DNA of 64,000 nt from Rickettsia typhi. GTDB taxonomy: Bacteria; Pseudomonadota; Alphaproteobacteria; Rickettsiales; Deianiraeaceae. The stretch spans positions 11,138 to 75,137 of the forward strand of contig CAMCQG010000001.1 of NCBI GenBank assembly GCA_945876965.1, given 5' to 3'. Under the pieces are notes generated by a model. The model was not told the origin of the DNA. It made no database searches and saw only the letters and a program-made list of their open reading frames with translations. Made by a program: the position numbers and the translations under genes. Below are positions 1 to 64,000 of the stretch, one piece after another (position 1 is the stretch's first letter; each line of letters opens with the position of its first letter).

Positions 1-397
1 ATTTTGCATTATTGCGAATTTTTTTACCAACCTTATCTAATCCACCAAAAACAACATAATTGCTAACACTATGCATAGTATATGCTTTAAAAATTGGTAC
101 ATATATTTTATGAAAGAATTTACCAAATAATATTATTTTATAAATTCCAAGCTTTTCCCACCAAGCAAAAAATTTTGGCACACCCCTAACTTTAAATGTT
201 TCCACCAAAAAATCTAATATAACTTTTGTATTGCTAGACCTAAAACATCTATCAATAATTCGTATTAAAGTCTCTTTATCATGTTCGTTCTGAAACAATA
301 AATTCATTTGTTTCATTTGTTTTTTTGTTGAATAATCAAGATATTTTTTTGATGACTCTCTCCATTTTGTTGCCAATTCTATTGCTTTATGTTCCAT
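1..397 (-). CDS. partial CDS (5' end only, continues past window start); possibly the N-terminal region of a PutA-type proline dehydrogenase/P5C dehydrogenase
   Basis: Absent from the ORF track because it runs off the edge. The ATG is the complement of 395-397 and I checked codon by codon that the frame stays open to base 2. Translation: MEHKAIELATKWRESSKKYLDYSTKKQMKQMNLLFQNEHDKETLIRIIDRCFRSSNTKVILDFLVETFKVRGVPKFF... The D-x-x-FR...G-x-P-x-FF stretch recalls the N-terminal arm of long PutA proteins (from memory, weak). Confidence 0.35.
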   Translation of the reverse strand, partial: MEHKAIELATKWRESSKKYLDYSTKKQMKQMNLLFQNEHDKETLIRIIDRCFRSSNTKVILDFLVETFKVRGVPKFFAWWEKLGIYKIILFGKFFHKIYVPIFKAYTMHSVSNYVVFGGLDKVGKKIRNNAK

Positions 398-448
398 ATC
401 TTTTTTATTTATTTATTAATAAAATATTTATATAAAAACAAAAAGCAA

Positions 449-685
449 TTAATATCTTATATTTAAAGAATATTTTTGTATTAAATAAAAATATTTTTTA
501 GGAATTAAATCTATATTAGTTAGCCATTTATAAATATCGGCATCATTTTCTAATAAAAATTTTTCATATAAATCAAGCTCTTCTTCTGTAAAGCTTGTTA
601 TATCAAATTTACTAAGCAAAATATCGTTTTCTTTACAACCACGATGTGAACTTTGATATTTTAATTGAGCAATTTTATTCTTCAT
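449..685 (-). CDS. sdhE: FAD assembly factor SdhE (succinate dehydrogenase assembly factor 2, DUF339)
   Basis: SSHRGCKENDILL carries the RGxxE signature and is followed by the typical acidic helix ...LLENDADIYKWL. I moved the start to the internal ATG at 685 (MKNKIAQLKYQ) because the longer ORF runs into the upstream gene. Confidence 0.7.
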   Translation of the reverse strand: MKNKIAQLKYQSSHRGCKENDILLSKFDITSFTEEELDLYEKFLLENDADIYKWLTNIDLIPKKYFYLIQKYSLNIRY

Positions 686-1742
686 CTTCAATAATAGGTT
701 TTGTAATAAATATAATTTTTTCACCAATTTTTACAGTTGAAGCAAGTACTTTATCGGTTGTTTGTGCCCAGCAAAAATTTTCACCATAATTATTTTCTAT
801 TATCGTGCCAAGTTTTATTTTATTAATTGATAATTCTTGTTCATTTGTTAATGGATTTGTTTCATAGATCTTGCGTTCTAAAATAACTTCATCACCGGGA
901 TTAATGCCATCATTTGATCCAAAACTTATTTTAAATAATGTAGGCTCATCTTCTTTATAATCAGATCTAGCAATAATATGCCCTATCGCAGGAATATACG
1001 ACGATATTTTATCCACAGAATTTTGAATCGCAATAATAATAGCTTTTTTCATCATAATTGGATCGTAATCTTTTGCTTTATTCATACCATTTAGCTCTCC
1101 GGATTCACTATCTTCAATTATGCCAGATAATGGAATTTTTGCAACTGATTCTGCGGTTGGCATTTTAATAACAGAAAGTGAGCCAGTAAATGCGACATTA
1201 TAATAATATTTACCAGAAATTGGATTCTGACTATTATCAAAATATATTCCTCTGCCTTTTGTTGCAATCGCAGCACCTACCATAACACCAATTTTTGCCG
1301 CAGAATAAGCCATTTTAGCGGCAGATCTATCGTCATATTCGCTAGAAAAAATAAGGCTATCCATTTTTATTAAAAACACATAATCTGCATCTTTATTTCC
1401 AATTACACTAGTTCCATTTTTTAATTCAGATAAAATAAGCTCTTCTTTAATATTTTTTAAAACTCCGCGATCTAAAATATCAGCTGTTTTTATTTTTTGT
1501 AATATATTTTCTAAGCTAGATGATGCAATTTGTTTTTGATTAAAATTTGCTATATTTACATTTGTCTGATCATCGGTTACAATTACAACTCTTACCCTCT
1601 CTAATAATTCATTTTTTGTTGGAAATGGCTCAACTTTATCAACAATTGTTGGCGTATAAAGTGCAAATTGTTTTATTTTGTTTCCATTGCACGACATTAA
1701 TAATATGCAAACAAATAAATAAGATAATAATTTCATATTCAT
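675..1742 (-). CDS. putative lipoprotein, function unknown
   Basis: 355-aa ORF. The N-terminus MNMKLLSYLFVCILLMSCNG looks like a signal peptide with a lipobox Cys. I recognised no catalytic motif. Confidence 0.5.
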   Translation of the reverse strand: MNMKLLSYLFVCILLMSCNGNKIKQFALYTPTIVDKVEPFPTKNELLERVRVVIVTDDQTNVNIANFNQKQIASSSLENILQKIKTADILDRGVLKNIKEELILSELKNGTSVIGNKDADYVFLIKMDSLIFSSEYDDRSAAKMAYSAAKIGVMVGAAIATKGRGIYFDNSQNPISGKYYYNVAFTGSLSVIKMPTAESVAKIPLSGIIEDSESGELNGMNKAKDYDPIMMKKAIIIAIQNSVDKISSYIPAIGHIIARSDYKEDEPTLFKISFGSNDGINPGDEVILERKIYETNPLTNEQELSINKIKLGTIIENNYGENFCWAQTTDKVLASTVKIGEKIIFITKPIIEDEE

Positions 1743-2344
1743 TCAAAAATTTTTAACAAATATTTTCTTTGTATTTCAACAAAAAAGGCATCATAAATTG
1801 CAAAAAATTGTTTTTGTGCCGTTTCCAAATCATCATTCATAATTATACAATCATAATCTTTTGCATTTTGAATTTCATAGAATGCTCGCTCATTTCTCTC
1901 TTTTATGTTATCAGCCGAATCTCCACGAAATTCTATTCTATTACATAATGCACCTATTGATGGCGGTAAAATAAAAATTGTTAAAACATTTGCTTTTCCT
2001 TTAAAAAAATCCTTAATTTTATGCATTCCGTTGCTATCAACATTAAAAATTAAATTATGTTGTGCAAGCTGTGCTTCAACCAATAATGATTGAGTGCCGT
2101 ATTTGTTTCCATAAATTTCTACCGCTTCCAAAAGCTGATTTTTTGCCATCATATCATCGTATTGTTCGGTTGTCACAAAATTATAATGCTGACCATTAAT
2201 TTCATAATCCCTTGGCAATCTTGTGGTTACAGAAACTGGATGACTAAAATTTTTATGTTCTTCTAAAAATCTACTACAAATTGTTGTCTTTCCTACCCCC
2301 GATGGACCAGAAACAATTAAAACAAATTTTTCTGAAATCATCAT
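1739..2344 (-). CDS. gmk: guanylate kinase
   Basis: P-loop GPSGVGKTT, TTRLPRDYEINGQHYNFV and a length of about 200 aa are typical of Gmk. It overlaps the downstream ORF by 4 nt. Confidence 0.9.
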   Translation of the reverse strand: MMISEKFVLIVSGPSGVGKTTICSRFLEEHKNFSHPVSVTTRLPRDYEINGQHYNFVTTEQYDDMMAKNQLLEAVEIYGNKYGTQSLLVEAQLAQHNLIFNVDSNGMHKIKDFFKGKANVLTIFILPPSIGALCNRIEFRGDSADNIKERNERAFYEIQNAKDYDCIIMNDDLETAQKQFFAIYDAFFVEIQRKYLLKIFE

Positions 2345-2350
2345 ATAATG

Positions 2351-2575
2351 TTATTGTAAGCATTTTTTTACAATTATAGTCAAGCGATCTTGGTATTTTT
2401 TAGATAAAACACCATTATTTTTTTTAACATCTACTTCCATATCTTTTATTTCTGCTTTTGTAAATTCTGTTTTCATTTCATTAGCCAAACAGCTTGGATC
2501 AATTGTTATATTCTTTGCATAGCAATTTGTTGAAAAGAACAACAATAAAGAATATAAAAGCAAGTATCTTTTCAT
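2351..2575 (-). CDS. small secreted protein, unknown function
   Basis: Internal start MKRYLLLYSLLLFFSTNCYAKN gives a signal peptide. The longer track ORF (to 2638) would run through the tRNA gene, so I trimmed it. Confidence 0.35.
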   Translation of the reverse strand: MKRYLLLYSLLLFFSTNCYAKNITIDPSCLANEMKTEFTKAEIKDMEVDVKKNNGVLSKKYQDRLTIIVKKCLQ

Positions 2576-2593
2576 ATTATAAAAAAATAAAAT

Positions 2594-2668
2594 TGGAGCG
2601 GGTGAAGGGACTCGAACCCACGACCCTAACCTTGGCAAGGTTATGCTCTACCACTGAGCTACACCCGC
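2594..2668 (-). tRNA. tRNA-Gly (anticodon GCC), 3' CCA encoded
   Basis: The reverse complement is GCGGGTGTAGCTCAGTGGTAGAGCATAACCTTGCCAAGGTTAGGGTCGTGGGTTCGAGTCCCTTCACCCGCTCCA. It folds into a cloverleaf with a 7-bp acceptor stem, a GCTC/GAGC D stem, a TAACC/GGTTA anticodon stem with loop TTGCCAA, and a TTCGAGT T loop. There is one U-U mismatch in the T stem. Confidence 0.9.
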
Positions 2669-2893
2669 TAACTAATATACACTAAAACATTATAATTATA
2701 ATATTCAACTTTTTTTTTAAAATTTTATCACTAAATAAATATTCAAAATATCTCTGTAATAAACAAGTTATCAATTTATTTCTTTATGGATATTTTGATA
2801 AAAAATATTTTTAATTTTATAAAAAAATTCAAGTTGTTTTTTAGAAAACATAATAAATAAAATTATAAATTATAAAATAGAAATTATTAAGAT

Positions 2894-3631
2894 ATGAAAA
2901 AAAACTTAATACAAACAATTATTTGGGATAAATATTTTGGAATAGATTTGCTTTCTGGGTCATTAACAACAGAAATTATTGCTGAAAAAAAAATAATCCC
3001 TGAGATAAAAAAAAATATTGAAAAAACTGATATTGATTTATCTAATGTAGAAAATTTAGATAACTTATACGACATAATAAATAAATTTGATGGATGTCAA
3101 AGTTTAAAATCTCAAAATAGCAAAACAGTTATTTATGATGGCGTAAAAACTGCCAAAATTATGTTAATTGGCGAGGCACCCGGCGAAGAAGAAGAAACAC
3201 AAGGTGTCCCATTTTGTGGGCAAAGCGGACAATTGCTTGATAAAGTTTTGGCAACAATAAATATTGAAAGAAAAACTAACCTATATATAACAAATTCAGT
3301 TTTTTGGAGACCGCCTGCAAATCGTAAGCCTACAACCGCCGAAATTGAAATTTGTAGGCCATTTTTAGAAAAGCAAATAGATTTAATAAAACCAAATTTG
3401 ATAATTCTGTGCGGTGCAACACCAGTATCTTCATTGATAAAATCAAAGGAATCATTAGGGGATTTGCGTCAAAAAATTATTGATTATACAACATTAAATG
3501 GAACAAAAACACAATGTGTCGCAATTTATCATCCAGCATTTTTGCTTAGAAACCCAATAGCAAAAAAATCTATGTGGTTTGATATGCTATTTATAAAAGA
3601 CCTGCTATTTGCTCAGCCGAATAACAAATAA
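2894..3631 (+). CDS. uracil-DNA glycosylase, family 4
   Basis: GEAPGEEEETQGVPFCGQSGQLL (the GEAPG...PF-G-x-x-G motif) and the C-terminal HPAFLLRNP motif. The exact start is uncertain. Confidence 0.8.
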   Translation: MKKNLIQTIIWDKYFGIDLLSGSLTTEIIAEKKIIPEIKKNIEKTDIDLSNVENLDNLYDIINKFDGCQSLKSQNSKTVIYDGVKTAKIMLIGEAPGEEEETQGVPFCGQSGQLLDKVLATINIERKTNLYITNSVFWRPPANRKPTTAEIEICRPFLEKQIDLIKPNLIILCGATPVSSLIKSKESLGDLRQKIIDYTTLNGTKTQCVAIYHPAFLLRNPIAKKSMWFDMLFIKDLLFAQPNNK

Positions 3632-4559
3632 TATTTTGAGCCCCGCTACGCTTTATTGCAATTAAATTTTCTATCATTATTTCTGTTGCATTTGGCATAG
3701 ATTGTATCATTTGATATTCTCCGCTAACTTGATAACCCCAAATTGGCGTTGGAAATAATCCTACAAGATCTTGAATTATGTCCAGATAAAATCCAGCAGG
3801 TTTTACAATTAAAATATCAGAACCTTCTGCAATATCAAGTTCTGCCTCAATTAATGCTTCTTTTTTGTTGCTAAAATCCATTTGATATGTTTTTTTGTTT
3901 ACTGGCCCTGTCAACTTTTCAACGCCTAAGGCTGCACGAAATGGTCCATATAAATTTGATGCATATTTTGTGGCATAAGAGGCTATTTTGGTATTTATTA
4001 ATCCATATTCTTCTAAGTTATTACGAATACTATCAACTCTTCCATCCATCATATCCGAAGGGCAAACAATATCAGCCCCAGCAACAGCCAAAATCTTAGC
4101 TTGCCTAGTTAAAATGCTAAGTGTTGTGTCGTTATCTATGTCTTTTCCATCTTTTGTTAAAATGCCATCATGTCCGTGAATTGTATACGGATCAAGTGCT
4201 ACATCTCCACAAATAATCATTTGCGGAACTTTATTTTTTATATCTTTTATCGCCCTACAAATTAAATTATCTGGATTAATCGCCTCAGGAGCATAATCGT
4301 TTTTTAATTTTGTATCAATACAAGGAAACAACAAAATAGCTCTTATTCCAAGCGAATAAAGATGCTCAACTTTTTTAACTAAATTATCAATTGATAATCT
4401 GCAATTATCGCCCAATCCTTCAATTTTTTGCTTTTTATTTTTACCTTCAACCACAAATAATGGTTGGATTAAATCCTTTGGTCTCAAACTAAATTCCTGC
4501 ATTAACTCTCTTATAGAACCGCTATTTCTTAGTCTGCGTGGCCTGTGTGTTATTATCAT
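3591..4559 (-). CDS. hemB: porphobilinogen synthase (delta-aminolevulinate dehydratase)
   Basis: N-terminus HRPRRLRNSGSIRELMQE...LIQPLFVVEG and the later IVKPAGFYLDII and SGEYQMI blocks are typical of HemB. Length 322 aa. Confidence 0.9.
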   Translation of the reverse strand: MIITHRPRRLRNSGSIRELMQEFSLRPKDLIQPLFVVEGKNKKQKIEGLGDNCRLSIDNLVKKVEHLYSLGIRAILLFPCIDTKLKNDYAPEAINPDNLICRAIKDIKNKVPQMIICGDVALDPYTIHGHDGILTKDGKDIDNDTTLSILTRQAKILAVAGADIVCPSDMMDGRVDSIRNNLEEYGLINTKIASYATKYASNLYGPFRAALGVEKLTGPVNKKTYQMDFSNKKEALIEAELDIAEGSDILIVKPAGFYLDIIQDLVGLFPTPIWGYQVSGEYQMIQSMPNATEIMIENLIAIKRSGAQNIICYSAEQIAGLL

Positions 4560-4646
4560 AATAATGTTCTAAAATTTTTTATAAAAAAAAATAATACATC
4601 AAATCAATTCTTTGTTATTACTTTAAATGCAAGATTTTTTAATTTT

Positions 4647-6116
4647 TCATAAAGATGTTATAGTTATATCGGTGCTATTTTCTCTTTGTAAAAATTTTTC
4701 TACTGCATTACCAGAAAAACCTGCCCTTCTCTCGCTTAGCTGTTTTTTCTTACAACAACATTTACTTTGCCTACAAGCTAAGCATAAACCAAGCATTGCA
4801 AGAGTTAGCGTGGCGATAGGAATCCTGGCCCAAAGAGGTAAAGGATTCATTTTAAATCTTGGTTCTTGTTTGTGCGATATTTTTTCATTGCTCAAAACTA
4901 CATCATCTGAAGCTAAATTTTTGTCAACAGAATGTGCATTGGGTTTAAGCTTTGATTCTTTTGCATATGGTAAATTGCTATACATAATATCTGAATGTAA
5001 ATTATTGCAATTATCAGTATTAAAAATCCTACCAGAACTATCTTTTTTTTCTTCTTCTTGGGTCTTATAAGTATCAAAAATGCATCCTCTATATTGATTT
5101 CGAGCAAGCGTTTTAATTCCATTAATTTGCTCATATCTAGCGTTATCTTCTTTTGATCCATTTTTTAAATATTCTATATTCTCTGTAAAATATTTTGGAT
5201 CAATTGGATATGCATAATCTTGTTTATAATACTTAAGGCAGTTAATTATATTGATTTTATCGCCAGTTCCTTCGTATTGCAATACTCCGTCTGCTACGGC
5301 TTTAAAAAGTAAATATTTTGTCAAATCATTTTCTTTAACAAAATTTATCAGTTTTTGGTTGTGCGGAGGTTTTGCATATTTATTTTGTATATCCGTAATA
5401 TCAAAAAATGTCAATCCTTTGTGCAAAGCATCTTCATATTCGTTATATATTGATTGAAGTTTTTGTACCTGATTTTGTGGTATATTTTGTATAATATTAT
5501 TGCTTGGATCTAGTACATATGCAATTGTTGGGCCGTTAACTGTATTAAAATCTTCATGGCAATACGACATAATAGAATTGCATTCGTAATCTTTTCCCCA
5601 AGACTCACTAGTTATTGTGCAGTCTTTTAGACTATTTTCTATTCCATTAAAATTATGAGCAAAACCTAGCCAATGAAGAACTTCGTGCATTTCAAAATTA
5701 TTAGCATGGGTTATGTTGTTGTTTGTATTATAGGTGATAGTGCCATCCCCTATATTCATATCTCCATAATATATTGCATTTTTACCTTTATATGGAATTA
5801 GCTTAGGATCATTTATAAAATCAATTTTTATCGCATTAAGATCTTGATTTTGATTTAATACAATCCCACCATTTGTGATTTTTTCCAATGTTGTTATTGT
5901 TTTAGCTAAATTATCCTTAGAATTTTTAACTAAATTATCATTTTCTATCGTATTATCTTTAAAGGTTGCATTGCCAATTTTTATTGGAATATTGCCGTTT
6001 TTATCAAATTTTATTTGTTTGAAGGTCGCCAACTTAAATAATAAATCTAAATAATTATCATCCGCCTTATTAAGAATATCCAACCTACTATCCCCCTCTT
6101 CTATTTTACCGCCCAT
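4647..6116 (-). CDS. metzincin-type zinc metalloprotease with a C-terminal membrane anchor
   Basis: HEVLHWLGFAH matches HExxHxxGxxH, with a downstream Met-turn-like SIMSY. No N-terminal signal peptide is seen. A hydrophobic segment PLPLWARIPIATLTLAMLGLCLA followed by CRQSKCCCKKK lies near the C-terminus. Confidence 0.6.
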   Translation of the reverse strand: MGGKIEEGDSRLDILNKADDNYLDLLFKLATFKQIKFDKNGNIPIKIGNATFKDNTIENDNLVKNSKDNLAKTITTLEKITNGGIVLNQNQDLNAIKIDFINDPKLIPYKGKNAIYYGDMNIGDGTITYNTNNNITHANNFEMHEVLHWLGFAHNFNGIENSLKDCTITSESWGKDYECNSIMSYCHEDFNTVNGPTIAYVLDPSNNIIQNIPQNQVQKLQSIYNEYEDALHKGLTFFDITDIQNKYAKPPHNQKLINFVKENDLTKYLLFKAVADGVLQYEGTGDKINIINCLKYYKQDYAYPIDPKYFTENIEYLKNGSKEDNARYEQINGIKTLARNQYRGCIFDTYKTQEEEKKDSSGRIFNTDNCNNLHSDIMYSNLPYAKESKLKPNAHSVDKNLASDDVVLSNEKISHKQEPRFKMNPLPLWARIPIATLTLAMLGLCLACRQSKCCCKKKQLSERRAGFSGNAVEKFLQRENSTDITITSL

Positions 6117-6145
6117 CCAATCGGATAATAATTTTGCATCTGCTT

Positions 6146-6811
6146 CTATTGAGCTATTTGTTTCTGATGCATACAGATAATTAGATCTAATATGCTGTAG
6201 ATTTGCATTGCCTGAATTTTTTTTAAAAACTCTAAATCGGCGCCTTCAAATTTATCTGTATTATTGGTTTTTTTATCGCCACAAACAATATTCAAATTAT
6301 TTTGCTGACCATTCAATGTGCTGTTATACAGATTTTGTCCGTTAAAATTTCCATTTGATATCCAATCGTTATAGACCTGAGAACCAAGACTGTTGTTGTG
6401 TGTGGCAACTGTTGTGGTGGATTGTGCTTTGGTTGGTATAGGGTTGCAATTTGCAGTTGCAAGAACACAAGATAAAATTAACATCATTATAATAATTTTA
6501 TTAGGAGCGACACCGCTATGATTTGTTTTAAAATATTCAGATAAACCTTGTATTTCGGTATTTTTATTATTAGCTGGGTTAATATTATAAACATTATGCA
6601 ATTCATTTTCACTCATTTGCAACATTGCTTTTGTAATAGAATCTATTGTTTTTAAGCTACCATCTGCATGAACTGCTTCAACCCATTTTTGAAATTTATC
6701 TTCATGCTTGGCTGTATTTAATTCAATTTTTTTCTGTATATCTCGTCTCTGTTTGTCGAATGTTTTGATTCGTGGAAAAGATTTTAAAAAATTATTATGA
6801 TTGTTTGGCAT
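6146..6811 (-). CDS. hypothetical membrane protein with an N/Q/T-rich C-terminal part
   Basis: 221-aa ORF with a central hydrophobic stretch KIIIMMLILSCVLATANC. No motif recognised. Confidence 0.35.
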   Translation of the reverse strand: MPNNHNNFLKSFPRIKTFDKQRRDIQKKIELNTAKHEDKFQKWVEAVHADGSLKTIDSITKAMLQMSENELHNVYNINPANNKNTEIQGLSEYFKTNHSGVAPNKIIIMMLILSCVLATANCNPIPTKAQSTTTVATHNNSLGSQVYNDWISNGNFNGQNLYNSTLNGQQNNLNIVCGDKKTNNTDKFEGADLEFLKKIQAMQIYSILDLIICMHQKQIAQ

Positions 6812-6860
6812 AGATTGGTAAATTAATATAATAACATAGTTTTAAATTTTACAAGGCAAT

Positions 6861-6960
6861 CAAGTTATAGAACCTATAACATACTGCATAACACCGCCAG
6901 CCTTATAATATTCTGCCTCATAAAATGTGTCAATTCTGCATTTTAAGTCAATGTTTTTGA
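6861..6960 (-). pseudogene. remnant of the acnA 3' end (orphan C-terminal fragment)
   Basis: The reverse complement reads ...VKNIDLKCRIDTFYEAEYYKAGGVMQYVIGSIT-stop. This is near-identical to the C-terminus of the intact acnA at 8057-8160, but there is no acnA body upstream. Confidence 0.75.
6876..6960. repeat. direct repeat, left copy (acnA 3'-end sequence)
   Basis: 85 bp matching 8076-8160 with 4 mismatches counted by eye. The offset is exactly 1200 bp. Confidence 0.9.
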
Positions 6961-7038
6961 CAAAATTATCATCTTGCATTGATTCCCTGATAGAAATATT
7001 TTTTCTAAGGATTAGTGTTTTGTGTATCGCTATCATAA

Positions 7039-8073
7039 TTAATGTGTTAAAATTTTGTTTAATTGTTTTACAAAATCTGTCGTATCTAAAAAATAATTTG
7101 GATATGCTTTTCTCAATTTTTTAATATCATCAATTTTAATTAAAACAATATCATTTTGAACTCCATTTAAAATACCTTGCTCGTGCATTTCATATGCTGT
7201 ATTTGCATCATCTTCTTTTTCAATTAATATATATCTTGTTTGATTATTTGCTATATCTATTATTAATAAAACAAATTTTAACTTTTTTAATTTATTTTCT
7301 TTAATCGTTTTACCGAGTTCACTAACAAATGCTATCTTTTCTTTTACTTTCAGCTCCTTTTCTTTTTTGATTATCAATCCCCTAATTTCTGCCTCTAATA
7401 AATTTTTATGAGCCTCTAAAACAGGTTGTTTTTCTTGCAACGCAAATGCTGAACTTACGAGTGCAAAAAAATCTAACCATTCTGGATCTTTGTTATCAAA
7501 TTTTAATGATTTGTTTAGTATTGTATCAACGGTTTCAACGGCTGTTGCCCAAATATGTTGCAATTCTGTTCTAAATTGAATTTCAATTTGTAGACCATCA
7601 TATAGTGGACTAGGATATTGTGTTTTATAAACTAAATGTATTCCACGATAACCTGTATCCTTTGGTTTTGTAATGTAATCAAGTTGTCTTTTTAAAATTT
7701 GTTTTGTTTTTTTATTTGCAAAAATACTAACCAAATATCTAACTTCTTCTACATTTTTTACAATTATTCTAAGTCCACCAATATCTTGCATATCAGATAA
7801 CTTGCCTTGGTATCTTACTGATGAAATTTTATTAAGAATTGTTGGCATTCTTTTTAATCTTTGAGTAACAATATAATCTTGGTTGATTCCTTTGTTTTCT
7901 TTTATACAACGATTTAAAGATACTTTAAATCGATTAATAACATGCGTATGCAATCTTCTCCAAGAGGCAATTTTATTAAAAGCATCTTTATTATTGTAAT
8001 CTGCTTTTAAAATTTGCCCAGCTTCGTTCAAATCTTTATTTGATATTCTTACCATATCAATCAATTTTACCAT
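7039..8073 (-). CDS. stand-alone RelA/SpoT-domain protein (small alarmone synthetase / toxSAS-like) with an uncharacterised ~130-aa C-terminal domain
   Basis: DIGGLRIIV...KPKDTGYRGIHLVY...LQIEIQFRTELQHIWATAVE is the nucleotidyltransferase core of (p)ppGpp-synthetase-fold proteins. No hydrolase (HD) domain and no TGS/ACT domains are present. The ATG at 8073 overlaps the acnA stop by 17 nt. Confidence 0.8.
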   Translation of the reverse strand: MVKLIDMVRISNKDLNEAGQILKADYNNKDAFNKIASWRRLHTHVINRFKVSLNRCIKENKGINQDYIVTQRLKRMPTILNKISSVRYQGKLSDMQDIGGLRIIVKNVEEVRYLVSIFANKKTKQILKRQLDYITKPKDTGYRGIHLVYKTQYPSPLYDGLQIEIQFRTELQHIWATAVETVDTILNKSLKFDNKDPEWLDFFALVSSAFALQEKQPVLEAHKNLLEAEIRGLIIKKEKELKVKEKIAFVSELGKTIKENKLKKLKFVLLIIDIANNQTRYILIEKEDDANTAYEMHEQGILNGVQNDIVLIKIDDIKKLRKAYPNYFLDTTDFVKQLNKILTH

Positions 8074-10660
8074 TCATAACATACTGCATAACACCGCCGG
8101 CTTTATAATATTCTGCCTCATAAAATGTGTCAATTCTGCATTTTAAATCAATGTTTTTAACAGAATCGTCTGCATAAATAATCGTGCAATTAACTGTTTT
8201 ATTTGTTAATATATCATCAATTTTTGGTATTGCAAAACTAAATTTTTCATCACCTTTTAAATTGAGGGTTTTGCGAGTATCTCCGTTTGTAAATTCAAAT
8301 GGTAAAACGCCCATTCCAACCAAATTTGAACGATGAATCCTCTCAAAAGATTCAACAATAACTGCTTTAACACCCAAAAGCATCTGACCTTTTGCCGCCC
8401 AATCACGAGACGATCCACTGCCATATTCTTTGCCTGCCACAATAACGAGAGGTGTTTTATCGGCAATATATCTCATTGCAGTATCATAGATAGAATCTGT
8501 TGTTCCGCTAGGTAAATGAACGGCTAATGGCCCATCAAGACTTATCATTTCGTTTTTTATGCGAACATTTGCAAAAGTACCTCTCATCATAACTTCGTGA
8601 TGACCTCGTCTTGTGCCATAACTATTAAAATCTTTTTTGGTAATTCCAAAGGAATTTAAATATTTTGCAGCTGGTGAATTTTCGGCAATGTTTCCGGCCG
8701 GAGAAATATGATCGGTGGTTATTGAATCGCCAAGCATTGCCAAGCATCTTGCATTTTCGATTTTGACTTCGGTAGTTTTTTTGATATTTTCAAAATAGGG
8801 CGGATTGGCAATATACGAACTTTTATCCCATTCGTAGTTTTTGCCAGTTGGTGCTTCGATTTTTTTCCATTCATCAGATCCAGATAAATCAGCATATTTT
8901 ATAATAAATGTTTCGCGTTTGACCGATTTTGCAATTGTATCAGCAATTTCTTGGTTGCTTGGCCATAAATCTTTTAAAAATATACCACCACCAAAATCTG
9001 TTTTTGTGATATCAAGCCTTACAGAGCCTAGCAAACTATAAGCCACAACAAGGGGAGGTGATGCCAAATAATTTGATTTAACTAGTGCATGAATTCTGCC
9101 TTCAAAATTTCGATTACCAGATAAAACGCCTGCAACATTCAAGTTTTTTGATTTAATATCGGCTTCAATATCCGCATTTAAAGGTCCAGAATTGCCAATA
9201 CAAGTCATGCAACCATATCCTGCAACAAAAAACCCAAGTTGGTTTAAATATTCTTGCAAACCAGAATCAATTAAATATTGCCCAACAACAGTAGACCCGG
9301 GCGATAAAGTTGTTTTGACAAATGGTTTAACTTTTAAACCCATTTCAACTGCTTTTTTTGCAAGCAATCCAGCCCCAATTATAACCGACGGATTAGATGT
9401 GTTCGTGCAAGAAGTAATCGCTGCAATTACCACGGATCCATCTTGTAAAAGATTATTATTGGATATTTCAGTTTTGCATTCTGCATTAAAATTGTCGGCA
9501 ACATCTTTTAGAACAATTCTATCTTGTGGGCGTTTTGGACCAGCAACTGATGCCTCTATTGTAGATAAATCAAGACTCATAATATCGGTATAAACAGCAA
9601 TAATATCGTCGTTACGCCACATTTGATTTGCTTTTGCATACCCTTCAACGGTTGCAATTTGCTCATCGCTTCTCCCCGTTAAATGAAGATATTTTAATAC
9701 TTCGTCGTCAATAGGAAACAAACCACAAGTAGCTCCATATTCAGGTGCCATATTAGCAATTGTAGCCCTGTCTGCAAGACTAAGATTATCTAATCCGTTG
9801 CCAAAAAATTCAACAAATTTGGCTACAACTCCTTTTTTACGAAGCATTTGGGTAATTGTCAAAACAACATCTGTTGCCGTTATTCCTTCTTTTGTTTTAC
9901 CTGTCAATTTGACACCAATAATTTCTGGCTGAACCAAACTAATTGCCTGACCTAAACTAACGGCTTCAGCTTCAATTCCACCCACTCCCCAGCCCAAAAC
10001 TCCAAGTCCGTTTATCATAACGGTATGAGAATCGGTGCCAACAACGGTATCAGGATACAATATATTATCTTTTTCAAAAACAACTTTTGCTAAATATTCT
10101 AAATTAATTTGATGACAAATTCCAACTTCAGGCGGAACAATAGTCATATTATTAAAAGATTTTTGTGCCCATTTAAATAATCTATAACGCTCTTTATTAC
10201 GACCAATTTCTAATTCGCTATTTTTATGCAAAGCATCAGAAGTTCCATAATAATCAGCCTGAATTGAATGATCAACAACCAAATCAATTGGCACAAGTGG
10301 ATTTACTTTATCTGCATTACCACCATTTTTAACAACAAAATCACGCATTGCAGCTAAATCTACAATTGCTGGAATTCCAGTAAAATCTTGCATTAAAACC
10401 CTAGATGGATAATATGAAAGCTCAACATCGCCTTTGCCTTTATTTGACACCCATTTAACAAAATTTTCAATTGTTTGCACCGTTATATCTTTGCCATCTT
10501 CAAATCGTAGTAAATTTTCTAATAAAATCTTCATTCCAAATGGAAATTTTGCAATATCTACACCTAATTTTTGTGCAGCTTTTTCAATATTATAAAAACT
10601 ATATTCTTTGCCATTAATAACTGTTTTATCTAACGAATTTAACGAATTTAAACTTGCCAT
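8057..10660 (-). CDS. acnA: aconitate hydratase A
   Basis: 867-aa ORF with hallmark aconitase blocks: GTDSHT, ITSCTNTSNP, CMTCIGNSG and the swivel-domain GSSRDWAAKG. Confidence 0.95.
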   Translation of the reverse strand: MASLNSLNSLDKTVINGKEYSFYNIEKAAQKLGVDIAKFPFGMKILLENLLRFEDGKDITVQTIENFVKWVSNKGKGDVELSYYPSRVLMQDFTGIPAIVDLAAMRDFVVKNGGNADKVNPLVPIDLVVDHSIQADYYGTSDALHKNSELEIGRNKERYRLFKWAQKSFNNMTIVPPEVGICHQINLEYLAKVVFEKDNILYPDTVVGTDSHTVMINGLGVLGWGVGGIEAEAVSLGQAISLVQPEIIGVKLTGKTKEGITATDVVLTITQMLRKKGVVAKFVEFFGNGLDNLSLADRATIANMAPEYGATCGLFPIDDEVLKYLHLTGRSDEQIATVEGYAKANQMWRNDDIIAVYTDIMSLDLSTIEASVAGPKRPQDRIVLKDVADNFNAECKTEISNNNLLQDGSVVIAAITSCTNTSNPSVIIGAGLLAKKAVEMGLKVKPFVKTTLSPGSTVVGQYLIDSGLQEYLNQLGFFVAGYGCMTCIGNSGPLNADIEADIKSKNLNVAGVLSGNRNFEGRIHALVKSNYLASPPLVVAYSLLGSVRLDITKTDFGGGIFLKDLWPSNQEIADTIAKSVKRETFIIKYADLSGSDEWKKIEAPTGKNYEWDKSSYIANPPYFENIKKTTEVKIENARCLAMLGDSITTDHISPAGNIAENSPAAKYLNSFGITKKDFNSYGTRRGHHEVMMRGTFANVRIKNEMISLDGPLAVHLPSGTTDSIYDTAMRYIADKTPLVIVAGKEYGSGSSRDWAAKGQMLLGVKAVIVESFERIHRSNLVGMGVLPFEFTNGDTRKTLNLKGDEKFSFAIPKIDDILTNKTVNCTIIYADDSVKNIDLKCRIDTFYEAEYYKAGGVMQYVMNGKID
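8076..8160. repeat. direct repeat, right copy (the authentic 3' end of acnA)
   Basis: Matches 6876-6960; see the left copy. Confidence 0.9.
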
Positions 10661-10677
10661 ATTAATACTAAATAAAA

Positions 10678-11313
10678 TTATTTTTTACACACAGATAACA
10701 TTTTTTGATACGCATCTTTAAAGCCAATCAAATCATATGTATCAACAGAATAAGTGCCAACCGAAGATTCCGCACTTGCCATAGCCCTAAAAGATGTCAT
10801 CATGATATTTAGCATAGCAAAATCATCAAAAACACCTTGTGACCATGCAATATTATTATTTGCCGCTAATTTAAAAATTGTTCCATCAATGCTTAAATTA
10901 AGAACAGAATTATTGCGATATTTATAGCCAGTAGAAATGCTAATTTCATACCTTCTATTATTTATAAAAGTTATCATTAAATATGGCTTTCTTGTTTCTT
11001 TGTGGTTACCAATTTGCTCTTCTGGGTATTTAACCATATAACACACATTACGATGTTTTATGGTGGTGCTCATAATATACCAATTTTGTATTTTTGCTTC
11101 AAGAGAAGGTATTGTTGAATTGACAGTTTTTACATTTGGTGATTCTTCTTTTTGTATATGATCACCAATATTTGCAGTTGTAAGCTCTGTTACATCTTTT
11201 ACAGCGACGCTTTCTAGCGGCGGAACAAATGGGTTATTTTTTGCAAATGCTTGTGTTATAAAAAACAAACATAAAAATAATCTAAACATTAATAATTTTA
11301 TTAAAAATATCAA
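10678..11313 (-). CDS. secreted protein, possibly of the invasion-associated locus B (IalB) family
   Basis: Signal peptide MIFLIKLLMFRLFLCLFFITQAFA. The W...C...C spacing and the C-terminal ...DLIGFKDAYQKMLSVC resemble IalB proteins (from memory). Confidence 0.4.
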   Translation of the reverse strand: MIFLIKLLMFRLFLCLFFITQAFAKNNPFVPPLESVAVKDVTELTTANIGDHIQKEESPNVKTVNSTIPSLEAKIQNWYIMSTTIKHRNVCYMVKYPEEQIGNHKETRKPYLMITFINNRRYEISISTGYKYRNNSVLNLSIDGTIFKLAANNNIAWSQGVFDDFAMLNIMMTSFRAMASAESSVGTYSVDTYDLIGFKDAYQKMLSVCKK

Positions 11314-11956
11314 TCAACTCTATCGATAAAGATTGAATATCCTTATCAGCTTTAACTGTAATTAATTTATTTTCATTTTTATATTTTTCAATAATCGGAA
11401 ATGACTGTTCGGTGAATACTTTAAAGCGATTTGCGGCAATTATTTCGCTAGAATCATCATTTCGCTTTTTTAATACAGAGCCACATTTATCGCATTTATC
11501 ATCAATCGCCGATTTGTTATGTTTTGTATTAAAAATAGAACCACAATCTTCGCAAACTTGCCTATAAAGCAATCTGTCTAACAATTGATCTAGCGATATT
11601 TCTAAATAAATTGAAGCATCCAATCCGTTTGGTGCAATATGTGAATTTAAAAAATCATTTTGCTCTAAACTACGAGGATATCCATCAAATAAAATACCTT
11701 TATAATCATTTTTATGCAACTCTATATAACGAATCAAAACTTTATTGATAATTGCAATTGGCACTAAATTTCCGTTAGCCGTATACGATTCTATCTCCAA
11801 CGAAATATCATCATTTGGATTTTCTTTTGTCATTTTACGCAATATTTCTCCCGGTGAAATTCTTAATAAATTAAAATGTTTAGCTAATATTTCTCCTTGG
11901 GTTCCTTTGCCCGAACCCGGTGCTCCCAACAAGACAAAATAATAAAATTTAGGCAT
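11282..11956 (-). CDS. adk: adenylate kinase (zinc-ribbon lid type)
   Basis: GAPGSGKGTQ P-loop and a lid with CEDCGS...CDKCGS. I placed the start at the internal ATG (MPKFYYFVLLGAPG). Confidence 0.9.
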   Translation of the reverse strand: MPKFYYFVLLGAPGSGKGTQGEILAKHFNLLRISPGEILRKMTKENPNDDISLEIESYTANGNLVPIAIINKVLIRYIELHKNDYKGILFDGYPRSLEQNDFLNSHIAPNGLDASIYLEISLDQLLDRLLYRQVCEDCGSIFNTKHNKSAIDDKCDKCGSVLKKRNDDSSEIIAANRFKVFTEQSFPIIEKYKNENKLITVKADKDIQSLSIELIDIFNKIINV

Positions 11957-12034
11957 AAATAAAGTAATGTTAATTACCAATCAACTAAATCATATAAGAT
12001 TAATTGCAATTTAATTTTTTATATTTTGTTAATA

Positions 12035-13645
12035 TCATTTTTTAACAACTCCGCCGTTCACTTTAATTTCAAAAATCTCAACCGCCTCAATTCCATCAAC
12101 GGTTATTGCCTTGATTGCAATTTTATGCAAGCCTTCGGCAAATGTCCATTCTTCGTTTGGTTTTCCGTTTAAAATTTCGGCTTCAAAACCTTTGTTCTCG
12201 TCAAAATCAATGTCATATTGCCAAACTTCAATTTGTTCGGCGGCCGTGCAATCAAACCTAACAATTCTCTCGGTTTCTTTTTTGCCTTGCCCCACAAATG
12301 CTACTTCAACCCCAATTTTTGGCTTTTTACCAATTGGCACAATTGTGGCAACTTCTACCAGTTCTATAATTATTTTTTCTTCTAATTTTAGCCTTGCAAC
12401 CTCCTCTTTTGCACCCTTGCCAAACGAAAATGCAATTATGCTGCCAATTGATTTTTTGTCTGCAATTTGCTTGGCTAATTTGTCTTTTAACTTTGCCGTA
12501 GATTTGTAATATCGTTGAAAATCATAAACCGTTTCGTCAACCACATTTCGCCCGATATTCTCGCTCCGTTTAACTTGAATTGGCTTGTGTTCGCTGTCCC
12601 TTCCGTCAATTCCAAAGTCGCCAATTTGCCTGTCGTTGCCTTCGCCGCCAAATTTTTCAACGATGAACTTTTCAAAAGCTAGGTCTTTCATTCCAAATTT
12701 TTTGTCAAACAAATAGTCATAATCGTATTTGTGAGTTTTAACCGCAAATCCATCAAAATGTGCCTTATATTCCAAATCGCAACCGATTCGCTCCAGCCTG
12801 CCTTGTGTAACCTTTGTGGCAATAATCGATTGATCAATGCCTATAAATTGCCGTTTCAACTTTGCCGCCACCGCCACCGTTGTTCCCCCGCCCACAAACG
12901 GATCCAGCACGATGTCTCCTTCGTTCGACGATGCTTTTATTATTCGTTCAAGTAATGCCTCTGGCTTTTGCGTTGGGTAACCTATTCTTTCTTTTGCAGA
13001 TGATTGTATTGAATTAATATCAATCCACCAATCTTCTGGTATCTTTCCTTCATCTATATAATATCTATAATATTTATAATTTCCATTTTTATCTTTACTG
13101 CCTTGTTTTTCAACATATTCTCTTCCATTTTCATCTACACCCATTTTACCACCATAATTATTTTTAGAAGAAGATTTATGAGTAGTCATTGATATAGATA
13201 CATCTTCGGCATTAAAATTCCATTTATTACTTTTTACATAAAAGAAAATTGAATCGTGCTTTCTAGCATAATTATTTTTTGATTTACCGCCAGTACTATA
13301 ACACCAAACAATCTCATTCCTAAAATTCTTATCCCCAAAGATTGGATCCAAAATTTGCACCCTAATATAGGCATCTGCGTGCCAGTCGCAATGCAGGTAA
13401 ATTGAGCCTGTTTTTTTAAGTATTCGGTGAATTTCTTCAACTCGTTCTCTAAGCCAGCCGATATAATGGCTCATTCCACCGCTCCACCTATCTTCAAAGC
13501 TGCGTTTTTCACCGGCATCGCCCCAAATAACCTCGTAGTTTCGGTTGCTAAAAAACGGCGGATCAAGATAAATCAAATCTACCGATTCACTTGGCAAACC
13601 TTTTAAAATCTCTAAACAATCCCCGTGATATAGTGTATTTTGCAT
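12035..13645 (-). CDS. beta-class N6-adenine/N4-cytosine DNA methyltransferase fused to an Mrr-like PD-(D/E)xK nuclease domain plus an extra C-terminal beta-rich domain
   Basis: Motif IV LIYLDPPFF lies near the N-terminus and motif I VLDPFVGGGTTVAVA near residue 250, which is the beta-class order. Next comes GDFGIDGRDSEHKPIQVKRSENIGRNVVDE, matching the Mrr catalytic pattern D...GIDG...QxK. About 100 further residues are unassigned. Confidence 0.75.
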   Translation of the reverse strand: MQNTLYHGDCLEILKGLPSESVDLIYLDPPFFSNRNYEVIWGDAGEKRSFEDRWSGGMSHYIGWLRERVEEIHRILKKTGSIYLHCDWHADAYIRVQILDPIFGDKNFRNEIVWCYSTGGKSKNNYARKHDSIFFYVKSNKWNFNAEDVSISMTTHKSSSKNNYGGKMGVDENGREYVEKQGSKDKNGNYKYYRYYIDEGKIPEDWWIDINSIQSSAKERIGYPTQKPEALLERIIKASSNEGDIVLDPFVGGGTTVAVAAKLKRQFIGIDQSIIATKVTQGRLERIGCDLEYKAHFDGFAVKTHKYDYDYLFDKKFGMKDLAFEKFIVEKFGGEGNDRQIGDFGIDGRDSEHKPIQVKRSENIGRNVVDETVYDFQRYYKSTAKLKDKLAKQIADKKSIGSIIAFSFGKGAKEEVARLKLEEKIIIELVEVATIVPIGKKPKIGVEVAFVGQGKKETERIVRFDCTAAEQIEVWQYDIDFDENKGFEAEILNGKPNEEWTFAEGLHKIAIKAITVDGIEAVEIFEIKVNGGVVKK

Positions 13646-13808
13646 AATTTTATAATAAGATTTATCTTTATTTACTACAAAATTAACTATACTTTTGTTA
13701 AAAACAATGTTTATTTTATATATAATAATTATTTTTTATAATTTGCAATATATCGCATTATGTTATATATAATCAATTAATTATTGTTTTAAAATCAATT
13801 TTAACATT

Positions 13809-14864
13809 GTGGCAACAAATAAAATATCATCATTTTTTCAAAACTTATTCAATATTTCAAGAAAAAATGTGTATAATTTGTCCAAAGAAGATGAGTTTAT
13901 CTATAAATATCTATTAAAAAATAAATACAATAAAGAGGCAATATATGCTATAAAAGACAGAATATATCAACTTGAAGATGAGACCAAAAAATCAGTCCTT
14001 ATAAAAATTATTGAAAATGTAGAAGATTATTCTGTTCTTAAAAATATCATAAAAGAAGAATATAGCTCATTACTTTTGGGTGCAAAAATGGCATCCGATT
14101 ATAACAGTAAAAAAATGTTAAACGACACAACAAAAATATATTGGACAAAAAATAAGCAGACAAATTCACGCCAGAATAAAAAGATTCATTTGATAGAAAA
14201 TAAAAAAGAATCATCTATATTACATTATGCATCCGTGCTAAAAGTAGGTAATATAGATTTTTTTATAGACTCTATTGCGAGAAAACCACAAGAAGATCGT
14301 TATAAAAAATCCGTTCGTGTTATTTGCCATGACGACCGCGCAGACAAAGGCATGCAATCTGATGGCACGGGATGTAGCGTTTTTGCAATAAAAATTGCAA
14401 GGATATTATCTTTTTTACCCAATGATATTTTATTAGCCTGCGTATAAGAAGAAAAATATACAGATAGAAATGATAACAAAGAATATAAACAAAAAATATT
14501 TGATTTTGGAAAATTAGAAAGATATGCAGATGAAAATAAGCAAAAATTGGGAAATAAATATGAAGAAACAAAAAAAATGACCAAGGCTATTTTACCTCAT
14601 ATGTTATCTTTTTCGCAAATTAGTAAGTATAAAGAAAATATATGTAAAAAATTTGATATAAACATGGAGGAATTAGAAAACAGAGAGTTTATAAAAATAA
14701 CAAATCAAAATAATTTGGATGAAAATAAACAGAAAAAAACCACAACACTTAAAGATTTATTAAAAAAATATCAACAATCATACAAAAAAAATAATGTTGA
14801 AAAAATAATCAATGGTAGAGTTGAAGCACATAGACTAAAATCTATTCAAAGCATGGCATATTAA
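13809..14864 (+). pseudogene. CE-clan (Ulp1/YopJ-like) cysteine protease-type effector gene interrupted by one in-frame TAA
   Basis: Track ORFs 13809-14447 and 14547-14864 are in the same frame. I read every codon between them and the only stop is TAA at 14445-14447. The motifs are ILHYASVLKVGNIDFFIDS (His ... Asp-Ser) and GMQSDGTGCSVFAIK (Gln, then Cys six residues later; Cys codon 14373-14375). These follow the H-D-Q-C arrangement of clan CE. Confidence 0.5.
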
Positions 14865-14867
14865 TTT

Positions 14868-15647
14868 TTATAAATAAGGGTTTGTTATTTTTTCACCGTT
14901 CACATCAACAATGTCAGGTAATTTTGTCTGTTGCAAATGCACTTCGTTAATACGAGAAATACCAATTTTTGCATCATTATTTGTATATTCTGTTTCGTAA
15001 TATTCGGCAAGAGCCTGCCTAATTTCAAACGGAACTTTATCGGTTGTAGGTGGCATAACAAAACGAATTTTTGTTTTTAACCCACATTCTTTAATTGTTT
15101 TAATTACGGGGATAAAATCTGTATCGCCAGAACAAATAATAACTCTACTTGGTTTGTATAAAAAACAATCTCTAATTATAGCACAAGCAAGATTTGTATC
15201 CGTTTGTTTTTCGTCATATTCAAACCATTTTTGTGCTTTGCAAGATGGGCATTCAAGACCCTGATGATAACATTTTTTGCAATTAATATATCTTTTTTTA
15301 AACTTACCTTCAATTATTTTTGCTCCCAAAAAATTTTGCACTTTTGAATAATTATCATGCCTTATTAATTTTGAACCATCATCAAAAATATGTTCTGGTC
15401 TAGAAGTAAAAAAATTTACATCTTGTAATACTTCGTTTGGAGCCAAAAAACAAGACATTAATGCGGGCAAAGAAACCCATTTTAAATGAGGATTTTTAAG
15501 TTTTTGAACCTGATGATATAAATTAAAACCATCAATATAAGCAAAAACACGGGCTAAACCAAATGAATCAACCGAATTGTTCTCAAATGGACGGCCACCC
15601 GTCGAGCGTTTCGTATTGTCGTTGATATTATCATTCATAATTGTCAA
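14868..15647 (-). CDS. NYN (LabA-like, PIN-fold) domain protein with an inserted Cys4 zinc ribbon
   Basis: AYIDGFNLYHQ (N-terminal acidic motif), EKQTDTNLA, ICSGDTDFIPVIKTIKECG (the GDxDF motif), and the insertion CKKCYHQGLECPSCK. Confidence 0.7.
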   Translation of the reverse strand: MTIMNDNINDNTKRSTGGRPFENNSVDSFGLARVFAYIDGFNLYHQVQKLKNPHLKWVSLPALMSCFLAPNEVLQDVNFFTSRPEHIFDDGSKLIRHDNYSKVQNFLGAKIIEGKFKKRYINCKKCYHQGLECPSCKAQKWFEYDEKQTDTNLACAIIRDCFLYKPSRVIICSGDTDFIPVIKTIKECGLKTKIRFVMPPTTDKVPFEIRQALAEYYETEYTNNDAKIGISRINEVHLQQTKLPDIVDVNGEKITNPYL

Positions 15648-15694
15648 GCATATTAATTTTTTACTGATAAATCCTTTATTTTAATTTTAAAGAA

Positions 15695-16798
15695 TTATTT
15701 AATAAACCCGCCACCGATAACACGCGTGCCAACATAAATTACGCAAGCCTGACCTCGGGTTATTGCTCTGCCCTGTTTTTGCAACAAAATATTAGCTGTT
15801 TTTTTATCATCATTTAGCGTTATTTTTGCAGGTATTAATGGTTGCAAAGCTCGCAGGCAAACTTCTGCCTCAATTGTGCCATTTTGCATTAAATCGCTTG
15901 GGAATAAATTTAGCTCGCCAATTACAAATTTTGTGTCATACAAATCCGCTTCTTGACCGATAAAAAGTGTGTGAGTCGCAAAATCCATTTTTACCACATA
16001 ATATGGTGTTTCGGCAGCAATTCCAATGCCTTTTCGTTGACCAATTGTATAATTTATAAGCCCGTTATGTTGACCTAAAACTACTCCTGTTGAAATATCG
16101 GTAATATTACCGCTTTCCAAAGTTCCGGGGCGAAGTCTCTGCACCACTTTTACATAATCTCCATCTGGCACAAAACATATATCTTGACTGTCTTTTTTGT
16201 CGGCAATTGGCACTCCCAAATCGCGTGCAATTTGCCTAACTTGCTCTTTTGTGTATCCACCTAGCGGAAAATGCAAAAAATCTAGTTGTTCTTGCGTTGT
16301 GCTAAACAAAAAATAGCTTTGATCTTTTGTCAAATCAACAGCTCTGTGCAATTGTGCTTTTGCCTCAACATCAATTCGTTGCACATAATGCCCTGTCACC
16401 ATTGCGTCGGCTTTTATGTCCTTTGCAATTTTCATCAAATCTCTAAATTTTACCGATTGATTGCACCTTATGCACGGAACAGGGGTTGCTCCTGCCAAAT
16501 AATCATCAGCAAATTGCTCCATAACCTCTTGTTTAAATATCGATTCATAATCTAAAACATAGTGTTTTATATCAAACATCGCCGCCACGGTTCTAGCATC
16601 GTGAATGTCTTTAATTCCGCAACAAGCCTTGGATTTTTCTGGCACCGTTGCCGCATTATAAAGCTGCAAAGTTGCTCCAATCACATTATATCCCGCCTTT
16701 TTTAGCATAACCGCCACCGTTGAGCTATCTACCCCACCCGACATTGCTACTAGCACCGTTGTTTCGTTTTTTGGTTTGTTTATTTGCAGATTAATCAT
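15695..16798 (-). CDS. mnmA: tRNA-specific 2-thiouridylase
   Basis: VAMSGGVDSS PP-loop, the catalytic Cys region PCIRCN, and DSQDICF. Length 367 aa. Confidence 0.95.
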   Translation of the reverse strand: MINLQINKPKNETTVLVAMSGGVDSSTVAVMLKKAGYNVIGATLQLYNAATVPEKSKACCGIKDIHDARTVAAMFDIKHYVLDYESIFKQEVMEQFADDYLAGATPVPCIRCNQSVKFRDLMKIAKDIKADAMVTGHYVQRIDVEAKAQLHRAVDLTKDQSYFLFSTTQEQLDFLHFPLGGYTKEQVRQIARDLGVPIADKKDSQDICFVPDGDYVKVVQRLRPGTLESGNITDISTGVVLGQHNGLINYTIGQRKGIGIAAETPYYVVKMDFATHTLFIGQEADLYDTKFVIGELNLFPSDLMQNGTIEAEVCLRALQPLIPAKITLNDDKKTANILLQKQGRAITRGQACVIYVGTRVIGGGFIK

Positions 16799-16889
16799 TT
16801 TTTTATAATAAAATATAAAAAATCACTTGACTATAATAATTAATTTACAATAATTAATTTATAATTATTATACGAATTACAATAAATTT

Positions 16890-17141
16890 ATGAATAAAAA
16901 TAACAAACCAAAATCATACAGAGATGCCCTTAGAGACAATAAAGAGAATAATTTTCTAATTTTAGGAAAATCTAAATCTTACCGACGAGATTCATATAAT
17001 AATCCAACAAAAAACACTCAGAATAATTCAAATAATAATCAACCAGCAGGATATCAATTATTTTCTGGAAATTCTTCAGATCCCCTTAAGAAAAATAGAG
17101 AAGAACTTTATAGCACAAAAAAGACAAATCTTTGTATCTAA
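16890..17141 (+). CDS. small N-rich hypothetical protein
   Basis: 83-aa low-complexity ORF in an otherwise empty intergenic gap. There is no motif, and coding status is uncertain. Confidence 0.2.
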   Translation: MNKNNKPKSYRDALRDNKENNFLILGKSKSYRRDSYNNPTKNTQNNSNNNQPAGYQLFSGNSSDPLKKNREELYSTKKTNLCI

Positions 17142-17174
17142 TATTGTATTGAACAAAAAAATGAAAAATTTATT

Positions 17175-18434
17175 TTATGTTAAACGAGATTGTATTTCTG
17201 ACCTAAAATGCTTAATTAAACCCTGCACTGGCCAAGCCGCAGCATCGCCCAATGCACAAATTGTATGACCTTCGATTTGCTTTGTTAGGTCAAATAATTG
17301 GTCAATTTCTTCTTTTTTAGCATTGCCTTTTTGCATTCTGTTTAGCATTTTATAAAGCCAGCCTGTTCCTTCGCGGCAAGGAGTGCATTGTCCGCAAGAT
17401 TCGTGCATATAAAATCTTGATAAATTAGCAATTGCCTTGATTAAATCGGTGCTTTTATTCATAACAATAAGACACGCCGTGCCAACACTTGTGCCGTGAG
17501 TTCTAAGGTTATCAAAATCCATAGTTGCAACTTCGCAAATATCTTTTGTAATCATAGGACACGATGAGCCACCCGGAATTACAGCAAGCAAACTATCCCA
17601 ACCACCGATAACTCCGCCCGCATATTCGTTGATTAAAGTTTTAATAGGAATTCCCATTTCTTCTTCAACAACACAGGGCTTATAAACATGTCCAGAAATT
17701 CCAAATAATCTAACTCCGGCACTATTTTGCACTCCCAAACCCGCAAACCAAGCTGCTCCACGACGAAGTATTGTGGGCACAACTGCAATAGATTCAACAT
17801 TATTTACAACCGTAGGACACCCATATAACCCTGCAATAGCAGGAAACGGCGGTTTCATTCGTGGCATACCTTTTTTGCCCTCTAAACTTTCAATCAAAGC
17901 GGATTCTTCGCCACAAATATAAGCCCCTGCCCCACGATGAACATAAACATCAATATCCCAGCCGCTATTACAAGCATTTTTACCAAGCAAACCAGCTTTA
18001 TTTGCTTCTTCGATGGCGTTTTCTAAAATTTGTGCCTCTTTTACATATTCACCACGAATATATATATAGCAAACATGGGCGTATACAGCCTTTGATGCAA
18101 TTGCAATTCCTTCTAATAATTTATGTGGCTCGTGCAATAAAATTTGTCTATCCTTACAGGTTCCTGGCTCTGATTCATCGGCATTTATAATAAGATAATG
18201 AGGTTTTGGGTTTTTTTCTAAATTTGGCACAAAAGACCATTTTAAACCAGTTAAAAAACCTGCCCCACCACGCCCTTTTAACCCAGAATCTTTAATTTGC
18301 TGGGCAATCCAAGTTGGATCTTTTGATAAAAATTCTGCCGTATTATTCCAGTCTCCAAGCTGCAAACTATTGTTCAGCAATGGCTCTTTTTTATTTATTA
18401 TGTTGTTAAATATTCTATTTTCTGCTAATATCAT
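17175..18434 (-). CDS. nuoF: NADH-quinone oxidoreductase subunit F
   Basis: GRGGAGF (FMN site), the [12 protein letters not shown] [10 protein letters not shown], and the 4Fe-4S motif [12 protein letters not shown]. Confidence 0.95.
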
Positions 18435-18513
18435 TTAGTTTTATAAATTTAATATAAAATCAGCATCTATTAATTATTATTATTTTCAATAAAAATTTTA
18501 GCTTATAATAAGA

Positions 18514-19569
18514 TTATATAATATTGTTATCAATCAGCTTACTATTTAAATCATTAATCAGTTCAACCTCGGTTTTTCCTAATCTTATAGAATTTGATAT
18601 ATCGTAAATACCAGTGTGTTGAGATGAATTTTCGCCATTTGCACCCCTGATTTGCAAACCAATTTCTTTAAATTTATTTTTATAATCAGTCAAATTAGAA
18701 TTATTAATTTTTGGATAATCAACCATAATACTTGCACGCATACCTGTGCCAATATTTGTAGGGCAACTAGCTAAATATCCTAAATTTTTATCAATAGCAA
18801 ATGACAATTTTTTTTGAAGATATTTACTTGCTAAATCAATTTTTTTTAATGCATTATAAAAATCATAACCTTCATAAATAGATGTTATCCTTAAATGATC
18901 TTCTTCGTTAACCCAAATCGCAAGATGTTTATCGTTAGAAATAAAAATACCTCTTCCAACAGGATAATCATCTGCTATTCCAGCTGATGTTAAGTATTTA
19001 TCGGTAGTTAAATCCTGAAACAAAAGATGTTCTTTGGTAAGCATATCTTTTTCCTCATCAGAAAGTTTTGATAAAGAGTAGTATTTTCCCTTTAAATCAC
19101 CCTCAAAAGAATCAAATATAGAAACTATAATATTTTCAGAATCTATTCTATCTTTTTTTGTCATTTTTGCAGGAAAATTAAAGCTAGATAAATTTCTTAT
19201 CACTCTAATTCTTGTTGATATAACGGTATTTTTAACCTTGTCAGATAAAACATTTAACTTATCAGGGTTTGTATTAAAATATTGAAATGTTTTTAGGGGA
19301 TCTTTATGATGATATAATTCAACAACATTGTTAAAAAGTTCCGAAAAAACAAAATAAGAATCTTTGTTTGCCGCATAACATCCTATTTTGCTATCAGGAT
19401 TTTCGGTTCCCGATTTTAAGATATATTTTAAATCTGTGCCATCCTTGGTTTTTATATCCCATATTTTTTTATCCAATCTATCTGCAATTTCGATGCAAAG
19501 TGGCTGACTAGCATAAGAATTATGTACTAAAAATAACAAAAAAAATGAATAAAAAAATGCCATTAACAA
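18514..19569 (-). CDS. phosphagen (arginine/creatine-type ATP:guanidino) kinase with an N-terminal signal peptide
   Basis: CPTNIGTGMRAS active-site signature, VNEEDHLRITS, LQIRGANGE and YDISNSIRLGKTE. The N-domain block LKSGTENPDSKIGCYAANKDSYFVFSELF matches arthropod-type arginine kinases. The first ~21 aa MLMAFFYSFFLLFLVHNSYA look like a Sec signal. Confidence 0.85.
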   Translation of the reverse strand: MLMAFFYSFFLLFLVHNSYASQPLCIEIADRLDKKIWDIKTKDGTDLKYILKSGTENPDSKIGCYAANKDSYFVFSELFNNVVELYHHKDPLKTFQYFNTNPDKLNVLSDKVKNTVISTRIRVIRNLSSFNFPAKMTKKDRIDSENIIVSIFDSFEGDLKGKYYSLSKLSDEEKDMLTKEHLLFQDLTTDKYLTSAGIADDYPVGRGIFISNDKHLAIWVNEEDHLRITSIYEGYDFYNALKKIDLASKYLQKKLSFAIDKNLGYLASCPTNIGTGMRASIMVDYPKINNSNLTDYKNKFKEIGLQIRGANGENSSQHTGIYDISNSIRLGKTEVELINDLNSKLIDNNII

Positions 19570-19643
19570 AAAATATTAAAAAGTTTATAAAACTTAAAAC
19601 TACATAGCAATTTTTAATTACAATAGTTAATTTTTATTTATTT

Positions 19644-20429
19644 TTATAAATTAACAACTATAATATTCTGCAAATAATTTGCCAACTGATGGCGATGGCA
19701 ACATTTTGCGTCAGCTTCAAAACAAGTGATTGCGACAAATTGGTTTTTGTTTAAAATATCAAGCAAGTTATCAATATATTTTTGTTTTGTAGGCAAATTT
19801 TGTTTATAATCAGTAAAAATATCATCTTTGGCATTTTTGTTTGAAATAATTCCAAAGAGTGGTAAATCTAGTATTGTTTTTGCTTTTTTTATTTCTTCCC
19901 GTTTTTCATTTTCAATCCCAAGTTCCGGAATATGAATGTAATTTATTCCTGATTTTTCAAGACAATATTTAAACTCATTTTTGCTAAAACCAAATTTATT
20001 TGAATAAGCATTTCGCCTTATATCAACAAGTGCTTTTATTTGTTTAACAAGCAATTTGTTTATGTAGGTATCAATTGAAATACCTTCGTATCCAATGGTA
20101 AAAAGTATCTGATTTTCTTCTTTATTTATTATCAAATTTGTTTTTTTAAAAACATCATTAATCATATTTTTTAATTTTTCAACAGCTGTTTTTTCTTCAA
20201 AAGTCAAATCTACTATATATCGTTTTTTACTTAAATAATCTTTATTTATAAATATTTTTATATCATTTTCAAGTTCAAATGAAAAATCATCAACAAAATC
20301 GTAATTTATATAAAAAATTTGCTTAAAAAGCGCAATTTTTTCTTGAATTTGTTGCAATTCAATATCAAGTTCCTGTGCAATTGCTAATACTATTTTGTGC
20401 TTGTTTTGCATAATCAATAGAGTTTTCAA
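19644..20429 (-). CDS. DUF488-domain protein with an N-terminal extension
   Basis: FTIGYEGISIDTYINKLLVKQIKALVDIRRNAYSNKFGFSK... and the C-terminal CFEADAKCCHRHQLANYL match the DUF488 (YeaO-like) pattern. Confidence 0.7.
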   Translation of the reverse strand: MKTLLIMQNKHKIVLAIAQELDIELQQIQEKIALFKQIFYINYDFVDDFSFELENDIKIFINKDYLSKKRYIVDLTFEEKTAVEKLKNMINDVFKKTNLIINKEENQILFTIGYEGISIDTYINKLLVKQIKALVDIRRNAYSNKFGFSKNEFKYCLEKSGINYIHIPELGIENEKREEIKKAKTILDLPLFGIISNKNAKDDIFTDYKQNLPTKQKYIDNLLDILNKNQFVAITCFEADAKCCHRHQLANYLQNIIVVNL

Positions 20430-20739
20430 TTAAAGTAAAATTATTTTTTTAATTTACAACTAAAAAGGTATATAATTTAGATTTTGGTAAACAAAATTAT
20501 AAAAAAAATATGTTTTTGCTATTAAATAAAAATATTTGTTATTATTAATAAATATAATACTGTGTATTAAATTTATTAGCTATATTATGTAAATCTTAAA
20601 TAATAATATTAAATCTCTCGCAGATGATTTTTTTGATCTTTTAGAGTCTAAATTCCTCAATATCTTTGAACAAGAATCGAATACAGGTGATGAACAGTCT
20701 ATTTCAAACTTTTTTTTATATGGTTATTATGCGGTTACT

Positions 20740-21084
20740 TTGAAAGATAATGAGTATCAGTATTATATGGAAAATCAAATCGACGATGATTTGTTATCAA
20801 AAAAAGATAAAGAGAAATTTTTAGCTTTTAATTCTATTTTAAAAACAGAAAGACTTGATTTCTTAGATGATAATGAGTTATATTGCGAACTTATTAAAGG
20901 TCAGATATGTATTCCGCCAAAAAATGATAAAGAAGAAAAAGATGCAGTCAGGCAAATACAGAATATCTTGGTTCCCAAATATATTTCTATGATAAAAAAA
21001 TTAGATATTGGCCTAAAATATTTAAAACATCACAAAATAGAAAAAAGTATTAATGCGGTAACGCAATATATAGGACCATCTTAG
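20740..21084 (+). CDS. hypothetical protein (first ORF of the insert)
   Basis: The track ORF uses a TTG start. The frame is actually open from 20593 without an ATG, so the true start is unclear. No motif recognised. Confidence 0.35.
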   Translation: MKDNEYQYYMENQIDDDLLSKKDKEKFLAFNSILKTERLDFLDDNELYCELIKGQICIPPKNDKEEKDAVRQIQNILVPKYISMIKKLDIGLKYLKHHKIEKSINAVTQYIGPS

Positions 21085-21372
21085 ATATGTAAATATTACG
21101 ATATATAAAAATTTCTTGCACATTAAAAATTATACCATAAATAACAATATATAGAAATCTTTAATTTAAGAATGTATGAATACAACAGGCCCCAATAATA
21201 AAAGATCTGCCCCCGCTTATAATGGCCCTAATGATACGACTGCAAAAAAAATTAAGACTGGACTAACAAAAACAAAAAAATAAACAATCTTTTTGACAAA
21301 AAATGGAACCCTGGCGATTTCACAAACTCACCTAAATTAGCTAATGGTTATCCTACAACAAGATCAGCACAT

Positions 21373-21837
21373 TTGCTTGCTACAAGCCCAGATTCAATGG
21401 TGGTATACAAAGAAAATGGAGATAAAATATATTCACCATTTATTTTGCTATTAAACAGAACAGTAGAAGATATAATGCTTGATAATAAATTGCTTTGGAA
21501 AGTAGAGAATAAAGATATAGCAAATGATATTAAGGCATCGGTAACAAAAGAAATATATAAAAAAATTGAACTAGAAAACAATACACCCAATGATAGACTT
21601 TTTTTATCAGCATCTGTAATAAATAAAACTCCTAATAATTTTAAGGGAGCCTTTACTATGATAGCAAATATTGGTCAAAGTGGATACATTGTTGGTGAAG
21701 GAGTTACTACGGAAGATGGTATGACAAATAACAAAAATACAATACAATTAAGTGTTCCAAAGCTTACGCAAGAAGAAGCTCAAGCAGAATTTATAGCTTT
21801 TACCAAAGCCAGAATAGATGCCTTAGAAAAATTATAA
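21373..21837 (+). CDS. hypothetical protein, paralogue of the 61189-61761 product; the 5' part is possibly frameshifted
   Basis: By-eye alignment to the 61189-61761 protein gives NGDKIYSPF/EGNKIFAPF, PNDRLFLSASVINK/PDRTFLSSALISK and TEDGMTNN/PTDGMTSN. The frame is open upstream to 21256. A short ATG ORF (21176-21283) lies in the other frame. Confidence 0.5.
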   Translation: MLATSPDSMVVYKENGDKIYSPFILLLNRTVEDIMLDNKLLWKVENKDIANDIKASVTKEIYKKIELENNTPNDRLFLSASVINKTPNNFKGAFTMIANIGQSGYIVGEGVTTEDGMTNNKNTIQLSVPKLTQEEAQAEFIAFTKARIDALEKL

Positions 21838-21858
21838 CATACGCAAAAAAAATATTTT

Positions 21859-22098
21859 ATGACATCTTTTGAAGAAAAAAACAATTATAATAGTAGATTG
21901 CCACTAAGGATTAGTAGCCTAAGAAACAAATTGCCGACTTTTGAAGAAGGTATCAATAATTCTGTTGCTATTTTGTATAATGGTCAAGATGGCGACATAC
22001 AAAAAGAAACAAAAAAGATACAAATATTAAATAGTGATATTGATAATATTGTTAGCGGATTGGGAGAAGAACACAAAAAAAATATAATGAACATATAG
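21859..22098 (+). CDS. small hypothetical protein
   Basis: 79-aa ORF, 21 nt after the previous ORF and on the same strand. Confidence 0.35.
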   Translation: MTSFEEKNNYNSRLPLRISSLRNKLPTFEEGINNSVAILYNGQDGDIQKETKKIQILNSDIDNIVSGLGEEHKKNIMNI

Positions 22099-22142
22099 CG
22101 CAATATAATCAAATTTTTTTAACTAAATACAAAAACAGAGAT

Positions 22143-22931
22143 ATGTTGCCAATGTCTACATCTTATAGCGAGAATCAGGATAAAAAAATATCAAATTACT
22201 TTGAATCTATGGCATTTAGTGAAGAAGGAGTACCAAACTCGGCTTCTGATACCGCCTTTGCAAGATATGGAAAAACATATGATGATGATAAATTTTATTG
22301 TTTTGTTCGCACCATAGGTGTCGCACAAGATACCGATAGAAAATTAAAAGATACTTCTGATGCTAGTGCCAATAATCGTAATGAATTAGATTTACACCCA
22401 AGCATTGATGTCATTGATGCTGTTGGAGAAAAAGGTTTTATAAAAGAAATATTAGTTAGTAGCTCGATAAAACATGATAAAAATGCGACTGACGAAGAGA
22501 TGGCAATAACAGAATATAATGCATTACGCGGCAGTTCGCCACGAAATAATGTAGGTAATACAAAGAAGGAGAATCTATTAGCAACAATGATGCATTTTGG
22601 CGAACAAGCTTTTCCCGATGGAGTTAGGGTTTATAATCAAGAATTAAATAAAATGATTAAAATAGGAGAGTATGATAAAATTAAGAAGGATATAGAACAT
22701 ATTGTTTTCAATGGCAGAGTTGATGGTGCTATACAAAGAGTTAATAATATGATTGATAAGTTAGAAACTCAAAAAGCAGATGCATCAAAAATAATCGCTT
22801 TTTTATCAAAAACAGAAGAAGAGAAAAAAGACATAATTATGGATGCTGTTGAAAAGGTGAAAAAAGAAAAAGATATCACAAAATCTCACTTTCCAACAAG
22901 ACCAAAGGAAGCATGGGGTCCCAAATTATGA
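22143..22931 (+). CDS. hypothetical protein, paralogue of part of the 59691-61223 product
   Basis: LATMMHFGEQAFPDGVRVYN aligns with LPMLCFLGQDAFKDGVFVYD of the 510-aa protein. No known domain recognised. Confidence 0.5.
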   Translation: MLPMSTSYSENQDKKISNYFESMAFSEEGVPNSASDTAFARYGKTYDDDKFYCFVRTIGVAQDTDRKLKDTSDASANNRNELDLHPSIDVIDAVGEKGFIKEILVSSSIKHDKNATDEEMAITEYNALRGSSPRNNVGNTKKENLLATMMHFGEQAFPDGVRVYNQELNKMIKIGEYDKIKKDIEHIVFNGRVDGAIQRVNNMIDKLETQKADASKIIAFLSKTEEEKKDIIMDAVEKVKKEKDITKSHFPTRPKEAWGPKL

Positions 22932-22943
22932 TAGCTATAAAAG

Positions 22944-23133
22944 ATGAACATATTTTATTCCTAATTTTTCAAGACAATATTTAAACTCATTTTTGCTAAA
23001 AATAAATTTATTTTAATAAGCATTTTGTCTTATATCAAAAAGTGTTTTAGGAAATTTTTTCTTGAATTTGTCGCAATTCAATATCAAGTTCCTGTGCAAT
23101 TGCTAATACTATTTTGTGCTTGTTTTGTATAAT
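22944..23133 (-). pseudogene. internally deleted remnant of the DUF488 gene 5' half
   Basis: 22944-23049 matches 19931-20037 and 23053-23133 matches 20334-20414, in the same orientation. About 295 bp of the gene is missing between the two blocks. The start codon is mutated (cat to tat on the + strand). Confidence 0.8.
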
Positions 23134-23185
23134 AAAAAGATTTTTATATAATATTAGCATATAAAATATTATATAAAAAATATAA

Positions 23186-24406
23186 TTAATAAAATAATTC
23201 TTCAAAAAAAGATGATATTTTATATAATTTATTCAAGAAAAAATTATTGTGCTCACTTAAATGTTTTTGTTTATATTTTTTTAATAAATAGCCGCCAATG
23301 CCAATAACCGTTGTATAATTTGTTGATTTTAATATATTTATTTGCCAATTTTGATTATTATGAATAATCCAATCCTGATTTTTTGCTATGCCAATTTGAC
23401 AATGTTTTTTAAGAATAAGCTGTGCAATTTCTTCAATATTTGACATTTTTGATACACCGCCAGTCAAAATTATATTTTGTGCGTTTGCTAAATGTGATAT
23501 TTCTATAAAAATCTCTTTAATATTTTTATGTATAACCTGATAAACATCGCTAAGTCTAATAATTTGCTGACTAGAAAGGCTTGAAAAATTATCTTTTGAT
23601 AAAACACAATCATCATTTGTGCCAATATTACTAGCCAATATTTTGATATTTTCGGCATCTTTACGAGATAATCCAAATATTTTTATTATATCGTTTGTTA
23701 TTTTTAGTCCTCCAATCGCCAAATGATTAACATTTTTCAAATATCCATTTTCAATAATGGCAACCGATGTATCACAGTTTCCAATTGATATTACGGCAGT
23801 AGAGCCAATTCTGTGCTCAGGTTTTATTGTTGCCAAACACGCTGCCTGAGATGATGAAACAAATGATATTATTTCTAATTTATTTTTAGCCACATATCTA
23901 TTTAAATTGTTAATAATACTACTATTTGCATAAACTAATAAATAATCAGCAACAATAGATGATGCTTGCAAATTTATTGGATCTGTAACATTTATTTTAT
24001 CGTCTAGTGCATAATAGTTATTAAATAAATCGACAATAATATCATTATTTAACATATTTTTTCTGTCAGAACAAGATTTTTCAATTTTTGTGATATGACT
24101 TTGATTTATTGCAATTGGATATTCAAATTTAAAACCACGCTGAATATTCTTAAATTTTAAATAATTATTGCCAACAGACATTGCAATATTATCTACATGC
24201 AACCCTTGTTTTTCTTCTATATTATATATTATTTCAAGCAATGCACCCTCTTCTATATTGCCATCTTGACTTATTAATGCCGAAACACCCTTATGTTCCA
24301 TTGCCAAAAGTTCTATTTTTTGATTTGCATAGAACATTCTTACAACTAATATTGTTATGTTATAAGAACCAATATCGATTAATCCAACAATATCTCCGTC
24401 GTGCAT
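23186..24406 (-). CDS. ftsA: cell division protein FtsA-like (actin-fold ATPase)
   Basis: VGLIDIGSYNITILV and TAVISIGNCDTSVAIIENG phosphate-binding motifs, ILTGGVSKM, and a length of 406 aa. It is not flanked by ftsQ/ftsZ here. Confidence 0.65.
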   Translation of the reverse strand: MHDGDIVGLIDIGSYNITILVVRMFYANQKIELLAMEHKGVSALISQDGNIEEGALLEIIYNIEEKQGLHVDNIAMSVGNNYLKFKNIQRGFKFEYPIAINQSHITKIEKSCSDRKNMLNNDIIVDLFNNYYALDDKINVTDPINLQASSIVADYLLVYANSSIINNLNRYVAKNKLEIISFVSSSQAACLATIKPEHRIGSTAVISIGNCDTSVAIIENGYLKNVNHLAIGGLKITNDIIKIFGLSRKDAENIKILASNIGTNDDCVLSKDNFSSLSSQQIIRLSDVYQVIHKNIKEIFIEISHLANAQNIILTGGVSKMSNIEEIAQLILKKHCQIGIAKNQDWIIHNNQNWQINILKSTNYTTVIGIGGYLLKKYKQKHLSEHNNFFLNKLYKISSFFEELFY

Positions 24407-24456
24407 TTATTTATAATAATAATATATTATATATTTTTATTATTTTAAATTAATAG

Positions 24457-34939: not shown

Positions 34940-35344
34940 ATGCAACAAGAAGCAAAAAACTGCGAGGATTTTAAATTAACAGATAAAGCATGTGTTAAAA
35001 TTCATGAGATATTATCAAGCGAAGAAGCAAAACAGGCAGTTTTAGATTCTGGTGCCGATATCGATATAAATAATGCTTTTATTAGATTTTCTGTTATGCC
35101 GGGTGGTTGCAAAGGTATGCAATATGATTTTTCATTGGACACAAAACACGAAGATGGTGACTTATTGTTAAGTGATAACGGTAAAATAATTGTGGTTGTT
35201 GATAATGTTTCCCTACCTTTTGTTCAAGGCTCAGAACTTGATTATACAGAATCTTTGGGTAGCTCATCTTTTAAAGTTGTTAATCCAAATATGGGTGGCG
35301 GAGGAGGTTGTGGTTGTGGAAAATCATTTACCCCAAATGAATAA
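34940..35344 (+). CDS. erpA: iron-sulfur cluster insertion protein (HesB/IscA/ErpA family)
   Basis: GGCKGMQYDF and the C-terminal NPNMGGGGGCGCGKSF match the three-Cys A-type carrier signature. Confidence 0.8.
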   Translation: MQQEAKNCEDFKLTDKACVKIHEILSSEEAKQAVLDSGADIDINNAFIRFSVMPGGCKGMQYDFSLDTKHEDGDLLLSDNGKIIVVVDNVSLPFVQGSELDYTESLGSSSFKVVNPNMGGGGGCGCGKSFTPNE

Positions 35345-35355
35345 TTTATTATTAT

Positions 35356-35997
35356 ATGTTTCTAGAAAAACTAAAAGAAAGTTTTGATAAAAATGTAATA
35401 CAGCAACCAATTAAATTACCAGAAGAATCTTATCCATCAATGCTGAGAAATATGATTGCATTCTGTTTAGATTCTTTGTTTTTAGGTGCAATTAGAATGG
35501 TAATAATACTGATTTCATCTTTATTTATCAATTCATATCGTGTGGAATTTATAGATAAATTTAATGGATTATTTGGCAATATATCACATTTTGATATAAC
35601 AATGCGGTTTCATAGGTATATATTTTTTACATCTACTTTTGGTAAAGGAATTATAATTGTTATATTTTTATGTATTTTAGCAGGGATTATCTATCATAGC
35701 TATATGCTACAAACAAAATGGTGTGCAACTTTTGGCAGAAGAATAATCAACATATATATTGTTAAGAATAATAATGAAAAATTAACAGCAATTCAATCAA
35801 CAATACGAACTATTTTAAACTATATACCTTGGTTTTTACCATTTTTAGCTTATTATACATGGTTTGATCACCGATATATATCCATTGTCTGCATATTATT
35901 ATCTTGTTTTTGGAGTGACACATATGTGTTTTCTGGCAAAAGAATTGGTATTCAAGATATTATCATGAAAACAAGCCCTCGTATAGGTAAAAAATAG
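35356..35997 (+). CDS. RDD-family membrane protein
   Basis: MLRNMIAFCLDSLFLGAI (R...D), FGRRIINIYIV and the C-terminal IQDIIMKT fit the RDD pattern. Several TM segments. Confidence 0.45.
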   Translation: MFLEKLKESFDKNVIQQPIKLPEESYPSMLRNMIAFCLDSLFLGAIRMVIILISSLFINSYRVEFIDKFNGLFGNISHFDITMRFHRYIFFTSTFGKGIIIVIFLCILAGIIYHSYMLQTKWCATFGRRIINIYIVKNNNEKLTAIQSTIRTILNYIPWFLPFLAYYTWFDHRYISIVCILLSCFWSDTYVFSGKRIGIQDIIMKTSPRIGKK

Positions 35998-35999
35998 CT

Positions 36000-36668
36000 T
36001 TATTTTCTAACTAATACTAAAAATAAACTATTATCTCTATTTTGTTTAATTAATTTTGCATTCTCAGGCAGGATATCAACGGTTTTTAAATATTTGCGTA
36101 TTTCTCCTGTTCTTTTTGTTCTGGTTATTAATTCTTGTCCTATATAACAACCTTTATCAAAATCTATTGCTTGCATTTCTTCAAAATTATATTCTAAAAT
36201 AAATGCTTTTTCTTGTTCAAGCCATTCACCGGCTACAATGCAATTTTTTACAAGCAAATCATCGTATTCCGTGTTATTATTTTGTGTTGTTTTGTCGATA
36301 CAAAAGCGGGTACCAAGATTTATTTTACGAGTGTCCAAAAAGCTAAATTTAGCATCGATTATGCTATCAATACCTGCTGCAATTTGCAAATTATTTTCAA
36401 TTTCTATTTCAAATTTACTTCGTAATTTATATTTATTAAGCGTTTTAATAAAGCCCCCAACAAAATCACAAAAAATATCAATATAAATGCAATCTTGACT
36501 AGATTTATAAACAAAAAAATCGTATAAAAACCTAGATTGCGAATTTAAAATTGTATTATAGCAACTCTGTAATTTTATAATATTATTTGTGCATAAAGAA
36601 TTAACAAACTTAACCGAATCTGCCCCATAAACTTTAATTATTGCTCTATTTTGTAAGTAATAAATCAT
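36000..36668 (-). CDS. ygfZ: folate-binding protein YgfZ family
   Basis: KGCYIGQELITRTKRTGEIRK is the conserved KGCYxGQE motif. Confidence 0.75.
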   Translation of the reverse strand: MIYYLQNRAIIKVYGADSVKFVNSLCTNNIIKLQSCYNTILNSQSRFLYDFFVYKSSQDCIYIDIFCDFVGGFIKTLNKYKLRSKFEIEIENNLQIAAGIDSIIDAKFSFLDTRKINLGTRFCIDKTTQNNNTEYDDLLVKNCIVAGEWLEQEKAFILEYNFEEMQAIDFDKGCYIGQELITRTKRTGEIRKYLKTVDILPENAKLIKQNRDNSLFLVLVRK

Positions 36669-38254
36669 ATCTTATTTTTGTTTAAACATAATCCGTGCTC
36701 TGTTTTTTCCCAAGTATATTCTTGATTGTTGTAAATTTGATAAATTGCACGCAAACAAGCAATTGTCTGTCCAACACAATAAAACGGAAAAACAATTCCC
36801 GTCCTTATTGAACACCACAAAGACATATTTAATTTAAAAAAACAATAAAAAATATAAAATATTGTCAATAAAATAAAACACGCCATACAAATAATAACAA
36901 AAATATTATCGGTATATAGCGTCTCTATGTCGACAAGCCATTTTGCCACATAAATTAAAATTAAAAACGACATTAACAACGAATTTATAACCACAAAAAA
37001 ACATAAATTATTAAAATTTAAGCTATCAATAAAACTAACTTTTTTTGAATTAAAATATTGAAAATATGCAACTAAAGTAACAATATAACCCTTAATCCAT
37101 CTGGTTCTCTGGTTAAGCCATGCTTTTACCGATATAACAGATTCCTCCTCTGTTTTGCTGTTTAAATAATCCACCTCGAAGCCCTTTTTTACCATTCTGC
37201 AACTCAATTCTGCATCTTCGGTTACATTGAATGCATCCCATGATCCAATAGATTCCACTGCTGATGTTTTGCAATGATTAGTTGTGCCGCCAAGAGGAAT
37301 AAAACCGCCAAATTTTTTTACACCCGGCAATAAAATATCAAACCAAATTGAATATTCCAAACTGCAAAGATTTGTAATCAAATTATAATTTTTATTATAA
37401 TAACATAAAGATCCTTGCAAAGCTATTGTTTTGGATGGTGAATTTGCAAATTGTGAAACTACTTTTTTCAATTGCAAAATATCAGGAATATCTTCGGCAT
37501 CATAAATAGCTAAATATTCTCCACGAGCAAACAAAAATGCAAAATTAAGAGCCTTTGGTTTATTTTGTGGAACACTAAATGGCACAATAATTACAGTTAT
37601 AAAATATGGTAAATCGATTGTTTTTATCATATCTATCATTTGCCTGTCATCCTCTTCTAATACAATTTTAATATCTAGTAAATGCGATGGATAATCTATT
37701 GCCACTATGCTATCTATGGATTGCCGCAAAACATCAATTTCTTTATACATTGGTATCAAAATTGTAAAAGTTGGTAAATTTATATTACCTATTTTATGTT
37801 CTATTTTTTTACGACATCCAGAAATCATAAAAACGATTCTAATTATTATATTTGAAGCATACCAAAGCCAAAATAATGATGGCATTATAATCAATAAAGA
37901 TAAAATTGCCGACACCAAATATATAAATTTATAATAAATTTTTTGTCCATTAAAATAAATAGTTTTTGCTTTTTGTTTTCTACTAAAAACAGAATTTTTT
38001 GTTAGTTGTTTGGCAAATAATTTAGATAATAATTTTTGATATAAATCAAATGATATATTAATTTTTACTTGCTCATATCTCGCCAGAAAAATAGGATTTT
38101 TATCTATTGTATAAAAAACTACAACATCGCCATATTTTTTATGTTTTGCTGTAAAAAAACCATCTTTAATATAATTTCTAAATTTTGTATATTCAAATTT
38201 TTCTGTTTCAAAATCGTCACTATTTAGTTCTGTTAGCGAAAGAATATTTTGCAT
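36665..38254 (-). CDS. membrane-bound family 2 glycosyltransferase (processive-type, QxxRW)
   Basis: ILIPMYKE..., YDAEDIPD (the DxD motif), QRTRWIKG (Q-x-x-R-W), and several TM helices on both sides of the catalytic domain. Confidence 0.7.
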   Translation of the reverse strand: MQNILSLTELNSDDFETEKFEYTKFRNYIKDGFFTAKHKKYGDVVVFYTIDKNPIFLARYEQVKINISFDLYQKLLSKLFAKQLTKNSVFSRKQKAKTIYFNGQKIYYKFIYLVSAILSLLIIMPSLFWLWYASNIIIRIVFMISGCRKKIEHKIGNINLPTFTILIPMYKEIDVLRQSIDSIVAIDYPSHLLDIKIVLEEDDRQMIDMIKTIDLPYFITVIIVPFSVPQNKPKALNFAFLFARGEYLAIYDAEDIPDILQLKKVVSQFANSPSKTIALQGSLCYYNKNYNLITNLCSLEYSIWFDILLPGVKKFGGFIPLGGTTNHCKTSAVESIGSWDAFNVTEDAELSCRMVKKGFEVDYLNSKTEEESVISVKAWLNQRTRWIKGYIVTLVAYFQYFNSKKVSFIDSLNFNNLCFFVVINSLLMSFLILIYVAKWLVDIETLYTDNIFVIICMACFILLTIFYIFYCFFKLNMSLWCSIRTGIVFPFYCVGQTIACLRAIYQIYNNQEYTWEKTEHGLCLNKNKI

Positions 38255-38259
38255 ATAAA

Positions 38260-38895
38260 TTAATAATCTATTCCAGAGTTTATTGGCGGATTAATCATTG
38301 CCACCGAATCTTCTTTGGTTTGTTTAACTTGATCCGACACAAAAGATCTTTTTGGCACTATTTTAACATATTTCAAAGTCATTAAAATTGCACCAATAAC
38401 CCCGATTAACAGAATTATCGCAGTCAAAACAAGCTCATTTTGATATGTTCCATATAATAAATTTGCTATTTTCTTAATATCAGAATAATCACTTTTTATA
38501 AAAACATAATCTTTTAAGCCATCGGTGTATTTAAACAATGTTCGCACAACTTCAAATATAAAAATTATTACAAATATTGCAACTATCGGCCAACCTTCTG
38601 TAAATGGTCTTTTTGCCACAACGCTCGCTTTATAATTTACCATCATTATTACAAACAAAAACAATACAGCAATCGCACCAGCATATACTATAACAAGCAA
38701 TAAACCTAAAAATTCCGACCCAATTGACATAAAAATCATTGCCATATTAAGAACCATAGCAACCAAAAACAACAATGAATAAACTGGATTTTTAACCAAC
38801 AATGCACCAATCGCAAAAGAAACCATTAATCCACTACAAAAATATGGAAATAAATCAAATATTTGCATTAAATAACAAGTAATTATTGTAATCAC
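38260..38895 (-). CDS. nuoJ: NADH-quinone oxidoreductase subunit J
   Basis: LVKNPVYSLLFLVAMVLNMAMIF...VIVYAGAIAVLFLFVIMM is typical of NuoJ. Length 211 aa. Confidence 0.85.
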   Translation of the reverse strand: MITIITCYLMQIFDLFPYFCSGLMVSFAIGALLVKNPVYSLLFLVAMVLNMAMIFMSIGSEFLGLLLVIVYAGAIAVLFLFVIMMVNYKASVVAKRPFTEGWPIVAIFVIIFIFEVVRTLFKYTDGLKDYVFIKSDYSDIKKIANLLYGTYQNELVLTAIILLIGVIGAILMTLKYVKIVPKRSFVSDQVKQTKEDSVAMINPPINSGIDY

Positions 38896-38989
38896 AAAAT
38901 ATCAAAGTAATTAAAAAACAACAATTATTTTTATTTATTGATTATTATATTTTATATATTGATGTTTATTAACATTAATTGATATTTTT

Positions 38990-39343
38990 ATGAATAAAAT
39001 TCTATTGTTTGCATTGTTATTTACTCCACAATTTGCATTTGCAGCTGAAGATGCGCCAACGGCACAAAATGCATTTATGTCTTTTGCTCCATTGTTGATT
39101 ATTTTTGCAGTTTTTTACTTATTTATTATGCGTCCACAACAACGCAAAGCTGCAGAATTTAATGTTATGCTTGATAACCTTAAAATTGGCACAAAAGTTG
39201 TTACAACAGGAGGAATTATTGGTGTTATAAAAGATATTGATAAAGAAAAAGAATTATTCACTGTTACAATTAGTGATGGCGTTTCTGTTCTTATTTATAA
39301 AAAATCAGTTACAAGTGTTTTTGATCAAGAGGAAAAAAAATAA
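38990..39343 (+). CDS. yajC: preprotein translocase subunit YajC
   Basis: PLLIIFAVFYLFIMRPQQRKAAEF...LKIGTKVVTTGGIIGVI is the YajC signature. Confidence 0.9.
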   Translation: MNKILLFALLFTPQFAFAAEDAPTAQNAFMSFAPLLIIFAVFYLFIMRPQQRKAAEFNVMLDNLKIGTKVVTTGGIIGVIKDIDKEKELFTVTISDGVSVLIYKKSVTSVFDQEEKK

Positions 39344-39350
39344 GCATTTA

Positions 39351-40328
39351 ATGAAAAAAATATTTTTCGTATTAATTTCTGTTATAGCCGTTGTTTATTT
39401 TGCTATAAATAAAGTACCTGTCAGCAAAAATTTTGATTTGATTATAGAAAAAAATAATAATTTTTTTATAATATCAAAAAAATTATACCCCAACAGTGCT
39501 ATAATGCAACATTTTACTGTTTTTTATGGCAGAATTTGGATGGGCATAAATAAAAAATTTATTCAACAAGGAGATTACGAGATACACACATATGATACAA
39601 TAAAAAGTGTTATTAAAAAAATTGGTTTAGGCGAAGTCAAAAGATATAAAATATTTTTTCCAGAAGGTGTAACCACAAAATATATTATAAACGAAATAAA
39701 TAAAAGTAATATTTTAAGCGGTAAAATATCAGAAAATATCTCAGAAGGAGAGCTAATGCCAGATACCTATAGTATCACCAGATTTGAAGAAAAAACGGTT
39801 TTAATATCTACCATGAAACGCGAAATGGATAGATATTTAAAAAGACAATGGACAAAAAGAGATAAAGATTTACCATTTAAAACCCCATATGAAGCATTGA
39901 TTTTGGCTTCGATTGTAGAAAAAGAAGTTGGAGCTTCATATTGTAATCAAAATGAATATGAGCATATCGCAGCTGTTTTTATAAACCGATTAAACAAAAG
40001 AATGCGACTGCAATCATCTCCAACAGTATTTTATGGTATGAAAATTGATGGCATTGAGCACGGAGATGTCAATACAATAAACAGAAATCCTACATTTAAT
40101 GAGCTAAAAATTGATCATCCATACAATACCTATAAAAAAATAGGATTGCCCCCAACCCCAATTTGCAATCCAAGTAAAAAAGCAATTATGGCGGTTTTGC
40201 ATCCATCAAAAATTGATGCCTTATTTTTTATGAGTAATGGTAAAAATTGCCATGTTTTTACAAAAACTTTTGATGAGCATAAGGTTGTTATTAAGGAATA
40301 TAGAAGATTAATGAAAAAAAGAATATGA
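39351..40328 (+). CDS. mltG: endolytic murein transglycosylase MltG (YceG-like)
   Basis: The internal ATG at 39351 gives MKKIFFVLISVIAVVYF (TM anchor). LILASIVEKE, RLQSSPTV, YNTYKKIGLPPTPICNP are YceG motifs. The longer track ORF overlaps yajC. Confidence 0.85.
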   Translation: MKKIFFVLISVIAVVYFAINKVPVSKNFDLIIEKNNNFFIISKKLYPNSAIMQHFTVFYGRIWMGINKKFIQQGDYEIHTYDTIKSVIKKIGLGEVKRYKIFFPEGVTTKYIINEINKSNILSGKISENISEGELMPDTYSITRFEEKTVLISTMKREMDRYLKRQWTKRDKDLPFKTPYEALILASIVEKEVGASYCNQNEYEHIAAVFINRLNKRMRLQSSPTVFYGMKIDGIEHGDVNTINRNPTFNELKIDHPYNTYKKIGLPPTPICNPSKKAIMAVLHPSKIDALFFMSNGKNCHVFTKTFDEHKVVIKEYRRLMKKRI

Positions 40329-40792
40329 AACAGAAAATTACTAAGGTTTTGATAGAAAACAGAAAAGCTAGCTTTGAATATTTTATAGAAGAAAGATACG
40401 AGGCAGGCATAGTTTTGCTCGGTAGCGAAGTTAAATCTATTCGCCGCGGAATGGCAAATATGGCTAATAATCATGTTGTTATTCGTGCCGATGGAGCTTG
40501 GCTTTCTAATTTTCATGTTTCTCCATATAAAAATGCAGTAATTGATAAACAGCATGATCAGTTGAGATATAAAAAATTGCTTTTACATAAACATCAAATT
40601 GCCAAAATATACGGTAAAATCAAAGAAAAAGGCTTAACATGTATTGCAACAAAGGTATATTGTGCAACAAATAATAAAATTAAAGTCGAAATAGCAATTG
40701 TAAAAGGCAAACAAATGCACGATAAACGCGAAGCAATAAAAGCAAGAGATTTAAAGCGAGATGTACGCAAATTTAACTATGATGAGGAATAA
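40325..40792 (+). CDS. smpB: SsrA-binding protein
   Basis: NRKASFEYFIEERYEAGIVLLGSEVKSIR and LLLHKHQI match the SmpB consensus. Confidence 0.95.
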   Translation: MKQKITKVLIENRKASFEYFIEERYEAGIVLLGSEVKSIRRGMANMANNHVVIRADGAWLSNFHVSPYKNAVIDKQHDQLRYKKLLLHKHQIAKIYGKIKEKGLTCIATKVYCATNNKIKVEIAIVKGKQMHDKREAIKARDLKRDVRKFNYDEE

Positions 40793-40808
40793 TCATTATT
40801 TTTTATTT

Positions 40809-43142
40809 TTAATAAATATTCTCTCGTTCCCACAGCAACAAACCGTTTTCAACCAGTTGTTTATTGATTTTGCGTGCCAGCACATCTCGTGAGTCAAAAA
40901 AGTTTATAAAGGTAGGCAAATCGGCACTACCAACAACAGATTTTATTGTGTTTCGCCCAAAACCTGTGGTGCCTTCGGTTGTTTTTGTTTTAGAAATTCT
41001 AGTATCGTTGGCACTATCAAGTGTTTTAAATTTGCTGGTGTCCTTGCCCATTATAGCGTTTGTAATGTCGTAAAAACTGTCGTTATAGTTTGTGTTAGCA
41101 TAATTTTTATGATAATACAAAAATATTTGCAGAGCTGCCTTTTTTAGGTTTTGTGCCTCCTCGCTAAAATCAAATTGTAAAAGCCACTGCCTAAAATCAA
41201 AGACTTCACTATCTGGATTGCCCAAATCGCCCTCGTTTCTTGCAACATTCAAATCGTTTTTGTTGCAACCAAGCTCTTTGCTTGTAAATGGCATTATGTA
41301 GTTTGGCTGGTTTTTGTTTTCAAACATAAAGTTTTTAAAAAACATAGAAAACATAATAGAATCGTTAAATAGCTCTTGCGGAATTAAATCAACCGTTCCT
41401 CTGTAACAATGATAGCTTCTTTCAAAATATTTAGCATGGCTATTAAAGTTAATACCTTTTGAAAGTAGTGCATATTTTAGATTATTGGCTGTAATTTTAT
41501 TGCTTTTTTCATTCCCACCGCTACCAACAATCATTACATATGTTAAATAAGACCATTGCCCTAAAATCAATCCAGTTTGATTAGCTTTTATTTCTTTTTC
41601 AATTTCTTTTATTAGGTTTGGTTTTGTTTGATTGTAGGTGTAAGTTTTTATAAATTTAAACTCATCTGTTTTTTCATTAAGTTCATATCTATCAATTGCA
41701 ATTTTTGATTTATCAATTTTGTTACCCTTATCTTTATCAAATATAATTTGAGAAATTGGCCATTCGCTAAGTTGAAATGTTGTTTTTGCATTACTCATTA
41801 TACAACTAACAATTTTGTATTTTGAATCAATATAATGCTCAATCTCATCTCTAAAAAATGACTCAGCCGTATAATAAAACACAATTGCCTGTGGATTTAG
41901 TTTTAAAATTTTGTTAAAAAATTCTATTGCCAAATTGTTTGCAACACCCTTTCTTCTTTGGTAAGGTGGGTTTATTATTATCATCAGTTTTTTGCCTTCA
42001 ATTTTGCAAATTTCGTTAATATCCCGCATGGCACCTTGGTGCTTCCATTTTGGTTGGGCTTCGTTTGCTAAATAATCGTATTGAATTACATTTTCAAAAC
42101 CCTTGATTTTGCAAATTTCAACATCGCTTTCTTCGAGGGTTGAAAGGTAGCAATTTTGTTTAAATTCGGTTCCAAATTGATTTTCTAAATTGCCAACCCC
42201 AGCGCAAGTGTCGCAAATTATAAATTCGTCAAGGTTATAGTTTTGTTTTAAAATTTGATTTTGCTTGTCAACAAAGCAAAAAGGAGTATATTCCCCGCCC
42301 GTATCTCGCCTGTATTTATCGCTATAAAGTCTTGCACTTCGTTCGATTATATTCAAAAATTCTTGTTGTTCTGGCGGTCTTTGATATTTGTTCCAAAAGT
42401 TGTTATATTTGACAACATCGTTTATTAAATGAATTATATAATCGTTGTAGATTATCCTTATTTTGTCTGCCGTTTTTTCTATTGTGTATTTATTCAAATA
42501 TACCCCCTCACGAATCAGTGGCTCTTCGTAATCAATAACCGTCTGCCTATATTTTGTTCCGTCTAGGCTGTCTACAAGAAAAAGATTTATCAATTCTTGT
42601 TCGTTTTGCACGGGGTTTTTAAATTCAACAGCGTTTTTCCACGCATTATAAATTATATTTACATTTGTTACGGTAATTTTTATTTTTATATCTTGTGTGC
42701 TAAGCAATTGTTTGGCAATTTCGGCAATTTCGTCGTTTGTATAAACAGTTATTTTGTTGTGAATTCTATCCCAAATTCTGTCAATTGCATCTTTGGTTGG
42801 ACTGCTTGGTTTTTCCGCCTTCCAATTTATGTCGTTATTATACATTATACTGTCTTCGTTGCAATCGATTAAAATCATTATGTCGTGGTTTTGGTCGTTT
42901 TTGTAAATCAAAGCAACTCTATTCAAAATGTGATCTTGTTTTTTGTTGGTTAAAATTGTTTGTGCCAGTGCTTTTTTTAATTCAATCTCGTTTGTTATTA
43001 TATATTTGCTTTCGATATACAAAATATAGTTGTCTTTTTTATCTTTTAACAAAATATCAACTTGTTTTAAAACATCAAATTGACATGTAGCTTTGCCAAA
43101 ATATTTGTTTGCAAATTCTACTTTATAATTGACTTCGCTCAT
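40809..43142 (-). CDS. single-polypeptide type IIG-like restriction-modification protein: N-terminal PD-(D/E)xK-like motif, gamma-class N6-adenine methyltransferase and a C-terminal specificity-like region
   Basis: VDILLKDKKDNYILYIESKY (D...ExK), GGEYTPFCFV (motif X-like), ICDTCAGVGNLE (motif I), MIIINPPYQRRKG (motif IV, NPPY), then about 370 aa unassigned. Confidence 0.65.
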   Translation of the reverse strand: MSEVNYKVEFANKYFGKATCQFDVLKQVDILLKDKKDNYILYIESKYIITNEIELKKALAQTILTNKKQDHILNRVALIYKNDQNHDIMILIDCNEDSIMYNNDINWKAEKPSSPTKDAIDRIWDRIHNKITVYTNDEIAEIAKQLLSTQDIKIKITVTNVNIIYNAWKNAVEFKNPVQNEQELINLFLVDSLDGTKYRQTVIDYEEPLIREGVYLNKYTIEKTADKIRIIYNDYIIHLINDVVKYNNFWNKYQRPPEQQEFLNIIERSARLYSDKYRRDTGGEYTPFCFVDKQNQILKQNYNLDEFIICDTCAGVGNLENQFGTEFKQNCYLSTLEESDVEICKIKGFENVIQYDYLANEAQPKWKHQGAMRDINEICKIEGKKLMIIINPPYQRRKGVANNLAIEFFNKILKLNPQAIVFYYTAESFFRDEIEHYIDSKYKIVSCIMSNAKTTFQLSEWPISQIIFDKDKGNKIDKSKIAIDRYELNEKTDEFKFIKTYTYNQTKPNLIKEIEKEIKANQTGLILGQWSYLTYVMIVGSGGNEKSNKITANNLKYALLSKGINFNSHAKYFERSYHCYRGTVDLIPQELFNDSIMFSMFFKNFMFENKNQPNYIMPFTSKELGCNKNDLNVARNEGDLGNPDSEVFDFRQWLLQFDFSEEAQNLKKAALQIFLYYHKNYANTNYNDSFYDITNAIMGKDTSKFKTLDSANDTRISKTKTTEGTTGFGRNTIKSVVGSADLPTFINFFDSRDVLARKINKQLVENGLLLWERENIY

Positions 43143-43273
43143 AAAAATATATATAATATATTGTAGCTGAATAACATTTTATTTAATTTTAAAGTAAATA
43201 ATATTATTTTGATTTTATGCAACAGTTGTATGTCCAGCACGATAGTTTGTTATTACAAAATTTTATTTTTTGA

Positions 43274-43301
43274 TTGACAAAAAACTTGACTACTATTTAA
43301 T
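43274..43301 (+). promoter_or_regulatory. candidate sigma70-type promoter upstream of the Panacea-domain gene
   Basis: TTGACA (43274-43279), a 16-nt spacer, then TTTAAT (43296-43301), about 40 nt upstream of the ATG at 43344. Matches like this are common by chance in AT-rich DNA. Confidence 0.25.
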
Positions 43302-43343
43302 AGAATACTATTTTGTGTATAAAATTATTAATTTGTAATTGCT

Positions 43344-43988
43344 ATGACAAAAAAAAGACCAATTGATATGACAGGTGATGAGCTTCAGGAGCATAACTTA
43401 AATATAGACCCAAGAGCATTTGCTAACGAGATTTTAGATGCTTGCAAAAGATTGGGATTTATTAAATTTACTCATTTATCTTTTCAAAAATGGCTTTATT
43501 ATTGCTATGCAGTGTCTGTTTGCGGAACACAAAAGTTCCCATTTTTACCAATAGATAGTAATCGTAATATGAATATTGATTTTTGGAAATTCGGCCCAGT
43601 ATGTGTTCCAGTTTATAACGAATTTAAAAATTTTAAAAATAGACCATTGGTGCAAACATTAGATGATTATGACAAAATAGAAATTGATGATGACACTGAA
43701 ATTGATGATAATTTTAATATCATATATAAAAAATGTATTATGCCAGAATCGGAATATAAAAATAGTATCGTAAATGCAATATATCAAGTTCTTATTGGTC
43801 TTAGCGAACATAAATCACATCAATTAGTATGCAAAACTCATAGCCCAAATTCAGCTTGGACACAATTTTTTTCAAAAGATCAAGAAAAAGCTAATCCCCA
43901 AATATTAGAATGTATTATGAACGAAGCACAACATTATGGATACTTTATGGATTTGTGGAAAGAGAATTTTAGCAAATTTAATGATTAA
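43344..43988 (+). CDS. Panacea (DUF4065, SocA-like) domain protein, antitoxin-like
   Basis: LSFQKWLYYCYAVSV and FWKFGPVCVPVYNEFKNF match the KLQKLLYy and W-x-x-GPV-x-x-x-Y blocks of DUF4065. Confidence 0.7.
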   Translation: MTKKRPIDMTGDELQEHNLNIDPRAFANEILDACKRLGFIKFTHLSFQKWLYYCYAVSVCGTQKFPFLPIDSNRNMNIDFWKFGPVCVPVYNEFKNFKNRPLVQTLDDYDKIEIDDDTEIDDNFNIIYKKCIMPESEYKNSIVNAIYQVLIGLSEHKSHQLVCKTHSPNSAWTQFFSKDQEKANPQILECIMNEAQHYGYFMDLWKENFSKFND

Positions 43989-43991
43989 TTT

Positions 43992-44402
43992 ATGGTAGAT
44001 GAAAATATAATTAATGGTAATCCAAGACCAAGAAAGCAATCAGGAAAAACCAAAAATTTTGCTAGCGATTTTAATAATCAGCTTGAAGATGATGCCACTA
44101 TTCAAAATATAGCCAATAAAATATCTAAATCACAAGATTCTGTTGTATTAATAGCAACAGAAATTAATAGACATAATATTAGTCTAGAAAATAAAACACT
44201 AAAAGAAAAAATAGAAAGTTATTTAATAGTCTTCTCTATATTAGGTGGTGTGCTTGTAGGTTTGTTGGCACTTGCGGCATCGTTTTATGTTAGCTACTCT
44301 GCATTACAAAGGGAATTTTTGCAAACAAAAATAGAACAACAAAATGAACGAATAAAAAAATTAGAACAAAATCAAAATCCATTCTTACAACTTATTCGTT
44401 AA
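43992..44402 (+). CDS. small single-pass membrane protein, putative partner (toxin candidate) of the Panacea-domain protein
   Basis: Starts 3 nt after the previous stop. The TM helix is LIVFSILGGVLVGLLALAASFYVSY, followed by a short coiled-coil tail. Confidence 0.45.
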   Translation: MVDENIINGNPRPRKQSGKTKNFASDFNNQLEDDATIQNIANKISKSQDSVVLIATEINRHNISLENKTLKEKIESYLIVFSILGGVLVGLLALAASFYVSYSALQREFLQTKIEQQNERIKKLEQNQNPFLQLIR

Positions 44403-44404
44403 AA

Positions 44405-45937
44405 TTAAATAACAGAGACTGTATGCCCCGCCCTATAACTTATTGCCTCCAATAAATGATGTTTTTCTATTGTCTCTGACACCTCCAAATCGGCAATTGT
44501 GCGGGCAAGTCGCAAAATTCGGGTATATCCTCGCATTGAAATACGATGCTTAACAATGCAATCTTGCATAATTTTTTTCATTTCATCGTTTTTTAATATA
44601 CAAAATTCTTCAACTAAACTGCCATTTAATTCGCTATTCAAATAAAATCCTAAATTTTCATATCTATCTTTTTGAATTTGCCTTGTTGCTATAATGTGCT
44701 TTAAAACTTCGCTACTTGTTTCTCGTTTTTTATTCTTCTCAATAAACAACATTGGATTAACATTTTCAACATCAATAATAACATCAATTCTGTCCATAAT
44801 AGGCCCCGAAACCTTGCCGTTATAATCGTTGACACAATGCGGAACTTTATTGCATTGCCTGCCAACATCGCCAGCATAACCGCATCTACAAGGATTCATA
44901 GCTGCAATAAATTGAAATTTTGCAGGATAAGTTATGTGCATTTCGGCACGGGCAATTGTTACAATTCCGGTTTCTAGTGGTTGACGCAATGCATCCAAAA
45001 CTCCTCGTTGAAACTCAGCAATTTCGTCAAAAAACAATACTCCACGATGTGCCAAAGTTATTTCTCCCGGTTTTGCATTTCGTCCTCCACCAACAATTGC
45101 AGCCATCGATGCCGAATGATGAGGTGCTCGGTATGGTCTTTTATTACTTAAAGTGCCTTCACCAAGCATTCCCGAAAGCGATTGAATAATCGCTGCATCA
45201 AGCATTTCTGCGCCATCTAACTCTGGCAATATTCCAATCAAAGCAGAAGCAAGCATTGATTTTCCAGTTCCGGGATGCCCTTTCATAAGCATATTATGTC
45301 CGCCTGCTGCCACAATTTTTAACGCCCTTTTTGCATCGTCTTGACCCTTAACCTCTGACAAACAATAGTGTTGTTTATCGCTAAATTTATCTTTAATTTG
45401 CAATGTTTCTGGTCTGCTAAGCAATTGCCTACCTCTTAAATGGTTTATCAAGCTAAGCAAATTTCCGGCAGCTACAATCTCTAAATCCTGACTTGCTAAT
45501 GCTGCTTCACGCCCATTTTCTTCGGGGCAAATAAGTATCATATCATTTGCATTCGCATGAATTGCGGCAGGCAACACTCCATTTACTTTGCCAATTTTTC
45601 CGTTCAAAAAAATCTCCCCCATTGCAATAACTCTATCTATGCTGCTTGGCAAAATAGTTTCCATTCCAGCTAAAATACCAAGTGTAATCGGCAAATCAAA
45701 ATGACTACCCTCTTTTAAAATATCCGCGGGTGCCAAATTTACTGTAATTCTTTTTGCCGGCATAGAAAGACCAATCGAATTTATAGCAACCCTAATTCTC
45801 TCCTTAGATTCGCTAACCGCCTTATCTGGCAAGCCAACAATAACCAAACCCGGATTACCATTCATAATACTAACTTGCACCGAGACTAAAACTGGATCTA
45901 AACCGTTAAATGCAATGCTGTTTATTTGCGAAATCAT
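44405..45937 (-). CDS. comM: Mg-chelatase-like ATPase ComM/YifB
   Basis: N-terminal Lon-protease-like domain, Walker A GHPGTGKSMLA, GVLFFDEIAEF, and the MNPCRCGY zinc motif. Confidence 0.9.
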   Translation of the reverse strand: MISQINSIAFNGLDPVLVSVQVSIMNGNPGLVIVGLPDKAVSESKERIRVAINSIGLSMPAKRITVNLAPADILKEGSHFDLPITLGILAGMETILPSSIDRVIAMGEIFLNGKIGKVNGVLPAAIHANANDMILICPEENGREAALASQDLEIVAAGNLLSLINHLRGRQLLSRPETLQIKDKFSDKQHYCLSEVKGQDDAKRALKIVAAGGHNMLMKGHPGTGKSMLASALIGILPELDGAEMLDAAIIQSLSGMLGEGTLSNKRPYRAPHHSASMAAIVGGGRNAKPGEITLAHRGVLFFDEIAEFQRGVLDALRQPLETGIVTIARAEMHITYPAKFQFIAAMNPCRCGYAGDVGRQCNKVPHCVNDYNGKVSGPIMDRIDVIIDVENVNPMLFIEKNKKRETSSEVLKHIIATRQIQKDRYENLGFYLNSELNGSLVEEFCILKNDEMKKIMQDCIVKHRISMRGYTRILRLARTIADLEVSETIEKHHLLEAISYRAGHTVSVI

Positions 45938-47499
45938 AAATTGAAAGCTAGTGGAATCGGAAATGATATATTTTTTTCGTTATCAAAATTATTTCTCCAA
46001 TATTGATTCGCATCCTCTAATTTCATATTTTTAATAACTTTTTTTAACTTATGAAATTGCCCTATTGCATAAATACCATTTTTAGGATCTTTTTTAACAG
46101 CATTATTTCTTTTACCATAACGATCCATAAAATTAATTCTTTCATTAACATTATAAAATCTTTCAATATCTTCGCAAATTATTGTAGATGCATTATCACG
46201 AGTGATTTTTTTAACATCTGCTGTAATTGATGGCAATATATATTTTTTTATGGCACCTTTCTCGCCCCCAATAAATCTATTCCAATATGTTGCAGTAGCA
46301 TTCGCATCATTGCCATTTCTACCAACATCTCTTTTTTGCCTATCTGCTAATGCCTGTTTTTCATCAACATCTAAAAAATATTGCTTATCAAAATAACACT
46401 CTAAATTTGAGTCTCGTAAAAACATCCCTTCTGCCACAACAACATCGCAATTAATTAAATCTTCTCTTGTTTTACCTAATGCTAATATTCCTGTTTTATA
46501 ATCATAATGCCTATTTTTAATTGCGTTACCCTTTTTTACAGCATCAATATCTGTAATAAATGCCTGCATATCAAATGCCTTAGGTGTATCATAATTTATT
46601 TCACCATCTTCTTCTTTTTTTTGATCGAATCTGTTTTTATAATAATCATCTTGTCTTATCACGCCAACTTTAAGGCCCATACTTTTTAGCTTTTCTATAT
46701 GCCCAATATCTGCAATAGCCAAACTTAATTGGCTATTTTCTAAATTAGTTTTGGTAGAGTCTGTTAGTATTGTTTTACCAGAGCCACTAATTCCCATGAT
46801 TGAAACCATAATTGGTTTTTTTGTTATCTTTTTTTTAGGTATCTGATCATAAACATTGCCTACAATATTATCCATATCTTTATATATATTGCTGTTATCT
46901 GAATTATCTTTTATAACAAAAACATTTTCATTTACAAATCCAGTTTGTTTATAAGCTGGATTAATAAAATTATTAATAGCGGGCACAACATCTCTGTTCC
47001 ATCTTTTTATAATATCTTCGGTCTTTTCTTCGCGATTCTTTTGATCTCTAACAATTCTTCTTTGCAAAGCTACGGCAGAATCTGAGTCAATAAAAAATAA
47101 TTTTTCAAATGGATTGGCAATATTTAAATGTTTTTTTGGATCTAAAAACATACCATCAACCAATACATAATCGTATTTTGATAAATCTGTTGTTTTTTCT
47201 GGCATTGCACCTTTGTGTGGACCAAATATATAGGCAGGCATACTAATTTGTTCACCATTTTTTACTTTTAACAAGTCATTGCTAAATTTCTTCATTTTAA
47301 ATCGTTCTGGCAAATCAAAATTAACATCTTCAATATTAGCAGCTTCTTTTTCTGTTTTTTCTTTAAAATAATCATCCTGAAACATAACCGCAACTTTATA
47401 TCCATCTCTTGCTAGCTTAAATGCAATATCTTGTGATGCAGAACTTTTACCAGACCCACTAATGCCGGCAATTCCTATTATTGAAGGTGCCATAAACAC
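45934..47499 (-). CDS. tandem uridine kinase/phosphoribulokinase-family (PRK/UK) P-loop kinase domains
   Basis: Two repeats of the family pattern. The first is IGIAGISGSGKSS...MFQDDYFK...NFDLPERF...RRIVRDQKNR. The second is VSIMGISGSGKT...IRQDDYYK...NYDTPKAF...DRQKRDVGRNG. Confidence 0.65.
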   Translation of the reverse strand: MFMAPSIIGIAGISGSGKSSASQDIAFKLARDGYKVAVMFQDDYFKEKTEKEAANIEDVNFDLPERFKMKKFSNDLLKVKNGEQISMPAYIFGPHKGAMPEKTTDLSKYDYVLVDGMFLDPKKHLNIANPFEKLFFIDSDSAVALQRRIVRDQKNREEKTEDIIKRWNRDVVPAINNFINPAYKQTGFVNENVFVIKDNSDNSNIYKDMDNIVGNVYDQIPKKKITKKPIMVSIMGISGSGKTILTDSTKTNLENSQLSLAIADIGHIEKLKSMGLKVGVIRQDDYYKNRFDQKKEEDGEINYDTPKAFDMQAFITDIDAVKKGNAIKNRHYDYKTGILALGKTREDLINCDVVVAEGMFLRDSNLECYFDKQYFLDVDEKQALADRQKRDVGRNGNDANATATYWNRFIGGEKGAIKKYILPSITADVKKITRDNASTIICEDIERFYNVNERINFMDRYGKRNNAVKKDPKNGIYAIGQFHKLKKVIKNMKLEDANQYWRNNFDNEKNISFPIPLAFNL

Positions 47500-47557
47500 A
47501 AAATAAATAACATAGACATATTTATTGTATTACTATTACGGCAAGAAGCAAATAATT

Positions 47558-48142
47558 TTAGTTAAAAAGTCTTTTATCTTTTAAGGTAAATAATTTATCA
47601 GGTATTTCTTGATTTATTTTAGTTCCTGTAAATAATATAGATATACGATAAGTTGTGTTTTCATTTTCAAATCTATCTATTCGTTGCAAAATAAATGTAT
47701 CATCGTGTTTAAAAGTAAAAACAAAAATACCTTCATCTTTTTTGCCTTTTTGATAAAATTTTATTTTATAAATATTGCCATCGACATCAAAATTTAAAAT
47801 TTCAAAATCATCAAAATTAATTTTTTCTTGCATCAAAATTGTGGCAGGGGTGGTGCTTGTTGGGACATGCGAAACTTCATCCAGTTCTTTATCATAATAA
47901 GTTATCATTTGTTTGCTGGCAACCATTATAATATCAGACTTTTTTGTTTTGTATTCAATCCTCATTTTGCCAGGTTTAGACAAATAAAACAGACCATTTG
48001 CGTTGTCATTTTTTGAATCAATTTGCAAAATTTTAGCCTCCATAGTTTTGATATTATTAAGGCTTGCTTCAATTTGTTTTATTTGCTCATTAGCTAAACA
48101 AATATTGGCACAAAAAAATAATATAAATACTACCCTAATCAT
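47558..48142 (-). CDS. lolA: outer-membrane lipoprotein carrier LolA-like
   Basis: Signal peptide MIRVVFILFFCANICLA from the internal start. GLFYLSKPGKMRIEY...MITYYDKELDEVSHVP resembles LolA. The start choice is uncertain (the track ORF extends to 48220). Confidence 0.6.
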   Translation of the reverse strand: MIRVVFILFFCANICLANEQIKQIEASLNNIKTMEAKILQIDSKNDNANGLFYLSKPGKMRIEYKTKKSDIIMVASKQMITYYDKELDEVSHVPTSTTPATILMQEKINFDDFEILNFDVDGNIYKIKFYQKGKKDEGIFVFTFKHDDTFILQRIDRFENENTTYRISILFTGTKINQEIPDKLFTLKDKRLFN

Positions 48143-48446
48143 CAATTGGAACAACATTAACTGGCGCTTTTTCTTCGGTTGCAACGCTTTCAACAATAGA
48201 AGGCTTATTATTGTTTGCAATTATTCTATTATTTACAACCCAAAGCATCAATATATTGCTAATAAAAAATACTGCTAATCCGCCAGTTATTTTATTTTTA
48301 AACGAATCAACACTACCTGGCGCAAAATGACTGTTGCCGTTAGAAAGCAAGCCACTGTTTGAGGTTTGTTGCATCAAGACCATAGCCACCAAAAGCAGAG
48401 CACTTATAACCGATGTTGCTATTAAAATTGAATAAAATGTAGACAT
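48135..48446 (-). CDS. secG: preprotein translocase subunit SecG
   Basis: 103 aa with two TM helices. LLLVAMVLMQQTSNSGL is typical of SecG. Confidence 0.8.
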   Translation of the reverse strand: MSTFYSILIATSVISALLLVAMVLMQQTSNSGLLSNGNSHFAPGSVDSFKNKITGGLAVFFISNILMLWVVNNRIIANNNKPSIVESVATEEKAPVNVVPIDD

Positions 48447-48456
48447 AAAAATTAAA

Positions 48457-48783
48457 TTAATGTTTTAAAATAAATGGTAAAATCCCAATTAATGTTGCTA
48501 TGATAAAAACAGACATTCCTCCAACAGAAAGATACATTTTTATTAATATATCAGATTTTAATGTTTGCATTTCAAGTAGTATTTCTTGTTTTAACAACAA
48601 CACATCGTGTTTTGTAGAAAGTTCATCTTTGGCTTTGTCAAATTTTTCTTCAATAATTTGAGAGGATTCGTGTTTGACGGTTGCAAAGGTTTTTACTAAA
48701 ATCTCAGCTTTTTCCTCATCTGTTTTGCAATTTATAAACGCTTTTACAAATTCATGAGTATCAAATGTATAACCAGCTTGCAT
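48457..48783 (-). CDS. DUF1640-family coiled-coil protein with a C-terminal TM helix
   Basis: From the internal ATG: MQAGYTFDTHEFVKAF...KAEILVKTF...LKSDILIKMYLSVGGMSVFIIATLIGILPFI. The longer track ORF would overlap coq7. Confidence 0.55.
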   Translation of the reverse strand: MQAGYTFDTHEFVKAFINCKTDEEKAEILVKTFATVKHESSQIIEEKFDKAKDELSTKHDVLLLKQEILLEMQTLKSDILIKMYLSVGGMSVFIIATLIGILPFILKH

Positions 48784-48829
48784 ATAAAAAATAATCATTT
48801 TATTATAAACATAAATATAAATAAATAAA

Positions 48830-49360
48830 ATGCAAGCTTTTATGAACAGCAAAATTGACCAAATTATTAGAGTGAATCATGCGGGCGAACAAGGGGCAGT
48901 AAATATTTACAAAACACAAAATAAAATTGCAAAAAACGAGCAAACAAAACAACATTTGTCTAAATCGTTAGCCGAAGAAACTACTCATTTATCATATTTT
49001 GAACAACAAATTATCTCACGCAAAATAAGGCCAACAGCTCTTAGCCCAATTTGGCATTTGGGGGCTTGTTTAATCGGCGGAATATCAGCAATTATGGGAG
49101 ACAAAGCAATCTTGGTTGCAACCGAGGCGGTAGAAGAAGTGATAACCGCACATTACAAAGAGCAAATCGATGATTTAAAAAAACATTATCCGCAAGAAAC
49201 AGAACTTTTAACAACCATTGAACAATTTTGCCAGCAAGAGCAAAATCACAAAGACGAGGCGATACAAATGGGTTCAAAAGACATGATAGGTTATCCTGTT
49301 TTTTATGCAATAGTTAAAAACCTAACAAAATTCGCAGTAAATACGGCTAAAAAAATATAA
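48830..49360 (+). CDS. coq7: demethoxyubiquinone hydroxylase COQ7 (di-iron)
   Basis: RVNHAGEQGAVNIY, EETTHL and EQNHKDEA are the ExxH di-iron motifs of the COQ7 family. Confidence 0.85.
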   Translation: MQAFMNSKIDQIIRVNHAGEQGAVNIYKTQNKIAKNEQTKQHLSKSLAEETTHLSYFEQQIISRKIRPTALSPIWHLGACLIGGISAIMGDKAILVATEAVEEVITAHYKEQIDDLKKHYPQETELLTTIEQFCQQEQNHKDEAIQMGSKDMIGYPVFYAIVKNLTKFAVNTAKKI

Positions 49361-49416
49361 ATACTTGTTGCAATTATCTTTTTTATATATATTATAAATT
49401 AATTAATACCTGTTCT

Positions 49417-51735
49417 ATGTTAAAAAATATACAACCAAGCCATACTCATAGCGAAAAATGTACCGAGGGTTGCACAGCTGATATAAGTATCCCAAAAAAA
49501 ACAATAAGTAATGACACAATAGTTAGCTATGTTAAAGGCAACAATGCTTGCCAGCATAATATTATATCGTTACTAGAAAATAAACAAAATGATGAAGGTG
49601 AATTAAAAAGATTCTTTAATGGATTCGAACCCCCGCCACCACCGTGTGATAGCAAAACAAAAAACAATTCATTTATGCTCGAAAAGGATTTTTTGACAAA
49701 AATTGAAACGACAAAAAGTTTAAGTGCTTTGGCAAAACTTATTGTTGAGGCCGAGATTGACTGCCAAGCTGAACTATTTATGATTAAAGGCAAACAACAT
49801 AATAAAATAAATCTATGGTCTAATGTTAAAAATATGGCAATAAAAATAAGTCAAACAATGATTATTCCTACTGTTGAAAAACAAGCTTTACCTGATTTAA
49901 ATGATTTAAGTAGCTCAATAAAAAAACAAACATCACTAGAAGATTTGCAAACAAAACTAAATAATAATAAAATAAAGCATTCAGGCATTAAAGATATTTT
50001 GACAACAGATATGTTGCCAACAATAGATACTAGTGGTAAAATAAATTTAACCGAAGGGTTGCCTGAAACAGAAAAAAAAGAATTAGAGAAAAAAATAACT
50101 GAATACAAAAATAATACAGAGCCAAAACAAGATACTGGTTTGTTTATGGCAATTCTTGAATGGTTCAAAAACATAATAAATACATTGCTTGGCAGGGTTG
50201 GTATATTGGAAGAAGAAATGGAAAAACAGAAAAAAAACACAAATGATAATAAAACAGAACTTGAAAAACAGCAAAAAAAATTAACAGACCTTGAAACAAA
50301 GATAAAAACAATACCCGCAGGACCCAAAGAAGAGAATGGACAGGATGGAGCCCAAGGGGAGAGAGGACAGGATGGGCATGATGGAGAAGCAGGGAAGGAT
50401 GGAGTCCAAGGAGTCAAAGGAGAGAAAGGAAAGGATGCAACAAATCTTTATATATCTCAGTATGAATTAGATAAAAGATATGTAAAGAAAGCAGATTTTA
50501 TAAAGCACACAACACAATATCAAAACGATCAAGATGCAATAAAAATACGATTAGATAAACTTGCAGATGAACAAAAACAATTAGAAAGATTGAAAGAATA
50601 TTTTAGTGATAGCAGTAATATAGCAGAATTTTTTAATAATGAGACTTTTAAAAAGATATTTACTGACAATAAAACTGATAACAGTGTAATTAAAAATTTA
50701 GAAGCAAGAATAGTATTTTTAGAAAAAAAAACACCAGTAGTCCCCGCCACCACAGCTACTAACTCTCCATCGCCAGTCCAACCATATATAAAAGATGAAA
50801 CAGAATTTATTGCAGCCTTAGTAAAAGTTCTTAACAAAAATATAGATAAAGATGGCAAAATAGCTGATGAATTAAAAAAAATATTTGTTACAAAAAAAGA
50901 TTTTGAAGCAATACAAGTCACACACAATGAAAAAATTGAACAATTAGAAACAGAATATAATACAAAAGTTGAAAAATTAAATGCACAATATACTCAATTA
51001 ACAACTAGAATTGATGCGATAGATACTAACCTGAAAGACATTGTAACAAAAACAGAGTTTAGTAATGATAAAAAAATACAAGATGATAAAATTATTGCCT
51101 TGGAAAAAGAAATTATCGCAATACAAACAGCATTGAAAACAAAAGATGCAACAAATGATAATGATATTGTTAAATTAAATGATAGAATTAAAATAATAGA
51201 AGACCAATTAACAAAAGAGCGGACACAGCTTGTAACAAACACAAAATTATATGAAAAAATTTCTTCTTTTGAAGCTAAAAAGGAAGAATTGATAACAGAA
51301 ATTAAAACAATAACAACACAATATAATGAAATCACGAAAAGCTTTGATATGAGAAAATATGTTTTGAATGAAGCATTTGAAAAAGATCAGGCAAGGCAAG
51401 ATAAGGAAATCAAGAGTATGCAGAATAAATTGAATGAAAAAATTAGTAGTATACCTAAACACGAACAAACAATACCTGTTCACAGACAAATAATAAGTTT
51501 AAAAAATACTAAGGGAGAAGTTAGTAAGCAGTATGAACATAACGTAACTGGTAATCCGCTACCAAAAAAACCAGATGGCTCTCATACATATCTTACTCAT
51601 TGGAACCACTTCCCCAAACAAAGTGGTATTGGTAAAAAATTTACGCTTAATAATGCTACAATCCATAAAATAGAAAAGGCGCGAGGTAAGATTACTCTTG
51701 GGGGTAAAAATGAAGTGACCAGTTGCAAAATATAA
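49417..51735 (+). CDS. large coiled-coil protein with a collagen-like GXY segment
   Basis: 772-aa ORF with a PPPPP stretch near residue 70, long heptad-like K/E-rich regions and 11 uninterrupted Gly-X-Y triplets. Confidence 0.6.
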   Translation: MLKNIQPSHTHSEKCTEGCTADISIPKKTISNDTIVSYVKGNNACQHNIISLLENKQNDEGELKRFFNGFEPPPPPCDSKTKNNSFMLEKDFLTKIETTKSLSALAKLIVEAEIDCQAELFMIKGKQHNKINLWSNVKNMAIKISQTMIIPTVEKQALPDLNDLSSSIKKQTSLEDLQTKLNNNKIKHSGIKDILTTDMLPTIDTSGKINLTEGLPETEKKELEKKITEYKNNTEPKQDTGLFMAILEWFKNIINTLLGRVGILEEEMEKQKKNTNDNKTELEKQQKKLTDLETKIKTIPAGPKEENGQDGAQGERGQDGHDGEAGKDGVQGVKGEKGKDATNLYISQYELDKRYVKKADFIKHTTQYQNDQDAIKIRLDKLADEQKQLERLKEYFSDSSNIAEFFNNETFKKIFTDNKTDNSVIKNLEARIVFLEKKTPVVPATTATNSPSPVQPYIKDETEFIAALVKVLNKNIDKDGKIADELKKIFVTKKDFEAIQVTHNEKIEQLETEYNTKVEKLNAQYTQLTTRIDAIDTNLKDIVTKTEFSNDKKIQDDKIIALEKEIIAIQTALKTKDATNDNDIVKLNDRIKIIEDQLTKERTQLVTNTKLYEKISSFEAKKEELITEIKTITTQYNEITKSFDMRKYVLNEAFEKDQARQDKEIKSMQNKLNEKISSIPKHEQTIPVHRQIISLKNTKGEVSKQYEHNVTGNPLPKKPDGSHTYLTHWNHFPKQSGIGKKFTLNNATIHKIEKARGKITLGGKNEVTSCKI
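50338..50436 (+). repeat. collagen-like triplet repeat (11 x Gly-X-Y) inside the 49417-51735 CDS
   Basis: GQD GAQ GER GQD GHD GEA GKD GVQ GVK GEK GKD, read in frame. This is a locally GC-richer patch. Confidence 0.85.
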
Positions 51736-51833
51736 TTAAATATCAGATTATATATTCAAAAAATAAGTTTCTTTTTATATTGAATATTAACAAAAGTGGA
51801 TTAAATAATAAAAAATACATTAAAAAATAGTAT

Positions 51834-53321
51834 ATGAACATATTAAACTCAACAAAAGAATCTGTCAATTCAACGCCAATCACGGTTGCATATGGTGATG
51901 GAATTGGGCCCGAAATTATGGAGGCAACGCTGGATATTTTGCGTCATGCTGGGGCAAAACTAAAAATTGAAACGGCAGAAATTGGCGAGGCGTATTATTA
52001 TAAAGGTTATAGTTCGGGAATTTCAGATGAAGCATTTGCTACTATAAAAAAGAATAAAGTTTTTTTAAAAGCACCAATCACAACCCCGCAGGGCGGAGGA
52101 TACAAAAGTTTAAATGTTACAATCCGTAGGGCATTAGGGCTTTATGCAAATGTTAGACCTTGCATGGATCTTGATCCGTTTGTGCCATGCAAACACAAAA
52201 TTAATATGATTATTGTTCGCGAAAACGAGGAGGATTTATATTCTGGAATGGAATATCGTCAAACTCATAATTCGGTTCATGCAATCAAAACAATCACCCG
52301 CACAGGTTGCCAAAAAATCGTGCGATATGCCTTTGAATATGCGGTTAAAAACAGTCGCAAAAAGGTTACTTGCATGACAAAAGATAATATTATGAAAATG
52401 ACAGACGGTTTGTTTCACACGGTTTTTAACGAAATTGCCGCAGAATATCCGCAAATAGAAACCGAGCATTATATTATAGATATTGGCTCGGCAAGATTGG
52501 CAACCGTGCCAGACCATTTTGATGTTGTTGTGACCCTAAATTTATATGGCGATGTTATATCGGATATTGTTGCCGAAATGACAGGCTCGGTGGGTCTAGC
52601 AGGCAGCAGTAATATTGGAACTGATTATGCAATGTTTGAAGCAATTCATGGGTCAGCACCTATGCTTATTGGGCAAAATCGTGCAAACCCAAGCGGGCTT
52701 TTAAATGCCGCAATAATGATGCTAGTTCATATAGGGCAAGGATGGGTTGCAAATAGAGTGCAAAATGCGTTGCTATATACACTCGAAGCTGGGTATCATA
52801 CGCCAGATATTGCAAAACACAACCCAACAACAGTTGAGCAACTTGGCACCAAAGAATTTGCTGCAAAAGTTATAGAAAATTTAGGCAAAATACCATCGGA
52901 ATTACCCGTTGCTCCGCATTATCCAGATTTTGATTTTGGCGACGGATATGTTGAACAAAAAGATTTTGTTGTTGCAAATATTTATTCAAAAGCAGATCGC
53001 AAATTGGTTGGCGTAGATATTTTTGCAAATTTTATAGGCAACGGTGATGAGTTTAGCAAGCTTGCTATACAAATTGCAAACGATAAATTCAAACTACATG
53101 TTATATCATTTAATGGCATGAAAATTTATCCAAATGGCAATGCAGGGCAATTTGCTGGCGACACATGGAGATGTCGGTTCATGGCAAACGAAACTACTCA
53201 AAATGCCGATATTATTGAATTGTTAAAATCTGTTGCAACAGCAAATATTGATTGCATAAAAACCGAGAATTTATATTCATTTGATGGTAAAAATGATTTT
53301 ACTTTGTCGCAAGGGGAATAG
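51834..53321 (+). CDS. icd: isocitrate dehydrogenase (homodimeric type with a C-terminal extension)
   Basis: ITVAYGDGIGPEIM, SLNVTIRRALGLYANVRPC, IVRENEEDLYSG, NLYGDVISD and HGSAP are isocitrate/isopropylmalate dehydrogenase family blocks. Confidence 0.9.
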   Translation: MNILNSTKESVNSTPITVAYGDGIGPEIMEATLDILRHAGAKLKIETAEIGEAYYYKGYSSGISDEAFATIKKNKVFLKAPITTPQGGGYKSLNVTIRRALGLYANVRPCMDLDPFVPCKHKINMIIVRENEEDLYSGMEYRQTHNSVHAIKTITRTGCQKIVRYAFEYAVKNSRKKVTCMTKDNIMKMTDGLFHTVFNEIAAEYPQIETEHYIIDIGSARLATVPDHFDVVVTLNLYGDVISDIVAEMTGSVGLAGSSNIGTDYAMFEAIHGSAPMLIGQNRANPSGLLNAAIMMLVHIGQGWVANRVQNALLYTLEAGYHTPDIAKHNPTTVEQLGTKEFAAKVIENLGKIPSELPVAPHYPDFDFGDGYVEQKDFVVANIYSKADRKLVGVDIFANFIGNGDEFSKLAIQIANDKFKLHVISFNGMKIYPNGNAGQFAGDTWRCRFMANETTQNADIIELLKSVATANIDCIKTENLYSFDGKNDFTLSQGE

Positions 53322-53379
53322 TTTGTTGCTTTGCATTTTTTATGCAATAATGGGATTAAAGATATTTTTAATATAATAA

Positions 53380-53721
53380 TTATTTACCACCAATACCTGT
53401 TCCTACACTTGTATCCATACCTTTTGTATTTCCGGCAACATCTCCAATTGAAGGGGCAGTTGACCCTATATTTATTTGAGGTACAGCTTTAATATCGCAT
53501 CCAGTAAGATTTGTCATACCTTTATCTAATGCATCCACAATATTACCGCCAAGACCTGCACCAGGCAATTCTAGAATTTGTTTATTTCCAATACCCAAAT
53601 CTCCACTCTCAAGACCCATATTATTTTGCACACCTGATAATAAAGGTGGAGAATCGCTACCCAACGGAGGCACTTGTGGATTTGATGTTGCAAATGCTCT
53701 TCTTAAATCCTCTGAGTTCAT
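53380..53721 (-). CDS. small Gly-rich hypothetical protein
   Basis: 113-aa ORF that begins 1 nt after the mdh stop on the same strand. No motif recognised. Confidence 0.3.
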   Translation of the reverse strand: MNSEDLRRAFATSNPQVPPLGSDSPPLLSGVQNNMGLESGDLGIGNKQILELPGAGLGGNIVDALDKGMTNLTGCDIKAVPQINIGSTAPSIGDVAGNTKGMDTSVGTGIGGK

Positions 53722-53722
53722 T

Positions 53723-54670
<948 letters not shown>

Positions 54671-54674
54671 TTAT

Positions 54675-64000: not shown

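Follow-up and report, generated by a model that had tools for sequence, protein, structure and literature searches.

How can a second gene be fitted into the very end of acnA, the gene for aconitate hydratase A, and acnA still run to full length? The locus lies in the window, as we call the whole 64,000-nucleotide stretch of DNA analyzed here, and its features are collected in Table 1. A preliminary description had proposed an insertion that duplicated the acnA 3′ end on either side of a single RelA/SpoT-type ORF (7039-8073), and we asked what this inserted unit is and how it came to be there.

Table 1. Features of the acnA locus (positions counted from the first letter of the window)
Feature	Position	Strand	Remarks
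acnA (aconitate hydratase A), 867 aa	8057..10660	-	Pfam Aconitase E 2e-157, Aconitase_C E 2e-39
Right copy of 91-nt repeat	8076..8166	-	Joined to acnA; encodes ...VKNIDLKCRIDTFYEAEYYKAGGVMQYV
Promoter-like site, sigma-70-like, TTGACA-17-TATTAT (11/12)	8105..8133	-	In right repeat copy; consensus match only
AcnA tail MNGKID and stop, judged to be supplied by the insert	8057..8075	-	
capRel, predicted fused toxSAS toxin-antitoxin, 338 aa	7039..8055	-	ATG at 8055
Hypervariable part of capRel, residues 213-300 (338-aa numbering)	7156..7419	-	Corresponds to pseudo-ZFD sensor/antitoxin domain
YPNY, YXXY auto-inhibition motif	7093..7104	-	Aligns with Y352-Y355 of CapRel SJ46
58-aa ORF	6860..7036	-	24 codons plus AcnA C-terminal remnant; ATG 2 nt past capRel stop
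70 nt arriving with the cassette	6967..7036	-	First 24 codons of 58-aa ORF
Left copy of 91-nt repeat	6876..6966	-	Inside displaced native acnA 3′ end
Promoter-like site, left repeat copy	6905..6933	-	Faces downstream gene; consensus match only
Displaced native AcnA tail IGSIT and stop	6860..6875	-	Same as working tail in cassette-free P0133, P0253 and P0258
Downstream host gene	4647..6811	-	Directly follows acnA where the site is empty
1200-bp insertion/deletion relative to cassette-free strains	6963..8162	.	Exact position within repeat arbitrary

The proposal rested on an 85-bp sequence found twice, 1200 bp apart, with four mismatches that all fall on synonymous third positions of the acnA frame. 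A repeat search across the 64-kb window bore this out and extended the repeat to 91 nt, with 95% identity and a spacing of exactly 1200; only three families of direct repeats of at least 90 nt occur in the window, this one among them. The four mismatches (6899, 6902, 6947 and 6959) are indeed synonymous, and a fifth, which completes the count, is non-synonymous (6963). At the center of the repeat, 44 nt show no difference between the copies, and a second copy of this block never arose in 100 dinucleotide-preserving shuffles with three mismatches permitted. Amino-acid conservation and codon bias do not suffice to explain the likeness, because the copies match at 61/63 nt, versus 52/63 nt for the acnA genes of the window and of a relative with 74% protein identity (L038). 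The weaker similarity that had been thought to continue to about position 7000 turned out to be at chance level in comparison with shuffles (protein p about 0.14-0.3, DNA about 0.27); in the related strain L003, repeat identity extends about 12 nt further. As to gene content, ORF and domain searches agree that the right copy is the true acnA end, that the left copy lacks an acnA body, and that the RelA/SpoT ORF is the sole gene in between.

Comparison with empty sites, which had been set beforehand as the test, was positive in four contigs (L085, L086, L087 and L088) from strains with about 95% DNA identity to the window. Here, acnA carries a native five-residue tail (IGSIT, AGYIA or MGSIT) and is followed by the downstream gene after 49 nt (226 nt in L086), and both the RelA/SpoT gene and the second repeat copy are absent at acnA. 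Over a 9.3-kb alignment, the window and L085 differ by one 1200-bp gap, the sole gap of at least 15 nt from the acnA start to the gene past the cassette. Together, the empty sites, native tails and single gap support an insertion that duplicated the acnA end. The filled order of acnA, RelA/SpoT gene and fragment recurs in three further assemblies, produced by different assemblers, and in part in five more (those counted as independent being L001, L002, L003, L084, P0004, P0125, P0129 and P0131). L002, L003 and L084 derive from three further samples, and each has sequence differences of its own; in each, the order is contained within a single contig, and L002 reaches into the downstream gene. 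We found no occurrence of the repeat in unrelated contexts. By sequence comparison, then, some strains of one species-level population have the 1200-bp unit and others lack it.

The tails of AcnA tell which part of the gene came with the insert. The window AcnA and its 866-aa counterpart in a cassette-free strain (P0133) share 97% identity. Seven of the eight full-length AcnA variants of the clade end in IGSIT, MGSIT, AGYIA or MGSIN, a consensus of xG(S/Y)I(T/A/N) that is also the tail type of the orphan fragment in the window, and among these eight variants MNGKID is found solely alongside the cassette. The earlier suggestion that the last six acnA codons derive from the insert is thus well founded, MNGKID being confined to filled sites and IGSIT being the native tail of empty strains. 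Judged from these alignments, the acnA body is native, and its final six codons and stop are insert-derived. That stop, TGA, is followed after 1 nt by the probable start codon of capRel, as we call the RelA/SpoT gene from here on.

The repeats may also record exchange between strains. The 3′ two-thirds of the right copy (GAC...AAA GCC...CAG) shows no differences among all four filled strains, and variation in the 3′ part of the left copy mirrors that of the native alleles in strains with an empty site. The point at which invariant SNPs give way to host-like ones differs from strain to strain. Set against L085, it is the left copy that resembles the host, but L087/88 are nearer to the right copy. 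As read from these alignments, the SNP pattern is no robust sign of which copy is host-derived. Two flank haplotypes carry the cassette, and both also occur empty: a 66-nt match links the window to L087/88, and L002 and L086 have in common the AGY tail and an 8-bp deletion.

Homology shows the cargo to be a CapRel-type fused toxin-antitoxin, as far as sequence and predicted structure can tell. We place its start at the second ATG, which is the gene callers' choice on related contigs and accords with profile alignments that begin at residue 8 of the longer ORF; were the alternative in-frame ATG (8073) used, the protein would have 344 aa, with a 17-nt overlap between its gene and acnA. The protein has a RelA/SpoT-type synthetase (toxSYNTH) domain (PF04607, E 1.2e-17, residues 71-177) and matches PADLOC PDC-S33 over its full length (E 3e-99) as well as phrog_4773 (E 1.6e-82). 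A phmmer search aligned residues 28-339 with residues 36-367 of CapRel in PDB entries 7ZTB and 9ERV (E 9.5e-35), and these were also the top Foldseek matches (TM 0.71, about 352 columns) for an AF2 model with pLDDT 87.5, whose fold also matches those of RelQ and RelP, two small alarmone synthetases. The ATP-coordinating arginines R79 and R116 and the G-loop tyrosine Y155 named for CapRel SJ46 (PMC9712102) correspond to R72, R102 and Y142 of the 344-aa ORF; R66, R96 and Y136 in 338-aa numbering are invariant columns across 49 homologs. The YXXY motif, whose role has been described in the same work (PMC9712102), reads AYPNYF both here and in SJ46, and its first Tyr and its Pro are nearly invariant in the 49 homologs. 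We infer from this CapRel activity and an anti-phage function: the N-terminal toxSAS domain would pyrophosphorylate tRNA, as in characterized relatives, and the C-terminal pseudo-ZFD would, as long as no phage protein is bound to it, hold the toxin shut.

Variation within capRel is concentrated in the predicted sensor. Among strain alleles, residues 213-300 have 26-37% amino-acid identity, versus 86-100% for residues 1-212, and the same break is seen in the DNA alignment. In L084, the common N-terminal allele is joined to the C-terminal allele of the window; more generally, the sensor domain has been shuffled between strains against two N-terminal alleles. Such modular swapping lends population-level support to the arms-race picture that laboratory work on SJ46 has drawn.

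Expression of capRel could come from the acnA transcript, given that only 1 nt separates stop and start, or from the promoter-like site in the repeat, which lies some 50 nt ahead of the capRel ATG. Through the second repeat copy, the downstream host gene would likewise retain such a site in front. In the left copy, the -35 element reads TTGATA in some strains, and in L038 the site is degraded (TATTAC). The downstream gene itself is split by a frameshift in the window (221 + 489 aa, with the frame change near residue 197-199 by tblastn) and forms one ORF of 654-729 aa in L085-L088. As had been noted from the start, no integrase or transposase is at hand: the unit holds capRel and a 58-aa ORF only, and the ORFs tested between 0.7 and 35 kb belong to no recombinase family. 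The bacterium is an uncultured, AT-rich alphaproteobacterium and is probably host-associated, given its LRR-NEL effector and VirB9. We know of no phages of this lineage.

On balance, we consider it probable that the 1200-bp unit is a strain-variable accessory defense islet at the acnA 3′ end, founded by one of three routes. The islet entered the acnA 3′ end together with its own 91-nt acnA segment and a new six-codon tail and stop; AcnA thereby keeps its full length, and what was the native 3′ end becomes an orphan fragment. The architecture, as the comparisons above show, is that of integrative elements which replace the 3′ end of their target gene, cut down to a single gene as cargo and devoid of a recombinase. 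Since then, strains may have swapped capRel modules and filled or empty alleles through ordinary homologous recombination, and the 91-nt repeats would also permit precise loss of the unit. The founding insertion could go back to a site-specific recombinase supplied in trans, to one Campbell crossover, or to duplicative repair. Among the strain variants, viral contigs and JGI metagenomes, we found neither a circular form nor a donor element nor a cognate integrase. The insertion that the preliminary description proposed, Campbell-type or duplicative, stands as one that duplicated the acnA end, and the data cannot separate Campbell-type from site-specific or one-off duplicative integration. A one-off insertion followed by population recombination alone fits the same data, with no need for element mobility.

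Mobility would be required if the unit were a minimal defense cassette, free of any recombinase, almost wholly coding, and targeted by the ∼91 nt of a conserved, promoter-bearing host gene end, which we regard as possible albeit unlikely. RecA acting between the repeats would loop out a 1200-bp circle, and a transferred circle would re-enter the acnA of another strain by a single Campbell crossover, regenerating the repeats; targeting purely by the host gene end would thus amount to RecA-dependent Campbell hopping between strains. The repeat, with 91 nt at 95% identity including 44 identical nt, is sufficiently long for RecA, no recombinase lies nearby, and the unit is extremely compact, with 1 nt from acnA stop to capRel start and 2 nt from capRel stop to the ATG of the fragment. 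In the hypothetical circle, a 59-codon acnA-like ORF and capRel would cover all but 3 nt. The occurrence of the cassette on at least two flank haplotypes, each also known in empty form, and the strain-dependent SNP boundary point the same way, but a double-crossover exchange of the whole locus fits the haplotype data equally well. Moreover, neither circle nor excision junction was seen; the 1216-bp Logan contig L001 is a k=31 unitig whose ends are set by the 44-nt exact block, and no free or alternative copy turned up in two scans of JGI metagenomes or in one of viral sequences. A 1.2-kb circle without replication or transfer function would also require a vehicle. Were the idea true, a hopping cassette would maintain expression of AcnA, of its cargo and of the host gene downstream, and movement without a dedicated recombinase would offer defense genes a very simple route of spread.

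We deem it improbable that the unit is instead what deletions have left of a larger site-specific element (a prophage or a CIME-like derivative) that had the acnA 3′ end as attB and capRel as cargo beside one att site, all else including the integrase having been lost. Replacement of the target 3′ end with displacement of a pseudo-3′ end is the signature of such elements, as for e14 at icd; integrase-less CIMEs down to 1.2 kb are documented; CapRel SJ46 is itself prophage-borne (PMC9712102); and 11/80 viral CapRel loci lie within 350 bp of a contig end, compared to about 3% expected. Yet none of the ∼13 sampled strains carries a bigger element or other cargo at acnA, no phage or ICE gene remnant is left between the repeats, and the deletion endpoint would have to fall 2 nt past the capRel stop. 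Likewise, a scan of viral contigs for the core gave nothing, and bracketing repeats longer than 17 nt occur in 0/80 viral CapRel loci.

The 58-aa ORF might suggest a two-gene system in which CapRel has a functional partner, be it a small antitoxin, a regulator or a mimic of the AcnA C terminus. All filled strains have the ORF in open form; it starts directly behind capRel and has retained a 28-codon AcnA core in which change is mostly synonymous. However, the empty-site comparison fully accounts for its native tail and repeat copy, and low divergence, gene conversion or the promoter-like site can account for conservation of the core. The 70 nt that encode its first 24 codons have no counterpart in empty-site contigs and no acnA similarity that is significant versus shuffles, and differences between strains in these codons are almost all non-synonymous. 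The ORF matches NCBIfam AcnA models weakly (E 2e-6, far under cut-offs). In addition, fused CapRel is self-inhibited via the YXXY motif, which is present here, and PADLOC PDC-S33 is a single-gene system. A partner role is therefore very improbable, and the ORF is probably a by-product rather than a gene. Finally, although repeats break short-read assemblies and several related contigs terminate in this one, a chimeric or collapsed join is effectively refuted, because the same order recurs in three further assemblies, spanned by single contigs with differences of their own.

If the islet is what we take it to be, one predicted anti-phage gene has been fitted into the end of an essential metabolic gene with no harm to the latter. 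Such cassettes would be easily missed, since their repeats break short-read assemblies.

How does the locus compare with known systems? Transposons and insertion sequences encode a transposase, end in inverted repeats and duplicate a short stretch (2-14 bp) of their target; here, there is neither transposase nor terminal inverted repeats, and the duplication is 91 nt. Integron gene cassettes encode no recombinase themselves and consist of a compact single ORF of ∼1 kb plus a site for recombination that spans ∼60-140 nt. The unit shares with them the single compact ORF, the lack of a recombinase and expression that would come at least partly from outside, but single-strand DNA folds of both copies and strands revealed no attC-like hairpin (z -0.86 to +0.59), and we found no meaningful inverted repeats, no intI or attI and no array. 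As for the cargo, homology to CapRel SJ46 (7ZTB, 9ERV) is full-length, with the catalytic Arg/Tyr residues and YXXY kept and the pseudo-ZFD least conserved; the two differ in that SJ46 is enterobacterial and prophage-borne, whereas the gene described here, at about 28% identity, is chromosomal and coupled to acnA.

Streptococcal CIMEs (cis-mobilizable elements), 1.2-13 kb in size, occupy the 3′ ends of rpmG, rpsI and fda; att-type direct repeats flank them, and they carry adaptive cargo and lack recombination and transfer genes (PMC7563491). The acnA unit is alike in its 1.2-kb size, its att-type repeats, its position in the 3′ end of a housekeeping gene, and the absence of recombination and transfer genes. 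CIMEs, however, are deletion derivatives of ICEs or IMEs that share their att sites, and move by accretion with such an element; in this thinly sampled lineage, we found no ICE, IME or prophage using acnA among ∼13 strain variants, viral contigs and JGI metagenomes. A further parallel is given by the e14 element and phage 21 in icd of Escherichia coli, where the native 3′ end is displaced as the icdC pseudogene, the end supplied by e14 keeps the enzyme intact with few, mostly conservative differences, and recombination between the two icd end copies removes e14 to leave a chimeric functional gene (PMC13626634). As with e14, the 3′ end of a TCA-cycle gene serves as the site, an alternative end is supplied and the native one is displaced to the far side; direct repeats of the target 3′ end, a working alternative end and an unoccupied site in close relatives are all seen here, and an integrase or excisionase of its own is lacking from a unit of capRel and the 58-aa ORF only. 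In contrast to e14, which spans about 15 kb, encodes its integrase and excisionase and is excised upon SOS induction, the unit is 1.2 kb long with one gene and no recombinase. The acnA cassette is a real and tidy variant of a known architecture, that of elements replacing the 3′ end of the gene they enter.

The 3′ end of acnA carries a strain-variable, single-gene CapRel defence islet which replaces the last acnA codons; all genes under discussion lie on the minus strand. The 64-kb window has three direct-repeat families of ≥90 nt, among them the 91-nt repeat at this locus. Of this repeat, the preliminary description had noticed 85 bp with four mismatches, each at a synonymous third position, which we confirm and extend outward; a fifth mismatch at 6963 is non-synonymous. 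The central 44 nt are identical in both copies, and shuffles of the window yielded no second copy of this block. Outside the 91 nt, the two loci are unrelated on either side, and a weaker similarity proposed to run on to about position 7000 proved indistinguishable from chance. Downstream of the repeat, acnA ends in MNGKID-stop and the acnA-like fragment in IGSIT-stop. Over the CRIDT...YV core, the two copies match at 61/63 nt, as compared with 52/63 nt between the window acnA and that of a relative with 74% protein identity; their identity thus exceeds what amino-acid conservation and AT-biased codons would account for. The G+C content of capRel (7039-8073) is 26.2%, versus 30.1% for the window and 34.9% for acnA.

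Features of the acnA-capRel locus and other parts of the window (window coordinates)
Feature	Position	Strand	Remarks
acnA	10660→8057	minus	867 aa; Pfam Aconitase and Aconitase_C
RelA/SpoT-domain ORF (capRel)	8073→7039	minus	probable start, second ATG at 8055
58-aa ORF (fragment)	7036→6860	minus	second half repeats the AcnA C-terminus
Direct repeat	6876-6966 and 8076-8166		91 nt, 95% identical, offset exactly 1200 nt (repeat search)
Promoter-like site	8105-8133 and 6905-6933	minus	near-consensus match only, inside the coding acnA 3′ end
Split downstream gene	6090-6175		frameshift, between ORFs 6146-6811 and 4647-6116
Methyltransferase	12035-13645		type II-like N6/N4 DNA methyltransferase, adjoining adk
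NYN-domain protein	14868-15647		
DUF488 gene	19644-20429	minus	region with duplicate, 19644-23205
DUF488 partial duplicate	22941-23156		degenerate
LRR and NEL protein	24457-27000		novel E3 ligase (NEL), effector-like
VirB9/CagX	31353-32114		type IV secretion component

Searching with full-length AcnA returned a cluster of variants that are ≥90% identical to one another. Among the eight full-length members, seven end in a five-residue tail (IGSIT in three, MGSIT in two, AGYIA and MGSIN in one each), and MNGKID is found in the window's own protein only. Four contigs without the cassette, L085 (GCA_965045975.1), L086 (GCA_964949135.1), L087 (JGI 3300008264) and L088 (GCA_031546665.1), have a single repeat copy and no RelA/SpoT gene at the acnA end; here, acnA is followed 49 nt on (226 nt in L086) by a gene of 654-729 aa, the homologue of the window gene downstream of the fragment. 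Aligned over 9.3 kb, the window and L085 are about 95% identical, and the sole gap of ≥15 nt from the acnA start to the gene downstream of the cassette is one of 1200 bp, at window positions 6963-8162. This single gap, combined with the native tails of the empty sites, identifies the orphan fragment as the displaced native acnA end. The repeat delimits the unit, which is an insertion/deletion polymorphism whose insert provides a replacement acnA end. The empty-site comparison had been proposed along with the original insertion reading, which it supports; as that reading also suggested, the insert brought the last six acnA codons and the stop. The closest GTDB species in an acnA scan (L038, 74% identity) provides no true empty site, since both the tail and the gene downstream differ there. 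Exact-protein look-ups with the window acnA and capRel found no record.

The surroundings of acnA vary as well. In empty L085, a 2.2-kb insertion of its own immediately precedes acnA (L085 1383-3620, corresponding to window 10662-10669); its two genes (141 and 555 aa) are rich in repeats and have no Pfam or PADLOC match, and no direct repeat flanks it; strain variation thus occurs on both sides of acnA. A frameshift divides the window gene that follows the cassette into parts of 221 and 489 aa, the larger of which contains an HExxHxxGxxH metalloprotease-like motif. In L085-L088, this gene is a single ORF of 654-729 aa, and its split version may reflect a pseudogene or an error of sequencing.

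The filled arrangement is not an assembly artefact, a possibility raised at the outset. The order acnA end, RelA/SpoT gene and 58-aa fragment is spanned within single contigs of three other samples (L002, L003 and L084), the L002 contig running on into the downstream gene, and shorter pieces (contig L001 and the contigs encoding P0004, P0125, P0129 and P0131) contain part of it, each with its own sequence differences. L001, a 1216-bp Logan contig with the repeat at both ends, might be taken for a circle, but it ends exactly where a k=31 unitig delimited by the identical 44-nt block would end.

At least two flank haplotypes carry the cassette and are also known empty. That is, the native tail and intergenic region of the window match empty L087/88 over 66 nt, while filled L002 and empty L086 have in common an AGY-type tail and, in the intergenic region, an 8-bp deletion. 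Within the repeat, the 3′ two-thirds of the acnA-attached copy are identical in all four filled strains; its 5′ third, like the 3′ part of the fragment copy, shows the variation of native alleles. This variation fits, though not robustly, a host 5′ and insert 3′ portion on one side and an insert 5′ and host 3′ portion on the other. A simpler assignment, with the left copy host-derived and the right copy element-derived, was argued from L085, against which the fragment copy is host-like; it is not robust, the L087/88 alleles being nearer the right copy. The haplotype and repeat patterns indicate that the cassette has repeatedly been gained, lost or exchanged through recombination, by one route or another.

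The cargo ORF is, by sequence and predicted structure, a CapRel-type fused toxin-antitoxin. It matches PADLOC PDC-S33 over its full length (E 3e-99), phrog_4773 (E 1.6e-82) and, by phmmer, the Salmonella CapRel entries PDB 7ZTB and 9ERV (E 9.5e-35, residues 28-339). Its AlphaFold model (pLDDT 87.5) has the same two entries as top PDB matches over the whole length (TM 0.71); small alarmone synthetases rank next and cover the N-terminal half only. The functional CapRel residues R79, R116 and G-loop Y155 named by Zhang et al. (PMC9712102) are conserved as R72, R102 and Y142, and the YXXY motif, which plugs the active site of CapRel (PMC9712102), has its counterpart in YPNY. The second ATG is the probable start, since it is where the profile alignments set in and where gene callers placed the start on related contigs. 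Only 1 nt then separates it from the acnA stop (TGA-T-ATG), both stop and start being insert-borne, a spacing which suggests co-transcription and coupled translation of capRel with acnA.

Across five strain alleles from one species-level population (window, L002, L003, L084 and P0004), capRel has two N-terminal alleles (mutual identity 86%) and four C-terminal ones, among which identity over residues 213-300 (window 7156-7419) is only 26-37%. L084 is a clear recombinant, joining the common N-terminus to the C-terminal allele of the window. The hypervariable part corresponds to the pseudo-ZFD, the putative sensor; in CapRel SJ46, this domain determines specificity and is the binding site of the phage capsid protein (PMC9712102). 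The mosaics thus provide natural-population evidence of modular sensor exchange. Both these mosaics and the spread of the cassette to different flank haplotypes need no more than ordinary homologous recombination among strains, once the cassette had been founded. In IMG/VR, viral contigs often contain CapRel relatives (245 stretches confirmed). A single-protein capRel scan of viral contigs found none. Bracketing repeats are not a general CapRel trait, as 0/80 viral loci have direct repeats of >17 nt.

Inside the 44-nt block, both repeat copies contain a sigma-70-type site on the coding strand (TTGACA-17 nt-TATTAT, 11/12); in the more distant L038, the -10 element reads TATTAC. The single site of empty strains would be directed at the downstream gene. 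Of the two in filled strains, one would be directed at capRel, whose ATG lies about 50 nt on, and the other still at the downstream gene, which we hypothesize could be a functional reason for nucleotide-level retention of both copies. The 58-aa ORF itself is best read as a junction by-product rather than a gene. Its first 24 codons (7036-6967) came with the insert; they might have been a diverged acnA piece carried by an element, but they have no significant similarity to acnA or to any sequence, AcnA or other, among 1.84 billion protein representatives, and their strain differences are almost exclusively non-synonymous. Searching with the 58-aa ORF revealed 27 further short ORFs of 50-173 aa in other lineages (P0263-P0289). 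All seven inspected by sequence join an unrelated N-terminus to the AcnA C-terminus, as in P0286, where the former is that of ribosomal protein L6; P0265 contains the CRIDT...YYQHG motif twice. These ORFs may be other displaced acnA ends, or debris of gene calling or assembly.

As for the organism, the window has 30% G+C, the closest GTDB species (AcnA 74% identical) is an alphaproteobacterial MAG, and the closest named AcnA matches, at 56-59%, are from Wolbachia, Deianiraea and 'Rickettsiales bacterium'. The LRR-NEL effector-like protein and VirB9 point to a lifestyle in association with a host, where the presence of an anti-phage gene is mildly surprising; taken with the methyltransferase and NYN protein, they suggest a host-associated bacterium that also has some restriction-modification or defence content. 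The DUF488 gene provides the window's second example of an insert flanked by a duplicated piece of a gene. Its duplicate comprises 104 nt of the gene's 5′ end (90% identity) and an internal 108 nt (89%), partly within a 52-aa ORF adjoining ftsA; between the copies lie about 2.5 kb of Pfam-less ORFs on the opposite strand.

The cassette may have arrived by one of three routes. As already stated in the preliminary description, no integrase or transposase is present: we found no recombinase in the unit or in the tested ORFs between 0.7 and 35 kb. Folding and inverted-repeat tests detected neither an attC-like fold nor terminal inverted repeats at the unit, ruling out an attC-like structure. One possible route is a site-specific element that used the acnA 3′ end as attB and was then reduced to its att-proximal cargo gene. 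The e14 element and phage 21 at icd are classic examples of such architecture, excision there involving recombination between icd and the displaced icdC fragment (PMC13626634), and integrase-less CIMEs occur in the 3′ ends of rpmG, rpsI and fda at sizes down to 1.2 kb (PMC7563491). In addition, 11/80 CapRel relatives (loci L089-L168) lie within 350 bp of a viral contig end, versus about 3% expected. However, none of about 13 strain variants has a larger element or other cargo at the site, and there is no remnant DNA, the fragment starting 2 nt past the capRel stop. Alternatively, a 1200-bp circle could have integrated through a single RecA-dependent Campbell crossover, for which the repeat is long enough, but the circle was not observed; it would be almost wholly coding (59-codon acnA-like ORF, 1 nt, capRel, 2 nt). 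As a third possibility, a one-off duplicative repair event could have made the arrangement. An integrase-free, homology-targeted mobile cassette seems unlikely to us. A degenerate 44-nt core pattern gave 0 matches in JGI metagenomes, a weak design as assemblies break inside the repeat; a 29-nt downstream-flank pattern gave 0 there as well, as did the core pattern in viral contigs. Compared with known 3′-end-replacing elements, the unit has the same architecture, yet is minimal and recombinase-less.

Follow-up and report, generated by a model that had tools for sequence, protein, structure and literature searches.

A predicted fused CapRel immunity protein encoded behind acnA in an uncultured lake alphaproteobacterium, with a sensor segment that differs between strains

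Introduction

Few bacterial immune proteins have been shown to recognize a phage protein directly. CapRel is one of them, and which of its surface residues set the specificity is an active question. In the 64-kb window analyzed here (the whole stretch of DNA, 64,000 nucleotides), a gene with the RelA/SpoT synthetase fold lies directly behind the aconitate hydratase gene acnA, in what looks like a reduced, possibly eukaryote-associated, uncultured, AT-rich alphaproteobacterium from a lake. The locus raises the question of whether this gene codes for a toxin fused to its own antitoxin, as a preliminary description of the DNA had guessed, or for an alarmone synthetase of the housekeeping kind, and how it came to be located at the end of a gene of the TCA cycle.

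A CapRel-type gene coupled to acnA

The gene and the parts of its product were delimited as follows.

7039..8073, minus strand: fused CapRel-type toxSAS gene, 344 aa (ORF list, PADLOC, phmmer, AF2, Foldseek)
7543..7863, minus strand: toxSYNTH (RelA_SpoT) catalytic core, aa 71-177 (Pfam PF04607, E 1.2e-17)
7138..7410, minus strand: hypervariable sensor segment, aa ~222-312, with two helices and then a pseudo-zinc-finger of strand-strand-helix-strand order
7039..7137, minus strand: conserved C-terminal anchor with the YXXY motif and the terminal helix ('KAYPNYF' aligned to CapRel-SJ46)

The 17-nt overlap with acnA previously described holds for the ATG at 8073 and disappears with the alternative ATG at 8055, which begins 1 nt past the acnA stop (TGAtATG) and gives 338 aa. 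The second start is the one used in the database proteins P0001-P0004, P0001 being the 338-aa version, and an exact-sequence look-up of the 344-aa product gave no match. Either start implies a tight coupling to acnA.

The product was said to have a synthetase core free of hydrolase or regulatory domains, and this is what we found: RelA_SpoT was the sole Pfam domain, with no HD hydrolase, TGS or ACT domain detected in the 344 aa by the Pfam scan, and RelA structures matched only at E ~0.7 (phmmer against PDB). Both expected motifs occur, GYRGIHLVY at aa 141-149 and EIQFRTELQHIWA at aa 164-176, and the core residues R72, D97, R102, the G-loop Y142 (codon 7648-7650) and E164/Q166/R168 fall in invariant columns of a 120-sequence family alignment.

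Specifically, the protein matches the PADLOC model PDC-S33 nearly from end to end (its residues 8-342 cover positions 6-342 of the 349 in the profile), and with an E value of 3.1e-99 this is far above chance. CapRel-SJ46 matches the same model with residues 36-367 (2.5e-81) and no other PADLOC model. The best phmmer match in PDB was also CapRel-SJ46 (7ZTB/9ERV; 9.5e-35), covering residues 28-339 and including the C-terminal 'KAYPNYF', and BLASTP aligned both proteins at 31% identity (E 5e-41). Residues R79, R116 and Y155 of CapRel-SJ46 align to R72, R102 and Y142 (phmmer alignment and residue list of PMC9712102), and V338, L339, A351, Y352 and Y355 to V310, L311, A323, Y324 and Y327; the experimental importance of such residues and the autoinhibitory role of the YXXY motif were described in PMC9712102. 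Two interface positions are changed, T70 for A77 and K313 for A341. The motif A323-Y324-P325-N326-Y327-F328 (codons 7093-7104) occupies positions nearly invariant in the 120-sequence alignment. Thus the about 130 extra C-terminal residues noted at first are present, but they do have a recognizable motif, since the antitoxin domain of CapRel can be aligned with them, YXXY included.

A first alternative is a housekeeping small alarmone synthetase, either similar to RelQ/RelP/RelV or of the Rickettsiales-specific rickRel type. Such an enzyme would serve a stringent-type response by producing (p)ppGpp, and its coupling to acnA would be a form of metabolic regulation. The RelA_SpoT domain is intact with all its catalytic residues, the gene is co-oriented with a TCA-cycle gene and abuts it, and Rickettsiales do carry lineage-specific SAS/SAH groups (PMC3153485); a background of spoT/relA paralogues of the Rickettsia type, as proposed earlier, is plausible. 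However, the NCBIfam YjbM equivalog (NF053588) reached 61.3 bits where its cutoff is 320, and it covered only aa 67-183, so that no grouping with RelQ, RelP or RelV was found. In the phmmer search the RelQ/RelP structures matched the core only (1e-12 or weaker), with E values at least 20 orders of magnitude behind that of CapRel. The alignment of the C-terminal 130 residues to the CapRel antitoxin domain also argues against such an enzyme, as do a segment with 25-34% identity between strains that are 99% identical elsewhere, unlike a housekeeping enzyme, and the absence of the gene beside the closest acnA relative in the genome collection. Besides, once the protein's own clade is set aside, MAGs of Desulfobacterota, Bacteroidota, Firmicutes and Gammaproteobacteria are among its nearest relatives (at most 44% identity), which speaks indirectly against rickRel. 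We consider the housekeeping role highly improbable.

The matches over the full length support that the 344-aa protein is an ordinary member of the already known fused CapRel family, as the preliminary description had suspected. We put at about 80% the probability that the gene codes for a fused CapRel toxin-antitoxin immunity protein that is autoinhibited and opened by an invader protein, its activity, trigger and defence role being predicted from a homologue of 31% identity (CapRel-SJ46). What is known of the CapRel family does not change with this gene; it is a well-supported annotation with a population-genetic twist.

Predicted fold and proposed mechanism

The AF2 model (pLDDT 90.3, pTM 0.88) places a C-terminal pseudo-ZFD, a three-stranded sheet with a helix between the second and third strands, in the same polypeptide as the synthetase. 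The predicted elements are a helix at 227-254, strands at 267-273 and 278-284, a helix at 287-302 and a strand at 307-313, those of the pseudo-ZFD having pLDDT values of ~86-92. The top three Foldseek matches were CapRel structures, 7ZTB first (E 4e-22, TM 0.69, 352 aligned columns), and RelQ/RelP appeared at 1e-9 over the N-terminal half only. The model deviated from the open crystal form 7ZTB by a 9-Å rmsd (TM 0.69), compatible with another arrangement of the domains. The P0003 allele was predicted with the same topology (pLDDT 90.9).

[quoted passage not shown] At rest the C-terminal pseudo-zinc-finger would be folded back, with the YXXY motif (Y324/Y327) plugging the ATP/adenine site between R72 and R102. 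An invader protein binding to the variable pseudo-ZFD may then hold the protein open, turning the toxin on and aborting the infection. In CapRel-SJ46 the trigger is the phage major capsid protein (PMC9712102). For the window protein we infer the tRNA substrate, the trigger by a phage protein, the abortive outcome and the adaptive value of sensor exchange discussed below.

Insertion at the 3' end of acnA

The surroundings of the gene have the following features.

8057..10660, minus strand: acnA, aconitate hydratase (ORF list)
8076..8166, minus strand: direct repeat copy 1, the functional acnA 3' end, just upstream of the CapRel start (repeat search)
6876..6966, minus strand: direct repeat copy 2, in which the acnA 3' end is repeated out of place, downstream of CapRel (repeat search)
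6860..7036, minus strand: 58-aa ORF, the duplicated AcnA C-terminus joined to 23 novel codons (ORF list)

The gene is bounded by repeats, as had been described: both copies of the 91-nt direct repeat are 95% identical, and the four differences in their shared coding part are all synonymous third-position changes. The copy 1 stretch is identical in the window and in two metagenome contigs, L081 and L082, with the same arrangement of acnA, CapRel gene and remnant. The last six codons of acnA and its stop (MNGKID*) are located beyond the repeat, within the inserted segment. In the closest acnA relative of the genome collection (L035), which has no CapRel gene, AcnA ends in ...GGVMQYVLKHN* and truB comes directly next. 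We propose that a segment of ~1.2 kb was inserted at the very end of acnA, between duplicates of its 3' end. The short duplicated gene end that brackets the insert would illustrate, on a small scale, how an essential gene can receive a defence gene at its end and stay undamaged.

An antitoxin ORF next to the gene had been reported as absent. Actually, a 58-aa ORF adjoins it, beginning 2 nt past the CapRel stop, but this ORF is an AcnA fragment with no recognizable antitoxin. It is also open in L081 and L082, with few amino acid changes and differing tails, and is probably a remnant rather than a gene.

The segment contains the CapRel ORF only. Neither an integrase or mobility gene within it, nor an integrase domain in the neighboring ORFs, nor a notable inverted repeat at its ends (repeat search) was detected, and it does not qualify as an integrative mobile element or an integron cassette. 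The scan of the metagenome collection for an uninserted site, with a 39-nt pattern that is invariant in all six acnA repeat copies, retrieved none, and a protein search with the 249 C-terminal residues of AcnA gave no match above 65% identity. No excision joint between the repeats appeared in the contigs of four lake runs, a kind of data that cannot show absence.

These features bear on a second explanation, in which the gene is a selfish addiction or stabilization module, or a decaying relic, left by a mobile element at the acnA 3' end and with no present role in phage defence. The flanking repeats resemble the footprint of an integration or of a single-crossover insertion, and a 1.2-kb segment free of mobility genes would fit it as well. 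So would the lack of phage or prophage genes seen in the 64-kb window and the possible association of the bacterium with a host, a setting of presumably low phage exposure. Against it we count the expression and the allelic variation of the gene.

Expression

8105..8133, minus strand: promoter-like site TTGACA-17-TATTAT, 11/12, inside repeat copy 1 (consensus scan alone)

This site is located 32-50 nt upstream of the CapRel start codons and is duplicated at 6905-6933 (minus strand) in repeat copy 2, upstream of an ORF at 6146-6811, so the duplicated acnA end may donate a promoter to both downstream genes. CapRel would be expressed together with acnA or from this site. A metatranscriptome contig of the other allele type, from a library that may contain DNA, covers 7994-8203 and hence the acnA stop and the CapRel start. 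The coupling to acnA that had been supposed finds support in the arrangement of the genes and in this RNA-derived contig across the junction. No terminator-like hairpins were detected between 6000 and 11500, and the Rfam scan of the 64-kb window gave one tRNA only.

Variation and exchange of the sensor segment

The comparison of the window with L081 and L082 revealed a sharply limited block of divergence. DNA identity was ~50% in 7138..7410 and 85-100% on either side; L081 and L082 were 100% identical over 750 nt, then ~50-60% over ~300 nt, and then 90-100%. The same is seen in the proteins, of which four full alleles are known: they share 85-99% identity in the N-terminal part versus 23-34% in the sensor. 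P0002, P0003 and P0004 are 98-99% identical over aa 7-221 and 25-34% over aa 222-312. Besides the sensors of the window, L081 and L082, a fourth protein allele has yet another one. This segment is also the least conserved region across the family. A toxin half at 98-99%, a sensor at 25-34% and sharp breakpoints in the DNA point to segment replacement and not to graded divergence. No further alleles were retrieved from the metagenome collection with a profile built from the four.

A probable recombinant was found in the lake run X3, in separate low-depth contigs (3.4-3.7x). The N-terminal contig is of the L081 type (28 of the 29 listed variants), and the sensor contig is of the window type, with 7 differences versus 146 for L081. 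Assuming that the two contigs belong to one genome, X3 appears to pair the L081-type toxin half with the sensor of the window. In X3 and X4 the word share of the window sensor (sensor A) was 0.93, and that of the window N-terminal type (type A) was 0.04 or absent.

As read from the alignments, the mosaic alleles indicate a modular exchange of sensors. In the population, the toxin half and the anchor would be kept while the ~300-nt sensor segment is swapped whole by recombination, and strains would come to differ in recognition specificity. We tentatively suggest, at somewhat less than even odds, that the acnA-linked locus is a natural sensor-swapping site, where toxin half and anchor serve as homology arms and the pseudo-ZFD modules of ~300 nt are traded among co-occurring strains of an uncultured, probably eukaryote-associated, Rickettsiales-like lake bacterium. 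The tblastn search for silent sensor cassettes elsewhere in the 64-kb window found none, which speaks against a genomic store of cassettes in this stretch. We also considered a diversity-generating retroelement, which is not supported: indels and changes of every base type separate the alleles, and the Pfam scan of window ORFs gave no reverse-transcriptase domain.

The alleles also weigh on the second explanation. The ORF is unbroken in all four, and purifying selection acts on the N-terminal domain (omega ~0.07-0.2), indicating that the genes are maintained. Every catalytic and autoinhibitory residue is kept, the junction between acnA and CapRel was found in a metatranscriptome, and replacement of the sensor alone between conserved flanks is hard to explain unless there is selection on recognition. 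A selfish module or relic is thus unlikely, and we retain the fused immunity protein as the preferred reading.

The locus offers at least four natural sensor modules plus the probable recombinant, with a toxin half 98-99% identical in three alleles, a set of comparisons otherwise built by hand as chimeras. If it is truly a sensor-swapping site, nature would have already assembled a set of sensors on a single isogenic toxin scaffold, and such reduced-genome bacteria would have to face a strong and changing pressure by phages or other invaders.

Host and possible triggers

A CapRel-type system is now placed in a poorly sampled, AT-rich and possibly host-associated alphaproteobacterial lineage, in a gene embedded among core metabolic genes and not in a prophage or defence island. 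We know of no documented phage pressure on this host. The window also encodes an LRR-NEL E3 ligase, an eukaryote-directed factor, and the T4SS component VirB9, which suggest an intracellular or host-associated life.

Such a life would leave room for a third explanation, a functional switch of the CapRel type with a trigger other than a structural phage protein, be it a protein from a conjugative element or a competing symbiont, or a factor of the eukaryotic host. Relatives of the gene are common in prophages, which speaks against it: they are present in 234 IMG/VR viral stretches and inside one prophage (L164). To our knowledge, every characterized member of the CapRel family responds to phage proteins, and no positive evidence points to any of the other triggers. 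The range of triggers does seem flexible, since CapRel-SJ46 senses two unrelated phage proteins (PMC11578894). On balance this explanation is quite unlikely, and an invader protein of phage origin is the trigger that we favor.

Comparison with known systems

CapRel-SJ46, from the Salmonella phage SJ46 (7ZTB, 9ERV; Zhang et al., 2022, PMC9712102), shares with the window protein the single polypeptide with N-terminal helices, toxSYNTH, two anchor helices, pseudo-ZFD, YXXY and terminal helix, as well as the PADLOC model, the R/R/Y active-site residues and the AYPNYF motif. In both, the C-terminal domain is the most variable part. The window protein is 28 residues shorter, and its gene is chromosomal, behind a TCA-cycle gene and between acnA-derived repeats, whereas CapRel-SJ46 is prophage-borne; the window protein, from an uncultured AT-rich lake alphaproteobacterium, is known here from sequence and model.

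A precedent for the alleles is the pair of natural homologues CapRel-Ebc and CapRel-SJ46. Their overall identity of 70% drops to 47% in the C-terminal region, which is far more divergent than the rest and sets the phage specificity (PMC9712102). Unlike that pair, the alleles described here share one chromosomal locus, with the toxin half at 98-99% and the sensor at 25-34%.

The bicistronic CapRel/PhRel toxSAS-antitoxin pairs (Jimmy et al., 2020, PMC7229694) belong to the same toxSAS clade and follow the same logic of a neutralizing partner, but their antitoxin is a separate gene, while in the window it is fused and the small downstream ORF comes from AcnA. FaRel2 and other tRNA-pyrophosphorylating toxSAS (Kurata et al., 2021, bioRxiv 10.1101/2021.04.30.441581) share the presumed chemistry, the pyrophosphorylation of the tRNA 3'-CCA. 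They are of another subfamily, with a separate antitoxin, and no full-length similarity to the window protein appeared in the PDB searches. Finally, RelQ/RelP (YjbM/YwaC) have the same synthetase fold over about 110-190 residues but are tetrameric (p)ppGpp synthetases with neither the N-terminal helical extension nor the C-terminal sensor, and the window protein falls below their family cutoff.

The CapRel gene behind acnA

We have analyzed the region around the end of acnA, whose features are given below.

Features of the acnA-CapRel region
8057-10660, minus strand: acnA, the ORF directly 5' of the CapRel gene
7039-8073, minus strand: CapRel ORF of 344 codons, directly 3' of acnA
6860-7036, minus strand: 58-aa ORF in which 23 new codons precede the duplicated AcnA C-terminus, starting 2 nt past the CapRel stop
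8105-8133, minus strand: promoter-like site (TTGACA-17-TATTAT, 11/12 sigma-70-like) inside the repeat copy at the acnA end
6905-6933, minus strand: duplicate promoter-like site (TTGACA-17-TATTAT) inside the displaced repeat copy, upstream of the next gene
L081 1323-1499 and L082 1230-1391 (metagenome contigs): homologues of the 58-aa ORF, the frame being open in all three strains

Pfam recognized a single domain in the 344-aa CapRel ORF, RelA_SpoT (residues 71-177, E 1.2e-17), and no HD, TGS or ACT domain, confirming the lone synthetase without hydrolase or regulatory domains of the preliminary description. There are two candidate starts. With ATG 8073 the reported 17-nt overlap with the acnA end holds, but not with ATG 8055, which lies 1 nt past the acnA stop (TGAtATG) and is the start in the database proteins P0001 (the window protein, 338 aa) and P0002-P0004 (other alleles).

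The earlier proposal of a fused CapRel-like toxSAS is supported by four independent lines, namely profile, structure-sequence match, predicted fold and key residues. The PADLOC model PDC-S33 matched the protein end to end (3.1e-99), and residues 36-367 of CapRel-SJ46, the reference fused toxSAS of Salmonella phage SJ46 (sequence rebuilt from the phmmer alignment), matched PDC-S33 and no other PADLOC model (2.5e-81). Against solved structures phmmer placed CapRel-SJ46 first (7ZTB, 9ERV; 9.5e-35, query residues 28-339), with RelQ/RelP-type enzymes at 1e-12 or weaker and over the core only, and BLASTP gave 31% identity to CapRel-SJ46 (E 5e-41). The AlphaFold2 model, obtained from a 120-sequence alignment (pLDDT 90.3, pTM 0.88), continues past the synthetase core with two long helices, a strand-strand-helix-strand and short C-terminal helices; the predicted strand-strand-helix-strand is the pseudo-zinc-finger topology of the CapRel-SJ46 C-terminal domain (PMC9712102). 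The best three PDB matches in Foldseek were CapRel entries (E 4e-22, TM 0.69, ~352 aligned columns), followed by RelQ/RelP (~1e-9, ~190 columns). [quoted passage not shown] A housekeeping SAS, clustering with which would have refuted the proposal, is very unlikely, the NCBIfam YjbM equivalog scoring 61 bits for a cutoff of 320.

Autoinhibition, activation by a phage protein and tRNA pyrophosphorylation are established for CapRel-SJ46 (PMC9712102; see also PMC11578894 and bioRxiv 10.1101/2021.04.30.441581). By homology, from which its function, substrate and trigger are taken, the pseudo-ZFD of the window protein would be folded back at rest with the YXXY turn blocking the ATP site. A phage protein bound to the pseudo-ZFD would keep the enzyme open, and the opened enzyme would pyrophosphorylate tRNA 3'-CCA ends, so that translation is halted and the infection aborted.

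The fused CapRel family to which the protein belongs is already known, so the gene alone is not surprising. Of the 8000 candidate proteins examined, 6914 had E<1e-5, which makes this a large family. Relatives at 32-39% identity appeared in 234 IMG/VR viral stretches; a 40%-identical one (locus L164) lies within a prophage with portal, terminase, integrase and RecT genes, and a 44%-identical one (L163) is a lone gene amid housekeeping genes. Rickettsiales possess separate groups, rickRel and rickSpo (PMC3153485). Three things are added here: the sensor segment has been cleanly replaced, as a module, between otherwise nearly identical alleles that occupy one fixed position in the chromosome; the insertion behind acnA is flanked by repeats; and the host lineage is unusual.

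Replacement of the sensor segment

Only three close relatives were found in the protein collection, P0002 (72%) and P0003 and P0004 (both 68%), the next match being at 44%. Two ENA metagenome contigs, L081 with P0002 and L082 with P0003, have the same order of acnA end, CapRel gene and 58-aa ORF, and L081 runs on into a homologue of the window ORF 6146-6811. The insertion is therefore older than the split of these strains. The flanks have diverged only modestly: over the final 102 codons of acnA the dS to the window is 0.22 and the dN 0, and the acnA ends of L081 and L082 are identical across 59 shared codons.

The pattern in the CapRel gene is a mosaic. When L081 and L082 were compared with the window, the N-terminal 215 codons had a dS of ~0.4-0.45 and a dN of ~0.08 (omega ~0.2), the stretch 7410-7110 had ~50% DNA identity with indels, and the C-terminal tail ~90%. 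Between L081 and L082, a 750-nt stretch corresponding to window positions 8238 to 7489 shows 100% identity; it is followed by ~300 nt at ~50-60% and then by a return to 90-100%. The proteins P0002, P0003 and P0004 (335, 347 and 341 aa) share 98-99% identity over aa 7-221 and 25-34% over aa 222-312. The model of the P0003 allele keeps the topology of the window protein and adds a single helix (pLDDT 90.9); the variable segments are therefore one domain in diverged versions rather than inserts of unrelated origin. This region also had the lowest conservation among 116 distant family members, in agreement with Zhang et al. [quoted passage not shown] No spare sensor copies were found elsewhere in the 64-kb window.

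Among public sequencing runs, the lake-water metagenome X1 contains the window almost completely (98% of its words, ~11-12x), and other lake, freshwater and estuary runs contain it in part. A junction contig of the L081 type is also present in X1 as a minor component; both types therefore occur together in one sample. A contig of run X3 over 7541-8179 had 76 differences from the window, with the L081 base at 28 of the 29 listed variants, and another over 6919-7545 had only 7, where L081 has 146. Both contigs have much the same depth (3.4 and 3.7), and X3 showed no rival allele. Word shares agree with this: that of the window sensor segment was 0.93 in X3 and X4; that of the N-terminal segment was 0.04 in X3, and the word-share query did not find it in X4. 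If both X3 contigs share one genome, they would represent a recombinant of the other toxin type with the window sensor. Contigs of X5 and X12 over 7776-8175, of low depth (2-3.5x), were ~98% window-type in the N-terminal region but had the L081 base at positions 8044 and 8051, a hint of additional mosaicism on a small scale towards the CapRel 5' end.

Insertion and expression

The repeat-bounded cassette noted from the sequence was confirmed as a 91-nt direct repeat, 95% identical, on both sides of the CapRel gene (6876-6966 and 8076-8166). The repeat is the acnA 3' end, one copy being the true gene end and the other lying downstream of the CapRel gene. The true frame exits the repeat and finishes with six terminal codons (MNGKID*), and the displaced copy terminates in IGSIT* and is joined to 23 upstream codons in the 58-aa ORF. 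Across the window, L081 and L082 this ORF has a few amino-acid changes and differing tails; it is probably a remnant, and a function is possible. The four differences between the repeat copies in the shared coding stretch are all synonymous, third-position changes, which would fit two diverged acnA alleles, one arriving with the insert, better than the decay of a fresh duplication. Among the run contigs, which cannot prove absence, none joined both repeats with the cassette deleted.

No terminator-like site was found between acnA and the CapRel gene. Since both repeat copies carry the promoter-like site, the duplication may have supplied promoters for the inserted and the displaced downstream gene, which suggests that a promoter was kept before both. 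The estuary metatranscriptome X22 gave a 240-nt contig (depth 9) over 7994-8203 with L081-type bases, which therefore starts in acnA upstream of the promoter-like site, crosses the stop and enters the CapRel gene. This supports the co-transcription with acnA that had been thought probable, with the caution that metatranscriptome libraries can contain DNA.

Host lineage and other genes

The GC content across the window is 26-37%. Among species-representative genomes, the alphaproteobacterial MAG L035 had the closest AcnA (74%); its acnA adjoins truB directly, without a CapRel gene. AcnA identity to Wolbachia and Deianiraea was 56%. MurA had relatives at 97, 79, 78 and 71%, then matches at ~52-56% that include MAGs labelled Rickettsiaceae bacterium and Pseudomonadota bacterium. 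The gene content includes TCA and respiratory genes, and a Rickettsiales-like, eukaryote-associated lifestyle of the host is plausible.

Two further genes lie less than 8 kb from the CapRel gene, with acnA and adk in between: one encodes a 536-aa N6/N4 DNA methyltransferase (12035-13645, minus strand; PADLOC MTase_II, 6.9e-71), the other a protein with an NYN domain (14868-15647, minus; PADLOC HEC-09, 2.2e-30). HEC-09 was not protective when originally tested. On the other side of the CapRel gene, a 489-aa protein (4647-6116, minus) with no Pfam match has a hydrophobic, Cys-rich C-terminal tail and the sequence HEVLHWLGFAH, which fits the zinc-binding pattern of metzincins (HExxHxxGxxH); it may be a metalloprotease, either secreted or in the membrane. 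A tRNA gene (2597-2668, minus) is the sole Rfam match in the 64 kb.

Further away, an ATP:guanido phosphotransferase with N-terminal and catalytic domains (18514-19569, minus) is phosphagen/arginine-kinase-like, not McsB-like, a type unusual in bacteria. A SocA/Panacea antitoxin-domain protein (43344-43988, plus; 3.1e-6) is followed after 3 nt by a 136-aa ORF with no Pfam match (43992-44402, plus), a possible PanA-type toxin-antitoxin pair. A CagX/VirB9-type T4SS component (31353-32114, plus) adjoins a secretin-family protein (32187-34001, plus). The 847-aa product of 24457-27000 (minus) combines leucine-rich repeats with a NEL (novel E3 ubiquitin ligase) domain in the manner of IpaH/SspH, and its target would lie in a eukaryotic host.
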